From Paludibacteraceae bacterium (lineage in GTDB: Bacteria; Bacteroidota; Bacteroidia; Bacteroidales; Paludibacteraceae): DNA of 64,000 nt. The notes under the pieces are model-generated. The model was not told the origin of the DNA and ran no database searches. It saw only the letters and a program-made list of their open reading frames with translations. A program made the translations under genes and the position numbers. The stretch covers positions 2,711 through 66,710 of the forward strand of contig JAKSNX010000001.1 of assembly GCA_024405815.1 (NCBI GenBank). Reading direction: 5' to 3'. This document shows positions 1 through 64,000 of the stretch, in pieces (the first letter of the stretch is position 1; the number at the start of each line of letters is the position of its first letter).

Positions 1-383
1 TCCTTAAATCCGTCAATAAGCATAATACTGTCTGTATTCATATAATAAGCCGCACCTACAATATAACACTCACTGCCGTCTGGACAATATCCGGGAGCAT
101 ACATAACTGATACCGTATTTACGTCAGGATATGCCACTAAGAATCTTTTAGTGGCTTCCAGACACTCCTTGGAATTCAAGTACCTTTCATCTGATAAATC
201 AAACGAGTTGGCTGCCGCCTCTATCTGCTCAAGTTTAAGATTTATAGACAAAATAGATGCGTCAATGGCATCAACCGCATCTTCTTCTGCAATCTCCAAA
301 GATGCGTCATAGATATACCTGAACTCATAATATCCTCCAACTATCAGAATTATAAGTGCAGTGACACATACAGCTACTGACAT
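1..383 (-). CDS. Hypothetical membrane-anchored protein, N-terminal 127 codons only (gene runs off the left window edge)
   Basis: Not in ORF track because truncated. Manual minus-strand translation from ATG at 383-381 gives MSVAVCVTALIILIVGGYYEFRYIYDASLEIAEEDAVDAIDASILSINLKLEQIEAAANSF... with no stop down to position 1. It has one N-terminal hydrophobic helix followed by a soluble domain. Function is not recognisable from this fragment. Confidence 0.45.
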   Translation of the reverse strand, partial: MSVAVCVTALIILIVGGYYEFRYIYDASLEIAEEDAVDAIDASILSINLKLEQIEAAANSFDLSDERYLNSKECLEATKRFLVAYPDVNTVSVMYAPGYCPDGSECYIVGAAYYMNTDSIMLIDGFK

Positions 384-502
384 ACGTAATGCCAGATTGC
401 CTAAAGATTTACGTCTTTCTTCTCTACTACGCATTATGTTGCTTACTTTATCCTACAAATATACAAAAAAATTGTATCTTTGTATCAAAGATTTACATAA
501 AT

Positions 503-2032
503 ATGCATACTAATTATAATCGCAGAGTTACAAACGCTGTTTTTGTGGGAGGTTTACAAGTAGGTGGTAATGCTCCTATAAGAGTGCAGTCAATGCTAAA
601 CACATCCACTAATGATACTGAAGCCTGTGTGGCACAAGCCATAAGGATAATAGAGGCAGGTGGTGAAATTGTGCGTCTTACAACACAAGGTGAGCGTGAG
701 GCTGCAAATATGGCAAATGTAAGGTCTGGACTCAATGAGGCAGGACACTCAGACATACCACTTGTGGCAGACGTACATTTTAACCCAAAGGCGGCTTTTG
801 AGGCGGCAAAACACATTGAAAAGGTCAGAATAAACCCAGGTAATTTTGCCCAGACACTTAAGGAGGCTGATGAAAAGTTTACAGCCCTGCTTGACCTATG
901 CAAGAAAAACGGTGTTGCAATACGCTTAGGTGTGAATCACGGTTCTCTTAGCAAGCGTATTATGAATAAATACGGCGATACTCCAGAGGGAATGGTTGAG
1001 AGTTGTATGGAGTACCTGAGAATATGCAAAAGAGAAAATTTCACCAATGTGGTAATATCTGTCAAGGCATCCAACGTAAGGGTTATGGTGCATACCGTAA
1101 GGCTTATGGCTGCCACTATGGATGCCGAGGGACTTAACTTTCCACTGCACCTTGGCGTAACAGAGGCAGGGAACGATTATGAGGGCAGGGTTAAAAGTGC
1201 CGTTGGCATAGGCACATTACTTGCAGACGGCATTGGCGATACCATAAGGGTTTCTCTTAGCGAAGCCCCAGAAAGGGAAATTCCTGTAGCCAAGCAGATT
1301 GTAAGGGTTATTGAAGATAGGGCTTCTGCACAACCTATACAGGATATTGACACATCTTTTATAAATCCATATAAATATATCAGGCGTAATTCCGTTAAGA
1401 TTGGTACCTTTGGTGGCGGTCAGGTTCCCGAGATTCTAAACGCCACAGACAAAGTTCCTTCAGGTGTGCTTGAATGTGAGTTGAAAACCAATAATGCCAT
1501 AGGTGAGGCTATGACTTTCTTTGCAAAATTAAATTTTTCAAATGATAGCTCTCCTGTCGTAATATCACGCCATTACGGACCTATGCCTACAGAAGAACTT
1601 ATAGTGAGGGCATCGTGTGAATTGGGGCCTCTCTTTATTGACGGACTTGGAGACGGACTTCGCATAACAGCTGACGGTGTTTCTAAAGAAGACTTGGAAA
1701 ACCTTATGCTCACCATTCTGCAAGCGGCTCGTGCCAGAATGAGCAAAACAGAATATATATCCTGCCCAAGTTGCGGACGCACCTTGTTTGACATTGAGGG
1801 TACGATAGCTAAAATAAAGTCTGCCACAAGCGGCTATCCAAACCTTAAAATAGGGATTATGGGGTGCATTGTAAACGGTCCTGGAGAGATGGCTGATGCA
1901 GATTTTGGCTACGTAGGTGCGGCACCAGGAAAAATAAGCCTTTATAAAGGACAGACAGTGGTTCGCCGCAACATTCCTCAAGAGGAAGCGGTTGATGCGT
2001 TGATAGAACTAATTGAAAGTTCAAAAAATTAG
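503..2032 (+). CDS. ispG: 4-hydroxy-3-methylbut-2-enyl diphosphate synthase (long form with inserted domain), 509 aa
   Basis: ORF 389..2032. Start chosen at the internal ATG at 503 (MHTNYNRRVTNAVFVGG...). GcpE/IspG hallmarks are present: APIRVQSM, RINPGN, and the C-terminal Fe-S motifs CPSCGRT and GCIVNGPGE. Confidence 0.9.
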   Translation: MHTNYNRRVTNAVFVGGLQVGGNAPIRVQSMLNTSTNDTEACVAQAIRIIEAGGEIVRLTTQGEREAANMANVRSGLNEAGHSDIPLVADVHFNPKAAFEAAKHIEKVRINPGNFAQTLKEADEKFTALLDLCKKNGVAIRLGVNHGSLSKRIMNKYGDTPEGMVESCMEYLRICKRENFTNVVISVKASNVRVMVHTVRLMAATMDAEGLNFPLHLGVTEAGNDYEGRVKSAVGIGTLLADGIGDTIRVSLSEAPEREIPVAKQIVRVIEDRASAQPIQDIDTSFINPYKYIRRNSVKIGTFGGGQVPEILNATDKVPSGVLECELKTNNAIGEAMTFFAKLNFSNDSSPVVISRHYGPMPTEELIVRASCELGPLFIDGLGDGLRITADGVSKEDLENLMLTILQAARARMSKTEYISCPSCGRTLFDIEGTIAKIKSATSGYPNLKIGIMGCIVNGPGEMADADFGYVGAAPGKISLYKGQTVVRRNIPQEEAVDALIELIESSKN

Positions 2033-2048
2033 CGTCAGCTATACTCAA

Positions 2049-2088
2049 TAAAAAAGCCCATACCGCAAACGCGATATGGACTTTTTAT
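2049..2088. terminator. Bidirectional intrinsic terminator between convergent ispG and pckA
   Basis: AGCCCATA (2054-2061) pairs with TATGGACT (2074-2081) with one mismatch. The hairpin is flanked by an A-run on the left and TTTTT on the right. Confidence 0.5.
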
Positions 2089-2104
2089 TATGAACTAATC
2101 CTAA

Positions 2105-3709
2105 TTATAGTTTTGGACCAGCGGCTACAAGAGCTTTACCAGCCTCATTGCCTGTGTATTTGTCAAAGTTCTTGATAAAGCGTGAAGCAAGGTCTTTTGC
2201 CTTAACCTCCCACTCAGACGCATCTTTGTATGTATCACGTGGGTCAAGAATGTTAGGGTCAACACCTGGAAGTGCTGTTGGAACCTCAAAGTCAAACATA
2301 GGGATTTTCTTTGTAGGAGCAGTCTTGATAGCACCACCAAGGATAGCGTCTATAATACCACGAGTATCGCGGATAGAGATACGCTTGCCTGTTCCGTTCC
2401 AACCTGTATTAACAAGGTATGCCTTAGCACCCGATTTCTCCATTTTCTTTACAAGCTCCTCAGCATATTTTGTTGGGTGAAGCTCAAGGAATGCCTGACC
2501 AAAGCAAGCAGAGAATGTAGGAGTAGGCTCTGTAATGCCACGCTCTGTACCTGCAAGTTTAGCTGTAAATCCGCTTAAGAAATAGTATTTTGTCTGCTCT
2601 GGAGTAAGAATAGATACCGGAGGCAATACACCAAATGCATCAGCAGATAGGAATATTACGTTCTGTGCGGCAGGAGCTGCAGAGATAGGTGCTTGAATAT
2701 TCTTAATATGGTTAATTGGATAAGAAACACGTGTGTTCTCTGTTACGCTCTTATCTGCAAAATCAATCTTGCCGTTAGCATCAACTGTAACGTTCTCAAG
2801 AAGTGCGTTACGCTTAATAGCGTTGTAAATATCAGGCTCGCTCTCCTTATCAAGGTTGATAACCTTTGCATAGCAACCACCCTCAAAGTTGAATACGCCG
2901 TTGTCGTCCCAACCGTGCTCATCATCACCTATAAGTTTACGTTTTGGGTCTGTAGAAAGGGTTGTCTTACCTGTACCTGAAAGACCAAAGAATATTGCTG
3001 TCTCCTTGCCTTCCATATTGCAGTTAGCGGAGCAGTGCATTGAAGCCATACCCTGAAGAGGAAGATAGTAGTTCATCATAGAGAACATACCTTTCTTCAT
3101 TTCACCGCCGTACCAAGTATTAATGATAACCTGCTCACGAGATGTTACATTGAATGCAACGCAAGTCTCAGAGTTAAGACCAAGCTCCTTGTAGTTCTCT
3201 ACCTTTGCTTTTGAAGCATTGTAAATTACAAAGTTAGGTTCAAAGTTAGCAAGTTCCTCAGCAGATGGCTGAATAAACATATTCTTTACAAAGTGAGCCT
3301 GCCAAGCAACCTCAACAATGAAACGTACAGCCATACGAGAATCTTTGTTAGCACCGCAGAAAGCGTCAACTACATAAAGCTCTTTATTGCAGAGTTCTTT
3401 CTTGGCAATCTCCTTAACCTTTGCCCAAACTTCTTCTGACATTGGGTGATTATCATTCTTATAAGAGTCTGATGTCCACCAAACAGTATCTTTAGATTTG
3501 GCATCCATAACAATGTATTTATCTTTAGGAGAACGTCCTGTATAAACACCTGTCATAACATTAACTGCGCCAAGTTCTGTCTCTTGACCTTTATCAAACC
3601 CTGTTAGTCCTGCTTTTGTCTCAGCAGCAAACAACTCCTCATAAGAAGGGTTGTGTCCTATCACCTTCGCTCCGGTGATACCATACTTAGTTAAATCTAA
3701 ATTTGCCAT
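2105..3709 (-). CDS. pckA: Phosphoenolpyruvate carboxykinase (ATP)
   Basis: 534 aa ORF with the ATP-PEPCK kinase-1a motif [11 protein letters not shown], plus IGDDEHGW and NTGWNG. Confidence 0.95.
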
Positions 3710-3849
3710 AATATAATTGATAATTGAAATTTTGGAGTAGCGAGTTAAGAATAAATTTATTTATTATTACGAGTCACGACAAAATTCACAACGAAGTTGT
3801 AAAATTGAAAGTTAAGAGTTAAATAAAATACCCCTTAATTACCAAGTTG

Positions 3850-3879
3850 CAAAATTAAAGATAATTTTTCAAAAACAAA
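3850..3879 (-). promoter_or_regulatory. Candidate Bacteroidota-type promoter for pckA
   Basis: The plus strand reads CAAAATTA (3850-3857), which is TAATTTTG (TAnnTTTG) on the minus strand. CAAA (TTTG) lies at 3876-3879 after an 18 nt spacer. Motif match only. Confidence 0.3.
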
Positions 3880-3941
3880 CCACATTCCCCACTTTTTTTT
3901 ACACAATTCAACAAAAATTTTCAAGATTTAATATTTTGCAC

Positions 3942-3949
3942 TATATTTG
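3942..3949 (+). promoter_or_regulatory. Candidate -7 promoter element (TATATTTG) for metK
   Basis: Exact TAnnTTTG match 63 nt upstream of the metK ATG. The -33 region is only TTTTC-like. Confidence 0.4.
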
Positions 3950-4011
3950 CACCACTAATCGGTGTGGAAAGATTTGATATGCTTGCAACCACACACAAAA
4001 AAAATGCTAAA

Positions 4012-5262
4012 ATGAACTATTTCTTTTCCTCAGAGTCTGTATCAGCAGGACACCCCGATAAGGTTGCAGACCAAATTTCAGATGCCTTACTCGATAATTT
4101 CATAGCCTTAGACCCACAATCTCATGTGGCGTGCGAGACACTTGTAACTACAGGGCAGGTAGTACTTGCAGGCGAGGTTACAACAGATGGTTATGTAGAT
4201 GTGCAAAAAGTTGCAAGAGATGTTATTGACCGTATAGGCTACAACAAGAGCGACTATATGTTTGAGGCACACTCATGTGGCGTGCTTTCTTCCATACACG
4301 AGCAAAGTGCCGATATAAACCGTGGAGTCAGCCGTCAGAACCCGATGGAACAAGGTGCCGGGGACCAAGGTATTATGTTTGGATATGCCTGTTCAGAAAC
4401 CAAAAACTATATGCCTGTCACCATAGATATGGCACACTCCATACTTAAAGAACTTGATGCGTTACGCAAAGAGGGCAGACAAATGCCATATCTCCGCCCC
4501 GATGCCAAGAGTCAGGTTACGGTTGAGTATTCAGAAAACGGAAAACCGCTACGTATTGAGGCAATAGTTGTCTCCACCCAGCACGATGAATTTGATAGCG
4601 ATGATGAGAAAATGCTTAAACGCATAAAAGAAGATGTAAAAAACATTCTTCTTCCGCGTGTGTTTGCCAAAGACAAAGCATACTCAGACCTTAATAAAGG
4701 AGACTTTAAATTGTTTGTGAACCCTACAGGCAAATTTGTCATTGGCGGACCACATGGAGATACAGGACTTACAGGCAGAAAAATCATAGTTGACACTTAC
4801 GGGGGCAGAGGAGCTCACGGAGGTGGTGCTTTTTCAGGCAAAGACCCTTCAAAAGTGGATAGAAGCGCGGCATACGCGGCACGTCACATTGCCAAGAACC
4901 TTGTAGCGGCGGGAGTCTGTGACGAGGTGCTTGTACAGGTGGCTTACGCCATCGGGGTGGCAGAGCCTATGAACCTCTATATAAACACATACGGAACTAA
5001 CAAAACCAAGTTCTCTGATGCAGAAATAGCGGCTAAACTGCCTACCATATTTGATATGAGACCATACGCCATAGAACAACGCCTTAAACTAAGGAACCCC
5101 ATCTATGAGGAGACAGCGTCTTACGGGCACTTTGGCAGAGAGCCACAAATTGTAACAAAACATTTCTCTGATAACGGGAAACAGATTACAAAAGAAGTGG
5201 AGTTGTTCACATGGGAAAAACTGAATGCTGTAAGCGATATTAAAGAAAAAATAATCAAATAA
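4012..5262 (+). CDS. metK: S-adenosylmethionine synthase
   Basis: ORF 3964..5262 begins at GTG. The ATG at 4012 gives [25 protein letters not shown], the canonical MetK N-terminus. GAGDQG and [16 protein letters not shown] are also present. Confidence 0.95.
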
Positions 5263-5289
5263 CCAAATCACCGAATCACCAGAAAAAAT

Positions 5290-5745
5290 ATGAAAGATTT
5301 ATCAAAACTCAGTATCGGTATTGCGTCAGACCACGCCGGATACCTTCTTAAAGAGGACCTCAAAACATTCCTCAAACCTCTTGTTTATGAGCTAAAGGAT
5401 TTTGGCACCAACTCAGAAAGCAGTTGTGACTACCCCGATTTCGCTCACCCTCTTGCATCTGCCGTAAATGCAGGCGAGTTTGATTTTGGCATAGCCATCT
5501 GCGGTACAGCAAACGGTATGAGTATGACTTGTAACAAGTATCCTAATGTACGTGCCGCACTATGCTGGAAAGATGAGATTGCAAAACTTGCACGCCAACA
5601 TAACGATGCAAACATCATTGGGTTACCAGCCCGCTTTATATCAGAAGCCGAGGCTGAACATTTCTTGGAGACTTTTCTTACCACCGATTTTGAGGGTGGC
5701 AGACATGAGGCTCGTGTTACCAAAATATCCAAAGTAATCAAGTAA
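5290..5745 (+). CDS. rpiB: Ribose-5-phosphate isomerase B (RpiB/LacA/LacB family)
   Basis: 151 aa with IASDHAGY, CGTANGMSMTCNKYPNVRAA and GGRHEARV. Confidence 0.88.
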   Translation: MKDLSKLSIGIASDHAGYLLKEDLKTFLKPLVYELKDFGTNSESSCDYPDFAHPLASAVNAGEFDFGIAICGTANGMSMTCNKYPNVRAALCWKDEIAKLARQHNDANIIGLPARFISEAEAEHFLETFLTTDFEGGRHEARVTKISKVIK

Positions 5746-5749
5746 TTAA

Positions 5750-6850
5750 ATGAGAAACAGCATAGGTAGAAATATCACACTTACACTATTTGGCGAATCT
5801 CACGGCGATGCCGTAGGGGCAGTGCTTGACGGAATGCCTGCAGGAATTGAGGTCAGTGACACCTTTATTGCGGAGCAACTCTCAAAACGCCGTCCATCGG
5901 GTGCCATAGAGACCGCAAGAGTGGAAAATGATGATTTTAAAATCCTAAGCGGTGTGTTTAACGGGCACACCACAGGAGCACCTATTTGTATTCTTATACC
6001 AAACAATAACACACGCAGTGCCGATTATGAAAAGAACTGCGGTATTGCACGCCCCTCTCACGCAGACTACACAGCCCATATAAAATATGACGGTTTTGAA
6101 GACTATAGAGGCGGAGGTCATTTCAGCGGACGTATTACCGCAGGAATTGTGGCTGCAGGTGCCATTGCCGTAAAGACACTTGAGAAACATAACATCAAGA
6201 TAGGCACTCACATACTGAGCTGCGGAGGTGTATCGGATACAGATTTATTGACGGAAGACCCGATTTGCACGGCAAAGTGCATTGACGCACTTAACACAAA
6301 GCCGTTCCCCGTCATTTCTGATATTTCAGACAATATATCAGCAGAGATACTGAAAGCCAAAAACGCACAAGACTCAATAGGAGGCGTAGTGCAAACCGCC
6401 ATAACAGGCTTAAAGGCAGGTGTAGGAGAACCTTGGTTTGATTCACTTGAAGGGGCTATTGCAAATGCGGTATTCTCTATCGGGGGAGTAAAAGGGGTGG
6501 AATTTGGTGCCGGATTCAACTTTGCAAATATAAAAGGGTCTGAAGCCAACGACTGCTTCTGCATAAAAGACGGTAAAATACAAACTATTACAAACAATAA
6601 CGGAGGCATTAATGGTGGCATATCAAACGGAATGCCCGTTATATTCAACACTGCGGTAAAACCCACACCATCAATAGCACAACCTCAGCAAAGTGTTAAT
6701 ATGCTCACATTTCAGGAGCAGACACTTAATCTTATAGGCAGACACGACCCTGCCATAATAAGGCGTATTTGCATAGTGATTTCAAGCATTACAGCCATTG
6801 TATTGTGTGATATGTTGTCTCTTAAAGAAGGAACAGACTACCTTAAATGA
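5750..6850 (+). CDS. aroC: Chorismate synthase
   Basis: 366 aa with LFGESHGDAVGAVLDGMPAG, RPSHADYTA and GRHDP. Confidence 0.93.
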   Translation: MRNSIGRNITLTLFGESHGDAVGAVLDGMPAGIEVSDTFIAEQLSKRRPSGAIETARVENDDFKILSGVFNGHTTGAPICILIPNNNTRSADYEKNCGIARPSHADYTAHIKYDGFEDYRGGGHFSGRITAGIVAAGAIAVKTLEKHNIKIGTHILSCGGVSDTDLLTEDPICTAKCIDALNTKPFPVISDISDNISAEILKAKNAQDSIGGVVQTAITGLKAGVGEPWFDSLEGAIANAVFSIGGVKGVEFGAGFNFANIKGSEANDCFCIKDGKIQTITNNNGGINGGISNGMPVIFNTAVKPTPSIAQPQQSVNMLTFQEQTLNLIGRHDPAIIRRICIVISSITAIVLCDMLSLKEGTDYLK

Positions 6851-7701
6851 TTACAAAAGACAAAAAAATACTGATAGTGGGGCTTGGTCTTATGGGTGGC
6901 AGTTATGCTGATGCACTTACCAAGGCAGGATTTGAGGTTGGTGCCATTACACGCTCACAACGCTCCATAGATTTTGCCATAAAAAACGGAATTATACGGC
7001 ATGGCTTCGTTGAGGTTGAAGCTGACTATGTAGGACAATTTGACATAATAGTATTCTCTCTCTACCCCAAAACATTTGTAGAGTGGATAGAGAGACACCA
7101 ACAATTATTAAAGAGTGGTGCCTTGATAACTGATGTTACGGGAGTAAAAGGTCCTATAGTAGAGAAGATACAGCATATTCTTAGACCCGATGTGGAGTTT
7201 ATTGCGGCTCACCCGATGTGCGGTAAAGAGGTTAGCGGAGTAGAAAACGCATCATCAGATATTTTCATCGGGGCTAATTACATAGTAACACCCACCGCAC
7301 GCAACACAGAAAATGCAATAGAAGAGTGTGAGGCGTTAGGCAAGATATTAGGTTGCACCACAATATCAAGACTTACACCAGAGTACCACGATGAGATAAT
7401 AGGATTTCTGAGCCAACTTACACACTGCATAGCGGTGTCGCTTATGAACTGCAAGGATTCCAAAGACCTTGTAAGATTTACAGGAGACTCATTCAGAGAC
7501 CTTACCCGCATAGCCAGAATCAATGATGAAATGTGGAGTGAGCTATTTCTGTTAAACAAAACTGAACTGCTTAAGCAGATGGATTTGTTTGCATCTCAAT
7601 TCAGCAGAATACGTGAAGCGGTTGCAAACGGTGATACCGACACACTTAAAGAGATGATGAAAATATCAACTGAACGTAGAAACTATTTTAATAAGATATG
7701 A
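6847..7701 (+). CDS. tyrA: Prephenate dehydrogenase
   Basis: 284 aa with an N-terminal Rossmann motif (ILIVGLGLMGGS) and AAHPMCGKE. Its start overlaps the aroC stop (ATGA). Confidence 0.8.
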   Translation: MITKDKKILIVGLGLMGGSYADALTKAGFEVGAITRSQRSIDFAIKNGIIRHGFVEVEADYVGQFDIIVFSLYPKTFVEWIERHQQLLKSGALITDVTGVKGPIVEKIQHILRPDVEFIAAHPMCGKEVSGVENASSDIFIGANYIVTPTARNTENAIEECEALGKILGCTTISRLTPEYHDEIIGFLSQLTHCIAVSLMNCKDSKDLVRFTGDSFRDLTRIARINDEMWSELFLLNKTELLKQMDLFASQFSRIREAVANGDTDTLKEMMKISTERRNYFNKI

Positions 7702-8729
7702 ACCTAACTTATAAAAAGGCTCTTTTCCAGCCAGATGAAATTAAGGCAATGTACCCTATTTCTGAAGAGGACAAAGCCAAAAGAGAGATTAACAACAAGG
7801 AGATAAAGGCTGTACTTAGCGGAGAATCAGATAAGATGTTGCTTATAATAGGTCCTTGCTCAGCGGACCATGAGGAGTGCGTAATAGATTATATAAGCCG
7901 TCTGCGTCCTGTACAGGATAAAGTTAAAGACAAGCTTGTAATTGTTCCAAGAATATACACAAACAAGCCAAGAACCACAGGAGCAGGATATAAGGGTATG
8001 CTACACCAACCAAATCCACTTGCAGACCCAGATATACACCAAGGTCTTATAGCAATCAGAAAACTGCACCGCAGAGCTTTAAGCGAGACTGGATTCTCCT
8101 GTGCCGATGAGATGCTCTACCCAGAGAACCACCAGTTCCTTTCTGACCTGCTATCATACGTGGCAGTAGGTGCAAGAAGCGTTGAGAATCAATATCACCG
8201 CCTTGTAGCAAGCGGACTTGACATACCTGTGGGTATGAAAAACCCTACCAGTGGCGATATGTCAGTTATGATGAACTCAATAAAGGCGGCACAAGACGGA
8301 CACACATTCATATTCAGGACTTGGGAAGTGCAAAGTACAGGCAATAAATTCTCCCACGCTATTTTACGTGGCTACGTAGATAACTACGGAGTAACGCACC
8401 CTAACTACCATTATGAGGATTTGTGCCACTTAGTGGAGTTATATCATAAATCATCTAATCTGCAAAATCCAGGCGTAATAGTGGATTGCAACCACTCTAA
8501 TTCAGCAAAACAATACTTAGAGCAAATCCGTATATCAAAAGAGGTACTACACTGTATGCGTCATAGTGCAGATATAAAATCACTAGTAAAAGGGCTTATG
8601 ATAGAGTCTTACATAGAAGACGGGGCACAAAGCATAGGTGAATGCACATACGGTAAATCCATCACAGACCCATGCCTTGGTTGGGAGAAGACAGAACGCC
8701 TTATTTATGACCTTGCAGACCTTCTGTAA
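7698..8729 (+). CDS. aroG: 3-deoxy-7-phosphoheptulonate (DAHP) synthase, class I (AroF/G/H-like)
   Basis: 343 aa, colinear with the E. coli AroG pattern: IIGPCS, PRIYTNKPRTT, GARSVENQ, GMKNPTSG, DCNHSNS, YGKSITDPCLGWE. Which isozyme (F, G or H) it is cannot be told. Confidence 0.88.
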   Translation: MNLTYKKALFQPDEIKAMYPISEEDKAKREINNKEIKAVLSGESDKMLLIIGPCSADHEECVIDYISRLRPVQDKVKDKLVIVPRIYTNKPRTTGAGYKGMLHQPNPLADPDIHQGLIAIRKLHRRALSETGFSCADEMLYPENHQFLSDLLSYVAVGARSVENQYHRLVASGLDIPVGMKNPTSGDMSVMMNSIKAAQDGHTFIFRTWEVQSTGNKFSHAILRGYVDNYGVTHPNYHYEDLCHLVELYHKSSNLQNPGVIVDCNHSNSAKQYLEQIRISKEVLHCMRHSADIKSLVKGLMIESYIEDGAQSIGECTYGKSITDPCLGWEKTERLIYDLADLL

Positions 8730-8735
8730 CCGCTT

Positions 8736-10634
8736 ATGATATGTACCAGCATACAGAACAAGACTCTATCTGAGATTACTTCCGTTTTAAGTAACCCCGA
8801 TGTAGAGATGGCGGAAATAAGGCTTGACCTATGCCCGGCACTCTCTGCACACGATATTGAAACGCTGTTCTCTAAAGCAAGGATTCCACTTTTAGCCACC
8901 TGCAGAATATCACCCGATATAACAGAGAGTGAGGCTACCCATAAATTAGAGTCCGCAATTAAAAGTGGTGCCGCTTTTGCTGATGTAGAAATTGAGGCAA
9001 GCGCTGAAATGGCAACCCATATTTCCAAAGTGTGTAAAGACAATCATTGCCGCTTTATACGTTCAGTCCACTTTTTTAACGGAACACCATCTGTTGATAT
9101 TTTGCAAGAGTACGTTTTAAAGTGCAAGAGAGGGTACGCCGATATAATTAAAATTGTTACATACGCTGGTAATGCCGATGATGTCAAGACTGTGCAAAAA
9201 CTTTACACACCATCACTTACAGGCACTCTTATAGCCTTTTGTATGGGTGAAGCGGGCAAACAAAGCCGTATGGACGCATTAAGATACGGGGCACCATTCA
9301 CATACGCCGCATTATCTGAAAAGGAGGCTACCGCCGCAGGGCAATGGATTGCCTCTAATATGTATTCTGCACTATATGGAGGCAACCATCAACAATATAG
9401 TTTTAACAACAAAAACATAGAACTTCCCTCATCAAAAAGCATTGCACAGAGGGCTATAATAGCAGCAATGCTATCTAATGGAGAATCAGTGCTTACAAAC
9501 TACTATCCTTGTGAGGATTCAGAATCCGCCATAGCGTTAATCCGCAATCTTGGTGCAGAAGTATCTATCTCAGGCTCAACCCTTATAATAAACGGTGGAC
9601 TCTCAAATACTACAAACAGCGTATTTGTCGGGGAATCGGGGTTCTTAACCAGATTAATCACACCTATACTATCTTTAAGCGGCAGACAAATTACTGTAAA
9701 TGGAGAGAAAACTCTTGTAGGCAGACCTCTTAAAGGTATAATTGAGACAATGGACAGTTTTGGGGTAGAGATAGACAAAGACAGCGTGCCGTTTACCATA
9801 AAAGGCAAATTGTCATCGGGTGGCAAAACAGTATCGGGGAAATACGGCTCACAAATAATCAGCGGACTACTTGCCGCATTGCCACTGCTTAAACAGCCGT
9901 CAAGTCTGACTATATCTAATCCTAAGAGCGTTCCGTACCTATTTATGACCATAGACGTGCTAAAGGAATTTGGAATTAAGATTAACCATAGTTTCAATGA
10001 CGGAAATTTGACGGTGAATATAGACGGCCGTCAAACCTATAAACCGGCAAATCTAAAGTTGGAGGCAGATTGGAGCAGTGCCGCCCCAATGCTTGTGGCA
10101 GGTGCTATATTTACAGGCATAACATTAAAAGGGCTGAACCTTGATTCTGTTCAGGCAGACAAGCAAATAATTGATATTCTGCAAGATGCAGGGGTTTCAA
10201 TAAACATAAGCGATACAGAGATAACTGTATCAAAATCACCTCTGCACTCATTTAAGGCAGACCTTAATAACGCACCTGATTTATTCCCTGTGGCCTCAGT
10301 TCTTGCGGCATTTTCAGAAGGTAAAAGTGAGATTGACGGACTTGGCAGACTCTCTGGTAAAGAGTCTGATAGAGCAAAAGCAATTACAGAAATGTTGGCA
10401 AAGCTTGGTGTAAAGTGTAGCCAAAATGGCGACACTTTAGTGGTTCAAGGACACTCATTAAGCTACAGACATGCTAATACAGATATGCTGAACGCAGGTT
10501 CATACACCTCTTCAAATGACCACAGAATGGTGATGGCTTTAAAAATCGCAGAATTGGGGGCATCGGGTAAAATAGAGATAGACAATACAGAGTGTGTTGC
10601 CAAATCATTCCCAAAATTTAATTTTTATTTTTGA
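8736..10634 (+). CDS. aroA: Bifunctional fusion: type I 3-dehydroquinate dehydratase (N-terminal, about 215 aa) plus 3-phosphoshikimate 1-carboxyvinyltransferase / EPSP synthase (C-terminal, about 410 aa)
   Basis: One uninterrupted 632 aa ORF. The N-terminus carries the AroD type I pattern: EIRLD, LLATCR, RSVHFF, IIKIVTYA (Schiff-base Lys context) and AFCMGEAGKQSR. From about residue 225 it carries the EPSPS pattern: LPSSKSIAQRA, GKESDRA and NDHRMVMA. Confidence 0.85.
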   Translation: MICTSIQNKTLSEITSVLSNPDVEMAEIRLDLCPALSAHDIETLFSKARIPLLATCRISPDITESEATHKLESAIKSGAAFADVEIEASAEMATHISKVCKDNHCRFIRSVHFFNGTPSVDILQEYVLKCKRGYADIIKIVTYAGNADDVKTVQKLYTPSLTGTLIAFCMGEAGKQSRMDALRYGAPFTYAALSEKEATAAGQWIASNMYSALYGGNHQQYSFNNKNIELPSSKSIAQRAIIAAMLSNGESVLTNYYPCEDSESAIALIRNLGAEVSISGSTLIINGGLSNTTNSVFVGESGFLTRLITPILSLSGRQITVNGEKTLVGRPLKGIIETMDSFGVEIDKDSVPFTIKGKLSSGGKTVSGKYGSQIISGLLAALPLLKQPSSLTISNPKSVPYLFMTIDVLKEFGIKINHSFNDGNLTVNIDGRQTYKPANLKLEADWSSAAPMLVAGAIFTGITLKGLNLDSVQADKQIIDILQDAGVSINISDTEITVSKSPLHSFKADLNNAPDLFPVASVLAAFSEGKSEIDGLGRLSGKESDRAKAITEMLAKLGVKCSQNGDTLVVQGHSLSYRHANTDMLNAGSYTSSNDHRMVMALKIAELGASGKIEIDNTECVAKSFPKFNFYF

Positions 10635-10921
10635 CTTAAGGCTGAACACGCCTCTTCAATATAAGAGTGCTGATAATTTTTTGAAATATCCATTATATCT
10701 TGGAAAAATTCAGAACAATACCTCTTAAGATTCTCATCTTCAATATTTTTTAAGGCATTGTCTATCACTTTCCGTTCCCTTGACTCATCAAGCACAGGTA
10801 AGCTGTTAGCCTTTTTGTACTCAGCCACTTTTCTGCTGAGTTTCATTCTTTTCTCAAACAACTTAGCCATATCGTTATCTATGGCAAGCAGTTGCTCCCT
10901 TATAGACTCCAAATCATTCAT
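10625..10921 (-). CDS. Chorismate mutase (AroQ class, monofunctional)
   Basis: 98 aa: LESIREQLLAIDNDMAKLFEKRMKLSRKVAEYKKANSLPVLDESRERKVID is a typical AroQ helix pattern. Its 3' end overlaps the convergent aroD-aroA end by 10 nt. Its start lies 3 nt after the relA/spoT-like stop. Confidence 0.8.
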   Translation of the reverse strand: MNDLESIREQLLAIDNDMAKLFEKRMKLSRKVAEYKKANSLPVLDESRERKVIDNALKNIEDENLKRYCSEFFQDIMDISKNYQHSYIEEACSALSQK

Positions 10922-10924
10922 AGG

Positions 10925-12820
10925 TTATAACATTCTGCCGTGCTCTCTTCTAACTTCATATACATTAGGTATATTCTGAAGACCCGATATCAAAACTTTA
11001 AGCTCATCTAAAGAGTGAATAAAAGTCTTTATGTTGCACTCTATTATCTCATCGGCGGTGGTACTGTTAATACTGTCAATGCTTAGTTTCATAGTACCCG
11101 ATATGAATTTCATTATATCATAAAGGAACATATCCCTATTTACAGCCTTGATAATAATTCCCGTAGGATAAGCTTTATCAGGGTCGCTCTTTAACTCCAC
11201 CTGAGTAATTTCATCGCCCTGCTGTGATGATAGCGACAACGCAGAGTCACAACTGCACTTATGAACAAGCACAGAACCATCTTTACGCTTGAATCCTACA
11301 ACCTCATCACCTGGAAGCGGATGACAACGCTCACAAAGTTCCAATTTTACCGCCCCCTTATCCTTGTCCCTCTGAACTGAATTCAGATAGTGGCGGATAT
11401 GTACCCTTGCCCTATATGTCTGTGCATATTTGAGCCAATGCTCCTGTGGATGAAAATCATCATCAGTACCAATCTTCACCCTATCACCACGTGTAAGAGG
11501 TGTGGTTATGGCACATAACTTATCATTTATTATTGCATACTTAGCATGGTCACCTATATCGGAGTGAATCTCGTATGCAAAATCTATGGCACTTGAACCC
11601 TTTGGAAGTAACACTTTACTTCCGTCAGAAGAGAACACAACTATATCATCATGGTAAAAACTAGTAATCACATCATCAAAAATCTGGTCTTTACTCTGGT
11701 CAGAAATATCCTGCAGCACAAGCTTGAATTTATCAATCCACTTATCTACACCGGTCTCACGCTCCGCCAAACAACCATACTGGCTTTGACGCCTCATCTC
11801 ACGGCTCTGAATATGAACCTCCATCCATCTACCCTCGTTACCCATAAGTTTGCAGTGCAGGCTTCTATATCCATTTGCCTTAGGAGTGTCTATATAATTC
11901 AGTAAACTATATGGTTTCTCTGTATAAAGTTCTGTAAGTAAAGAATATATGAATAGTGCCGTATCTTTTTCCCCTCCTGTTCTCTCTCTTGAATTCTTTT
12001 CAGGCAAAAAAGTGTCATAACATATATGAACCACACGTATATGCTCTATCTCCTTAAATGACTCCCTTGTCTGGTGCATTTTATACCAAAGTGAATACAC
12101 ACTTCTGGGGTCACATGTTACAGTGGCATCTATTCCGTTCTCTTTCAACTTTTTACGTATAGGGTCCATCCATTTTTCAGCAGCGTCAGAGTGTTGAAGC
12201 ACATAATTGTTAAGATGCTCCTGAATAAGACTGTATTCAAATGGAGAACGATATTGAAGCCCTAAATTCTCCAACTCTGTCTTTATAAGGTATAGTCCCA
12301 ATCTATTGGCAAGCGGAGCATAAAAGAAATCGGTTTCAGCGGCAATCTTAAGCTGTTTCTCAGGCTTCATACTCTTTAAGGTACGCATGTTATGTAAACG
12401 GTCTGCAAGCTTAATCAGTAATGCCCTAATATCATAATTAAAAGCGGCAAGCATCTGCTTAAAATTAGCAACTTGCTGAGAACCAACTTTTACTGATTTT
12501 TGTTTAGTAACTGTATTTACAAGATATGCAACCTCATCACCAAACTCATCCCTTATGTAATCTATGGTATATTCAGTATCCTCAACCACATCGTGTAGCA
12601 GAGCCGCCATAACAGGTACCGCCCCTAATTGCATATCATTATTGATGATTTGAGCAACGGCAATGGGGTGTATAATATATGGCTCACCACTTCTGCGGAA
12701 CTGTCCGTCATGAGCTTTCTTTGCCAAAAAATACGCCTTCTTAATATCCTCAATCTCCTGCTTTGTATGGCGTGCGCTAATTTGTGAAAAAAAGTTGTTT
12801 TGTAAAGATTCTACGTCCAT
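10925..12820 (-). CDS. RelA/SpoT-homolog (long RSH) with HD hydrolase, synthetase-like, TGS and C-terminal domains
   Basis: 631 aa. HD domain: HPIAVAQI...LLHDVVEDT. Synthetase-like region: SVYSLWYKM and PKANGYRSLHCKL. TGS region: VVFSSDGSKVLLPKGSSAIDFAYEIHSDIG. Confidence 0.85.
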   Translation of the reverse strand: MDVESLQNNFFSQISARHTKQEIEDIKKAYFLAKKAHDGQFRRSGEPYIIHPIAVAQIINNDMQLGAVPVMAALLHDVVEDTEYTIDYIRDEFGDEVAYLVNTVTKQKSVKVGSQQVANFKQMLAAFNYDIRALLIKLADRLHNMRTLKSMKPEKQLKIAAETDFFYAPLANRLGLYLIKTELENLGLQYRSPFEYSLIQEHLNNYVLQHSDAAEKWMDPIRKKLKENGIDATVTCDPRSVYSLWYKMHQTRESFKEIEHIRVVHICYDTFLPEKNSRERTGGEKDTALFIYSLLTELYTEKPYSLLNYIDTPKANGYRSLHCKLMGNEGRWMEVHIQSREMRRQSQYGCLAERETGVDKWIDKFKLVLQDISDQSKDQIFDDVITSFYHDDIVVFSSDGSKVLLPKGSSAIDFAYEIHSDIGDHAKYAIINDKLCAITTPLTRGDRVKIGTDDDFHPQEHWLKYAQTYRARVHIRHYLNSVQRDKDKGAVKLELCERCHPLPGDEVVGFKRKDGSVLVHKCSCDSALSLSSQQGDEITQVELKSDPDKAYPTGIIIKAVNRDMFLYDIMKFISGTMKLSIDSINSTTADEIIECNIKTFIHSLDELKVLISGLQNIPNVYEVRREHGRML

Positions 12821-12919
12821 AAGCCTATAAAAATTGAAAACTAAAAAGCGAATTTACCTAAAAATTTATGCATTTGCAAATTTTTATGCATAAATATGCA
12901 ATTTTAAGTGCATTTGATA

Positions 12920-12957
12920 TAAAAAAATTGCCCTCCCATAAAAATAGAAGGGCAATT
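12920..12957 (-). terminator. Intrinsic terminator of the ribosomal alpha operon (after rplQ)
   Basis: The minus strand reads ATTGCCCT-loop-AGGGCAAT followed by TTTTTTT (plus-strand A-run 12921-12927). It lies 20 nt downstream of the rplQ stop. Confidence 0.6.
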
Positions 12958-12975
12958 TATCTATAAGACCAGCTA

Positions 12976-13509
12976 TTATTCAGCTGCTTTCTCTTCTGCG
13001 GCAGGAGCCTCAGCAGGTGCTTCAGCTGGTGCCTCTGTAGCAGGTTTTTCCTCTTTTACAGGAGCATCCTCTACATCTTGAGCGGCAGCCTTCTTTGTTG
13101 AACGACGAGTTCTTGCTTTCTTCTTAGGAGCATTATCCTTAAGCATACCCTCGTTGTAATCAACTAACTCTATTAAGCACATTTGTGCGGCGTCACCAAG
13201 ACGGAAACCAGTCTTTAGGATACGTGTATATCCACCTGGACGATTAGCAACACGGCTTGATATTTCACCAAAAAGTAAAGTTACAGCCTCTTTATTTTGT
13301 AGTTCACTAAATACCACACGTCTTGAAGCTGTAGTATCATCCTTGCTCTTTGTAATAAGCGGTTCTACAAACTTACGCAACTCTTTAGCCTTGGCAAGTG
13401 TTGTGTTAATTCTTTTATGCTTAATAAGCGACACCGCCATATTAGCAAGCATTGCATTGCGGTGCGATGCTTGTCTTCCCAAATGATTAAATTTCTTATT
13501 GTGTCTCAT
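12976..13509 (-). CDS. rplQ: 50S ribosomal protein L17 with Ala/Glu/Pro-rich C-terminal extension
   Basis: [25 protein letters not shown] is the canonical L17 N-terminus. The tail ends [21 protein letters not shown]. Confidence 0.95.
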
Positions 13510-13514
13510 TGTAA

Positions 13515-14510
13515 TTACTCTTTATCAAGTTTATATTTAGAAATATCCATGCCAAATGACAAGTTCAGACTCTCAAGTTTCTCATCTAACTCTACAAGTG
13601 ATTTTTTACCAAAATTACGGAATTTAAGTAAATCATTTCTGTTATAAGAAACAAGCTCAGCCAATGTCTCAACGTCAGCAGCCTTCAAACAATTCAAAGC
13701 TCTGACAGACAAGTCCAAATCAACTAATTTTGTCTTTAGCAACTGACGCATGTGAAGTGCATCCTCATCAAAAGTCTCACCTCCATCTTGTTGGTCAAGG
13801 TCAATTGTTATCTTCTCATCAGAGAACAACATAAAATGATAGATAAGAATCTTAGCTGCCTCTTTAAGAGCATCTTTTGGATGAATAGAGCCATCTGTAT
13901 CAATTTCAATGGTCAATTTCTCATAGTCAGTCTTCTGCTCTACACGGAAATTATCAACTGTATATTTTACATTCACAATAGGAGTGTAAATAGAGTCAAT
14001 AGGAATAATTCCTATCTCACCATTGAACATTTCACGATTCTCTTCAGCTGGAACCCAACCACGTCCCTTATTGATTGTAAGCTCAATATGGAAAGATGCA
14101 GTCTTGTCCATTGTACAAATTTCAAGGTCTGGATTAAGCACCTCAAAATTTGTCAGTTTCTTACTAATATCACTTGCTTTGAATACTGTAGTATCAGCCA
14201 CGTCAATAGAAATCTTATCGCTATCTGCATTTTCAACAATCTGTTTCAAACGCACCTTCTTAAGGTTTAGGATAATATTGGTAACATCTTCCATTACACC
14301 CGGTATTGTGGCAAACTCATGCTGAACACCGTTTATCTTAATAGATGTAATGGCAAAGCCCTCTAATGATGAAAGCAAAATTCTTCTCAATGCATTTCCA
14401 ATAGTAATACCAAAGCCCGGCTCCAAAGGACGGAACTCAAATTTACCATGGAAAGCGTCTGCCTCCAACATGATGACTTGATCTGGTTTTTGAAATGGTA
14501 ATATAGCCAT
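13515..14510 (-). CDS. rpoA: DNA-directed RNA polymerase subunit alpha
   Basis: 331 aa with [11 protein letters not shown] and the C-terminal domain [14 protein letters not shown]. Sits in the conserved operon position. Confidence 0.96.
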
Positions 14511-14519
14511 AATTCTACA

Positions 14520-15125
14520 TTATTTAGAGTAAAGTTCAACTATTAACTGTTCTTTAATATTCTCAGGAATATCCGCCCTGTCAGGTAAATGGAGGAATTT
14601 TCCAGCCTTTGCAGACTCATCAAACTCAATCCAAGGATATTTGCTATGATTAAATCCTGCCAAGCAGTCGTTAATCACTTCAAGTGATTTGGATTTCTCC
14701 CTTACACCTACTATATCTCCTTGTTTAACTTGATAAGATGGAATATTTACCACCTGACCATTAACCACAATATGCTTGTGGCTAACCAACTGACGTGCTG
14801 CATCACGTGTAGGAGCCATTCCTAAACGATATACAACGTTATCAAGTCTTGACTCAAGCAATTGAAGCAGAATTTCACCTGTAATACCTTTAGCACGTTG
14901 TGCTTTGTCAAACAAGTTAGAGAACTGTCTCTCTAATACACCGTATGTATATTTGGCTTTTTGTTTCTCTTTCAACTGTGTGCCATACTCAGAAGTCTTA
15001 CGCTTACGGTTGTTGCCATGCTGTCCTGGAGGATAGTTCTTCTTTGTTAAAACTTTATCAGCACCATATATAGCCTCACCAAATTTACGGGCTATTTTAG
15101 TTTTTGGACCGGTATATCTAGCCAT
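14520..15125 (-). CDS. rpsD: 30S ribosomal protein S4
   Basis: [17 protein letters not shown], 201 aa, in the conserved order. Confidence 0.96.
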
Positions 15126-15158
15126 TTTATTTCAATTTTTAGCATTCAACATAAATTA

Positions 15159-15548
15159 TTAAACTCTACGTCTCTTTGGAGGACGACATCCGTTATGTGG
15201 AAGTGGTGTTACATCAATGATTTCTGTAACCTCAATTCCTGCACCGTGAATTGTACGGATTGCGGATTCACGTCCGTTACCCGGTCCTTTTACGTATGCC
15301 TTAACTTTTCTAAGACCCAAATCAAACGCTACTTTTGCACAATCCTGTGCTGCCATTTGTGCAGCGTAAGGGGTGTTCTTCTTAGAACCACGGAACCCCA
15401 TTTTACCAGCTGAAGACCAAGATATAACCTCTCCGTCTTGGTTAGCTATGGTAACAATGATGTTGTTGAACGAAGAATAAACGTGGGCTTGCCCAGTTCC
15501 TTCTATTTTCACTACTCTTTTCTTGGTAGCGGCACTCTTTTTTGCCAT
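15159..15548 (-). CDS. rpsK: 30S ribosomal protein S11
   Basis: 129 aa ending [12 protein letters not shown]. Confidence 0.96.
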
Positions 15549-15579
15549 ATCTTTAAAATTTTTGAGTTCGACAAATTAA

Positions 15580-15960
15580 TTACTTAGTAGCCTTTTTCTT
15601 ATTGGCAACTGTTTTCTTCTTACCTTTGCGGGTACGTGCATTGTTCTTTGTACTCTGACCACGTACAGGCAAACCTAAACGATGACGGATACCACGGTAA
15701 CAACCTATATCCATCAGACGTTTGATGTTCAATTGTACCTCTGAACGCAAATCACCTTCCACCTTAAATTGCGTGGCTATTACGTCACGAATTTTAGCGG
15801 CTTGGTCATCTGTCCAATCTTGTACTTTGATGTCTTTGTCGACTCCAGCGGCTGCCAATATCTTATTAGCTCCGCTTCTTCCAATTCCGTAGATATAGGT
15901 TAAACCTATTTCACCTCTCTTATTCTGAGGTAAATCTACTCCAGCGATTCTTATAGCCAT
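15580..15960 (-). CDS. rpsM: 30S ribosomal protein S13
   Basis: [15 protein letters not shown], 126 aa. Confidence 0.96.
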
Positions 15961-15985
15961 AAACTATTATATAAAATTTAAGTTA

Positions 15986-16102
15986 TTAACCTTGACGTTG
16001 TTTCATTTTAGGGTCCTTTTTGTTTATCACATACAAACGACCTTTTCTACGTACGATTTTGCAATCGTCATTACGTTTCTTAATAGACGCTCTTACTTTC
16101 AT
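15986..16102 (-). CDS. rpmJ: 50S ribosomal protein L36 (38 aa)
   Basis: Below the ORF-track size cutoff. Manual minus-strand translation gives [38 protein letters not shown], located between infA and rpsM as expected. Confidence 0.9.
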
Positions 16103-16121
16103 TTCTGTATATTTTTATTTG

Positions 16122-16340
16122 TTATTTATATCTGAATGATATTCTTCCTCTGGACAAATCGTACGGTGTCATCTCTACACGAACCTTATCACCTGGTAAT
16201 ATCCTGATATAGTGCATACGCATCTTACCCGATATGTGTGCTATAATCTCGTGTCCGTTCTCAAGTTGCACCCTAAACATAGCGTTAGATAACGCTTCCA
16301 TTATTGTGCCGTCTTGTTCTATTGCCGCTTGCTTTGCCAT
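16122..16340 (-). CDS. infA: Translation initiation factor IF-1
   Basis: 72 aa with [12 protein letters not shown]...[19 protein letters not shown]. Confidence 0.95.
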
Positions 16341-16343
16341 ATA

Positions 16344-17120
16344 TTACTTATTTTTCAAAACTTCATCTACAAAATCAAAAGATGATAATATCTCAGCTTT
16401 ACCCTGATGAATAGCCACTGTATGTTCAAAATGTGCTGATGGCTTATGGTCTATTGTTCTCACGGTCCAACCGTCTTTCTCAAACACCACTGCTTTATTA
16501 CCCATGTTAATCATAGGCTCAATGGCGATAACCATTCCCTCCTTAAGCATAACACCCTGCCCCTTCTTTCCAAAGTTTGGCACTTCAGGAGCCTCGTGCA
16601 TATCTTTCCCTACACCATGGCCAACCAAATCTCTGACTACAGAATAGCCATGAGATTCACAATGGCGCTGTATAGCATGTCCTATATCACCTATGCGATT
16701 ACCTTCAACTGCCTGCTCTATACCTAAATACAGTGCTTCTCTTGTAGTTTTCAGTAAACGTTTAACCTTCTCATCAACCTCTCCCACACAAAATGTAAAT
16801 GCAGAATCTCCGTAGAATCCATCTACAATAGTTCCACAGTCCACCGAGACTATATCACCCTCTTTCAGTGCGTATGATGATGGTATCCCATGTACCACAT
16901 TCTCATTAACAGAGATGCATAGTGTATTAGGAAATCCTCCATACCCTAAAAAGCCGGGGGTTGCTCCATTGGATCGGATAAAATCTTCAGCAATCTTATC
17001 AAGTTCAATAGTTGTAATGCCAGGTTTAATGGCTTTACCAACTTCTGCTAAAGTTTTCCCAACCAACTGATTAGCCCTTTTTAATGTGGCAATCTCTTCA
17101 GGTGTCTTGAGAAATATCAT
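16344..17120 (-). CDS. map: Type I methionine aminopeptidase
   Basis: 258 aa with the metal-ligand contexts VHGIP, DCG, GHGVG and IEPM. Confidence 0.93.
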   Translation of the reverse strand: MIFLKTPEEIATLKRANQLVGKTLAEVGKAIKPGITTIELDKIAEDFIRSNGATPGFLGYGGFPNTLCISVNENVVHGIPSSYALKEGDIVSVDCGTIVDGFYGDSAFTFCVGEVDEKVKRLLKTTREALYLGIEQAVEGNRIGDIGHAIQRHCESHGYSVVRDLVGHGVGKDMHEAPEVPNFGKKGQGVMLKEGMVIAIEPMINMGNKAVVFEKDGWTVRTIDHKPSAHFEHTVAIHQGKAEILSSFDFVDEVLKNK

Positions 17121-17132
17121 TTTTTCAATCTA

Positions 17133-18464
17133 TTAATAGATAGCGCCTCTACCTTTAATTCTGGTGCCGTTAGAGCTAAAACCGTCATAATGACGATTAA
17201 CCAGATACGTCTCTATCTGCTGCAAAGTATCAAGCACCACACCCACCATAATAAGAAGTGATGTGCCACCAAAGAATTGTGCAAATGCAGAACTTACACC
17301 AAACAGACCTGCAAAAGCAGGAAGTATGGCTACAACACCTAGGAATATTGAACCTGGCAATGTAATACGAGACATAATCGTATCCAAGTATTCAGCTGTT
17401 TTCTTACCTGGTTTGATACCTGGTATAAAGCCGTTGTTACGTTTCATCTCCTCAGACATCTGAGTAGGATTGATAATAACAGCCGTATAGAAATAGGTAA
17501 ACAAGATAATCAATAGGAAGAATACAAAATTGTACCAAAATCCGCCATTGTTTAGGAATGCCATTGCAAATGAACTAATCTCACCGTCCTTTGCAAAGAA
17601 ACCTATCAAAGAGGCAGGAATAAACATAATTGCCTGAGCAAAGATGATAGGCATTACGTTAGCTGCATTTACCTTCAAAGGTATGAACTGACGTACACCA
17701 CCATACTGTTTATTACCAACCACACGTTTTGCATACTGAACAGGAACTCTACGCACACCTTGTACAAGTAGAATGCTTAGAGCTATCACGATGAACAAGA
17801 ATACAATTTCTGCAATAAACATTACAAGACCACCTGAAGTCTCGTTAAGTCTTGAAGAAAACTCACCGAGAATAGCCCTTGGGAACCTTGCAATAATACC
17901 TACAAGAATTATGAAAGAGATTCCGTTTCCTACACCACGTTCTGTTATCCTCTCACCCAACCAAAGCACAAACATACTGCCTGCGGCAAGAATGATGGTT
18001 GACGTTATCATAAAGAAAGCCCCTTGTGGAACCACTTGACCAACCTGCATCTTTAAGTTAAGAAGATAGGCAGGACCTTGGATAATCAAAATCAAAACAG
18101 TAAGATAACGTGTAATCTGATTGATTTTCCTATGACCACTCTCACCCTCTTGTTGCAATTTCTTAAAATATGGGAATGCCATACCAAGCAATTGCACCAC
18201 GATGGATGCGGAGATGTAAGGCATTATACCTAACGCAAAGATTGATGCGTTAGAGAATGCACCTCCGGAGAACATATCAAGAAGCATCATAAGGCCACCT
18301 TCTGTCTGGGCACTCAAATTTGCAAGTTGGGTGGTATCAATGCCTGGCAACGCTATAAACGAGCCGAAACGATACACCAACACAAACAAGAATGTTATAA
18401 GCAGACGTTGCCTTAATTCCTCAATCTTGTATATGTTTTTTAATGTTTCTATAAACTTCTTCAT
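17133..18464 (-). CDS. secY: Preprotein translocase subunit SecY
   Basis: 443 aa multi-pass membrane protein with SIFALGIMPYISASI. Conserved position after rplO. Confidence 0.95.
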   Translation of the reverse strand: MKKFIETLKNIYKIEELRQRLLITFLFVLVYRFGSFIALPGIDTTQLANLSAQTEGGLMMLLDMFSGGAFSNASIFALGIMPYISASIVVQLLGMAFPYFKKLQQEGESGHRKINQITRYLTVLILIIQGPAYLLNLKMQVGQVVPQGAFFMITSTIILAAGSMFVLWLGERITERGVGNGISFIILVGIIARFPRAILGEFSSRLNETSGGLVMFIAEIVFLFIVIALSILLVQGVRRVPVQYAKRVVGNKQYGGVRQFIPLKVNAANVMPIIFAQAIMFIPASLIGFFAKDGEISSFAMAFLNNGGFWYNFVFFLLIILFTYFYTAVIINPTQMSEEMKRNNGFIPGIKPGKKTAEYLDTIMSRITLPGSIFLGVVAILPAFAGLFGVSSAFAQFFGGTSLLIMVGVVLDTLQQIETYLVNRHYDGFSSNGTRIKGRGAIY

Positions 18465-18474
18465 AACAAAGATT

Positions 18475-18921
18475 TTATAAGATTATTACACTACCTCCGG
18501 CTTTCTCTATGGCCTCTTTAGCAGCGGCAGAGAACGCATTGGCAGAAACTTCCAACTTAGCAGTCAACTCACCTTTAGCAAGTATCTTTACTGGGTTCTT
18601 TGCTGTAGCAAATCCTGCTGCAATCAACTCCTCTACACCAATTTTCTCAAGTTTACTAGCATCAGCCAAAGCTTGAAGAGTTGAAAGGTTAACAGCCTTG
18701 AAAACAACTTTATTAAAGTTTTTGAAACCAAATTTTGGAAGACGACGTTGCATTGGCATTTGTCCGCCCTCAAAACCTATCTTCCTTTTATATCCGGAAC
18801 GTGATTTTGCACCTTTATGACCTCTTGTAGAGGTTCCGCCCAAACCAGAACCGGCACCACGACCAACTCTTTTACGCGTCTTAACAGAACCTTCTGCAGG
18901 TTTTAAATTACTTAAATCCAT
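18475..18921 (-). CDS. rplO: 50S ribosomal protein L15
   Basis: 148 aa with [18 protein letters not shown]. Confidence 0.95.
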
Positions 18922-18953
18922 TGTCTTAAAATTTTAATTGTTAAAATAAAGAG

Positions 18954-19130
18954 TTACTTCACTATCTCTACCAAGTGATTAACCTTGGCTACCATACCAA
19001 GAATTTGTGGAGTCGCCTCGTGCTCTACCACCGCATTCATTTTCTTCAATCCAAGTGAATCCAATGTCTGTTTCTGAACTTTTGGTATTCTGATTCTACT
19101 CTTAACTTGTTTAATCTTAATAGTTGCCAT
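18954..19130 (-). CDS. rpmD: 50S ribosomal protein L30 (58 aa)
   Basis: Below the ORF-track cutoff. Manual translation gives MATIKIKQVKSRIRIPKVQKQTLDSLGLKKMNAVVEHEATPQILGMVAKVNHLVEIVK, located between rpsE and rplO. Confidence 0.9.
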   Translation of the reverse strand: MATIKIKQVKSRIRIPKVQKQTLDSLGLKKMNAVVEHEATPQILGMVAKVNHLVEIVK

Positions 19131-19138
19131 AATTCAAA

Positions 19139-19660
19139 TTATTTACCGGTGAACACTTTTTCCATTGAAACACCTCTGTTCTTGGCTACTGTATAAGCAT
19201 CTCTCATCTCTGAAAGGGCAAGTATAGTTGCCTTAACAAGGTTATGTGGGTTAGATGAACCCTTAGACTTAGCAAGCACGTCTGTAATACCTACACTTTC
19301 AAGGACTGCACGCATAGCACCACCGGCCTTAACTCCGGTACCGGTTGTAGCTGGTTTCAAGAAAACCTCAGCGCCTCTGAATTTAGCGACTTGCTCATGA
19401 GGAATTGTACCTTTAAGAACAGGAACCTTTACTAAGTTCTTCTTAGCGGCATCAACTCCCTTTTGTATGGCAGTTGTAACCTCACCTGCTTTACCTAGGC
19501 CATAGCCAATTACTCCATCTTCATTGCCTACTACAACAATGGCTGCAAAAGTAAAGGTTCTACCACCCTTAGTTACCTTAGTAACACGATTGATTGCTAC
19601 CAATCTATCTTTTAGCTCACTGTCGTTTGCCAATCTTACTGAATTATTCTTTTCTGCCAT
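19139..19660 (-). CDS. rpsE: 30S ribosomal protein S5
   Basis: 173 aa with [23 protein letters not shown]. Confidence 0.96.
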
Positions 19661-19665
19661 AACGC

Positions 19666-20022
19666 TTAAAATTTAAGTCCTGCTTTACGAGCGGCTTCAG
19701 CCAACTCTTTTACTCTACCGTGGTAAATGTAACCATTACGGTCAAACACTACAGTATCAATACCGGCTGCAATAGCCTTCTTTGCAATTGATTCACCAAC
19801 CTTGGCTGATTTCTCAGTCTTGGTCATCTTATCTTTTATTGACTCAGATGATTCTGATACAATAGTTGTACCATTACCTTCTTTAGCAGTATCATCTATC
19901 AGTTGGGCATATATCTGACTATTGCTTCTAAAAACTGATAAACGAGGTCTTGAAGAGGTGCCTTTGACTTTGCTGCGAACACCTGCTTTAATCTTCAATC
20001 TTCTAGCTGTTTTATCTATCAT
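19666..20022 (-). CDS. rplR: 50S ribosomal protein L18
   Basis: 118 aa with [18 protein letters not shown] and [20 protein letters not shown]. Confidence 0.96.
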
Positions 20023-20038
20023 AGCATTATCATTTTAA

Positions 20039-20593
20039 TTATTTAGCACCTGCCGATTTTCCGGCCTTTCTACGAATCTGCTCGCCTTCAAACTTGACAC
20101 CCTTGCCCTTATATGGTTCAGGCTTACGGAATGAACGTAATTTTGCACAAACCTGCCCGATGAGCTGCTTGTCACAAGACTCAAGTATTACAAGCGGATT
20201 CATATTTCTCTCACTCTTTGTCTCCACCTTAATTTCAGGAGCCAACTTAACAAATATGTTGTGTGTATATCCAAGTGAAAGCTCCAAAACCTGACCATTG
20301 TTTGCGGCACGGAAACCCACACCCACAAGTTCAAGTGTCTTTTTATAGCCTTCAGACACACCAACAACCATATTATGAATCAAAGCACGATACAAGCCAT
20401 GCTTTGCACGAGACTCTTTCTCATCATTAGGACGGCTGACTACAACCTGACCCTCCTTAACCTCAACTGAGATAGATGAATCAATTGTCTGTTTCAATTC
20501 TCCCTTAGGACCTTTAACCGTTACCTCGTTACCGTTTACAGTAACAGTAACGCCCTTAGGCATATCAATAGGTAATTTTCCAATTCTAGACAT
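20039..20593 (-). CDS. rplF: 50S ribosomal protein L6
   Basis: MSRIGKLPI..., 184 aa. Confidence 0.96.
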   Translation of the reverse strand: MSRIGKLPIDMPKGVTVTVNGNEVTVKGPKGELKQTIDSSISVEVKEGQVVVSRPNDEKESRAKHGLYRALIHNMVVGVSEGYKKTLELVGVGFRAANNGQVLELSLGYTHNIFVKLAPEIKVETKSERNMNPLVILESCDKQLIGQVCAKLRSFRKPEPYKGKGVKFEGEQIRRKAGKSAGAK

Positions 20594-20608
20594 AATATTT
20601 CCCCTCCA

Positions 20609-20998
20609 TTAATAAACGTAACACAAAACTTCACCGCCAACATTTTGCTCGCGGGCCTCTTTATCGGTCATTACACCTTTAGAGGTGGAAATAATAGCAA
20701 TACCCAAACCATTCAAGACACGTGGAAGGTCTTTATGACTTGAGTACTTACGCAAACCTGGAGTAGAAACACGCTCCAAAGCCTTAATTGCGTTCACTTT
20801 GTTTACATACTTCAAGGCTATCTTAATTGTACCTTGAGGACCATCCTGCTCAAACTTGTAGTTCAAAATGAACCCTTGCTCAAACAAGATTCTTGTAAGT
20901 TCTTTCTTTAGATTAGACGCTGGCACCTCAACCACTCTGTGGCCTGCACTGATTGCATTACGCAAGCGCGTCAAATAATCTGCAATAGGATCTGTCAT
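20609..20998 (-). CDS. rpsH: 30S ribosomal protein S8
   Basis: [15 protein letters not shown]..., 129 aa. Confidence 0.96.
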
Positions 20999-21065
20999 TT
21001 TTTTTAATTTTAAATTAATCCGGACTACCCGGACAATATTTATTACTTAACACTTATTCAAGTTT

Positions 21066-21335
21066 TTACCAACTTGCCTTCTTAACACCTGGGATAAGAC
21101 CTTTTGAAGCCATCTCACGGAACTGAATACGGGAAATGCCGAACATACGGATGTAACCTTTTGGACGACCAGTAAGCTTACAACGGTTATGCAATCTTAC
21201 TGGAGACGCATTGCGTGGTATGCTTTGTAGTGCCTCATAGTTACCCTCCGCCTTATATTGTGCTCTTTTAGCGGCGTATTTCTCAACCATCTTGGCTCTC
21301 TTAACCTCACGGGCTTTCATTGACTCTTTTGCCAT
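21066..21335 (-). CDS. rpsN: 30S ribosomal protein S14 (long, non-zinc form)
   Basis: 89 aa ending [10 protein letters not shown]. Confidence 0.95.
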
Positions 21336-21341
21336 AATCTC

Positions 21342-21884
21342 TTATTTTTTAAATGGTAAACCAAATTCTTTAAGAAGTGCAAAGGCTTCCTCATCTGTCT
21401 TGGCAGATGTTACAAAGGTGATATTCATTCCTGATAACTTAGTAACGGAATCAATATTGATTTCAGGGAAAATAATCTGCTCCTGGATACCAAGAGTGTA
21501 ATTTCCTCTTCCGTCAAGCTTGCTGTTAATACCCTTGAAGTCACGGATACGTGGTAAAGCCACACGCACAAGTTTCTCTAAAAACTCATACATTCTGTCA
21601 CGACGAAGTGTAACACATACGCCGATAGGCATTTTCTTACGCAACTTGAAGTTAGAAATATCCTTTTTAGAGTATGTAGCTATGGCTTTTTGACCCGATA
21701 TTGCAGTCATCTCGTTAACTGCAACCTCAATAATCTTCTTGTCTGCCACTGCATCACCCAAACCTTGATTTAGGACTATTTTCTCCAAAACAGGAATCTG
21801 CATAGCTGATTTATAACCGAACTGCTTCATTAAAGCAGGTGCTATACGTTCCTTATAGTCTGATTTATAACTAGCGGTATTCAT
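21342..21884 (-). CDS. rplE: 50S ribosomal protein L5
   Basis: 180 aa, in the conserved order after rplX. Confidence 0.95.
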
Positions 21885-22198
21885 TATTTAAATTCCTCCC
21901 CTGTTCTTTTAGAGTAACGTACTAACTTGCCATCCACCTCTTTACGACCTATACGAGTAGGTTTTCCGTCCTTACCTAAAAGGTTAAGGTTAGAGATTTG
22001 GATAGGAGCCTCTTTTTTCACGATGCCACCTTGTGGACTTTTTGCATTGGGTTTGGTATGCTTAGATACCATATTGGCGCCTTCTACTATAGCACGTTTT
22101 TTCTCAACATCTACAGATAGAACACGACCAGTCTTACCTTTATCATCACCAGCGTTGACGTAAACGGTATCACCCTTCTTTATGTGTAACTTGCTCAT
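21884..22198 (-). CDS. rplX: 50S ribosomal protein L24
   Basis: [27 protein letters not shown] (KOW motif), 104 aa. Confidence 0.95.
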
Positions 22199-22218
22199 TG
22201 TTTAATAATTTACTGTAA

Positions 22219-22584
22219 TTAAAGTACTTCAGGTGCCAATGAAACAATTTTCATATTAGTTGCACGTAACTCACGGGCGACAGGGCCGAATATACGGCTG
22301 CCTCTCATTTCACCCGCACCAGATAAAAGGACACATGCATTGTCGTCAAAACGGATGTAAGAGCCGTCAGCTCTTCTCAACTCCTTCTTTGTACGAACAA
22401 CTACAGCCTTTGAAACAGCTCCCTTCTTCATATCACTTGAAGGGATTACGGATTTAACCGTCACTACAATTATATCACCTACTGTGGCATACCTTTTGCC
22501 GGTACCGCCAAGCACTCGGATACAGAGAACTTCTTTAGCTCCACTGTTATCGGCTACTGTTAATCTTGATTCTTGCTGTATCAT
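22219..22584 (-). CDS. rplN: 50S ribosomal protein L14
   Basis: [27 protein letters not shown], 121 aa. Confidence 0.97.
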
Positions 22585-22586
22585 AA

Positions 22587-22838
22587 TTATTTAGCTTTTT
22601 CAACTATTTCAACTACTCTCCATCTTTTTGATTTGCTCAAAGGACGGGTTTCCATAATTCTCACAGTATCACCGATATGACACTCATTCTTTTCATCGTG
22701 GGCATGATATTTCTTGGTCTTGCTGACAAACTTGCCATAGATGGGGTGTTTCTCCTTCCACTCAATGGAAACAGTAACAGTCTTATCCATCTTATCGCTA
22801 GACACAACGCCTTGTCTTTCTTTTCTTAGATTTCTCAT
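22587..22838 (-). CDS. rpsQ: 30S ribosomal protein S17
   Basis: 83 aa with [16 protein letters not shown]...[13 protein letters not shown]. Confidence 0.95.
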
Positions 22839-22845
22839 ACGGCTC

Positions 22846-23046
22846 TTATTTTTTATTGTTCATTTCTCTTTTTGTAGCCTCTGTCATAAGACGTGCCACT
22901 GTTTTTCTAGCTTCACGAATTTGACACGGATTATCAAGCGGTGAAATAGCGTGATTCAATTTCATCTTAGACAGATTTATTTTCTCTGTCGCAATTCTCT
23001 CAACAAGCTCCTTGTCAGACAATTCTTTGATTTCTTTTGTTTTCAT
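22846..23046 (-). CDS. rpmC: 50S ribosomal protein L29
   Basis: 66 aa, [18 protein letters not shown]. Confidence 0.93.
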
Positions 23047-23057
23047 ACTATTTCTGC

Positions 23058-23492
23058 TTAATCTTTATCGTTTTCAAAATCATAACTATTGCTTACAACA
23101 AACTTGGTTGTAATAGGCAATTTCTGAGCACCAAGGCGAAGAGCCTCTTTTGCCATCTCAAATGGAACTCCACCAACCTCAAACAACATTCTGCCTGGAG
23201 TTACAGGAGCTACAAATCCTTCTGGATTACCTTTACCTTTACCTTGACGGGTATCAGCAGGTTTCCTTGTTATGGCCTTGTCAGGGAATATACGAACCCA
23301 AACCTGACCTTGACGTTGCATATAACGTGTTATGGCTACACGGGCAGCCTCTATTTGGCGACCTGTTATCCATTTAGTCTGCAATGCTTTTATTCCGAAA
23401 GAACCGAAGGCAAGTTGGTTGCCACGCTGGGCTACGCCTTTTGACGGACATTTCTGTTGTCTGCGGAACTTAGTTTTCTTAGGTTGTAACAT
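23058..23492 (-). CDS. rplP: 50S ribosomal protein L16
   Basis: [14 protein letters not shown]..., 144 aa. Confidence 0.96.
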
Positions 23493-23522
23493 AATTCTTA
23501 GAATAAACTTGATTTGACACTA

Positions 23523-24269
23523 TTATTTTTTCTTTCTACGGAAGCCTCCCTTACCTTTATTATCACCTCTGGCACCGCCTTGCATACGGCCGTTATCCTT
23601 AGATGAGTTGAATTGAGGCATCAAGTCCTTTTTACCATAGATTTCTCCACGGCAAATCCACACCTTGATACCAATGATACCAACTTTGGTCAAAGCCTCG
23701 CAGTGTGCATAATCTATATCGGCACGAAATGTATGCAGTGGTGTACGGCCCTCTTTGTACATCTCTGAACGAGCCATTTCAGCACCGTTCAAACGTCCTG
23801 CTACTTGTACCTTTATGCCTTCTGCTCCAACACGCATTGTGGATGCGATTGCTGTCTTAACGGCTCTACGGTAAGCGATTTTACCTTCCACCTGACGGGC
23901 TATTGTACTTGCTACTATAACTGCGTCAAGCTCAGGTTTCTTAACTTCAAAGATATTGATTTGAACTTCCTTATCAGTAATTTTCTTCAATTCCTCTTTA
24001 AGCTTGTCAACCTCCTCGCCACCTTTACCTATTATCATACCAGGCTTGGCTGTGCAAATTGTTATTGTAACAAGCTTTAGAGTACGCTCAATAACGATAC
24101 GTGAAATGCTGGCTTTAGCAAGACGTGTATCCAAATATTTTCTCAATTTGTAGTCTTCTAAAATGGTATCACCATAGTTTTTGCTTCTCTTTTTGTCTCC
24201 TATCCAGTTGGAGTCCCAGCCTTTGATGATTCCAAGACGATTGCTTATCGGATTAACTTTCTGTCCCAT
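23523..24269 (-). CDS. rpsC: 30S ribosomal protein S3 (with basic C-terminal extension)
   Basis: [14 protein letters not shown]..., 248 aa. Confidence 0.96.
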
Positions 24270-24277
24270 ACCAACAA

Positions 24278-24682
24278 TTATTTATCATTTTTATTAATAC
24301 TGTCAACACAAATGGTTATATGATTGGAACGCTTGCGGATTCTGTAGCCACGACCTTGTGGAGCCGGACGCAATCTCTTCAGGGTTCTGCCACCGTCAAC
24401 ATAAACGGCACTTACAACCAAATTACCATCTTCAGCCTTTTGGCTTGTCTTCTGCTCCCAATTGTTAATTGCAGAAAGAAGGAGTTTCTCCATTTTTGCA
24501 GAGGCCTCTTTCTTGGAGAATTTCAACATACCGAGGGCTTTCTGTACCTCAACGCCACGTATCATATCTGCAAGCAGACGCATTTTACGCGGTGATGTTG
24601 GAACATCGTTGAGCTTTGCATAGTAAAGAGCCTTTTTAGCCTCCTTACTGCTATTTGCCGAGTTTCTTTTTCTAACACCCAT
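24278..24682 (-). CDS. rplV: 50S ribosomal protein L22
   Basis: 134 aa, in the conserved order between rpsS and rpsC. Confidence 0.94.
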
Positions 24683-24698
24683 ATCTTATAATTTTTTA

Positions 24699-24962
24699 TT
24701 ATCTGTTACCACTATGGCCTCTAAAGGTACGGGTTGGAGCAAACTCTCCCAACTTGTGACCAACCATATTTTCTGTGATATACACAGGAATGAACTTATT
24801 TCCGTTATGTACGTTTATTGTATGGCCTACAAAATCCGGAGAGATCATAGAAGCCCTGGACCACGTTTTAATTGCGGATTTCTTATTAGCCTCATTCATA
24901 GCAATGATTCTCTTTTCAAGCTTCACCTCTATATATGGACCTTTTTTTAATGAACGACTCAT
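24699..24962 (-). CDS. rpsS: 30S ribosomal protein S19
   Basis: [11 protein letters not shown]..., 87 aa. Confidence 0.96.
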
Positions 24963-24986
24963 AATTCTTTTTGTTAATTCAGGTTA

Positions 24987-25811
24987 CTACTTAGTTCTTC
25001 TCTCAATTATATATTTGTTTGAGGCCTTCTTTGGTGTACGTGTCTTGTAACCCTTAGCAAGTAAGCCCTTACGTGACCTTGGATGACCACCTGAAGCACG
25101 ACCTTCACCACCACCCATCGGGTGATCTACTGGGTTCATTACAACACCACGGTTATGTGGACGGCGACCTAACCAGCGTGAACGACCTGCCTTACCAGAT
25201 TGCTCAAGAGCGTGGTCTGAGTTACCTACTACACCTATGGTAGCCTTGCACTCGCAAAGTATCATACGCATCTCGCCTGAAGGCAATTTGATGATTGCAT
25301 ACTTACCTTCACGTGAAGCAAGCTGAGCGAATGTTCCTGCAGAACGTACCAAAGCGGCACCCTGACCCGGACGTAACTCAATATTATGAATTACAGTACC
25401 AAGCGGGATGTTCTGTAGTGGAAGTGCATTACCAACTTCAGGTGCGGCATTCTCTCCTGAGAGAAGCACCTGACCTACCTCCAAACCATTAGGAGCAAGA
25501 ATATAGCGTTTTTCGCCATCTGCATAGAACAAAAGCGCAATACGAGCAGAACGGTTAGGGTCATACTCTATTGTCTTTACTGTTGCAGGAATTCCATCCT
25601 TGTTACGTTTGAAGTCAATTACTCTATACTTTCTCTTGTGTCCGCCACCAATGTAGCGCATAGTCATCTTACCGGTGTTATTACGACCTCCAGTCTGAGA
25701 CTTTCCAACCACAAGAGACTTTTCTGGAACCTGTTCGGTAATTGTTTCGAAGGCTCCAATAACTTTGTGTCTCTGCCCCGGTGTTGTGGGGTTGAATTTA
25801 CGTACAGCCAT
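24987..25811 (-). CDS. rplB: 50S ribosomal protein L2
   Basis: 274 aa with [17 protein letters not shown]. Confidence 0.97.
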
Positions 25812-25820
25812 TTCTAACTA

Positions 25821-26111
25821 TTAAATATTGCTATAAAAATCTATTGTATCTCCCTTTTTAAGTGTGACCACCGCTTTCTTATAATCAGATGTTGAACCTG
25901 TTATAATACCTGCTTTGGTGTAGCGGCTCTTCACTTTACCTTTTACAACCGCTGTATTCACACTTACAACCTTAACATTGTAAGCCTTCTCTACAGCAGC
26001 TTTAATTTGCTCTTTATCAGCATCTTTTACAACTTTAAAGGCATATTTTCCCAACTTGTCTGTAAGACCGGTTGCCTTTTCTGTAACTATAGGTTTGATT
26101 ATTATTCCCAT
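25821..26111 (-). CDS. rplW: 50S ribosomal protein L23
   Basis: 96 aa with IIKPIVTEKA. Confidence 0.94.
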   Translation of the reverse strand: MGIIIKPIVTEKATGLTDKLGKYAFKVVKDADKEQIKAAVEKAYNVKVVSVNTAVVKGKVKSRYTKAGIITGSTSDYKKAVVTLKKGDTIDFYSNI

Positions 26112-26123
26112 GGTTTTTCCTCC

Positions 26124-26753
26124 TTATGCGTTAAAAGTTGCAGCAATGCCCTCAAGTGCCTTCTCTGTAACAATCAGGCATTTGGCATCCAAAATCTTGT
26201 AAGTATTGAGTTCTGTTGATACAGTAACATCTGCCTTTTCAAGATTACGGGCTGATAAAAATACATTATTATTAGGCTCTGCAAGAACCAATAGTGATTT
26301 CTTGTCGTTAGCCTTGATAGCACTTAACATTGCTATATACTCTTTTGTCTTAGGAGCTTCAAATGAGAAATCCTCCATTACAACTAGTGCGTTATCCTTA
26401 ACCTTGTATGCCAAAGCGGATTTACGTGCAAGCTGTTTGAGTTTCTTATTCAATTTGAAACTATAGTCACGTGGTGTTGGACCAAATACACGACCACCAC
26501 CTACGCGGACTGGTGAGTTGATATCACCTGGACGTGCACCGCCGCCACCTTTCTGACGACCTAATTTACGAGTACTACCAGAAACCTCACTTCTCTCTTT
26601 TGACTTGTGTGTTCCCTGGCGTTTATTGGCCATATACTGCTTTACATCCAAGTAAATAGCGTGGTCATTTGGCTCAATGCCGAAGATAGATTCATCTAAT
26701 GTAACCTTTCTTCCGGTCTCTTTTCCCTGTATGTTTAATATACTGAGTTCCAT
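26124..26753 (-). CDS. rplD: 50S ribosomal protein L4
   Basis: 209 aa with [28 protein letters not shown]. Confidence 0.95.
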
Positions 26754-27370
26754 TACTTGTTTACAATTACAATTGAACCTTTAGCACCGGGAACCGAACC
26801 TTTTATAAGAAGAAGGTTATTCTCCGGAATAATCTTTAAAATCTCTAAGTTTTGAACTGTGACTCTGGCATCGCCCATTTGACCACCCATGCGCATTCCT
26901 TTGAATACTTTTGCAGGGTAAGAGCAAGCACCTATAGAGCCCGGTTTACGCTGACGGTTATGCTGACCGTGTGTTATCTGACCAACACCGCCAAATCCGT
27001 GACGCTTAACTACGCCTTGATAACCTTTACCTTTTGAAGTTCCTATAACATCAACCCATGTTGTGTCTGAGAACAAATCAACGGTAATAACATCACTCGC
27101 CTTGACTGATGAGTCAAAGCCTTTGAACTCAACCAAGTGGTACTTTGGTGTTGCACCTATTTTCTTAAACAAACCAGCCTCAGGTTTTGTGACATTTTTC
27201 TCTTTTTTGTCTTCAAAACCTAATTGAATAGCCTCATAGCCATCTTTTTCAGCGGTTTTAACTTGGGTTACAACACAAGGACCAGCTTCGATAACAGTGC
27301 ATGGAACATTTTTTCCATCAGCACTGAAAACGGAAGTCATTCCGATTTTTTTTCCAATTAATCCTGGCAT
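26753..27370 (-). CDS. rplC: 50S ribosomal protein L3
   Basis: [15 protein letters not shown]..., 205 aa. Confidence 0.96.
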
Positions 27371-27393
27371 TTCTTAGTGTATTATTAAATTTA

Positions 27394-27699
27394 TTAAACT
27401 TTTATTTCAACTCCTACGCCACTTGGCAATTCAAGTTTCATTAAAGCGTCAACTGTCTTTGCTGTAGAGCTATAAATGTCTATAAGACGTTTATATGAAA
27501 ACAGTTGGAATTGCTCACGAGACTTCTTGTTCACAAAAGTGGAACGGTTAACTGTAAATAGGCGCTTGTGTGTAGGTAGTGGAATTGGTCCGCTAACAAT
27601 TGCTCCGGTGGCCTTTACCGTCTTTACGATTTTCTCAGCTGACTTGTCAACCAAGTTGTAATCGTAAGATTTTAATTTGATTCTAATTTTCTGGTTCAT
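27394..27699 (-). CDS. rpsJ: 30S ribosomal protein S10
   Basis: [13 protein letters not shown]..., 101 aa. Confidence 0.96.
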
Positions 27700-27716
27700 T
27701 TTTTTTAATATTTAAC

Positions 27717-27746
27717 GGCGGTTTAAGAATCATTTGCTAAACCGCC
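27717..27746 (-). promoter_or_regulatory. Perfect 9 bp stem hairpin in the fusA-rpsJ spacer (S10 leader)
   Basis: GGCGGTTTA (27717-27725) pairs with TAAACCGCC (27738-27746) across a 12 nt loop. In the sense direction it starts 7 nt after the fusA stop and ends 17 nt before the rpsJ ATG. It is not followed by a U-run on the sense strand. Confidence 0.4.
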
Positions 27747-27752
27747 AATTTT

Positions 27753-29870
27753 TTACAATAATTCTGTATGTCCTTTAACCTCTTCAAGAACTGCTTTAGC
27801 AATGGATGTTGAAACCTCTGCATAGTGAGAGAACTCCATTGATGATGTTGCTCTACCCGATGTAATGGTACGCAGTGCTGTTACATAGCCAAACATCTCT
27901 GCTAGTGGCACTTTAGCCTTTACAATACGTGCACCTGTACGGCTTGTCTCCATGCCTTCTACCTGTCCACGACGTTTGTTAAGGTCACCTATAACATCAC
28001 CCATATTCTCTTCCGGGGTTACAACCTCTATTTTCATAATTGGCTCCAGCAATACAGGTTTTGCTTTTGCACAAGCATTCTTGAATGCTATCTGAGCACA
28101 AATTTCAAATGAGATTTGGTCTGAGTCAACTGGGTGGTATGAGCCATCCACTACTACAACCTTCATCTTATCTACAGGATATCCGGCAAGCACACCATTA
28201 CGCATCGCTGCCAAGAAACCTTTCTGTATGGCAGGGATAAACTCCTTAGGAATGTTACCGCCCTTAACCTCATCTATAAACTGAAGGTCACCTTCAAAGC
28301 CCTCATCGGCAGGACCTACTTTAAGAATCATATCGGCAAACTTACCACGACCACCAGACTGCTTTTTGTAAACCTCACGCAAGTCAACTGTATTCTTGAT
28401 AGCCTCCTTATATGATACTTGTGGACGACCTTGGTTACACTCAACCTTGAACTCACGACGAAGACGGTCAATAATAATCTCAAGGTGAAGCTCACCCATA
28501 CCGCTAATTATTGTTTGTCCTGTCTGCTCATCTGTCTTAACTGTAAATGTAGGGTCCTCCTCTGCAAGTTTTGCAAGTCCGTTGCTCAACTTATCAAGGT
28601 CTTTCTGTGTCTTAGGCTCCACAGCGATACCGATAACTGGGTCTGGGAAATCTATAGACTCAAGTGTCATTGGGTGCTCCTCATCACAAAGGGTGTCACC
28701 AGTACGTATATCCTTGAATCCTACACCTGCACCTATATCACCTGCTGCAATAAAGTCAACAGGGTTCTGCTTGTTAGAGTGCATTTGGAATATACGGGAA
28801 ATACGCTCCTTCTTACCTGAACGTGTATTAAACACGTATGAGCCTGCATCTATCTTTCCAGAATAAACGCGGAAGAAACATAAACGACCTACGTATGGGT
28901 CTGTTGCTATCTTAAATGCTAATGCACAGGTAGGCTCCTCTTCTGAAGGTTTGCGGGTTATCTTAACCTCAGCATCACGGACATCGTGTCCTACAACCTC
29001 ATCTGTATCAAGTGGTGAAGGAAGATATGCACAAACTGCATCAAGCATTGTCTGTACACCTTTATTCTTGAATGAAGAACCGCAAATCATTGGGTAAATC
29101 TTCATTGCAAGTGTTCCCTTACGGATTGCTCTCTTAATCTCCTCTTCTGTAATCTTGGAAGGGTCATCAAAATACTTCTCCATAAGTTCATCATCAAACT
29201 CAGCTATTGTCTCAAGCATTTTTGCTCTCCACTCATCAGCCTCTGCCTGAAGTTCTGCAGGTATCTCGGCAACCTCATATTCAGCTCCCATTGTCTCATC
29301 GTGCCAAAGGATCGCTTTCATCTTTACAAGGTCAACCACACCTTTAAATGTCTCCTCTGCACCTATAGGAATTTGTATAGGACAAGGATTTGCACCAAGA
29401 ACATCATGCACCTGACGTACTACATCAAAAAAGTCTGCACCTGAACGGTCCATCTTGTTAACATAGCCAATACGAGGAACGTTGTACTTATCTGCCTGAC
29501 GCCATACTGTCTCAGACTGTGGCTCAACACCACCTACTGCACAGAATGCCGCAACTGCACCATCAAGGATACGCAATGAACGCTCTACCTCTACAGTAAA
29601 GTCAACGTGTCCCGGGGTGTCAATCAGGTTTATCTTGTATTGATCATTATTGTATTTCCAAAATGTGGTGGTGGCGGCAGATGTGATTGTTATACCACGC
29701 TCCTGCTCCTGCTCCATCCAGTCCATAGTAGCGGCTCCGTCATGAACCTCACCTATTTTATGGGTAAGTCCTGTATAAAACAGAATACGCTCTGATGTAG
29801 TGGTTTTGCCCGCATCAATGTGGGCCATAATACCAATATTTCTTGTGAAATGTAAGTCTTTCTTAGCCAT
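27753..29870 (-). CDS. fusA: Elongation factor G
   Basis: 705 aa with [20 protein letters not shown] and DTPGHVDF. Confidence 0.97.
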
Positions 29871-29882
29871 CTTATATTCTAA

Positions 29883-30359
29883 TTAAAAACGGAAATGGGC
29901 AAATGCACGGTTAGCCTCAGCCATACGGTGCATATCCTCTTTACGTTTAAATGCGGCACCTTGCATATTAAATGCGTCAACTATCTCTGCGGCAAGCTTA
30001 TCAGCCATTGTCTTACCACCTCTTTTACGAGAGAATATAATCATATTCTTCATTGAGATTGACTCTTTTCTCTCTGGGCGTATTTCTGTAGGCACTTGGA
30101 ATGTAGCACCACCTATACGGCGTGACTTCACCTCTACTTGTGGGGTGATGTTCTCCAATGCTTTTTTCCAAATTTCGAGTGCGCTTTTTGTTTCATTCGG
30201 CATTTTAGACTTGACATTGTCAAGAGCTTCGTAGAAAATGGTAAATGCGGTTGATTTCTTACCGTCATACATCAAATGGTTTACAAACTTTGTAACCATA
30301 ACCTCGCCGAAAACAGGATCAGGTAGTACGATCCTTTTCTTTGGTTTCGCTTTTCTCAT
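29883..30359 (-). CDS. rpsG: 30S ribosomal protein S7
   Basis: 158 aa ending [10 protein letters not shown]. Confidence 0.96.
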
Positions 30360-30408
30360 CTTTTAAATAAATTATCCGTTTTGAATTCTGGTTGCCTGTT
30401 ATTGTCTT

Positions 30409-30428
30409 CAAAAGGTTCCGCCTGAACC
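30409..30428 (-). terminator. Weak terminator/attenuator-like hairpin 2 in the rpsL-rpsG spacer
   Basis: The sense (minus) strand reads GGUUC-AGGCG-GAACC followed by UUUUG (plus-strand A-run 30410-30413). Confidence 0.3.
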
Positions 30429-30450
30429 AATTTACTCAACCTATGCTTTC

Positions 30451-30479
30451 CCAAAAACAAAACAGTATTAAAAACTGTT
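30451..30479 (-). terminator. Weak terminator/attenuator-like hairpin 1 just downstream of rpsL
   Basis: The sense strand reads AACAGU-UUUUAAU-ACUGUU followed by UUGUUUUUGG. The stem is 6 bp and AT-rich. Confidence 0.3.
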
Positions 30480-30496
30480 AATTGTTATTCTCTCTC

Positions 30497-30886
30497 TTAT
30501 TTTTTAGCTGCTCCTGCTTTAGGACGTTTTGCTCCGTATTTAGAACGACGTTGCAGACGACCATTAACGCCAGCTGCATCAAGTGTACCACGTATAATAT
30601 GGTAACGTACACCTGGAAGGTCCTTAACACGTCCGCCACGAATCATTACTATTGAGTGCTCCTGCAAGTTATGACCCTCTCCTGGTATGTAAGAGTTTAC
30701 CTCTTTCTGGTTTGTCAAACGCACACGAGCCACTTTACGTAAAGCGGAATTCGGCTTCTTAGGGGTTGTTGTGTAAACACGTACACAAACGCCACGACGT
30801 TGAGGACAAGAATCCAAAGCAGGGGCTTTGCTCTTATCGGTCAGCACCGTTCTCCCTTTTCTTACTAATTGTTGAATAGTAGGCAT
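30497..30886 (-). CDS. rpsL: 30S ribosomal protein S12
   Basis: [12 protein letters not shown]...[13 protein letters not shown], 129 aa. Confidence 0.97.
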
Positions 30887-30953
30887 TGTTTGTTATTATT
30901 TTGTAATTTATTGATTAAATACCCTTTACACCTAAAAATATTTTTAGGGGTTG

Positions 30954-30984
30954 CAAAGGTACGCAAAGTTTTTTACCTACCAAA
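30954..30984 (-). promoter_or_regulatory. Candidate Bacteroidota-type promoter of the str/S10/spc/alpha cluster
   Basis: The minus strand reads TTTG (30984-30981), a 19 nt spacer, then TACCTTTG (30961-30954). This matches the -33 TTTG / -7 TAnnTTTG consensus and lies about 68 nt upstream of the rpsL ATG. Confidence 0.5.
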
Positions 30985-30989
30985 ATAAA

Positions 30990-33077
30990 TTAGCGTTTTT
31001 TTTCAAAAAATTTGCTTTTACCATTAAAATTGATATCGGGATAGGCTACTCTTGTGTGGTATATGTTTCTAAGCCTCTCTTTAATCACAGACTTTATTAC
31101 CTCTATCTGATTCATTCTAATAGGGGTGTTATCTAAATAGTGTTCTAAAATTATGCCGTCAGTAATTTTATCCACTAATGACCCGATGCTCTCATCTGTG
31201 TACTCTGGCAGACTACGCGATGCCGCCTCTACTGCATCACATATCATAATAACACCTTGCTCCAGTGTGAACGGATTAGGACCCTCATACGTAAACTTGC
31301 TTTCATCAACCTGTTTGCCTGGATTCTCGTTAATCCAAGTATTATAGAAGAACTTTGCCTTACTTGTGGCATGATGTGTCATTATAATGTCTATCAGGCA
31401 TTGCGGCAATTTGTTTTGTTTGGCTATCTCCACCCCGTTTCTAACATGACTTATTATTACAGCGGCACTCTCATCGGGTTTTAACCTTACATGAGGATTA
31501 ACCCCATTATGCTGATTCTCTGTATAGAATGCAGGATGTTTCAGTTTCCCTATATCGTGATATAAAGCACCTGTCCTTGCCATAAGTGCATTGCCTCCAA
31601 GATGAGTTGTAACATCTGCGGCAAGATTGCTGACCTGCGATGAGTGTTGGAATGTTCCGGGAGCCTCTTCAGATAATTGTCTCAGCAAAGGAGTGTTTGT
31701 ATTTGACAACTCAAGCAACGTGACATTTGAGGTGAACTTAAATATCTTCTCTATCAAGAATACAAACGGATAGGCAAACAATAACATAATTCCGTTAATG
31801 CCAAACCACAGGAACATCCACATGTTAGCCCCACTTAAGAAATCTACATTCAGCACTAAATTATAACTGAGATATATAAGACTGTATGTGGCAACCACTG
31901 CCAACGATGTCTTCATAAACTGAGAACGGTCTTCCAAGTCTTTTGACATATATATTGACACCATTCCTGCAGGAATCTGTAATATAACAAACTCCAAAGG
32001 CATAGCCACATAGTAAACACACACAAGAATAGCTGTCCAATATGTGAACAATGCGGTTCTGGTATCGTAGAATGTACTGATTACCATAGGTATAAGGGCA
32101 TACGGCACTATATATACAAGCTCATGGTCCACAAACCGCACTACCATCAATGTTATTACCACATAAAAGGTGATAAGCACTAATGTTAGAATACAATACT
32201 GATTAGTAAAGAAAAACTCCCTTCTAAAAATGTATGAATACAAATAAAACAGTCCCAAGAATATGGCTATTAAGCACGCAGTACCTATCCATACCATCAT
32301 TTTCTGACTATTGGTAATGGATAGTTCTGATAATGTCTCCTGTTTTAATGAATTAAGTATAAGCAGTTTTTGTTCTGTAACAATCTCTCCTCTGTCTATA
32401 ATACGCTCCCCACGTTGAACCATACCCTGCGTAGCGGATATGCTTTTATACTCCTCACTTAATGCCTTATCTGTAATATCCTCGTCATAAATCAAATTTG
32501 CAGATAAGAACGCCTCTAATTTTATGTTATTGAAGATATTGTGGTCCAAATTATTAGGCACATTACTCCTAATATGCTTTTTAGCTCTTGAAATGGAATA
32601 AACGTCGTTCTTGCTACGTGCCTTGCCCTTATTATTATCACCTAAAGTAACAATATGGTCACTCCCACTCTCCTGTACCAAATCATATTGAGAATCCTCC
32701 ATTATTCCTGATTTGTATAGGAACTCCATCTCGTGTCTCAAATAAGATATATATTGAGATTCTGTTTCCCCTTCAATCAGTTGCTCTATATACCTTCTCA
32801 TTTTCTTAATGGCATCGGCAGATATCTCTTCGTTGTCGTAAAAATAATACACCTTATTATTAAGAACCTCTTCACGCTCTGTTCTAAGCTGCACCTTATC
32901 TTTATATATAGGGAAATCAAAATCAGCAGTCAGCAAATCATACTGCCACGGTTTGCCAAGCTCATATTGGTACTGGAATTTAGAGTCACGTGGGCTACAT
33001 AGTAATATAATCACAACTGCGGCAATGAACAACAGTGCTCTGATAACTACATTTATTGATTTCCTACCTGACGTCAT
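30990..33077 (-). CDS. 7TM-receptor-type membrane protein with intracellular HD hydrolase domain (PgpH/YqfF-like, possible cyclic-di-AMP phosphodiesterase)
   Basis: 695 aa. It has an N-terminal signal anchor, an extracellular region, about 7 TM helices, and a C-terminal HD domain (HSSQVSNLAA...LYHDIGKL...THHATS). Confidence 0.8.
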   Translation of the reverse strand: MTSGRKSINVVIRALLFIAAVVIILLCSPRDSKFQYQYELGKPWQYDLLTADFDFPIYKDKVQLRTEREEVLNNKVYYFYDNEEISADAIKKMRRYIEQLIEGETESQYISYLRHEMEFLYKSGIMEDSQYDLVQESGSDHIVTLGDNNKGKARSKNDVYSISRAKKHIRSNVPNNLDHNIFNNIKLEAFLSANLIYDEDITDKALSEEYKSISATQGMVQRGERIIDRGEIVTEQKLLILNSLKQETLSELSITNSQKMMVWIGTACLIAIFLGLFYLYSYIFRREFFFTNQYCILTLVLITFYVVITLMVVRFVDHELVYIVPYALIPMVISTFYDTRTALFTYWTAILVCVYYVAMPLEFVILQIPAGMVSIYMSKDLEDRSQFMKTSLAVVATYSLIYLSYNLVLNVDFLSGANMWMFLWFGINGIMLLFAYPFVFLIEKIFKFTSNVTLLELSNTNTPLLRQLSEEAPGTFQHSSQVSNLAADVTTHLGGNALMARTGALYHDIGKLKHPAFYTENQHNGVNPHVRLKPDESAAVIISHVRNGVEIAKQNKLPQCLIDIIMTHHATSKAKFFYNTWINENPGKQVDESKFTYEGPNPFTLEQGVIMICDAVEAASRSLPEYTDESIGSLVDKITDGIILEHYLDNTPIRMNQIEVIKSVIKERLRNIYHTRVAYPDINFNGKSKFFEKKR

Positions 33078-33122
33078 AATATTTTATTTGCGTACAACTT
33101 TGCAAAAGTACGCATTATTTTA

Positions 33123-33130
33123 TATTTTTG
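33123..33130 (+). promoter_or_regulatory. Candidate -7 element (TATTTTTG) for the peptidase gene
   Basis: TAnnTTTG match 28 nt upstream of the ATG at 33158. Confidence 0.35.
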
Positions 33131-33157
33131 CAAATTGAAATATTCATCATCATTAAT

Positions 33158-34600
33158 ATGAAAAACATTTATACTATTCTTACCACAGCCTTTTTATTAG
33201 TCCCGATGTTATCATCAGCACAAATGGAAGGAGGATTCATTCCATCTCCTGTGGATTTTCACAACTATAGTGTCTCTCATCTCAAGACAACCGATGAGTT
33301 ACCCTCAAAATATGACTCACGTGATTTTGGATACATTACCCCATCACGTAATCAAGTGATTGCAGGAACTTGCTGGGCATTTGCCACATGTGATGCAGTG
33401 GAAGCGTTATCTAATAAATTGGGGTATTCTGATGGGTATCTCTCCCCACAACTTATGTCAAACTGCCACTACGGATTCCTACTCACAAAAACGCAAGGTG
33501 GCAATTTTGAAATGGCGACTTCAATTATGGCAAACCTGCAAAGCCTTGCATACGAGGATTCATTTCCGTATGTTGCACTTGATGAGGTCTGCCCCGATTT
33601 CACCCCCGATGATTTCCCCGCATACACGCTTGGCGCCTATTTTCTGCCATCGGGTGATATTACTGCCATAAAACAGTGCATTATGGATTATGGGGCGGTA
33701 GGTGCGTCTATGTTCTATGATAGCAAGTATCTTTCAGGTAACGTATATAAGTGCACAGGAGAAGAAGCTGCAAATCACGCCGTTTCACTTATAGGGTGGA
33801 ACGATAATGAAAGGGTGTTTCTTGCAAAATTCAACTGGGGAGCATCTATGTTTGACAACGGTGTGCTTAAAATTTCATACGATGACTCTGTAATAATGAG
33901 TGATTGCACCGCCTTTACTACCAGAGTGGATAAAACTGAAGTTACCAACGCATACTATTATGACAAAAGCGGAATGTTTGGTGCCAGAATATGGGACGGA
34001 GTGGAAAAAATGTCAACTCTTTCATATTTCACACCTAAAGGTAAAGAGAAACTTACGCGTGTAGGGACATACGTAGCTGGGAACTCTACTGAAATCACCT
34101 TTACTGTAATGATTGATTCAGAAATTCCATTCACTAAAACAATACAGTGTCCATACGCAGGTTTCTACTCTGTAAAATTAGACAATCCGGTTATTGTTGA
34201 TAACACCTTTATAGTGGCTGTGGATTATGGAAACACAGTTCCTCTTGAGAGCAAAAATGAGGACTATAATGACCCTACATTTATTCCCGTAGGCTCACAA
34301 TTTATACAAGTGAACGGCGATGACAAGCAAACAATAACAATTGGTACAGATGCTACAGATGAACGATTCAGAGCTGTCAATCTATGCACCAAGGCATACA
34401 CTACAGACATACCTACAGAGATTAAAGAGGAGGAATCGTCTGAATCAGAACCAGAAAATGTAGATGTTTATGGCACTGACGGACGGTTTATTAAAAATTT
34501 TAAGAGCAAAAATGACTTTTTGTCAAAAGGTTTGTTTATATTTGTAGAACATTTTAAAGATAAGCCTCAATCAAAAGGCTACTTGGAATACAGACCGTAA
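33158..34600 (+). CDS. Secreted papain-family (C1) cysteine peptidase, 480 aa
   Basis: The ATG at 33158 gives a signal peptide, MKNIYTILTTAFLLVPMLSSAQ. Catalytic contexts are QVIAGTCWAFA (Cys), ANHAVSLIGWND (His) and FNWG (Asn). A roughly 250 aa C-terminal beta-rich extension follows. Confidence 0.8.
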   Translation: MKNIYTILTTAFLLVPMLSSAQMEGGFIPSPVDFHNYSVSHLKTTDELPSKYDSRDFGYITPSRNQVIAGTCWAFATCDAVEALSNKLGYSDGYLSPQLMSNCHYGFLLTKTQGGNFEMATSIMANLQSLAYEDSFPYVALDEVCPDFTPDDFPAYTLGAYFLPSGDITAIKQCIMDYGAVGASMFYDSKYLSGNVYKCTGEEAANHAVSLIGWNDNERVFLAKFNWGASMFDNGVLKISYDDSVIMSDCTAFTTRVDKTEVTNAYYYDKSGMFGARIWDGVEKMSTLSYFTPKGKEKLTRVGTYVAGNSTEITFTVMIDSEIPFTKTIQCPYAGFYSVKLDNPVIVDNTFIVAVDYGNTVPLESKNEDYNDPTFIPVGSQFIQVNGDDKQTITIGTDATDERFRAVNLCTKAYTTDIPTEIKEEESSESEPENVDVYGTDGRFIKNFKSKNDFLSKGLFIFVEHFKDKPQSKGYLEYRP

Positions 34601-34774
34601 TTTGAAATACCGTGTCGCTCATTTGGGCAACTTTACAATTTAATTTTTTAACTGGGTAATCCGTGTGTTTCAATGGCGTGCCGCTATCCTTTCAGGATTG
34701 GGCGGATTACAAAGATAGCATGGACCCCAAATCCTACTTTTTTCAAGTTTGGATCATAATTAGCGGCACGGTTT

Positions 34775-35947
34775 TTATTTGCCCAGCACACTCCTTAACT
34801 TGCGTTTGTGCTTATAATCCCAAATCCCATCTAAAGAGAATTGAGCCACAATTTGTTGTGATGTAGTGAAAACTCCGTCTGCCAAGTGGAAATTGGCAGA
34901 AGCAAAACAGTTTACAAAACTATTGTTATATATATATAGGAATACGTCTGTACGGTTATAGAATTTAGCCTGATATAGTGGGTCTCCTTGATTTAGCAAT
35001 GAGTGATACTGCGGATACATTGGCATAAGAGGACTGCCATAATATGTCACATTGCGGAACCCTATCATTCTCCACCTTAGGAATACCTCAAGCAGACCAC
35101 CTTGCGGAATCTTTCTATACCCAGCCTCTCTATCTTGTTGTAAACTTATTATATAGTTAGCCCTTATTACAAATGAGTCCAATGGGGTAACTCCTGTTCG
35201 GCTACCTAAATCAAAACCACAATATACGCTGCCAAGCAAATCGTCGCAAACGCCATCATTACGTTTTAATGTATCGGGAGCATAGCATGCCAGGTGATTC
35301 ATCATAGCTCTACCGCCTACAAAAAACCATTTATGCTCATATCGTCCGTTAAGGGTTACACGGAATGCCTCTCTTGTATCTTTTGACCACATTCCACGCC
35401 AATCGCACATAAATTCCACAAATCCACGCTTATCTCTATAATTAAACAATGCCCCTTGGATATTAGGGTGAAAATAGGATATGGAGTCATACATAAGATA
35501 ATCGGGGAATTCCTCTATCATCTTTGTAAACGGCAGCATTCCTACATGAATGCCCAGACCCCATTTCTTAAACTGATAATATACCGTAGGCAGAATCTGT
35601 GCCCTTTTAAAATCCGTTCCTATAGGCTGTATATAAGAGCAACCAGCCATCAGGCGATGGTCTCCCACCACAGAATCCGCAATACCCACACCTATCTCTG
35701 GCGACAGCCTTGTACCACATAACGTCTGCGAATTCACATATTGTGAGCGTGAATGCTCCTTATTGTCAAAAAAGAACAGAAAATCCACATTGTACAAGAA
35801 CTTGGGCTTTATTTTACCGGCATTGTCCTTTTTCTGCGGTTTTTCTACCAAAAACACTGTATCTTTTTTTACAATATACACTGTATCAGCAGAGTATATA
35901 CAACAAGACATTAACAATGCAATAAATATGGGTAGAGTCCTTTTCAT
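34775..35947 (-). CDS. Hypothetical secreted/outer-membrane protein (aromatic-rich, beta-strand-like), 390 aa
   Basis: N-terminal signal or lipoprotein-like sequence MKRTLPIFIALLMSCCIYSA. I recognise no family. Its start overlaps the mutL stop by 1 nt (TAATG). Confidence 0.6.
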   Translation of the reverse strand: MKRTLPIFIALLMSCCIYSADTVYIVKKDTVFLVEKPQKKDNAGKIKPKFLYNVDFLFFFDNKEHSRSQYVNSQTLCGTRLSPEIGVGIADSVVGDHRLMAGCSYIQPIGTDFKRAQILPTVYYQFKKWGLGIHVGMLPFTKMIEEFPDYLMYDSISYFHPNIQGALFNYRDKRGFVEFMCDWRGMWSKDTREAFRVTLNGRYEHKWFFVGGRAMMNHLACYAPDTLKRNDGVCDDLLGSVYCGFDLGSRTGVTPLDSFVIRANYIISLQQDREAGYRKIPQGGLLEVFLRWRMIGFRNVTYYGSPLMPMYPQYHSLLNQGDPLYQAKFYNRTDVFLYIYNNSFVNCFASANFHLADGVFTTSQQIVAQFSLDGIWDYKHKRKLRSVLGK

Positions 35948-37767
35948 TATCCTATGCGTCTTTTTATTTCATTGGAATCTATGGTAAAGTATATAGGTAA
36001 TCCGTCAGGTGCATACATAGGCGATGTTGTGTTAAACAAAGATTCAACCAGACTCTCAGCCATATCTGTACTTGTAACCTCTCTTACGGCACTCTTGTTT
36101 GACAAGTTTATGAGTAACCTTTCTCTCAGAACCGAAGAGATGCCATTAACATCAACATCGGGGTCTGATATTATATCTTTAATAATGGCGATAGACTCAC
36201 TATCCTTTATCATAGACGGAATTGCGTTAACCTTATACGTTGATACGCCAAAATCCTCAAAACTGTAACCTACAGACTCAAAAGAATTACGCATTTGCCT
36301 GAATGTAAGATTTTCTGCCGGAGTCAATTCCAAAAGTTCCGGGAACATAAGCATCTGACCTGCTCCGGTTCCCTTCACCATCATATCTGACAGACGGTCA
36401 TACCATACACGCTGTGACGCTCTGTATATATTTACAAACAGGACTCCGTATTCAGAATTACATATAATGTATTTCCCTCCATATACAAAACCACTGAACT
36501 TAGGTTTTACATCAAGCCCCAAATCATCACTCTTAATATCTGGCTTTAACCCATATTCATTTTCACAAGGCTCTCCCATTGTCTTGACACCCTTTACCGT
36601 ATCGTACAGATTCTGCCATCCGTCCGTCTTAGATTTTGGCGTATGTGTGCCGCTAAAAGGATTGTAAGATGGATTAAACCCTGTATTTGGTGTCTTTATG
36701 GCACTTAAATCAGTTACTGCCGACGGTATCTCTATCCTATCCTCCTGGTCAAACATCAGTGTAGGCATTGAACAAGATGACGCAAGGGCTCTTTTAACGG
36801 CGGACACCAATATCGGGAATAACGCTTGCTCATCTTCAAACTTAACCTCTGTTTTAGTAGGGTGTATGTTTACATCTATTTTATCGAGGTCTATATCAAA
36901 GTAAATAAAGAACTGAGGCTTACTCTCTGACGGCAACAGTCTATCATAACCCAATGCTATGGCTTTTGCAAAATAGGGATGCTGTATATATCTGCCATTT
37001 ACAAAAAAATATTGTGAGGGCTGTTTTTTTACAGCAGACTCAGGGGTGGATACAAAACCCTTGATACGCACAAGCGTGGTATCCACATCTATAGGTAACA
37101 AATCTTTTGAGGTTTTGGTTCCGCATATTGCTGCTATACGCTGACGGAAATTATCTTTATGCAGGTCAAATAGCACAGTTCCGTTATGAGACAAACTTAG
37201 TTCAAGGCTTGGATACACCAACGCTATCTGCTGAAATACATTTAATATGTTTCTAAGTTCCGTTTCATTGGTTTTAAGGAACTTACGCCTTACAGGTATA
37301 TTGTAGAACAGGTCTTTTACCAATATTTGAGTTCCTTTCTGACCCGATATCAACTCTTGGCTCATCAACTCTCCTCCCTCAATCTCAACCTTACTACATA
37401 GCTCATCATCTTCTCTGCGGGTTTTAAGTTCAACACGACTTACAGCCGCTATTGATGCAAGAGCCTCACCCCTGAAGCCCATAGTAGTAAGAGCATATAA
37501 ATCAGAGGCATCAACTATTTTAGATGTGGCGTGACGCTCAAAAGCCTTTACAGAATCTGTGGCACTCATTCCCTTACCGTTATCAATAACCTGAATAAGT
37601 GTTCTGCCTGCATCTTTGATAACAACATCAATTTTTGACGCACCTGCGTCTATTGAGTTCTCCATCAACTCCTTTACAACAGATGACGGACGCTGCACAA
37701 CCTCTCCAGCCGCAATCTGATTTATTGTAGCCGATGACAGTGTATGTATGGTGTTATTATCCTGCAT
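35947..37767 (-). CDS. mutL: DNA mismatch repair protein MutL
   Basis: The ATG at 37767 gives MQDNNTIHTLSSATINQIAAGEVVQRPSSVVKELMENSIDAG. DNGKGM and GFRGEALASI (GHKL ATPase) are also present. Confidence 0.92.
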   Translation of the reverse strand: MQDNNTIHTLSSATINQIAAGEVVQRPSSVVKELMENSIDAGASKIDVVIKDAGRTLIQVIDNGKGMSATDSVKAFERHATSKIVDASDLYALTTMGFRGEALASIAAVSRVELKTRREDDELCSKVEIEGGELMSQELISGQKGTQILVKDLFYNIPVRRKFLKTNETELRNILNVFQQIALVYPSLELSLSHNGTVLFDLHKDNFRQRIAAICGTKTSKDLLPIDVDTTLVRIKGFVSTPESAVKKQPSQYFFVNGRYIQHPYFAKAIALGYDRLLPSESKPQFFIYFDIDLDKIDVNIHPTKTEVKFEDEQALFPILVSAVKRALASSCSMPTLMFDQEDRIEIPSAVTDLSAIKTPNTGFNPSYNPFSGTHTPKSKTDGWQNLYDTVKGVKTMGEPCENEYGLKPDIKSDDLGLDVKPKFSGFVYGGKYIICNSEYGVLFVNIYRASQRVWYDRLSDMMVKGTGAGQMLMFPELLELTPAENLTFRQMRNSFESVGYSFEDFGVSTYKVNAIPSMIKDSESIAIIKDIISDPDVDVNGISSVLRERLLINLSNKSAVREVTSTDMAESLVESLFNTTSPMYAPDGLPIYFTIDSNEIKRRIG

Positions 37768-38032
37768 AATGAATAAAACAATAGGCAAAAATAAGTAATA
37801 CACCTATTATTATACCAAATCTCATATTACGGCTTTTCTCCTCCTTAGTGGAATCTATTGAGTTACGGAACACACCTCTATGCAAGACACCTGTAGAAGC
37901 GGAATCATCAACGTCCATTCCCAATTTTTTACGTACCCTTGCCTCAGACTGCTGAAGACGTTCCTTATGCTCATCATAATAGCGGTACTTCACATTATAC
38001 TGACGTGGCTTACGTATTTTAAATAATAACAT
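37757..38032 (-). CDS. Small basic tail-anchored membrane protein, 91 aa, unknown function
   Basis: A Lys/Arg-rich N-terminal region is followed by a single C-terminal TM helix (FGIIIGVLLIFAYCFI). It is wedged between mlaF-like (2 nt gap) and mutL (11 nt overlap). Confidence 0.5.
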   Translation of the reverse strand: MLLFKIRKPRQYNVKYRYYDEHKERLQQSEARVRKKLGMDVDDSASTGVLHRGVFRNSIDSTKEEKSRNMRFGIIIGVLLIFAYCFIHYAG

Positions 38033-38034
38033 TG

Positions 38035-38796
38035 TTATTTAAGATTGTGATATTTCTTAACTTTCTTATAAAGATTTGAGGCAAATACCAAATCCTCAAG
38101 GTCTTGATTACCCGATTCAAATATAGAATCCTTGTCTCCTTCCCAACCTTTGTGACCCTTATGAATGAATATAACCTTATCCCCAATCTCCATAACAGAG
38201 TTCATATCGTGTGTATTTACAATAGTGGTTATACCAAACTCTTCTGTAATTTCATGTATCAGTTTATCTATTGTAAGTGATGTTTTGGGGTCAAGACCTG
38301 AATTTGGCTCATCGCAGAACAGATATTTAGGTTGCAACACAATAGCTCTTGCAATGGCGGCACGTTTCTGCATACCACCGCTTATCTCTGACGGATATAG
38401 CTTGGCGGCATGGCTCAGTTCCACCCTTTTAAGACAGAACTCCACCCTCTCATTCCACTCCTCACGGCTCTTATCAGAGAACATTTCCAGCGGGAAACGC
38501 ACATTCTCCTCCACCGTCATTGAGTCAAAAAGGGCAGAACCCTGGAAAAGCATTCCCACCTCTCTGCGTAATCTAAACACCTCTTTTTTAGACATGGCGG
38601 CAATATCTCTGCCATCATAAAGGATTTGTCCCTCCTCTACCCGATGTATGCCTATAACACTCTTCATCAGTACGGTCTTACCTGAACCAGACTGACCTAT
38701 AATAAGGTTTGTCTTACCCGCTTCAAAAACGGCTGATATATTATGCAGTACCGTTAAATCACCAAAAGATTTGGTTACGTTCTTTACCTCTATCAT
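38035..38796 (-). CDS. ABC transporter ATP-binding protein, MlaF-like
   Basis: Walker A GQSGSGKT, signature ISGGMQKRAAIARA, Walker B LFCDEPNSGLD. 253 aa. Confidence 0.85.
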   Translation of the reverse strand: MIEVKNVTKSFGDLTVLHNISAVFEAGKTNLIIGQSGSGKTVLMKSVIGIHRVEEGQILYDGRDIAAMSKKEVFRLRREVGMLFQGSALFDSMTVEENVRFPLEMFSDKSREEWNERVEFCLKRVELSHAAKLYPSEISGGMQKRAAIARAIVLQPKYLFCDEPNSGLDPKTSLTIDKLIHEITEEFGITTIVNTHDMNSVMEIGDKVIFIHKGHKGWEGDKDSIFESGNQDLEDLVFASNLYKKVKKYHNLK

Positions 38797-39530
38797 ACAA
38801 GCAAAAGATCTGTTAAAATTACGTTGAACAAAAGTATAATGATACTGCTGTTTACAACAGCGTTTGTACTTGCCTTACCTACATCTAACGCACCACCGTA
38901 TGCATAATAGCCATAATAAGATGATACAGATGATATTATAAAGGCAAAAAACAATGACTTTACTATAGAGTAGGTTACATAGTAGGGATTAAACGCATAT
39001 TGAATACCCATCACATATTGGGCAGGGGATATTACCCCTGTAGTTGCAATAAAATATCCACCCACCAAGCCAAAAAACATACTAAAAATCACAAGTACAG
39101 GAATTATAGTTACAAATCCCAATATTTTAGGCAGTATCAGGTAGTTCTCTGCATTTACACCCATAATTTTTAGTGCTTCTATCTGCTCTGTAATACGCAT
39201 GGTACCTATCTCTGACGCTATATTAGAGCCTACCTTACCTGCAAGAATAAGACAGAGGATAGTTGATGAGAACTCAAGCAGCAACGTCTCACGTGTGGTA
39301 AGACCTGTTACATATTTAGGTAGCATCGGGTTTTCAGTATTCAAAACCATCTGCATTGTAATGGCAGAGCCTATGAATATTGATATTATTATAGTAATAC
39401 CCAATGACTGAATGCCCTGTTTCTCTATTTCCGCTAAATACTGTTTAAACAGAATACCCCACCTTTGTGGTTTGGTAAAGACACCTGCCATAAGACGTGA
39501 GTATCTGCCTACATGTTCAAATAAATTCAT
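38793..39530 (-). CDS. ABC transporter permease, MlaE-like
   Basis: 245 aa with multiple TM helices and the MlaE-type core GSNIASEIGTMRITEQIEALKIMGVN. It overlaps the ATPase gene by 4 nt. Confidence 0.85.
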   Translation of the reverse strand: MNLFEHVGRYSRLMAGVFTKPQRWGILFKQYLAEIEKQGIQSLGITIIISIFIGSAITMQMVLNTENPMLPKYVTGLTTRETLLLEFSSTILCLILAGKVGSNIASEIGTMRITEQIEALKIMGVNAENYLILPKILGFVTIIPVLVIFSMFFGLVGGYFIATTGVISPAQYVMGIQYAFNPYYVTYSIVKSLFFAFIISSVSSYYGYYAYGGALDVGKASTNAVVNSSIIILLFNVILTDLLLV

Positions 39531-39556
39531 ATTTCTGCAAATTATATTTCAATTTG

Positions 39557-39588
39557 CAAATTTAGTGATTTTTTTGTAACTTCGCAAA
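39557..39588 (-). promoter_or_regulatory. Candidate promoter for the mlaE-like operon
   Basis: The minus strand reads TTTG (39588-39585), a 20 nt spacer, then TAAATTTG (39564-39557). It lies about 27 nt upstream of the ATG at 39530. Confidence 0.35.
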
Positions 39589-39611
39589 CTGAATTTCAGT
39601 ATTGGAAAATT

Positions 39612-39797
39612 ATGTTTAAACTCTTTCTTATATGTTTGGCACTGCTACTGCCTGCCGTACTTATAATGGGGTTTAGGGTTTTCTTTACAAAAAACGGCAA
39701 ATTTCCTAATAGCCACGTGGAGGGGAATGCCGCACTAAGAAAAAAGGGAATAACTTGTGCTCGTTCTCAAGATAGGGCGGCACGCAAAAAACAATAG
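39612..39797 (+). CDS. Small membrane protein, 61 aa, unknown function
   Basis: N-terminal TM helix (LFLICLALLLPAVLIMGF) followed by a basic tail, HVEGNAALRKKGITCARSQDRAARKKQ. It ends 3 nt before the Skp-like gene. Confidence 0.5.
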   Translation: MFKLFLICLALLLPAVLIMGFRVFFTKNGKFPNSHVEGNAALRKKGITCARSQDRAARKKQ

Positions 39798-39800
39798 ATT

Positions 39801-40445
39801 ATGGAAACAGAAAATTTAATTCAAGAGACAGAAATTAAAGAGAGTTGCACATGCAAATGCTGTAAATGTTGCAAATGGGCTGCCACAGCAGTAATAGCCT
39901 TATTAGTTATTGCGGTTATAGTTCTTTACGTCTTATTCTTTAATTCAAAGGGTGGCAGTCAGACCTCTGCACCTATAGAGACAGACGGTACACAACTTCC
40001 TATTGCGTATGTAACAATGGACTCCATTCTTACAAACTACAACCTGTACAATCAGTTGAAAGATGATTTAATTCGTGAGCAAGAGAGTGCAAGGGCTAAA
40101 ATCAACCAAAAAGCCAGTGCACTTCAGGCAGATGCAGCAGATTTCCAAAACAAGTATCAGAACAACGCTTTCTTATCTCAAGAGAGGGCACAATCTGAAT
40201 ATGAGCGTATTGCACGCAAACAGCAGGAATTAGAGGCTGAAGATGCAAGACTGTCTCAAGAACTTGTGAACAAACAGGCATTGATGATGCAGACTATCTT
40301 ATCTAAAATAGACTCTGTAGTTGAGGTTTACAATCAAGATAAAGGTTATCATTTTATTTTTACCAACACAGGTAATGATAATATCCTTTACGGAAATCCT
40401 GGATATGATATTACAAATGATATACTTGAATTATTGAATCAATAA
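39801..40445 (+). CDS. OmpH/Skp-family periplasmic chaperone-like protein with Cys-rich N-terminal tail and signal anchor
   Basis: 214 aa. Residues 16-24 are CTCKCCKCC, followed by a TM helix (AATAVIALLVIAVIVLYVLFF). A Skp-like coiled-coil region follows (DDLIREQESARAKINQKASALQADAADFQNKYQNNAFLSQERAQSEYERIARKQQELEAE). Confidence 0.7.
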   Translation: METENLIQETEIKESCTCKCCKCCKWAATAVIALLVIAVIVLYVLFFNSKGGSQTSAPIETDGTQLPIAYVTMDSILTNYNLYNQLKDDLIREQESARAKINQKASALQADAADFQNKYQNNAFLSQERAQSEYERIARKQQELEAEDARLSQELVNKQALMMQTILSKIDSVVEVYNQDKGYHFIFTNTGNDNILYGNPGYDITNDILELLNQ

Positions 40446-40466
40446 TTCAAGTATATCATTATATAA

Positions 40467-40512
40467 TGTATAATGTATGATGTATGTTTTTCATACATTT
40501 ATACATTATACA
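40467..40512. repeat. Long AT-rich imperfect inverted repeat (hairpin) built from ATGTAT/ATACAT units
   Basis: 40467-40478 pairs with 40501-40512 (12 bp) and 40480-40486 pairs with 40492-40498 (7 bp), around a TTTTT loop. It lies between the skp-like stop (40445) and the fmt ATG (40528). Confidence 0.6.
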
Positions 40513-40527
40513 TCATACATTATCATT

Positions 40528-41463
40528 ATGAGCAACTCATTGCGAATAATATATATGGGTACTCCTGAGTTTGCGGTAGCACCCTTAAAAGCATTAGTGG
40601 AGAACGGCTACAATGTGGTAGCCGTTGTTACTATGCCCGATAAGCCCGCACAGCGTGGCATGAAACTGCAATACTCCGCAGTTAAGCAATACGCATTGGA
40701 GGCGGGTCTTCCTATTCTGCAGCCAGAGAAGCTCAAAGAGCAGGCGTTTCTTGATGAGTTAAAAAGTTATAATGCAGACTTACAAATAGTTGTAGCATTT
40801 AGAATGCTACCTGAAGTGGTGTGGAACATGCCACCCAAAGGTACATTTAATCTTCACGCATCACTGCTACCTCAGTATCGGGGTGCCGCCCCTATAAATT
40901 GGGCTATAATAAATGGTGAGACAGAGACAGGCGTAACCACATTTTTCCTTAATCATAACATAGATACAGGAAATATTATAATGCAGGAGCGTACACCTAT
41001 TAACCCCGATGACAACATAGGCACACTATATGACCGTCTTATGCTTATAGGGGCAGATGTGGTACTTAAAACTGTGGATAAAATAGCAAGCGGAGATGTT
41101 AAGACATACGCCCAAGATGAGAATCAGAATTTAAAGCCAGCCCCTAAGATATTTAAGGAAGATTGTCTTATTTTGTGGAACAAGTCAGCAAGGCAAGTTA
41201 ATGATTTTGTAAGAGGACTATCACCATACCCTGCGGCATACACAACACTTAAAACCCAAAAAGGAGAGGATTTGAGAGTGAAGGTACTGAAAGTTTTGCC
41301 TGAACAATCAGAATGCAAAGAGCCAATAGGAACGGTGATTACCGATAATAAAAGTTTTATAAAGGTAGCCGTAAATGACGGATACATATATTTAAACCAA
41401 ATCCAACCCGCTGGCAAAAAAAACATGACCGCACAAGAATTCCTAAATGGCACAAAATTATGA
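40528..41463 (+). CDS. fmt: Methionyl-tRNA formyltransferase
   Basis: The ATG at 40528 gives MSNSLRIIYMGTPEFAV. HASLLPQYRGAAPINWAI is also present. Confidence 0.92.
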   Translation: MSNSLRIIYMGTPEFAVAPLKALVENGYNVVAVVTMPDKPAQRGMKLQYSAVKQYALEAGLPILQPEKLKEQAFLDELKSYNADLQIVVAFRMLPEVVWNMPPKGTFNLHASLLPQYRGAAPINWAIINGETETGVTTFFLNHNIDTGNIIMQERTPINPDDNIGTLYDRLMLIGADVVLKTVDKIASGDVKTYAQDENQNLKPAPKIFKEDCLILWNKSARQVNDFVRGLSPYPAAYTTLKTQKGEDLRVKVLKVLPEQSECKEPIGTVITDNKSFIKVAVNDGYIYLNQIQPAGKKNMTAQEFLNGTKL

Positions 41464-43364
41464 TTGACCACGTCACAGTACAGAAAATTTTAGATGCCGC
41501 CCGTATAGAAGAGGTGGTTGGAGATTTTGTGTCACTACGGCGTAGAGGAGTAAACCTTATAGGGCTTTGCCCGTTTCATAATGAGAAGACCCCATCGTTT
41601 ACAGTAAGCCCGGCAAAAAATATATGCCACTGTTTTGGGTGTGGCAAGGGGGGAAGTCCTGTTAATTTTATAATGGAGCATGAAAGTCTCTCTTACGCAG
41701 ACGCTTTGCGTTATCTTGCCAAGAAATATGGAATAGAGATAGTGGAAAAGGAGATGAGCAAGGAGGAGCTAAACAAGCGTACTGACCGCGAGAATATGTT
41801 TGCCTTGAATGCTTTTGCCCTAAATTACTTTACTGACACACTTAATAATACAGAAGAGGGGCAGACCGTAGGAATGGCTTACTTCCGTGAGCGTGGATTC
41901 CGTGATGACACCATAAAGAAATTCCAATTAGGCTATTGCCCAGACCGTTTTGAGGCGGTAAGTGTGCCTGCCTTAAAAGCAGGATTCAGCAAAAAGACTT
42001 TATTGGACACAGGTTTATGCCATGAAAATCAAAAAGGAGGGCTTACAGACAGGTTCCGTGGCAGAGTTATGTTTCCTGTACACACTGTATCGGGGCAGGT
42101 AGTGGCATTTGGCGGCAGGGTTCTAAAAAAGACAGAGAACACAGGCAAATATGTAAACTCACCAGAATCAGAGATTTACCATAAGAGTAACGAGCTCTAC
42201 GGACTATATTTTGCAAAGAATGCCATTCAGCGTGCCGATGTGTGCTATTTAGTTGAGGGCTACACAGATGTTATTTCCATGCACCAATCGGGTGTGGAGA
42301 ATGTGGTTGCATCATCGGGTACATCACTTACTACAGGGCAAATAAGGCTTATACACCGCTTTACTTCAAACATTATTGTGCTTTATGACGGCGATGCGGC
42401 TGGCATCAAGGCTTCTATCAGAGGCATTGATATGCTGCTTGAAGAGGGTATGAATGTTAAAATTGTATTGTTACCCGATGGAGAAGACCCCGATTCATTT
42501 GCACGCAGCATGGATTCCACAGCGTTTACCACCTATATAGATAGTCATAAAACAGATTTCATATCGTTTAAGACACAACTGCTGCTTAGTGAGGCGGGCA
42601 ATGACCCTATAAAACGTGCCACCCTTATAGGAGATATAGTTGACAGCATAGCGGTTATTGCAGACAGCATTCAGAGAGCCATATATATTAAGGAGTGTGC
42701 CACAAAATTCAATATGAGAGAAGAGGTGTTGGTGCAAGAGGTGGAAAAACGCCGTAAAAACAGGCAGACGGAGCAACCTGCACCAAGCGTAGAAGCCATA
42801 AAACAAGCGGTGGACAGTGCCACAGGCAGACCTTTTTGCTTTAAAGAAGAGAGGCATCTGATACGTTATATTCTAAGGCATGGGCATGACCTTATAAACA
42901 TAAATTCTAACGGACAGATTATTCAGATTTCTGTTCTTGACTATATATATGGCAGCCTTGAGGCAGACGGAACACCGCTTCTATACCCCATTCATATTCA
43001 GATTTTAGAAGAATCTCTGACTGTTGACGGAGATATAATATCCCATTTCCTTAATCACCCTGACATTGCAATCCAAAATTACGCTTTCTCTCTTGCAGAA
43101 GACAAATATGAACGCAGTTCTATCTATAATACAGATGAAAGTAATGATGAAAAGACAGAGCGACTGTCTCAACAGGTGCAGACAGTGATGTTTGAATATC
43201 GGTTTGCCATTATAAAAGACAAATGCACCAAGTTAAAACAAGAGATTAAAGATGCAACCGCATCGGGTGATACAGACACAGTTGACAATCTGCTTTTAGA
43301 GTTACAAACTGCAACTATGCAACGTAAGCAAATCTCAGAAGTTTTGGGTAACCGCCCCAAATAA
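41460..43364 (+). CDS. dnaG: DNA primase
   Basis: 634 aa. Zinc ribbon CPFHNEKTPSFTVSPAKNICHCFGCGKGG; TOPRIM motifs VEGYTDV and YDGDAAG. It overlaps fmt by 4 nt. Confidence 0.93.
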   Translation: MIDHVTVQKILDAARIEEVVGDFVSLRRRGVNLIGLCPFHNEKTPSFTVSPAKNICHCFGCGKGGSPVNFIMEHESLSYADALRYLAKKYGIEIVEKEMSKEELNKRTDRENMFALNAFALNYFTDTLNNTEEGQTVGMAYFRERGFRDDTIKKFQLGYCPDRFEAVSVPALKAGFSKKTLLDTGLCHENQKGGLTDRFRGRVMFPVHTVSGQVVAFGGRVLKKTENTGKYVNSPESEIYHKSNELYGLYFAKNAIQRADVCYLVEGYTDVISMHQSGVENVVASSGTSLTTGQIRLIHRFTSNIIVLYDGDAAGIKASIRGIDMLLEEGMNVKIVLLPDGEDPDSFARSMDSTAFTTYIDSHKTDFISFKTQLLLSEAGNDPIKRATLIGDIVDSIAVIADSIQRAIYIKECATKFNMREEVLVQEVEKRRKNRQTEQPAPSVEAIKQAVDSATGRPFCFKEERHLIRYILRHGHDLININSNGQIIQISVLDYIYGSLEADGTPLLYPIHIQILEESLTVDGDIISHFLNHPDIAIQNYAFSLAEDKYERSSIYNTDESNDEKTERLSQQVQTVMFEYRFAIIKDKCTKLKQEIKDATASGDTDTVDNLLLELQTATMQRKQISEVLGNRPK

Positions 43365-43370
43365 ATTTTA

Positions 43371-44534
43371 CTAAAAAGATTTTTTAAGCGTAAAAAGGAA
43401 CTCCAAACCACCACCTTCACGGTTCTTGGCGGAGATTCTGCCGTTGTGGAACGATACGGCGTTTTTTACTATTGAGAGTCCCAATCCTGTGCCACCCACT
43501 TTACGTGAGCGTCCCTTATCTACACGATAAAAACGGTCAAACAAGCGGTTAAGATGCTCTTCTTCAACACCTACGCCATTATCAGCAAATGAGAAGTAAT
43601 AAAAATCCTTGTCTTGACGATAACAGCATATATTTATAGTTATATTCTTACCTGCATACGCCAAGGCATTATCCATAAGATTACGGAATATGGAATAGAT
43701 AAGAGATATATTGCCTCTTATCATTAGGGTGTCAGGAATCTCTTTTTTTATGGTAAAATGTTGCTCCTCTATAACAAGCGACAAGTCCTTAATCACATTA
43801 TCTATCACAATCGATATATCCACATCTTCTCCCACATACATTTCAGGTGCCTCATCTAATTTGTTTATAGTTGATATATCATAAAGCAGGTTAGTAAGCC
43901 TTTGTGCCTGCGTATAGCAACGTTTTATGTAGAAATCTTTTTTCTCCTGGTCTATATCGGGGTTGCATAACAGGGTCTCCATATAACCCTGAATACTTGC
44001 AACAGGTGTTTTAAGCTCATGCGATATGTTCTGCGTAAGTTGTTTCTTAAGCTGAGCCTGTTCCTCTTTTTGAGTTATATCATCTATTGTTATCTCAAAA
44101 CTCTTATCGTGGAATATTATACAATTAACATAGAGGATTTTGTTGTTCTTGCTTATATGAATGGTCTTAGTCTCCAATTTTTTCTCTGCACGACACTGAC
44201 GGTCATCAAGAAAATCAAGAATATCACCAAATTCGGGAATATCAAAAACCGCCTCAGAATAGCTACACCTCTTGTTAGATATATAATTTATGTATTGTAT
44301 AAAAAGTTCGTTTGAAAGAATCTCCTTACGTTGTGGAGAATAATTGGCAAAACCTCTTTTTGATACTTTAAGATGGGCGAGCATTTTTTCACGCTCCATT
44401 CTTAAATCTGTTTGAACAGTATCTAAATTAGATTGCAATGCCGCTATAGATTTTCTATAACGGCATACAACCATATAACAGTAAACTATTACTGCAACTG
44501 CTGTCAATATGCAAATACAAACAGCAATCTCCAT
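43371..44534 (-). CDS. Sensor histidine kinase (one N-terminal TM helix, cytoplasmic sensor region, HisKA plus HATPase_c); no cognate response regulator adjacent
   Basis: 387 aa. H-box SHELKTPVASIQGY, N-box RNLMDNALAY, G-boxes DNGVGV and GGTGLGLSIV. Confidence 0.85.
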   Translation of the reverse strand: MEIAVCICILTAVAVIVYCYMVVCRYRKSIAALQSNLDTVQTDLRMEREKMLAHLKVSKRGFANYSPQRKEILSNELFIQYINYISNKRCSYSEAVFDIPEFGDILDFLDDRQCRAEKKLETKTIHISKNNKILYVNCIIFHDKSFEITIDDITQKEEQAQLKKQLTQNISHELKTPVASIQGYMETLLCNPDIDQEKKDFYIKRCYTQAQRLTNLLYDISTINKLDEAPEMYVGEDVDISIVIDNVIKDLSLVIEEQHFTIKKEIPDTLMIRGNISLIYSIFRNLMDNALAYAGKNITINICCYRQDKDFYYFSFADNGVGVEEEHLNRLFDRFYRVDKGRSRKVGGTGLGLSIVKNAVSFHNGRISAKNREGGGLEFLFTLKKSF

Positions 44535-46691
44535 TTATTCAGCATTTTCAGCAGGTTTCTCCTCTTTTGCAGGACGTGGAGGACGCTCTGTAAGAACCTT
44601 GTGAGATAGTTTGAACTTACCGCTTTTCTTGTCTATATCAAGTAGTTTTACGGTAATCTTGTCTCCCTCTTTAAGTCCTGAATGCTCCATATCTTCCAGT
44701 CTGCTCCAGCTTATTTCTGATATGTGAAGCAAGCCCTCCTTGCCTGGAAGAATCTCTACAAATGCTCCGTAAGGCATAATGGACTTGACGGTCGATTCGT
44801 AAACCTCACCAACCTCAGGCACTGCAATTATACCTTTAATTTTATTTACAGCTGCATCTATTGAATCCTTATTAACGGCAGAAATCTCAACTATGCCCTT
44901 ATCCTCATCTTCTGTAATGGAGATTGTGGCACCAGTCTCTGCCTGCATAGCTTGTATAATCTTACCTCCAGGACCTATGATAGCACCTATCATGTCTTTA
45001 GGAATCCAAATAGTCTCAAGACGAGGTGCATGTGGCTTAAGGTCTGCACGTGGCTCTGCAAGTGTCTCCTTTATTTTACCAAGGATATACATTCTGCCAT
45101 CGTGTGCCTGTTTAAGAGCCTTCTCAAGAATCTCGTATGAAAGTCCGTCAACCTTTATATCCATCTGTGTGGCAGTGATACCCTTCTCTGTACCTGTCAC
45201 CTTAAAGTCCATATCTCCAAGGTGGTCTTCATCGCCCAATATATCTGAAAGCACAGCATAATTCTTACCCTTATTCTCAGAGATAAGACCCATTGCTATA
45301 CCTGATACCGGACGCTTGATTGGAACACCTGCATCCATAAGGGCAAGTGTACCTGCACAAACTGTTGCCATAGATGATGAACCGTTAGACTCCAATATAT
45401 CAGATACAACACGTATAACGTATGGATAATCATCAGGTATCATACTCTTTAACGCACGGCAAGCCAAATTTCCGTGACCAATCTCCCTACGTCCTACACC
45501 ACGCTGAGCCTTAGCCTCGCCTGTGGCAAATGGTGGGAAATTGTAGTGTAACAAGAAACGGTCTGTGCCCTGTACAAGAGACTCATCTATAATCTTCTCA
45601 TCGAGTTTTGTACCTAATGTAACAGTACTCAATGACTGAGTCTCACCACGTGTGAATATTGAAGAACCGTGAGGGCCAGGCAGATAACCTACCTCACACC
45701 AGATAGGACGTATATCGGTAGTCTTACGTCCGTCAAGACGCATACCCTCATCAAGTACGGCACGACGCATAGCCTCACGCTCTATATCGTGGTAGTAGCG
45801 GTCTATAAGCGGAGCCTTCTCTTCAAGTTCCTCTTCTGTGAACTGAGCCTTATACTCTTCACAAACAGCCTTGAAGTTCTCTGAACGTGAATGTTTGTCT
45901 GTGTTGCAAGATTTTGCAAGTTCGTAGGTTTTGGCGTATGTCTTATCGTGAAGGTCTTTACGTAAATCCTCATCATTAACCTCGTGGCAATACTCACGCT
46001 TAACGCTCTTGCCATACTCGTTCATAAGTTCCAACTGAGCCTGACACATAGGTTTGATAGCCTCGTGAGCAACTTTCATTGCATTAAGAAGGTCATCTTC
46101 AGAAACCTCTTTCATCTCACCCTCTACCATCATTATATTATCTAATGTGGCGGCTACCATAATGTCAAGGTCTGCATTCTCCAACTCCTTGAAAGTAGGG
46201 TCCACTACAAACTCTCCGTTTATTCTGGCAACTCTTACCTCTGATATAGGTCCGTTAAACGGAACATCACTGGCGGTAAGTGCGGCGGAAGCGGCAAGCC
46301 CTGCAAGTGCATCGGGCATATCCACACCATCAGCACTATAAAGTGTTACATTTACAAATGTCTCTGCGTGGTAGTTATCGGGGAATAGAGGACGTAGAGC
46401 CCTGTCCACCAAACGTGCGGTTAGAATCTCTGCATCTGAAGCCTTACCCTCTCTGCGTGTAAAACCACCAGGGAAACGCCCGTTAGAGGCAAATTTTTCT
46501 TTATACTCTACGGTAAGAGGCATAAAATCTGTGCCTGGAACCGCATCTTGTGCTGAGCAAACAGTTGCCAGCAACATCGTCTTACCCATCGTCACCATTA
46601 CGGCACCATCAGCCTGCTTTGCAAGCTTTCCTGTCTCAAGGGTAATTGTCCTTCCATCACTGAGTGTGATGGTCTTTGTTACTACATTCAT
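44535..46691 (-). CDS. pnp: Polyribonucleotide nucleotidyltransferase (PNPase)
   Basis: 718 aa with two RNase PH domains, KH ([13 protein letters not shown]) and S1 ([20 protein letters not shown]). Confidence 0.96.
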
Positions 46692-46725
46692 AACAGTACT
46701 AAATTTTAAATATTACAAATCGGTG

Positions 46726-46757
46726 CAAAGTTAGTGAAAGTCCATCTCAAAAACAAA
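46726..46757 (-). promoter_or_regulatory. Candidate promoter for pnp
   Basis: The minus strand reads TTTG (46757-46754), a 20 nt spacer, then TAACTTTG (46733-46726). Confidence 0.35.
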
Positions 46758-46795
46758 AAAAACTTGTTTTTTTATGACTATTTAGAATATTTGCT

Positions 46796-46803
46796 TACCT
46801 TTG
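46796..46803 (+). promoter_or_regulatory. Candidate -7 element (TACCTTTG) for the lipoprotein genes
   Basis: TAnnTTTG match 49 nt upstream of the ATG at 46852. It is the same octamer as in the rpsL promoter. Confidence 0.35.
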
Positions 46804-46851
46804 CGGCAAATTTATAACAAACTAATTTTAACCAATAAACAATTATTTCTT

Positions 46852-47262
46852 ATGAAGAAAGTATTTATTTTGGCTCTTGCAGCCATTTCAAGTGCCACTC
46901 TTGTATCTTGTGCTAACAACAGTGCAGAAGAGGAGACAGAGGCACAAGACACGTTAGCAGTTGAGGTTTTTGACTCAATTGCAGTAGAGGTTGACACTTT
47001 AGCCGCTACAGACTCTGTAATAGTAGAGGAGATTGTAGAAGAGGTTAAAGAGGAAACAAAGACAGTAGTAAAAAAGCAAGCCGCCCCTGCTAAGAAAAAA
47101 GTTGAGGCTAAGGCTGAAGAGGTTAAGCAAGAGGTTGTTGAGACTGTAGAAGAGGTTAAGGAAGAAGTTGCAGCCGAGCCTGCTAAAGAAGAGACAGAAA
47201 CTGATTTGGCGGCTGCACGTAATGCAAAAAGAAAAGCCCGCCGTGCCGCCACTCTTGAATAA
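46852..47262 (+). CDS. Acidic repeat-containing lipoprotein, 136 aa, unknown function
   Basis: The ATG at 46852 gives MKKVFILALAAISSATLVSC (lipobox). The body is low-complexity Glu/Val/Lys-rich with repeated EEVK(E/Q)E units. The tail is basic. Confidence 0.6.
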   Translation: MKKVFILALAAISSATLVSCANNSAEEETEAQDTLAVEVFDSIAVEVDTLAATDSVIVEEIVEEVKEETKTVVKKQAAPAKKKVEAKAEEVKQEVVETVEEVKEEVAAEPAKEETETDLAAARNAKRKARRAATLE

Positions 47263-47301
47263 TAACACACATTAAGTTTAACCATTAAAAATAGAAAAAA
47301 A

Positions 47302-47745
47302 ATGAAAAAAATTTTAACTTTTGCTGTTGCCGCATTAGCATTGGCTATGGCATTTTCATCTTGCAAGAAAGAAGAAGCACAACTATCAGATGCAGAATTA
47401 GTTAACAAAATCGCTTCTTACCAATCCTACGCTGGTACATACAAATCAGGCGCAGATTCTGATATCGCTGCTCTTGGAATCACAAAATCAGCTGCAAGCG
47501 GAGCTATGGAATTTGCTATAGTTCTTTCAATGGATATTACTGACCCAGAGCATCCTTCTGATGATGATGCAATTGCCATGGGAAACTGGGAGGTTGTTAA
47601 TGGAGAGTTAATACTTCACGGCACAAAATCATATGGTGAGCCAAGAGTATCTACAATTAAAGGTGCAATAGAGAAGAATGGAGAAAAATTCACACTTACA
47701 TCAGGTTCTGCTACATTTGAATTTGAAAGAGTGAAACTTAAATAA
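47302..47745 (+). CDS. Small lipoprotein, 147 aa, unknown function
   Basis: MKKILTFAVAALALAMAFSSC lipobox. I recognise no family. Confidence 0.6.
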   Translation: MKKILTFAVAALALAMAFSSCKKEEAQLSDAELVNKIASYQSYAGTYKSGADSDIAALGITKSAASGAMEFAIVLSMDITDPEHPSDDDAIAMGNWEVVNGELILHGTKSYGEPRVSTIKGAIEKNGEKFTLTSGSATFEFERVKLK

Positions 47746-47762
47746 TCCAAAAAATCTTTACA

Positions 47763-47796
47763 AAAAAACGGAGACCTTTGCGGTTTCCGTTTTTTT
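47763..47796 (+). terminator. Intrinsic terminator after the lipoprotein pair
   Basis: AAAAAAACGGAGAC-CTTTGC-GGTTTCCGTTTTTTT: an imperfect GC-containing stem followed by a T7 run. Confidence 0.6.
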
Positions 47797-47826
47797 ATGT
47801 ACTTTTGTGAAACAATTTTTTCTGCT

Positions 47827-49251
47827 ATGACAATAACTGATTTGGAGCCAAAGGCAGTTTGGCGCTATTTTGCTGAGATATGTAGTGTGCCACGTGGTTC
47901 AGGCAACGAGGCTGGCGTAAGAAACCATATAATAGGTTTTGCAAAAGAGCACGGTTTTGAGTACAAAGTGGATGATGTAGGCAACCTGATAATGCGTAAA
48001 GACGGCATCGGTAAAAGCATCGTATTGCAAGGGCACATGGACATGGTGTGTGAGAAAAACTCTGACACCATACACGATTTCCGCAAAGACCCTATTGAGG
48101 TTATTATAGACGGAGATACCGTTAAGGCTAAAGGCACCACATTAGGCGGTGATGACGGCATAGGTTTGGCTATTGCCATGGCACTGTTTACAGACCCTGA
48201 TGTAACCTGTCCGTTAGAGGCACTGTTCACCGTGGAGGAAGAGACAGGCTTGACAGGAGCCATCGGGTTAAAGCCAAATCTGCTGAAATCATCAATTATG
48301 ATAAATTTGGACTCAGAAGATGATGAGGAGATTATAATAGGCTGTGCCGGAGGCATTGACACATCTCTGTGGTTAGAGATAGAGAGAGAGAAACCCGATT
48401 TTACTCCGTTTGGCATACACCTTAAACTAAGCGGTTTTACCGGAGGCCATAGCGGCGAGGATATAGATAAACCACGTGCCAATGCAAACAAACTGCTTGC
48501 TGAGTTTCTAAAGAGTCTCAATATAGCCTATAGAATTGTTAACATAAGTGGCGGTGGTCTCCGTAATGCAATCCCACGTGAGGCAGAGGCTACAATTGTA
48601 GTGCCTTGGGAAGATAAAGAGAATGCCCGTATAGCGTGGAATCTATTTGAGGCAGCCACAGAAACCAAATGGAAGACGCACGAGCCCGATATGATTATGA
48701 CGTTGGAGTCTGTAGAACCGGCAGAAGATGCCTACACAAAATGTCTTACAGAAAAAATAGTGAATCTGTTATGTGAAGTTCCGCATGGTCCTATAGAGTT
48801 CTGCAAGAATATGCCTACAATGGTAAACACCTCCACTAACCTTGCCTTTATACGTGACCAATACGGAAAGATTCTTATAGGCACAAGCCAACGTTCAGCT
48901 AATTTAGGGAAACGCGATGCCATTGCAAACAAAATATCTGAAATAGGAGCAAAATATGGTGCAGTAACCACACACTCAAGCGGATACCCTGGGTGGGAAC
49001 CAAAAGAGAACTCCGCCTTACTTAATACGGCAGTACAAACTTACAAAGAGCTGTTTGGCGGCAAGCCAAAAGTAAAGACCATACATGCAGGACTTGAGTG
49101 TGGGCTTTTCTCCAAATCGTACCCTGGTATGGATATGATTTCAATAGGTCCTAAAATTTTAGGAATCCACTCACCGGCAGAGACTCTATATATAGAGACA
49201 GTAAAAAAATGTTGGTTGTTTACAAAAACTCTCTGTCAAGCATTGCAGTAA
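47827..49251 (+). CDS. pepD: Aminoacyl-histidine dipeptidase (M20 family, PepD)
   Basis: The ATG at 47827 lies after the terminator; the 47797 start would abut it. LEPKAVWRYFAEICSVPRGSGNE, LQGHMDMV and TTLGGDDGIG are colinear with E. coli PepD. Confidence 0.88.
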   Translation: MTITDLEPKAVWRYFAEICSVPRGSGNEAGVRNHIIGFAKEHGFEYKVDDVGNLIMRKDGIGKSIVLQGHMDMVCEKNSDTIHDFRKDPIEVIIDGDTVKAKGTTLGGDDGIGLAIAMALFTDPDVTCPLEALFTVEEETGLTGAIGLKPNLLKSSIMINLDSEDDEEIIIGCAGGIDTSLWLEIEREKPDFTPFGIHLKLSGFTGGHSGEDIDKPRANANKLLAEFLKSLNIAYRIVNISGGGLRNAIPREAEATIVVPWEDKENARIAWNLFEAATETKWKTHEPDMIMTLESVEPAEDAYTKCLTEKIVNLLCEVPHGPIEFCKNMPTMVNTSTNLAFIRDQYGKILIGTSQRSANLGKRDAIANKISEIGAKYGAVTTHSSGYPGWEPKENSALLNTAVQTYKELFGGKPKVKTIHAGLECGLFSKSYPGMDMISIGPKILGIHSPAETLYIETVKKCWLFTKTLCQALQ

Positions 49252-49281
49252 AACAATATTTTTAATAACTTTGTAGGCGTT

Positions 49282-50400
49282 ATGGACAATTTTGTAGTAT
49301 CGGCGTTAAAGTACAGACCTGCCACATTTGACACTGTGGTTGGTCAGAAATCACTTGTAACTACTCTGCGTAATGCCATAAAAACAGGCCAGATATCACA
49401 TGCATACCTGTTTTGCGGACCAAGAGGCGTAGGCAAGACCACCACTGCCCGTATATTTGCAAAAAACATAAACTGTCTGAACCCCACCGCTGATGGCGAT
49501 GCATGCGGAGAGTGTGAATCGTGTAAGGCGTTTGAGGAAAAACGCTCAATGAACATTCATGAACTAGATGCTGCTTCAAATAACAGTGTTGACGACATTC
49601 GTGGGCTTATAGAGCAAGTACGCATACCACCCCAAATAGGGAAATACAGCGTATATATAATAGATGAGGTTCACATGTTATCTCAGAGTGCCTTTAACGC
49701 ATTTCTTAAGACACTTGAGGAGCCACCTGCGTATGCCATCTTTATACTTGCAACCACAGAGAAGAACAAAATTCTGCCTACCATAATATCCAGATGTCAG
49801 GTTTATGACTTTAACCGTATGAGCGTTAATGACACCGTGAATCATCTAAAAAACATTGCAAAAAAGGAGGGGATAGAAGCAGAAGATGAAGCACTTAACG
49901 TTATAGCTGTTAAAGCTGACGGAGGTATGCGTGACGCATTGTCCATTTTTGACCGTGTAGTTAGCTTTTGCGGTAACAAAATTACCTACAAGGATGTCAT
50001 AGATGACCTTAACATTCTGGATTACAACTACTATTTTAAAAGTGTGGATTTGTTCCTAAACAAGGATATCAGTGGAGCTCTTATGATGTTTGATGAGATT
50101 CTATCTGCAGGATTTGACGCTCATAACTACGTTTTAGGACTGATGGAACATCTGCGTAATGTATTGGTGTGCAAGGATAGCGTTACGGTGCAGTTACTTG
50201 AGGTTGGAGATTCAATTAAGGAATCATATATCAAGCAGGCGGAAAGATGTACTCAAGAATTTTTATTTGAGGCATTGGAAGTTGCAAATGACTGTGATTT
50301 AGGCTATAAGCAAAGTAAAAACAAGCGGCTTACAGTAGAGTTGATGTTAATCCGGATGTGCCAACTTCTGGAGCAAAAAAAAAATCAGGATAAGGAATAG
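49282..50400 (+). CDS. dnaX: DNA polymerase III subunit gamma/tau, zero-frame product (clamp-loader domains I-III, 372 aa) ending 5 codons after an A10 run
   Basis: GPRGVGKTT Walker A, zinc module CGECESCKAF, IIDEVHMLS, and sensor SRCQ. The zero frame reads ...EQKKNQDKE then stop. Confidence 0.9.
   Translation: MDNFVVSALKYRPATFDTVVGQKSLVTTLRNAIKTGQISHAYLFCGPRGVGKTTTARIFAKNINCLNPTADGDACGECESCKAFEEKRSMNIHELDAASNNSVDDIRGLIEQVRIPPQIGKYSVYIIDEVHMLSQSAFNAFLKTLEEPPAYAIFILATTEKNKILPTIISRCQVYDFNRMSVNDTVNHLKNIAKKEGIEAEDEALNVIAVKADGGMRDALSIFDRVVSFCGNKITYKDVIDDLNILDYNYYFKSVDLFLNKDISGALMMFDEILSAGFDAHNYVLGLMEHLRNVLVCKDSVTVQLLEVGDSIKESYIKQAERCTQEFLFEALEVANDCDLGYKQSKNKRLTVELMLIRMCQLLEQKKNQDKE
50375..50384 (+). 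other. dnaX: A10 homopolymer inside dnaX: candidate transcriptional-slippage/frameshift site, or a homopolymer indel
   Basis: Ten consecutive A. The run lies inside the only 50 nt interval (50351-50400) where both the zero frame and the +1 frame are open. Confidence 0.8.
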
Positions 50401-50974
50401 ACGCAAGATATTACCATTTTTCCCAAGTATTGAAGAATCTCCAAAATTCTCACTCCCTATTAAAACCTCTGTAGTAGAGGCTAAAGAAACAGCCCCAAAA
50501 AAGCCTGTTGCAATCAAATATAACGGAAAGATAGACCTATCACTAAATGCAGCACTTACAACTACCGCCCAATCTGCCAAAGCAGAGCATACTGCAAATG
50601 GTGTGCAACGTAACGAGGAGGTGAATGAAGAGTATTTGGCTCAATTATGGATACGTTTTCCAGCCTATATCAAGCAAAAATCAAGTCTTCACTATATTTT
50701 CCGTAAACCTCCATTGTGGGTTAGTGCAGAAAACATGGTAAAAGTGGAGATATCGGGAAAAATAGCGGCAGAAGAGATGACTGATATTCTGCCAAAACTT
50801 ACTAAATACTTACAAGACAACTTAAAAAATGATTCCATTCACATTAAGTTGGAAATAGATGAGTCAAAAGCGGGAAACATGGACCTCTCTCCAGCTGGCA
50901 AGGCAAAAGCTATGGCACAAAAGAACGAGAAATTAAGAGACCTATGCCGCAAACTGAATTTAGATTTTGCATAA
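50384..50974 (+). CDS. dnaX: dnaX C-terminal (tau-specific) portion, encoded in the +1 frame relative to 49282..50400
   Basis: The +1 frame is open from 50351 to 50974: IRIRNRRKILPFFPSIEESPKFSLPIKTSVVEAKETAPKKPV...EEYLAQLWIRFPAYIKQ...LCRKLNLDFA. The ORF track reports only 50603..50974, starting at GTG. There is no plausible independent ATG. The joined product would be about 563 aa. Confidence 0.7.
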   Translation: MRIRNRRKILPFFPSIEESPKFSLPIKTSVVEAKETAPKKPVAIKYNGKIDLSLNAALTTTAQSAKAEHTANGVQRNEEVNEEYLAQLWIRFPAYIKQKSSLHYIFRKPPLWVSAENMVKVEISGKIAAEEMTDILPKLTKYLQDNLKNDSIHIKLEIDESKAGNMDLSPAGKAKAMAQKNEKLRDLCRKLNLDFA

Positions 50975-50984
50975 CTTATTGTAT

Positions 50985-51293
50985 ATGAACATACTACGTA
51001 AAATATTCAACAAATATACCATAACCTTGGCTGTATTCCTGTTTTTTCTGTTCCTTGGAGAAAAGCACAACTTACGGCAACGTGCCAAATACAAGCACGA
51101 GATAGAGGAACTGGAGAAAGAGATTGAATACTATAAATCTGAAACAGAGAAGATTAACGAGCGTCTTAAAGAACTTACCCTTGAGAATGAAAATCTGGAG
51201 CGTTTTGCCCGTGAACAGTATCTTATGAAAAATCCCGATGAAGACGTATATGTAATAAGGGACAAGGGACAAGGGTCAAGGGTCAAGGACTAA
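50985..51293 (+). CDS. Septum formation initiator family protein (FtsB/DivIC-like), 102 aa
   Basis: The ATG at 50985 lies after the dnaX stop. It has an N-terminal TM helix (ITLAVFLFFLFL) and a coiled coil (HEIEELEKEIEYYKSETEKINERLKELTLENENLERFAREQY). Confidence 0.7.
   Translation: MNILRKIFNKYTITLAVFLFFLFLGEKHNLRQRAKYKHEIEELEKEIEYYKSETEKINERLKELTLENENLERFAREQYLMKNPDEDVYVIRDKGQGSRVKD
51259..51290. repeat. Tandem heptanucleotide repeat (GGGACAA x2, GGGTCAA x2, plus partial GGAC)
   Basis: Read directly from the sequence. It occupies the last 11 codons of the ftsB-like ORF and touches the stop codon of the convergent gene. Confidence 0.8.
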
Positions 51294-52246
51294 TGTTTTG
51301 CCCAATACCACAGTTTAAGTAGGGGGTTGTTGATTTTTGAAATCTGCGAGAAAGGGGTTAATACAGCCCCGAATGATTGGTTTTTCAGAGCCACACCATG
51401 TATCATACTGCCCTCAAAATCGTAATTTTTAGTCTTGGTAGAGAGATACTCAATAGCTTTATATACAATCAATGTTGACGCTCCACTACTACGGAATCTA
51501 TCATCAATGTATATTACAAGATTATAAGCCGAAACATTGTCCCACACTACAAATAGAGCTGTGGCAAGTTCTTCTTTTTCACTATAAAGAGAAAATATCT
51601 GCCCCTGTCCCTTGTCAGATGTGGCTTTATGTATGTTAAGAAATCTATTTTTTGAATAAAATATCTTTTGTCCTTCTGACCTCAACTGAGAAGCATATAA
51701 ATCATAAAAAGTCTCTGCGTTAAGATTTAACCTTAATTCAAAATTTCCCATAGCCTTTGCCAACGGTTTTTGGCGTTTGCGGTGCGACATACCGCTTAAC
51801 ACAGCATCTAAATCAGATATATTTCCCAATCTATATGTATATCTGGTTGTTTGTGAAAATCCATTCCAATAAAACGGCTGCCAATAATTCTGCGAATAGT
51901 GGAAATTAAGTTCAAACAAATCTGGTTTAAGAGCATCTATCTGCCCAATTAAATCATTATAAGTCTCATTCTCAAAACTGTAACGGGACTCTATGGTAAG
52001 GTTATCGGGGTAGAACAGCCATGTGCCACTATATTGTGTAAGGGTTGCCGGCACAATAAGAAACCTGCCCATTTTTTTTACATAGTGATACACAAATACT
52101 CCGCTTACACCCCCGTTCTTATCATACGATAAAAGAGCGTTCCAATCATCACCGCAAGCGGCATCCATCCACCAAGTCTGAAGAAACAATGGAATTTCAG
52201 GATGTTTCTCGCACAATTTTCTATATTCTCTCTTATTATCCTCCAT
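51290..52246 (-). CDS. FemAB-like / GNAT-fold acyltransferase family protein (tentative)
   Basis: 318 aa. The overall pattern (N-terminal IPLFLQTWWMDA..., C-terminal ...ALFVVWDNVSAYNLV...GASTLIVYKAIEY...YDFEGS) resembles the BioF2-like/FemAB acetyltransferase proteins seen in polysaccharide loci. This rests on my recollection of the family, not a search. Confidence 0.45.
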   Translation of the reverse strand: MEDNKREYRKLCEKHPEIPLFLQTWWMDAACGDDWNALLSYDKNGGVSGVFVYHYVKKMGRFLIVPATLTQYSGTWLFYPDNLTIESRYSFENETYNDLIGQIDALKPDLFELNFHYSQNYWQPFYWNGFSQTTRYTYRLGNISDLDAVLSGMSHRKRQKPLAKAMGNFELRLNLNAETFYDLYASQLRSEGQKIFYSKNRFLNIHKATSDKGQGQIFSLYSEKEELATALFVVWDNVSAYNLVIYIDDRFRSSGASTLIVYKAIEYLSTKTKNYDFEGSMIHGVALKNQSFGAVLTPFSQISKINNPLLKLWYWAKH

Positions 52247-52308
52247 ATTATATCTGCAAATTTAGTCATTTTTTTCAAATTATGGATTTTTTTACCTATT
52301 TTTGTGGT

Positions 52309-54261
52309 ATGAAAACAGTATATACTCACTTGCTGCTTACAAGATTTAATGTACGTGAATCTGAACAATACAAACTTGCCCTTGACAAGCAATGGCTGGA
52401 ATACAGATTTAGCCTATTTGACAAATACTGTTTCCCCTCCGTCCAAAAACAAACAAATACAGATTTTAAATGGATATTACTCTTTGACAAATCCACTCCC
52501 GAATGCTACAAAAATTTGGAATCCAAATATCAAAAGCAAGTTGATTTTGAGTTGCACTTTGAGTATATAGATGGTTGGTACGATGACAAGAATCTTCCAT
52601 CCATTCTTTACAAATATATAAATCCCGATAGTTCCCATATAGTTACATCACGTATTGATAATGATGACGCTATCTCTCTGAACTATATGGAAGAGGTAAA
52701 AAAAAGAATTGAATTTAACGAGAATAGCACTTTCATATCTTTTGAAAACGGATTGCAGTATTTCTCTGCAAAATCACTTCTATACAAGGTTAAATACAAA
52801 CAAAATCATTTTATCACCCTTGTGGAGCCACTTGGCAAACCATTTTTTTCTGTTCTGAACTATAATCACACAACCGCTGATAAAGCAGGTGATTTTATTG
52901 TTTACAATACAACCTGTCCCATGTGGAAGGAAATTGTTCATGGAGGTAATCTTCTTAATGATTACACCCCTGTATATAAATATACGGCAACCAACATAAA
53001 ATCACAACTATCACTACAAGGTATGCGGCTTAAATATCTATTCAATATCACTAAGAAATACAGTCTTGTACTATCAAACTATCTGTATGGCACATCTGCA
53101 ACCATTGCCAACGCACTTATAAGCCTGTTGATTTATCCCTACGTAATACGTGCATTGGGTATTGAAAAATACGGATTATACGCATTTGCCATGATTATTG
53201 CAAACACCATAATACAAATTGAGAGCACCCCTTTCAACCTTCCGTTTGGCAAAGATGTGGCAATGGCAGGGAACAACACTTTAAAAAAATCGGAGATATT
53301 CTCAACGGTGATGTCCGCAAAACTATTGTTAATTGCATCTTTTTCCCTTATCTTCTTTCCAGTGGTTATTTTACTTCCTCAAGCGGAACCCTATAGAATG
53401 GTGCTGATAATTTCATATCTTTCAATCCTCGGCAATCCTTTTATGCCTAATTGGTACTATCAGGCAATACAAAAAACAAAAATAATTGCATATATCCAAA
53501 TATCCATACGTTTGTTGTCAATACCATTTATACTGCTACTTATAAAAGAACCTTACCATATTATCAGATTTGCCATAATATATACCGCAAGCACGCTGTT
53601 ATGTGCGTTGGTATCATTTATCTATCTAAAAAAGAAAGAGTGTCTGATTATAATATTCACACCATTGCAAAAGTCATGGCAAGCCATACGCAGATGTGTA
53701 CCTACACTTACAGATACATTATCAGAGTCATTTATCAAACACCTTGCAGGAATTATGGTTGGCTCAGCATTTGGAATGGTTGAGATGGCTTACTACGATT
53801 TAGCAAATAAATTGACACAGGTAATAAGTTACTGCCTATCCGGTATCAACAATGCCCTTATGCCTTATGTGGTATCTACCAATAAGCGTAATATGGCAGA
53901 TAAAATGATTAGGTATGAGATTTTACTTGGCTTGCTAATTACTGCATTAGTGGTACTTATAGGCAAACCTGCAATATGGTTGTTGGGTGGCAGTGAAATG
54001 GAGCCTGCATACCTGTTAACCATTATTTTAACAATAGCATTATTAGCGGATTTCATCAGTGACGGCATTATTTCCCTTCTTCTTATTCCATCGGGCAAAT
54101 TAAAAGAAATACCCTACGGAAGATATATTGCACTTGCAAGTTTTCTTCTTTTCTGTCCATTTGTCAGTTATTTCTCATATATTTACACGATTCTTGCAAT
54201 TTTAATTGCAAGTGTACTGCGTTTTTTGTACTTTTGCAATTTATATACACGCAAATTTTAA
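52309..54261 (+). CDS. Fusion protein: N-terminal putative glycosyl(rhamnosyl)transferase-like domain (about 240 aa) plus C-terminal Wzx-type (MOP superfamily) polysaccharide flippase (about 410 aa)
   Basis: Single ORF, 650 aa from the ATG at 52309. The N-terminal part has LLTRFN, WLEYRFSLFDKYCFPSVQKQTNTDFKWILLFD and SRIDNDDAIS, a pattern like the 'putative rhamnosyl transferase' family. From about 53023 it carries a typical Wzx N-terminus (ANALISLLIYPYVIRALGIEKYGLYAF) followed by multiple TM helices. Confidence 0.65.
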   Translation: MKTVYTHLLLTRFNVRESEQYKLALDKQWLEYRFSLFDKYCFPSVQKQTNTDFKWILLFDKSTPECYKNLESKYQKQVDFELHFEYIDGWYDDKNLPSILYKYINPDSSHIVTSRIDNDDAISLNYMEEVKKRIEFNENSTFISFENGLQYFSAKSLLYKVKYKQNHFITLVEPLGKPFFSVLNYNHTTADKAGDFIVYNTTCPMWKEIVHGGNLLNDYTPVYKYTATNIKSQLSLQGMRLKYLFNITKKYSLVLSNYLYGTSATIANALISLLIYPYVIRALGIEKYGLYAFAMIIANTIIQIESTPFNLPFGKDVAMAGNNTLKKSEIFSTVMSAKLLLIASFSLIFFPVVILLPQAEPYRMVLIISYLSILGNPFMPNWYYQAIQKTKIIAYIQISIRLLSIPFILLLIKEPYHIIRFAIIYTASTLLCALVSFIYLKKKECLIIIFTPLQKSWQAIRRCVPTLTDTLSESFIKHLAGIMVGSAFGMVEMAYYDLANKLTQVISYCLSGINNALMPYVVSTNKRNMADKMIRYEILLGLLITALVVLIGKPAIWLLGGSEMEPAYLLTIILTIALLADFISDGIISLLLIPSGKLKEIPYGRYIALASFLLFCPFVSYFSYIYTILAILIASVLRFLYFCNLYTRKF

Positions 54262-54279
54262 TCGTTATTACTTAAATAA

Positions 54280-55752
54280 ATGGCAAAAGAACTTACTTCA
54301 CGCAGTGAGAATTATTCACAGTGGTACAATGATTTAGTGGTAAAAGCTGACCTTGCAGAGCAATCTGCGGTTAGAGGTTGTATGGTTATTAAACCATACG
54401 GTTATGCTATTTGGGAAAAGATGCAGCATGAACTTGACCGTATGTTTAAGGAGACAGGGCATGTAAACGCATATTTCCCATTATTTATTCCAAAATCTTT
54501 CTTAAGCAAAGAGGCAGACCATGTAGAGGGGTTTGCAAAGGAGTGTGCCGTTGTAACCCATTACCGTCTTAAAACAAATCCCGATGGCAGCGGCGTAGTA
54601 GTTGACCCTGAGGCTAAACTTGAAGAAGAACTGATAGTACGCCCTACATCAGAAACCATTATTTGGAGCACATACAAGAATTGGATTCATTCTTATAGAG
54701 ACCTTCCTATACTTTGCAATCAATGGGCTAACGTGGTGCGTTGGGAGATGCGTACACGCTTATTTCTGCGTACAGCGGAGTTCCTTTGGCAAGAGGGGCA
54801 TACAGCACACGCCACCCGTGAGGAGGCTGAGGCTGAGGCTAAAAAGATGCTTGATGTTTATGCTGATTTTGCAGAAAACTTTATGGCAGTGCCTGTAATA
54901 CGTGGTGTAAAATCTGCCAATGAGCGTTTTGCAGGAGCACTTGAGACATACTGCATAGAGGCACTTATGCAAGACGGCAAAGCGTTGCAAGCTGGAACTT
55001 CACACTTCCTTGGGCAGAATTTTGCTAAAGCGTTTGATGTTACATTTCTAAACAAAGAGAATCAGCAGGAGTTGGTATGGGCTACATCTTGGGGTGTTTC
55101 CACACGTCTTATGGGTGCTTTAATTATGACCCACTCTGATGATAACGGGCTTGTGTTGCCTCCAAACCTTGCTCCATATCAGGTAGTTATAGTACCAATT
55201 TATAAAAATGAGGAGCAACTTGCCACCATAGATGCCAAAGTAGCGGAAATCACCGCTAAACTAAAAGCACTTGGCATATCTTATAAATACGACAATTCAG
55301 ATAACAAACGTCCAGGCTTTAAATTTGCAGAATACGAGCTTAAAGGTGTTCCTGTAAGACTTGCAATAGGTGCAAGAGACATTGAGAACGGCACCATAGA
55401 GGTATCACGCCGTGACACTATGGAGAAAGAGACCCGCACCATAGATGACATCGGGTCATATATAAAAGAACTGCTTGCTGATATTCAGAAAAACATATTT
55501 AAGAAAGCGTTTAACTACCGTGCATCTGTTACCCGTAATGTAGATACCTACGATGAGTTTAAGGTAGAGATTGAGAAGGGCGGCTTTTTGATGTGCCACT
55601 GGGACGGCACCCCTGAGACAGAGGAGAAGATAAAAGAAGAGACCAAAGCCACTATACGCTGTATCCCTCTTGACGGAGATATGACTCCAGGCAAGTGTAT
55701 GGTTACAGGCAAACCATCAAAACAAAGAGTTGTATTTGCAAGAGCGTACTAA
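54280..55752 (+). CDS. proS: Proline-tRNA ligase (archaeal/eukaryote-like short type, 490 aa)
   Basis: Class II aaRS motifs: [37 protein letters not shown] and WGVSTR. The C-terminal zinc-binding-like end is [18 protein letters not shown]. Confidence 0.95.
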
Positions 55753-55754
55753 AA

Positions 55755-57044
55755 ATGCACAATCATACTTACAAGAATAAGGATGTATTACGTATTGGTG
55801 GCAATGTAATATCATTGGCACTTGTAAATGGTGTGGGATTACTTTCCCCACTAATTTTGATTCCATATCTGCTCAGAGTTATTGGCAGTGAAGAATATGG
55901 AATATACATATTCTCTTGGACATTTATAAATTATTTTGTCATATTGGTCAATTATGGATATGACTTTTATGCCACTAAGGAGATTGCCACCCACAAGGGA
56001 GATGCAGATTACATATCCAAATTATTTTGTGACATAACTGTCAGTAGATTGCTTTTGTCTATCCTATCTCTTATAATTGTGTGCATTGGTGTATTCTGCA
56101 TACCAACTCTCAATACGCACAAGACTTTTATCCTTCTTGGAGTTGGCGTTTTCATTGGACAGGCAATACACCCTACATGGATATTTCAAGGTATGGAGCA
56201 AATGGGGTTTATAACCATTATTACTTTATTAACAAGAGTCATTCCTATTATCCTTGTATTTATTTTTGTAAAAAATGCTGACAATGCCTATCTGGTAATG
56301 TTGTTTCAATCAATAGGTTACCTTATTGGAGGATTTACATCAACAGTACTTGCCGTAAAAAGATACGGCATAAAATTCTTCAAATCAAGCCTATCAGATA
56401 TAACAGATAAAATAAAAGCCGCATGGACACTATTTGTCACAACGATAGGCATCACCCTATACAGAGAGACCAACGTTGTCATTCTTGGATTTATGACAGG
56501 AAATTACATCATTGTAGGCTATTATTCAATTGCAGACAAATTCATACGGCTGTGTCAAATGACAATCACACCATTCGTACAAGCACTATACCCTTACTTT
56601 GGCAACAAATTCAAAAATAGTACTTCAGCATATACCGCATTAAAGGAAGCGAGTGTATATCTAACAGCATTTCTTGTGCTGTTAACCACTATCATCTTAT
56701 TTACGGCGGACTATATGGTTGACTTTTACGTTGGTAAACCTTCACCTGAAATTGCTTTTGACCTACGTATTATGACACCAATACTTATTTTCAGCGGATT
56801 CTCAAGTCTGCTTGGATTAGCCGGATTAGTAAATATCGGGGAGGAAAGGAGAATGATGTGGTTTGTACTTTTGGCTGGTGTTGTCAATATTTTCGCATCA
56901 CTGCTGCTGTCTCAATCAATGGGCGATACAGGAGCTGCAATTGCAATAACATCAGCTGAATTTATCCTCTGTATAATGGTTTTAGTATGTTTCATAAAAA
57001 ATATGCGTACAAATGAAAAAAACACTGTCACAAATATTATCTGA
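55755..57044 (+). CDS. wzx: Wzx-type oligosaccharide flippase (MOP superfamily), 429 aa
   Basis: The ATG at 55755 lies 2 nt after the proS stop. It has about 12 TM helices. The N-terminal pattern NGVGLLSPLILIPYLLRVIGSEEYGIYIF is typical of Wzx. Confidence 0.75.
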   Translation: MHNHTYKNKDVLRIGGNVISLALVNGVGLLSPLILIPYLLRVIGSEEYGIYIFSWTFINYFVILVNYGYDFYATKEIATHKGDADYISKLFCDITVSRLLLSILSLIIVCIGVFCIPTLNTHKTFILLGVGVFIGQAIHPTWIFQGMEQMGFITIITLLTRVIPIILVFIFVKNADNAYLVMLFQSIGYLIGGFTSTVLAVKRYGIKFFKSSLSDITDKIKAAWTLFVTTIGITLYRETNVVILGFMTGNYIIVGYYSIADKFIRLCQMTITPFVQALYPYFGNKFKNSTSAYTALKEASVYLTAFLVLLTTIILFTADYMVDFYVGKPSPEIAFDLRIMTPILIFSGFSSLLGLAGLVNIGEERRMMWFVLLAGVVNIFASLLLSQSMGDTGAAIAITSAEFILCIMVLVCFIKNMRTNEKNTVTNII

Positions 57045-57633
57045 GTTGTTTTTAGCTGTTCAATTCTGTTTGTCTGCATTCCGTGGAAAACATTTCTCAA
57101 AAGTCAAACAAATATATTACGGAGCGGAATTAAAGTTACATGCAAAACATTCAGGATGTGTAAGAATAAAATCAAAACCAACCTTATCCATCAATGGAGA
57201 GTTGATTTTAGGTGACAATTTCATTGCTGGACATCACCTGAGGATAGACCTTATCTCCGAATTGAACGGACAATGTTTCAGCCCACAACTGATTATAGGA
57301 GACAATGTTTCCATTGAAGACTTCTGCCATATAGGATGCATTTCAAAAATAAGTATAGGCGACGGCACCCTTATTGCAAGCAATGTATATATAGCTGACC
57401 ACTTCCATGGCGATGGCAAACCTAACGGAAAAAGTCCTATTGAGAAACCATTGACAACAAAAGGAGAAGTCAGCATTGGCAAAAATGTTTGGATTGGAGA
57501 GCAAGTGTGCATATTACCAGGTGTATCTATTGGAGACAACTGCATTATAGGGGCAGGTTCCATAGTAACAAAATCATTCCCTGACAACTCAGTAATAGTT
57601 GGTGTCCCAGGAAATTTATTATCAGCAAAATGA
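57013..57633 (+). CDS. Hexapeptide-repeat (left-handed beta-helix) O-acetyltransferase
   Basis: 206 aa with repeated [LIV]G-x4 hexapeptides (IGDNVSI, IGDGTLI, IGKNVWIGEQVCILPGVSIGDNCIIGAGSIV). Confidence 0.8.
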   Translation: MKKTLSQILSELFLAVQFCLSAFRGKHFSKVKQIYYGAELKLHAKHSGCVRIKSKPTLSINGELILGDNFIAGHHLRIDLISELNGQCFSPQLIIGDNVSIEDFCHIGCISKISIGDGTLIASNVYIADHFHGDGKPNGKSPIEKPLTTKGEVSIGKNVWIGEQVCILPGVSIGDNCIIGAGSIVTKSFPDNSVIVGVPGNLLSAK

Positions 57634-58940
57634 TGGATTCAACTATCAGCATAATACCATTAACTATCAATTTGTTGTTATATGCTCTAACTTTTATTGC
57701 GTATCATAACAAACGCAAATATTGGAGCATAGGCACGTTCCTTTTGCTTCAATGTGTAGTTTTGGCTGTACTGGCTATTGCTTCTTTTTATGCTCCCACG
57801 TCTGGGTGGAAACCATATAAATCATTTTTGCACATATTCCCGTTCATATACCTATACATAATGTTCATGCTCGCCATGTATCCTGTATTGAAGTTTCATG
57901 AAGAACAATACAAACTTACTGAAGAGCCTGTAAATTTCATCATCGTTCCAGTAATAATTCTTACATTAATCGGATTTCTTCAAATTCCTGAAATAATTGA
58001 GTTATTCAAATCAAGCATCACCACTCTTGTCGACTCAAAACAAGGAGGTGCACATTTGTACGCACAAATGCGTGATAATGCACATACCTCAGGACATTCT
58101 GCAACCAATATTTTGGCAATAATAGGCAATTCCACAAGTGAAATATGCGTATTCCTATTTGTATATTTGCACACTCTGAAAAAAAAGTTCACCCTATGTA
58201 AAATAGGACTATTTTCAATTTTTGCCTGTTCCTCAGTCAGAGGTCTGGCATCAGGTTCAAGATACATTGTTCTACTTGCGTTTATATCATTAATTGCTTG
58301 TTTGGTGCTTTTTAGGCCATACCTCACCAAGAGAAACCTATCAAATCTAAAAACACTCTCCATTGTATGTATTGTGATTGCAGCCCTTGTAGTCGGTGCT
58401 ATAACAATCAGTAGATTCGGGAATAACAGCAAGAATAAAAATGCGACAACGCAATCAGTCTTATGGTACACTGGACAATCTATGATTTTCTTTAACAATA
58501 ATGGATTGGATGCAAACGGAATCAGACACGGCGATAGGACCATAAACCTATTTAAATCATTTTTTGATGAAGACACACCAAGAAATTATGTTGAAAGAAG
58601 AAAAAAATACTCAAATATGGCACTTGACGACTATGTATTTTATAGTTTTGTCGGCGATTTTACATTAGATTACGGACCTTTCTGGGCATTCATTATTTTT
58701 ATTATAGCGGCTATTGTCTTACGATACAAGACAAAAGTATATGGAAATAATGTTGAGCCACACAAATTATTGCTTATATTTATAATAGTCAATTGTTGTC
58801 TGCAAGGCTCAATGACACTATTTCCATACGCTGATATAGGTGGTAATCTGAAACTTATATTATTCTTTATTTTTTATGAATATCTGAAAATAGTACACTA
58901 CAGATGTGGAAAACAAATAGAAAATGATGAACAAGACTAA
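57630..58940 (+). CDS. Putative O-antigen/oligosaccharide repeat-unit polymerase (Wzy-like)
   Basis: 436 aa polytopic membrane protein with a large loop near the C-terminus, positioned in a wzx/GT operon. No strong motif; the assignment rests on topology and context. Confidence 0.5.
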   Translation: MMDSTISIIPLTINLLLYALTFIAYHNKRKYWSIGTFLLLQCVVLAVLAIASFYAPTSGWKPYKSFLHIFPFIYLYIMFMLAMYPVLKFHEEQYKLTEEPVNFIIVPVIILTLIGFLQIPEIIELFKSSITTLVDSKQGGAHLYAQMRDNAHTSGHSATNILAIIGNSTSEICVFLFVYLHTLKKKFTLCKIGLFSIFACSSVRGLASGSRYIVLLAFISLIACLVLFRPYLTKRNLSNLKTLSIVCIVIAALVVGAITISRFGNNSKNKNATTQSVLWYTGQSMIFFNNNGLDANGIRHGDRTINLFKSFFDEDTPRNYVERRKKYSNMALDDYVFYSFVGDFTLDYGPFWAFIIFIIAAIVLRYKTKVYGNNVEPHKLLLIFIIVNCCLQGSMTLFPYADIGGNLKLILFFIFYEYLKIVHYRCGKQIENDEQD

Positions 58941-60084
58941 AATTATTGCACTTTATCTGCCACAATTCCACCCCATCCCTGAAAATGACTTATGGTGGGG
59001 TAAAGGGTTTACAGAATGGACAAATGTAGCTCAAGCTAAACCTCTGTTTAGAGGACACTATCAACCACGAATACCTTCTGAATTGGGGTTTTATGATTTA
59101 CGTCTGAGTGAAGTGAGGGAAGCCCAAGCACAAATGGCAAAAGATTCAGGAATCTACGGATTCTGCTACTACCATTATTGGTTTGGGAACGGAAAACAAC
59201 TTTTGGAAAGACCTTTCAATGAGGTGCTTTCAAGTGGGAAACCCGACTTTCCTTTCTGCTTGTGCTGGGCGAATCACACTTGGTCAAACAAAACATGGAA
59301 AAAATCATCCGCTCTTGCAACTGAACAGATTCTTATTGAGCAGAAATACGGAGGCATTGAGGATTACACATTACACTTCAATACCTTGCTTCCTGCATTT
59401 AATGATGAAAGATATATTCGCATTGACGGCAAGCCGGTATTTGTAATTTATGACACTATAGGATTTAAGGAGGTGTCATTATTTATAAAGTTATGGCAGG
59501 AACTTGCTGTAAAAAACGGATTGGATGGTATATATTTCATTGGGATGACACCGTCAACAATAAGTATAAAATTCAATGCCGACGGTTCAACAAGCAGAAT
59601 TATACCTAACACCCAAAGTAGTGCCGAACTATTTAACAAAACCTTGTCTTTAGGATTTGATGCAGTCAATTCCTTTGGCAAGAGCAGAGGTGAAATGCTT
59701 AGTAAGGGAAAGCTGACTGATTTGCTGCAAAAATTCATCTTACAGAAAACATACAACATTATTCCCAACACATACAATTATTCAAAAGTAGTTGCCAATT
59801 TTTTTGCTCCTGAAGATAAATGGGATAATGTATTCCCTACCATTCTACCACAATGGGATAGAAGTCCCCGTGTTGGTAAAGCCGAGGGGATTTATGTTGG
59901 CAGCACACCTACAGAATTTAAAAAGCATCTACAGAATGCCATTGATTTTGTTTCCGCAAAGCCTGACAACAGAAGGTATATTTTTCTAAAATCATGGAAT
60001 GAATGGGCTGAAGGAAATTATGTTGAACCAGATATAAAATATGGTGACGGATATTTGAAAGCATTAAAAGAAGTCCTTATATGA
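58924..60084 (+). CDS. WbsX-like glycosyltransferase / GH99-like domain protein
   Basis: 386 aa. The N-terminal IALYLPQFHPIPENDLWWGKGFTEWTNV and FCYYHYWF are characteristic of the WbsX family as I recall it. Confidence 0.7.
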   Translation: MMNKTKIIALYLPQFHPIPENDLWWGKGFTEWTNVAQAKPLFRGHYQPRIPSELGFYDLRLSEVREAQAQMAKDSGIYGFCYYHYWFGNGKQLLERPFNEVLSSGKPDFPFCLCWANHTWSNKTWKKSSALATEQILIEQKYGGIEDYTLHFNTLLPAFNDERYIRIDGKPVFVIYDTIGFKEVSLFIKLWQELAVKNGLDGIYFIGMTPSTISIKFNADGSTSRIIPNTQSSAELFNKTLSLGFDAVNSFGKSRGEMLSKGKLTDLLQKFILQKTYNIIPNTYNYSKVVANFFAPEDKWDNVFPTILPQWDRSPRVGKAEGIYVGSTPTEFKKHLQNAIDFVSAKPDNRRYIFLKSWNEWAEGNYVEPDIKYGDGYLKALKEVLI

Positions 60085-61202
60085 AGAAATTATTATTAGT
60101 TTTCGGCACAAGGCCTGAAGCCATTAAAATGGCACCGGTTGTTATGGAATTAAAATCCCGTCCTGAATGTTTTGATGTCAAAGTGTGTGTTACAGCACAA
60201 CACAGACAGATGCTGGATCAGGTTTTGGAGTTTTTTGAAATCACTCCCGACTATGATTTGAATTTGATGAAGCCTAATCAAACACTATATGACATAACAT
60301 GCAATGTCATTATGGGGATGAAGGATGTTCTGGAGCAGTTCAAGCCTGACTATGCTTTTGTACACGGCGATACAACAACCTCAACAGCAACAGCCATTGC
60401 CGCATTCTACGCAGGCGTTAAAATATGTCATGTTGAAGCAGGATTGAGAACGTATGATAAATATGCACCATTCCCGGAAGAGATGAACAGACAACTGACC
60501 GGCAGACTTGCCGACATTCATTTTTCTCCAACAAAAAAATCATTTCAGAATCTGGTGAATGAAAACACACCAAAAGAGAATATTTACATTACAGGCAACA
60601 CTGTCATTGATGCATTAATCTATAGTGCAGGCAAAGTGAACACCATTACTGACAATGATGAGATAAATATGTTGAAGAGCATCTGCATTGAGGATGACAT
60701 AATTTTAATAACAGGACACAGAAGAGAAAATTTTGGAGACGGATTCCTAAGGATATGTGAAGCCTTAAAGGAAATCGCACTTAAATTTCCAAAAGCAAGA
60801 ATAGTATATCCAGTCCACTTAAATCCAAATGTTCAAAAACCTGTATATTCCATTCTAAACGGGATTGACAACATTTCACTAATAAACCCGTTAGGATATC
60901 CTGCTTTTGTTTGGTTAATGCAAAAGAGCAAAATTATAATAACCGACAGCGGAGGTGTTCAAGAAGAGGCACCAAGTTTAGGGAAGCCTGTTCTGGTAAT
61001 GAGAGAAGTGACAGAGCGTCCAGAGGCAGTTGATGCCGGCACAGTGATATTAGTTGGCACAGACAAAGATAAAATAGTTTCAGAGACGATTTCTCTTATG
61101 ACCGATTCCGTTAAATACAAAAAAATGTCGGACTGTATAAATCCATACGGAGACGGTTTGGCTTCAAAAAGAATTGTGAACACAATAATGAAATTACAAT
61201 AA
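60081..61202 (+). CDS. wecB: UDP-N-acetylglucosamine 2-epimerase (non-hydrolysing)
   Basis: 373 aa with FGTRPEAIKMAP, HVEAGLRT and TDSGGVQEEAPSLGKPVLVMR. Confidence 0.92.
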   Translation: MKKLLLVFGTRPEAIKMAPVVMELKSRPECFDVKVCVTAQHRQMLDQVLEFFEITPDYDLNLMKPNQTLYDITCNVIMGMKDVLEQFKPDYAFVHGDTTTSTATAIAAFYAGVKICHVEAGLRTYDKYAPFPEEMNRQLTGRLADIHFSPTKKSFQNLVNENTPKENIYITGNTVIDALIYSAGKVNTITDNDEINMLKSICIEDDIILITGHRRENFGDGFLRICEALKEIALKFPKARIVYPVHLNPNVQKPVYSILNGIDNISLINPLGYPAFVWLMQKSKIIITDSGGVQEEAPSLGKPVLVMREVTERPEAVDAGTVILVGTDKDKIVSETISLMTDSVKYKKMSDCINPYGDGLASKRIVNTIMKLQ

Positions 61203-61203
61203 A

Positions 61204-62259
61204 ATGAAAATAGGCTTAATTATACCAGGGAACGAGGGTTTTCTTCCGTTTATTTCAATCTTCAAGAAAATATTGAAAGAAAAAAACGTTGAATTTGAAT
61301 GTGTCATTTGGAATAGGATGAACATGACTGAAAAAGGCATTGTTTATAATGCATACTCTAATCGTGCCCAAAATAATTTTCTAAAATTGTTCAACTACTA
61401 TAAATTTGCTGGATTTGCCGCAAAACAAGCCTTAAAACATAAATTTGACAAACTTGTAGTCTTTAGTCCGCAACTTGCATTGTTTATGTATCCGTTCCTA
61501 AAAAAACATTACGCTAACAGATTCTGGTTGGACTATAGGGACTTGAGCATAGAACAAAAGTGTATAAAACTCTTCAAGAAGTTACTGGATATTAGTGAAT
61601 ATATATCTATATCATCTCCTGGATTCAAAAAAGCATTACCTGATGGTTACGAGTATATTTTAAGTCATAATTTTGATATTGATGAGATTAAAAGCATTCT
61701 GAACACTCCTTTTACTTCAGGTGTCAGAAAAGAAACAATGGATACAGTAACTGTTTCCACCATAGGAGCCATCCGTTTAGATTCCAATATTGAGGTAATT
61801 GACAGCATAAAAGGCAACAATAAAATATTACTAAGATTTATTGGGGAAGGTATGGCATCAAAAACACTTCAGGAATACGCAGAGAGAACCAATGCCAAGA
61901 ACGTAACATTTAGTGGATTCTACAAAAAATGTGATGAGCATATATTTTATGAGACAACAGATTTTGTAAACATTTACTATCCACACATACTATCTCACGA
62001 CACAGCACTTTCCAATAGATTTTATAAGTCTCTTGTTTTTAGAAAACCAATGATTGTCCGAAGCAATTCCATTCAGGGTGATTATGTGAAAAAGTATAGG
62101 CTTGGTCTATCTCTAGACGATTGTAATGATCTCTCTGTTAAATTATGCGAATATGTAATTGATGATGATTTCAGCGAAAGATGCAATATGCTGCTTTCTG
62201 AATTTTGTAAGGATTATGATTGCTTTTATAATAAATTTGTAGATTTTATAGACAAATGA
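61204..62259 (+). CDS. Putative GT-B fold glycosyltransferase
   Basis: 351 aa. The C-terminal half (LRFIGEG...TFSGF...SNRFYKSLVFRKPMIV) resembles the nucleotide-sugar binding half of GT4-like enzymes. Weak assignment. Confidence 0.4.
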   Translation: MKIGLIIPGNEGFLPFISIFKKILKEKNVEFECVIWNRMNMTEKGIVYNAYSNRAQNNFLKLFNYYKFAGFAAKQALKHKFDKLVVFSPQLALFMYPFLKKHYANRFWLDYRDLSIEQKCIKLFKKLLDISEYISISSPGFKKALPDGYEYILSHNFDIDEIKSILNTPFTSGVRKETMDTVTVSTIGAIRLDSNIEVIDSIKGNNKILLRFIGEGMASKTLQEYAERTNAKNVTFSGFYKKCDEHIFYETTDFVNIYYPHILSHDTALSNRFYKSLVFRKPMIVRSNSIQGDYVKKYRLGLSLDDCNDLSVKLCEYVIDDDFSERCNMLLSEFCKDYDCFYNKFVDFIDK

Positions 62260-62266
62260 TTTTTAT

Positions 62267-63385
62267 ATGAAGTACGATTATCTTATAGTTGGTTCCGGAC
62301 TTTTTGGTGCTACATTCGCATATTTTGCAAAAAAAGCGGGGAAAAATTCTCTTGTAATAGACAAACGTCCACAATTGGGAGGAAATGTTTATTGTGAGCA
62401 AATAGAAGGTATAAATGTCCATAAATATGGTGCTCATATTTTTCATACGAACAATAAAGAAGTTTGGGATTTTGTAAATTCAATAGTACCATTTAATCGT
62501 TACACAAACAGTCCGGTAGCAAACTACAAGGGCACTCTGTATAATCTGCCGTTCAACATGAACACATTTTATCAGATGTGGGGAGTCACAACACCGGCAG
62601 AAGCACAAGCAAAAATTGATGAGCAAAAAGCATTTGCATTGACGTGTTTAAACGGGCGTGAACCAGCCAATCTTGAAGAGCAGGCATTATGTTTGGTTGG
62701 AGAGGATATTTTTGTAAAATTAATAAAGGAATATACCGAAAAACAGTGGGGTCGCAAATGCAGCGAACTGCCTGCTTTCATCATTAAAAGATTACCTGTC
62801 CGATATACATACGACAACAACTATTTCAATGATTTATATCAAGGTATTCCTATCGGTGGATATAATATTCTCATTAACAGATTATTAGAAGGTATAGACT
62901 GCAAAACAGGAATTGACTTTTTTGATAATTTAAAAAACAATTGGCAGAATATTGCAAAAAAATTAGTATATTGTGGGCCTTTAGATGAATTCTTTCAGTT
63001 CAGTTTGGGTCATTTAGATTGGCGTACGGTAACATTTAAGACAAGAATAGAAGACACCCCAAACTATCAAGGAAACGCAGTTGTAAACTACACCTCTTAT
63101 GATAAGCCCTATACTCGTATAATAGAGCATAAACACTTTGAAATGTTTGGTAACAATATCTATAATTGCCCTAAAACAGTAGTCAGTGAGGAATATAGCG
63201 TAGAATATAAATATGGTATGGAGCAATACTATCCCATTAATGACAATAGAAACAACACAATCGCTGAACAATACAAGATACTCGCAAGTCAACAACAAAA
63301 TGTATTGTTCGGAGGTCGTCTGGCAGAATACAAGTATTATGATATGGCACCAATAATAGAAAAAGTAATGAATTTATGGAAATGA
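62267..63385 (+). CDS. glf: UDP-galactopyranose mutase
   Basis: 372 aa with YDYLIVGSGLFGA (FAD), GAHIFHT, and FGGRLAEYKYYDM near the C-terminus. Confidence 0.93.
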   Translation: MKYDYLIVGSGLFGATFAYFAKKAGKNSLVIDKRPQLGGNVYCEQIEGINVHKYGAHIFHTNNKEVWDFVNSIVPFNRYTNSPVANYKGTLYNLPFNMNTFYQMWGVTTPAEAQAKIDEQKAFALTCLNGREPANLEEQALCLVGEDIFVKLIKEYTEKQWGRKCSELPAFIIKRLPVRYTYDNNYFNDLYQGIPIGGYNILINRLLEGIDCKTGIDFFDNLKNNWQNIAKKLVYCGPLDEFFQFSLGHLDWRTVTFKTRIEDTPNYQGNAVVNYTSYDKPYTRIIEHKHFEMFGNNIYNCPKTVVSEEYSVEYKYGMEQYYPINDNRNNTIAEQYKILASQQQNVLFGGRLAEYKYYDMAPIIEKVMNLWK

Positions 63386-64000
63386 ATGAACAATTAGTAA
63401 GTATTATCACTCCACTATACAATGGAGAGCGTTTTTTATCAGCAACAATTGATTCTGTAATAGCACAAACGTATAAAGAGTGGGAAATGATTATAATAAA
63501 CGATGGCAGCAAAGATGGAGGTGAATCAATAGCCCGTGCATACGCAGAAAAAGATTCTCGCATTAAAGTGTTATCCCAGCCTAACAGAGGAAGTGCCGCT
63601 GCCAGAAATAACGGTATTCGTATGGCAACTGGCAGGTATATTGCACTGCTTGATGCAGATGATTTATGGGAACCTGATTTTCTGGAACAACAGTTGCGGC
63701 TTTTAAAAGAAAAGAAATGTCAATTAGTATGTGGCGCTTATAAAAGAATAGATGAATATGGTAAAGAAATATTGAAACCATTTGTACCACCTATATCCGT
63801 CACTTATAATGATATGTTATACACCAATAGCATCGGTTGCCTTACCGGATTGTATGACACACTGCCGTATGGCAAAATCTATTTAAATGAAAACTTCCGT
63901 AGTTTACGTGATGACCATATATTTTGGCTTGATATTATAAAAAAATGTCACATTGCCTATGGCAATCAAAATATTGTAGCATCTTACAGGATATCCAGCA
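63382..64000 (+). CDS. Family 2 glycosyltransferase, N-terminal 206 codons (runs off the right window edge)
   Basis: Not in the ORF track because truncated. Manual translation from the ATG at 63382 (ATGA overlap with the glf stop) gives MNEQLVSIITPLYNGERFLSATIDSVIAQTYKEWEMIIINDGSKDGG...ALLDADDLW, a GT2 signature. It is open to position 64000. Confidence 0.85.
   Translation, partial: MNEQLVSIITPLYNGERFLSATIDSVIAQTYKEWEMIIINDGSKDGGESIARAYAEKDSRIKVLSQPNRGSAAARNNGIRMATGRYIALLDADDLWEPDFLEQQLRLLKEKKCQLVCGAYKRIDEYGKEILKPFVPPISVTYNDMLYTNSIGCLTGLYDTLPYGKIYLNENFRSLRDDHIFWLDIIKKCHIAYGNQNIVASYRISS

What the first reader, a model, noticed from the sequence alone, without database searches (positions are those of the whole stretch)
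50351..50974. dnaX is broken at an A10 run: full-length tau needs slippage or frameshifting, unless the run is an assembly indel
The zero frame of dnaX (from 49282) ends at 50400, five codons after a run of ten A (50375-50384). That gives a 372 aa gamma-like protein covering clamp-loader domains I-III.

The +1 frame is closed upstream (stops at 50342 and 50348). It opens at 50351 and stays open to 50974. It encodes about 196 aa with no plausible ATG of its own and the Pro/Lys-rich linker-plus-C-terminal-domain architecture expected of a tau-specific part. The -1 frame stops two codons after the run (TCA GGA TAA).

The A-run therefore sits exactly inside the only 50 nt window where a frame change yields a roughly 563 aa tau. 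mRNA with 9 or 12 A, or a +1 ribosomal shift, would give tau. The genomic frame gives gamma.

This is the reverse of E. coli, where tau is the zero frame and gamma comes from a -1 shift. It resembles the transcriptional slippage described for Thermus dnaX and for poly-A interrupted genes in endosymbionts. The mundane alternative is a homopolymer sequencing error.
Basis: partly seen in the sequence, partly recalled or inferred. Interest (0 to 1): 0.7.

Follow-up and report, generated by a model that had tools for sequence, protein, structure and literature searches.

The report
dnaX tau needs poly-A slippage
The replication clamp-loader gene dnaX here is genuinely split at a conserved run of ten A's, so the full-length tau protein can only come from mRNA (or ribosomes) that slip by one base; this is a little-described +1 version of a trick already known for dnaX in related bacteria.

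Summary
dnaX (49282-50400) ends five codons after an A10 run (50375-50384). The +1 frame (50384-50974) encodes the tau-specific linker and C-terminal domain.

Six independently assembled strains carry A10. Eight further diverged lineages of the same Paludibacteraceae clade also have A10 with tau in +1; one more assembly has A11. None has A9 or A12. The +1 ORF is under purifying selection and has no conserved start codon.

Among 80 Bacteroidota species, 60 have an A9-A13 run at this junction (52 are exactly A10). In every one, a single frame carries tau and the other two close within 15 codons. Tau lies in frame 0 (44 loci), -1 (13) or +1 (3).

The "gamma in frame, tau by recoding" design was published by Antonov et al. 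2013, but only as a -1 type. Two features were absent from the papers I could search: the +1 direction, and a hairpin abutting the run (50351-50372) that is strongly enriched phylum-wide.

The likeliest mechanism is programmed transcriptional slippage, giving A9 or A12 mRNA. This is inferred, not shown.

Verdict: a real +1 variant of a known kind, of moderate interest.

The parts
49282..50400 (+). dnaX zero-frame ORF: a gamma-like product of 372 aa (clamp-loader domains I-III) ending NQDKE, with stop TAG at 50398-50400
   Evidence: ORF. Pfam DNA_pol3_delta2, DNAX_ATPase_lid, DNA_pol3_gamma3. NCBIfam NF011531, positions 1-367.
50351..50372 (+). Predicted nascent-RNA hairpin (TCCGGA.TG....CA.TCTGGA, dG -9.2 kcal/mol). 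It ends 2 nt before the A-run and is a candidate slippage stimulator.
   Evidence: fold; 79% of cells paired versus 24-50% when slid, and six pair types at one pair; enrichment of run-abutting hairpins, 27/70 versus 3% background and 2.6 +/- 1.6 in composition-matched shuffles.
50375..50384 (+). A10 slippery run, starting at codon 365 phase 1 (C AAA AAA AAA AT). This is the site of the frame change.
   Evidence: The same run at the same codon and phase is present in L001-L005, L086-L090, L094, L095 and L097.
50391..50393 (+). -1 frame stop (TAA). mRNA with A11 would give a second gamma-like product, ...EQKKKSG (370 aa).
   Evidence: The K[SL]G* ending is conserved in the clade.
50384..50974 (+). 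+1-frame tau-specific region: 196 codons plus stop TAA at 50972-74. It has a disordered linker (about residues 1-70) and a folded C-terminal domain (about residues 75-196, window 50606-50971; PF28557/DUF8439).
   Evidence: NF011531 positions 446-613, E 1e-16. PF28557; pN far below pS; no start codon for 73 codons; aligns with in-frame tau C-termini. AF2 pLDDT 83-95 for the domain.
50342..50350 (+). Two +1-frame stops (TGA at 50342-44, TAA at 50348-50). They limit the frame overlap to 11 codons ending at the run.

Best explanation
This is a programmed, evolutionarily conserved split of dnaX at an A10 tract. Faithful mRNA (A10) encodes a 372-aa gamma-like clamp-loader subunit. RNA polymerase slips on the ten-A tract, which matches its 9-10 bp RNA-DNA hybrid, and makes a mixed population of transcripts.

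- Transcripts with A9 or A12 join the +1 frame and encode full-length tau (563 or 564 aa).
- Transcripts with A11 encode a second gamma-like form (370 aa).

A hairpin in the nascent RNA ends 2 nt before the tract. It probably promotes realignment and may favour the one-base deletion.

Shown here: the anatomy, its conservation, selection on both parts, and the hairpin enrichment. Inferred: that the slip happens during transcription, its direction and efficiency, and the hairpin's role.
For: Not an error:
- The identical 372-aa product was called in six assemblies. Their dnaX DNA differs from the window by 20-23 substitutions, and all have A10.
- Clade relatives with 75-96% gamma identity (L086, L094, L087-L090, L095, L097) all have A10 at codon 365 phase 1 with tau in +1.
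- No assembly has A9 or A12.
- In the protein database, every relative of at least 72% identity that ends at this site stops at about 368-375 aa.

Functional +1 ORF:
- It matches the C-terminus of the Bacteroidota DnaX model and aligns with in-frame tau C-termini.
- pN is 0.12-0.40 against pS of 0.58-0.85.
- There is no NTG start for 14-112 codons after the run in ten +1-type lineages.

Designed switch:
- 60 of 80 Bacteroidota species have A9-A13 at this junction, and 52 have exactly A10.
- The two non-tau frames close after a median of 3 codons (135 of 140 within 7). Tau sits in frame 0, -1 or +1 in different lineages with the same A10.

Transcription rather than translation:
- The run length matches the RNAP hybrid (PMC5009743, section 43).
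- Antonov's rule assigns orthologues that shift in both directions to transcriptional realignment (PMC3711429).
- Downstream stem-loops are not enriched.
- Upstream run-abutting hairpins are enriched and show covariation.
- IS1447 has a stem-loop followed by A9. Its cDNA showed 9/52 clones with A8 and 8/52 with A10, against 30/30 A9 in genomic DNA, and the deletion gives the full-length protein (PMC6211511).
Against: - No RNA or protein data exist for this organism or any Bacteroidota dnaX, so two products and heterogeneous mRNA are unproven.
- A10 contains an in-phase A_AAA_AAA heptamer in every phase. Ribosomes can slip or slide on poly-A (PMC4363877), so a translational contribution cannot be excluded.
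- Thermus dnaX slippage gives mainly insertions (PMC5009743). That would make the +1 arrangement, which needs -1 or +2, less efficient than the -1 arrangement.
- The hairpin lies in coding sequence. Only about half of the zero-type loci and a third of the -1-type loci have it. The 11/11 association with the +1 type rests on only about 4-5 independent lineages.
Confidence: 0.68

Rival explanations
1. Programmed ribosomal frameshifting or sliding on the A-run. The mRNA is faithful (A10). A fraction of ribosomes with tRNA-Lys in the P site shift +1 (or -2) on A AAA AAA AAA U and continue into the tau frame.
For: - E. coli dnaX uses ribosomal -1 frameshifting on A_AAA_AAG (PMC3711429, PMC5009743).
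- A10 always contains an in-phase A_AAA_AAA heptamer (sequence).
- Ribosomes slide on iterated AAA codons (PMC4363877, abstract only).
- The 2016 review itself describes the reversed dnaX types as 'derived from ribosomal frameshifting' (PMC5009743, section 21).
Against: - Downstream stem-loops within 10 nt of the run are not enriched: 16% versus 22% background at dG <= -8.
- A heptamer would suffice for frameshifting, yet the run is held at exactly 10 in 52 of 60 loci.
- The same run serves tau in 0, -1 and +1 frames in orthologues. Antonov et al. treat that pattern as diagnostic of transcriptional realignment.
- There is no slow or stop codon in the zero-frame A site to drive a +1 shift in the window (AAU CAG).
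- The enriched structure is on the 5' side and abuts the run. That is the geometry of slippage stimulators, not frameshift stimulators (PMC5009743, section 43).
Confidence: 0.2
2. Sequencing or assembly indel. The real genome has A9 or A12 and an uninterrupted 563/564-aa tau ORF.
For: Homopolymers are error-prone. One near-identical pair of metagenome contigs differs in run length, A10 versus A11 (L097 and L096).
Against: - Six independently assembled strains with 20-23 SNP differences all have A10.
- Eight further lineages, saturated at synonymous sites, have the same run, phase and +1 arrangement.
- No assembly has an in-frame length, and the A11 variant is also out of frame.
- No fused tau with more than 56% identity exists among 5.8 billion proteins.
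- In-frame relatives also carry A10, so an 'A9 truth' would itself be atypical.
Confidence: 0.02
3. A true gene split or decay. Gamma is the only DnaX made from the first ORF, and the C-terminal domain is either translated separately from an internal start or is a decaying remnant.
For: Gene callers annotate a separate 86-204-aa ORF carrying PF28557 downstream of the truncated dnaX in every assembly.
Against: - The called starts are not conserved: the first NTG lies at codon 14 to 112 and the first ATG at 71-144, inside the folded domain.
- The frame is open from the run itself in all ten +1-type lineages. That is 512 start-free, stop-free codons in total, against a 3.8% stop density in the other frames.
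- The linker plus domain is under purifying selection.
- The two other frames always close at once, which a simple split would not require.
- From general knowledge of E. coli, tau must be tethered to the clamp loader to couple the polymerase.
Confidence: 0.05
4. DNA-level phase variation. The A-tract changes length during replication, and subpopulations with A9 or A12 supply tau.
For: A10 tracts are mutable at the DNA level. L096 (A11) versus L097 (A10) may be a natural polymorphism.
Against: - dnaX is a core replication gene. From general knowledge of E. coli, tau is needed in every cell, so a minority genotype could not sustain the population.
- The consensus length is A10 in every lineage over deep divergence, which indicates selection on the length itself.
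- No in-frame consensus has been seen.
Confidence: 0.03

Closest known systems
Two-ORF dnaX with a poly-A tract (Antonov et al. 2013, NAR 41:6514, PMC3711429: Flavobacterium johnsoniae, F. psychrophilum, Cytophaga hutchinsonii, Capnocytophaga, Chlorobium, Coraliomargarita)
   Same: The zero frame ends just after an A10 run at the gamma/tau boundary. Tau requires recoding, and transcriptional realignment was proposed. It is the same phylum-level group (for the species list, for the text).
   Different: All 17 published genes are -1 at the DNA level and need one extra A. The window and its clade are +1 and need one A fewer or two more. No upstream hairpin was described. The Paludibacteraceae lineage was not sampled.
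Thermus thermophilus dnaX (Larsen et al. 2000, as summarised in PMC1088944 and PMC5009743)
   Same: A homopolymeric A-run at the same functional boundary. RNAP slippage makes mRNAs in all three frames, and stops lie close by in the non-tau frames.
   Different: In Thermus, tau is the zero-frame product and gamma comes from slippage. The run is A9. It has been shown experimentally, whereas the case here has not.
IS1447 transposase of Clostridium thermocellum (Liu et al. 2018, PMC6211511)
   Same: An mRNA stem-loop directly followed by an A-run. Slippage occurs in both directions, at about 16% each in cDNA. Only the one-A deletion (+1 frame) gives the full-length fusion protein.
   Different: It is a mobile-element transposase with an A9 run in a Firmicute. 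It is not an essential chromosomal replication gene.
Stem-loop-stimulated transcriptional slippage in Roseiflexus IS630 (Penno et al. 2015, as described in PMC5009743 section 43)
   Same: A nascent RNA hairpin immediately 5' of the slippage motif promotes forward realignment, giving a transcript that lacks one nucleotide and restores the long ORF.
   Different: The motif is heteropolymeric (T5C5) and slippage depends strictly on the hairpin. A10 is expected to slip even without a hairpin.
E. coli dnaX -1 programmed ribosomal frameshift
   Same: The same gene and the same boundary, giving two products that share domains I-III. The site is lysine-codon-rich and slippery.
   Different: Tau is in the zero frame. 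The A_AAA_AAG heptamer works with a 5' SD-like element and a 3' stem-loop. The mechanism is translational and the direction is -1.

Membership tests
dnaX with a poly-A programmed realignment site (Thermus / Antonov two-ORF class) | The gene is a DnaX orthologue with clamp-loader domains I-III upstream of the site | tested here: met
   Pfam PF13177 (E 8e-48), PF22608, PF12169. NF011531, 766 bits against a cut-off of 685 for the fused protein.
dnaX with a poly-A programmed realignment site (Thermus / Antonov two-ORF class) | A homopolymeric A-run of about 9-10 nt at the domain III/IV (gamma/tau) junction | tested here: met
   A10 at 50375-50384, codon 365. The same position is found in 60 of 80 Bacteroidota loci.
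dnaX with a poly-A programmed realignment site (Thermus / Antonov two-ORF class) | The tau-specific C-terminal region is encoded contiguously with the run in another frame, is homologous to in-frame tau, and is under selection | tested here: met
   homology; pN far below pS; open from the run, with no conserved start.
dnaX with a poly-A programmed realignment site (Thermus / Antonov two-ORF class) | Stop codons lie close after the run in both non-tau frames | tested here: met
   Window: 5 codons (zero frame) and 3 codons (-1 frame). Phylum-wide median is 3, and 135 of 140 close within 7.
dnaX with a poly-A programmed realignment site (Thermus / Antonov two-ORF class) | The run and the frame arrangement are conserved among relatives | tested here: met
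   14 assemblies of the clade have A10 with tau in +1, and one has A11.
dnaX with a poly-A programmed realignment site (Thermus / Antonov two-ORF class) | -1 direction at the DNA level, as in all 17 published two-ORF genes | tested here: not met
   Tau codons start at 50384, which is +1 relative to 49282. Hence a variant of the class, not a plain member.
dnaX with a poly-A programmed realignment site (Thermus / Antonov two-ORF class) | Heterogeneous A-run length in mRNA but not in DNA, and two DnaX protein sizes | not testable with these tools
   No transcriptome or proteome data are accessible.
E. coli-type dnaX -1 ribosomal frameshift cassette | An A_AAA_AAG heptamer with a 3' stem-loop 5-10 nt downstream | tested here: not met
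   The run is followed by T, not G. Downstream hairpins are not enriched. The direction needed is +1.
Hairpin-stimulated transcriptional slippage (Roseiflexus IS630 / IS1447 type) | A stable nascent-RNA stem-loop immediately 5' of the slippage motif | tested here: met
   Window 50351-50372, dG -9.2, 2-nt spacer. Covariation. Enrichment.
Hairpin-stimulated transcriptional slippage (Roseiflexus IS630 / IS1447 type) | Slippage efficiency or direction depends on the stem-loop | not testable with these tools
   This needs reporter or in vitro transcription assays with stem-breaking and compensatory mutants.

The most novel reading that the evidence does not exclude
Across Bacteroidota, dnaX carries a composite slippage cassette: a nascent-RNA hairpin, a 0-3 nt spacer, and exactly A10. 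This cassette acts as a three-frame switch. Evolution has repeatedly moved the essential tau domain between frames 0, -1 and +1 while keeping the cassette. In the +1 lineages, including this window, the hairpin drives a one-nucleotide deletion by RNA polymerase. Chromosome replication then depends on a structured, terminator-like transcriptional 'error'.
Probability: 0.35. Interest if true: 0.6.

Novelty: new variant of a known kind. Interest (0 to 1): 0.42.

Why it matters
Tau tethers the replicative polymerase and helicase to the clamp loader. [quoted passage not shown]

The comparative picture offers a natural experiment on how slippage efficiency and direction are tuned:
- The run is fixed at exactly A10.
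- Both non-tau frames close almost at once.
- The tau frame has flipped many times.
- A hairpin often abuts the run.

It is directly testable in genetically tractable relatives such as Flavobacterium johnsoniae or Bacteroides-type hosts. It does not open a new category, because the principle was established for Thermus dnaX in 2000 and the reversed arrangement was reported in 2013.

Tried and rejected
- **Wrong-frame query.** My first tblastn with the 'C-terminal' query used the -1 frame by mistake and matched only the window's own copies. Its 'frame_rel' column should be ignored. It was redone correctly.
- **Genome scan row limit.** Close relatives were recovered through the look-up of encoding contigs and a junction-pattern scan of metagenomes.
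- **Pfam.** It found no significant family for the +1 product, only a sub-threshold SpoIIAA-like hit. The precomputed PF28557/DUF8439 label and NCBIfam NF011531 gave the identification.
- **PDB profile search.** Nothing meaningful for the tau-specific region.
- **Foldseek against PDB.** The AF2 model gave nothing at E <= 0.001. The best weak hits were DnaA domain I (4tps) and DciA (8a3v, 7ykm). This is only a hint of a replication-protein interaction fold.
- **Downstream frameshift-type stem-loop.** Not enriched.
- **dS estimates.** Saturated for most pairs, so only pN versus pS and three dN/dS values (0.12-0.24) are usable.
- **Literature gaps.** Larsen et al. 2000 (PMC26496) is not held. Searches for dnaX with Bacteroidetes or Flavobacterium found only Antonov 2013.
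Full report
**1. The observation**

The sequence is as described.
- dnaX starts at 49282 and its zero frame ends at TAG 50398-50400, giving 372 aa that end ...LLEQKKNQDKE.
- A run of ten A lies at 50375-50384, beginning at codon 365, phase 1. It is the longest homopolymer in the window; the other twelve runs of at least 8 nt are all exactly 8.
- The +1 frame is closed at 50342-44 and 50348-50 and then open to 50974.
- The -1 frame stops at 50391-93.
- Removing one A yields a 563-aa protein with the junction EQKK|IRIRNR. Adding two yields 564 aa.

An A10 somewhere in 64 kb is not unusual in itself, since shuffles give 1.44 on average. The signal is its location and its conservation.

**2. What the two parts are**

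The 372-aa product carries clamp-loader domains I-III: PF13177, PF22608 and PF12169. The +1 product matches positions 446-613 of 614 of NCBIfam NF011531, the Bacteroidota-type DnaX, at E = 1e-16, and the fused protein scores 766 bits against a cut-off of 685. Gene callers label the downstream fragment PF28557/DUF8439.

Tau-specific regions from 29 loci align as one family, with a conserved W, an L-x-N motif and a KNPxLxxLxxxLxLD tail. This holds whichever frame they lie in.

An AlphaFold2 model shows a disordered linker of about 70 residues and a confident alpha/beta domain with pLDDT 83-95. No solved structure matches significantly. The best weak Foldseek hits are DnaA domain I and DciA, which I treat only as a hint.

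**3. Not an assembly error**

- The identical 372-aa protein was called in six assemblies from different samples. The five with DNA differ from the window by 20-23 substitutions within dnaX, and all have A10.
- In the 5.8-billion-protein database, relatives from 96% down to 72% identity end at 366-375 aa with ...EQKKN*...EQKKNQDKE..* or ...DEKKK*. Full-length proteins appear only at about 50-56% identity.
- DNA for L086, L094 and L087-L090 (75-96% gamma identity) shows A10 at the same codon and phase. Tau is in +1, and the -1 frame closes after 3-4 codons.
- A junction-pattern scan of metagenomes that allowed 8-13 bases in the run found three more contigs. Two have A10 with tau in +1. One has A11, which is still out of frame.
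- No assembly shows A9 or A12.
- Synonymous sites are saturated between these lineages (pS 0.56-0.85), yet the run survives, although AAA to AAG would be silent.
- The +1 ORF has pN of 0.12-0.40, well below pS, and dN/dS of 0.12-0.24 where it can be computed.

**4. Not a separately translated ORF**

In ten +1-type lineages the tau frame is open from the run itself, but the first NTG codon lies 14-112 codons downstream at non-conserved positions. The first ATG is at codon 71-144, inside the folded domain.

**5. The wider pattern**

I examined 80 species-representative Bacteroidota dnaX loci.
- **Run length:** 60 have an A-run of 9-13 nt at this junction: 52 with A10, five with A9, two with A11 and one with A13.
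- **One open frame:** in every case exactly one frame after the run is long (tau).
- **The other two frames:** they close after a median of 3 codons. 135 of 140 close within 7, and the maximum is 15.
- **Which frame holds tau:** frame 0 in 44 loci, -1 in 13 and +1 in 3 (L012, L016, L074).

On a neighbour-joining tree of the gamma domains, the +1 state appears in at least 4-5 places and the -1 state in at least 7. The window's clade is monophyletic, with a zero-frame sister, L092. Bacteroidaceae-, Muribaculaceae- and Rikenellaceae-like lineages have lost the run.

So the run length is held constant while the frame that carries tau changes. That is the signature of a slippage site serving all three frames, as in Thermus dnaX (PMC1088944, PMC5009743).

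**6. Flanking structure**

The 30 nt upstream of the run fold into a hairpin of at least 5 bp that ends 0-3 nt before the run.

| Comparison (dG <= -8) | Run-abutting hairpin |
|---|---|
| Observed at the run | 27 of 70 loci |
| Other positions in the same genes | 3.1% (p about 1e-22) |
| Non-redundant set | 14 of 47 versus 3.3% |
| Composition-matched shuffles | 2.6 +/- 1.6, maximum 9 |

In the window the hairpin is 50351-50372 (dG -9.2), followed by GC and then A10. In a 15-sequence Bacteroidales alignment, 79% of cells pair, against 24-50% when the partner is slid by 1-3 columns. One pair shows six standard pair types and another shows three. Downstream hairpins of the kind that stimulate ribosomal frameshifting are not enriched.

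The hairpin (at dG <= -5) is present in 11 of 11 +1-type loci, 22 of 46 zero-type loci and 4 of 13 -1-type loci. However, eight of the eleven belong to one clade, so the association with direction is only suggestive.

**7. Mechanism**

The best-supported reading is programmed transcriptional slippage.
- The run equals the 9-10 bp RNAP hybrid (PMC5009743, section 43).
- Orthologues use both directions, which is Antonov's criterion for transcriptional realignment (PMC3711429).
- The enriched structure sits on the 5' side, in the geometry of the Roseiflexus IS630 stimulator, which promotes forward realignment and one-nucleotide deletions (PMC5009743, section 43).
- IS1447 provides an experimental precedent. 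A stem-loop is followed by A9. cDNA gave 9 of 52 clones with A8 and 8 of 52 with A10, against 30 of 30 A9 in gDNA. Only the deletion, which is the +1 frame, gives the full-length protein (PMC6211511).

Here, A10 and A11 transcripts would give gamma-like products of 372 and 370 aa, while A9 and A12 would give tau. None of this has been measured. A translational contribution (a +1 or -2 shift, or sliding on poly-A) cannot be excluded.

**8. Comparison with what is known**

Antonov et al. [quoted passage not shown] It comprised 17 genes from 12 genera spanning two ORFs, nine of them with A10, and included Flavobacterium, Cytophaga, Capnocytophaga and Chlorobium. Tau required recoding, and all were -1 at the DNA level. 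[quoted passage not shown]

I could not find three things in the searchable literature:
- the +1 direction;
- the extent of A10 conservation in zero-frame tau genes across Bacteroidota;
- the hairpin abutting the run.

**9. Verdict**

The finding is real and correctly interpreted, and it is a +1-direction variant of a known kind of programmed recoding. The recoding itself is close to certain (about 0.95). The transcriptional mechanism is likely (about 0.7). The hairpin's role is plausible (about 0.5). Interest is moderate.

Noticed in passing
L063:2788-2790 and L080:3602-3604 (uncultured Bacteroidales dnaX): These two dnaX genes have no A-run. They have an in-frame TAG at the same domain III/IV boundary, in a conserved context (TAG ATT GCN AGG), and the tau-specific 189-201 aa continue in the same frame. 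This looks like a stop-codon-readthrough version of the gamma/tau switch. TAG also ends other ORFs in these loci, so a global reassignment seems unlikely. The sister locus L027 is uninterrupted.
   Followed up: partly
L006-L085 (80 Bacteroidota species representatives): 44 loci have full-length tau in the zero frame reading through an A9-A11 run, with stops within 1-15 codons in both other frames. This is a Thermus-like design for making gamma by slippage. It appears to be the majority state of the phylum, yet it would be invisible to frameshift-finding pipelines.
   Followed up: partly
L096:486-523 versus L097:495-531: Two near-identical metagenome contigs of one species differ only in run length, A11 versus A10, at the dnaX site. 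Both lengths leave tau out of frame (-1 and +1 respectively). This is either a natural tract-length polymorphism or an assembly error.
   Followed up: no
L049:3600-4397: dnaX with a 383-aa zero frame and the tau part in the +1 frame. The frames overlap by 17 codons and there is no homopolymer or obvious slippery site. It is either an assembly error or a different shift site.
   Followed up: no
L019:4027-4245: A zero-frame tau gene with A10 has an extra frame break near its C-terminus, so the last 73 aa lie in the -1 frame. This is probably an assembly error.
   Followed up: no
Proteins P0007, P0012, P0014, P0039: These DnaX entries of 464-719 aa contain exact internal tandem duplications of 50-120 residues. 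They look like assembly artefacts rather than longer isoforms.
   Followed up: no
window 50384-50971 (model m747001925ebf): The folded tau C-terminal domain (DUF8439) has no significant structural match. Its best weak Foldseek hits are DnaA domain I (4tps) and the DnaB-loader DciA (8a3v, 7ykm), at E 0.03-0.16. This hints at a shared small replication-protein interaction fold.
   Followed up: partly
window 47797-49251, 50985-51293, 51290-52246: Gene order is conserved around dnaX throughout the clade: an M20 peptidase upstream, then a DivIC/FtsB-like septation gene directly after the tau stop, then a convergent Acetyltransf_6-like gene.
   Followed up: no
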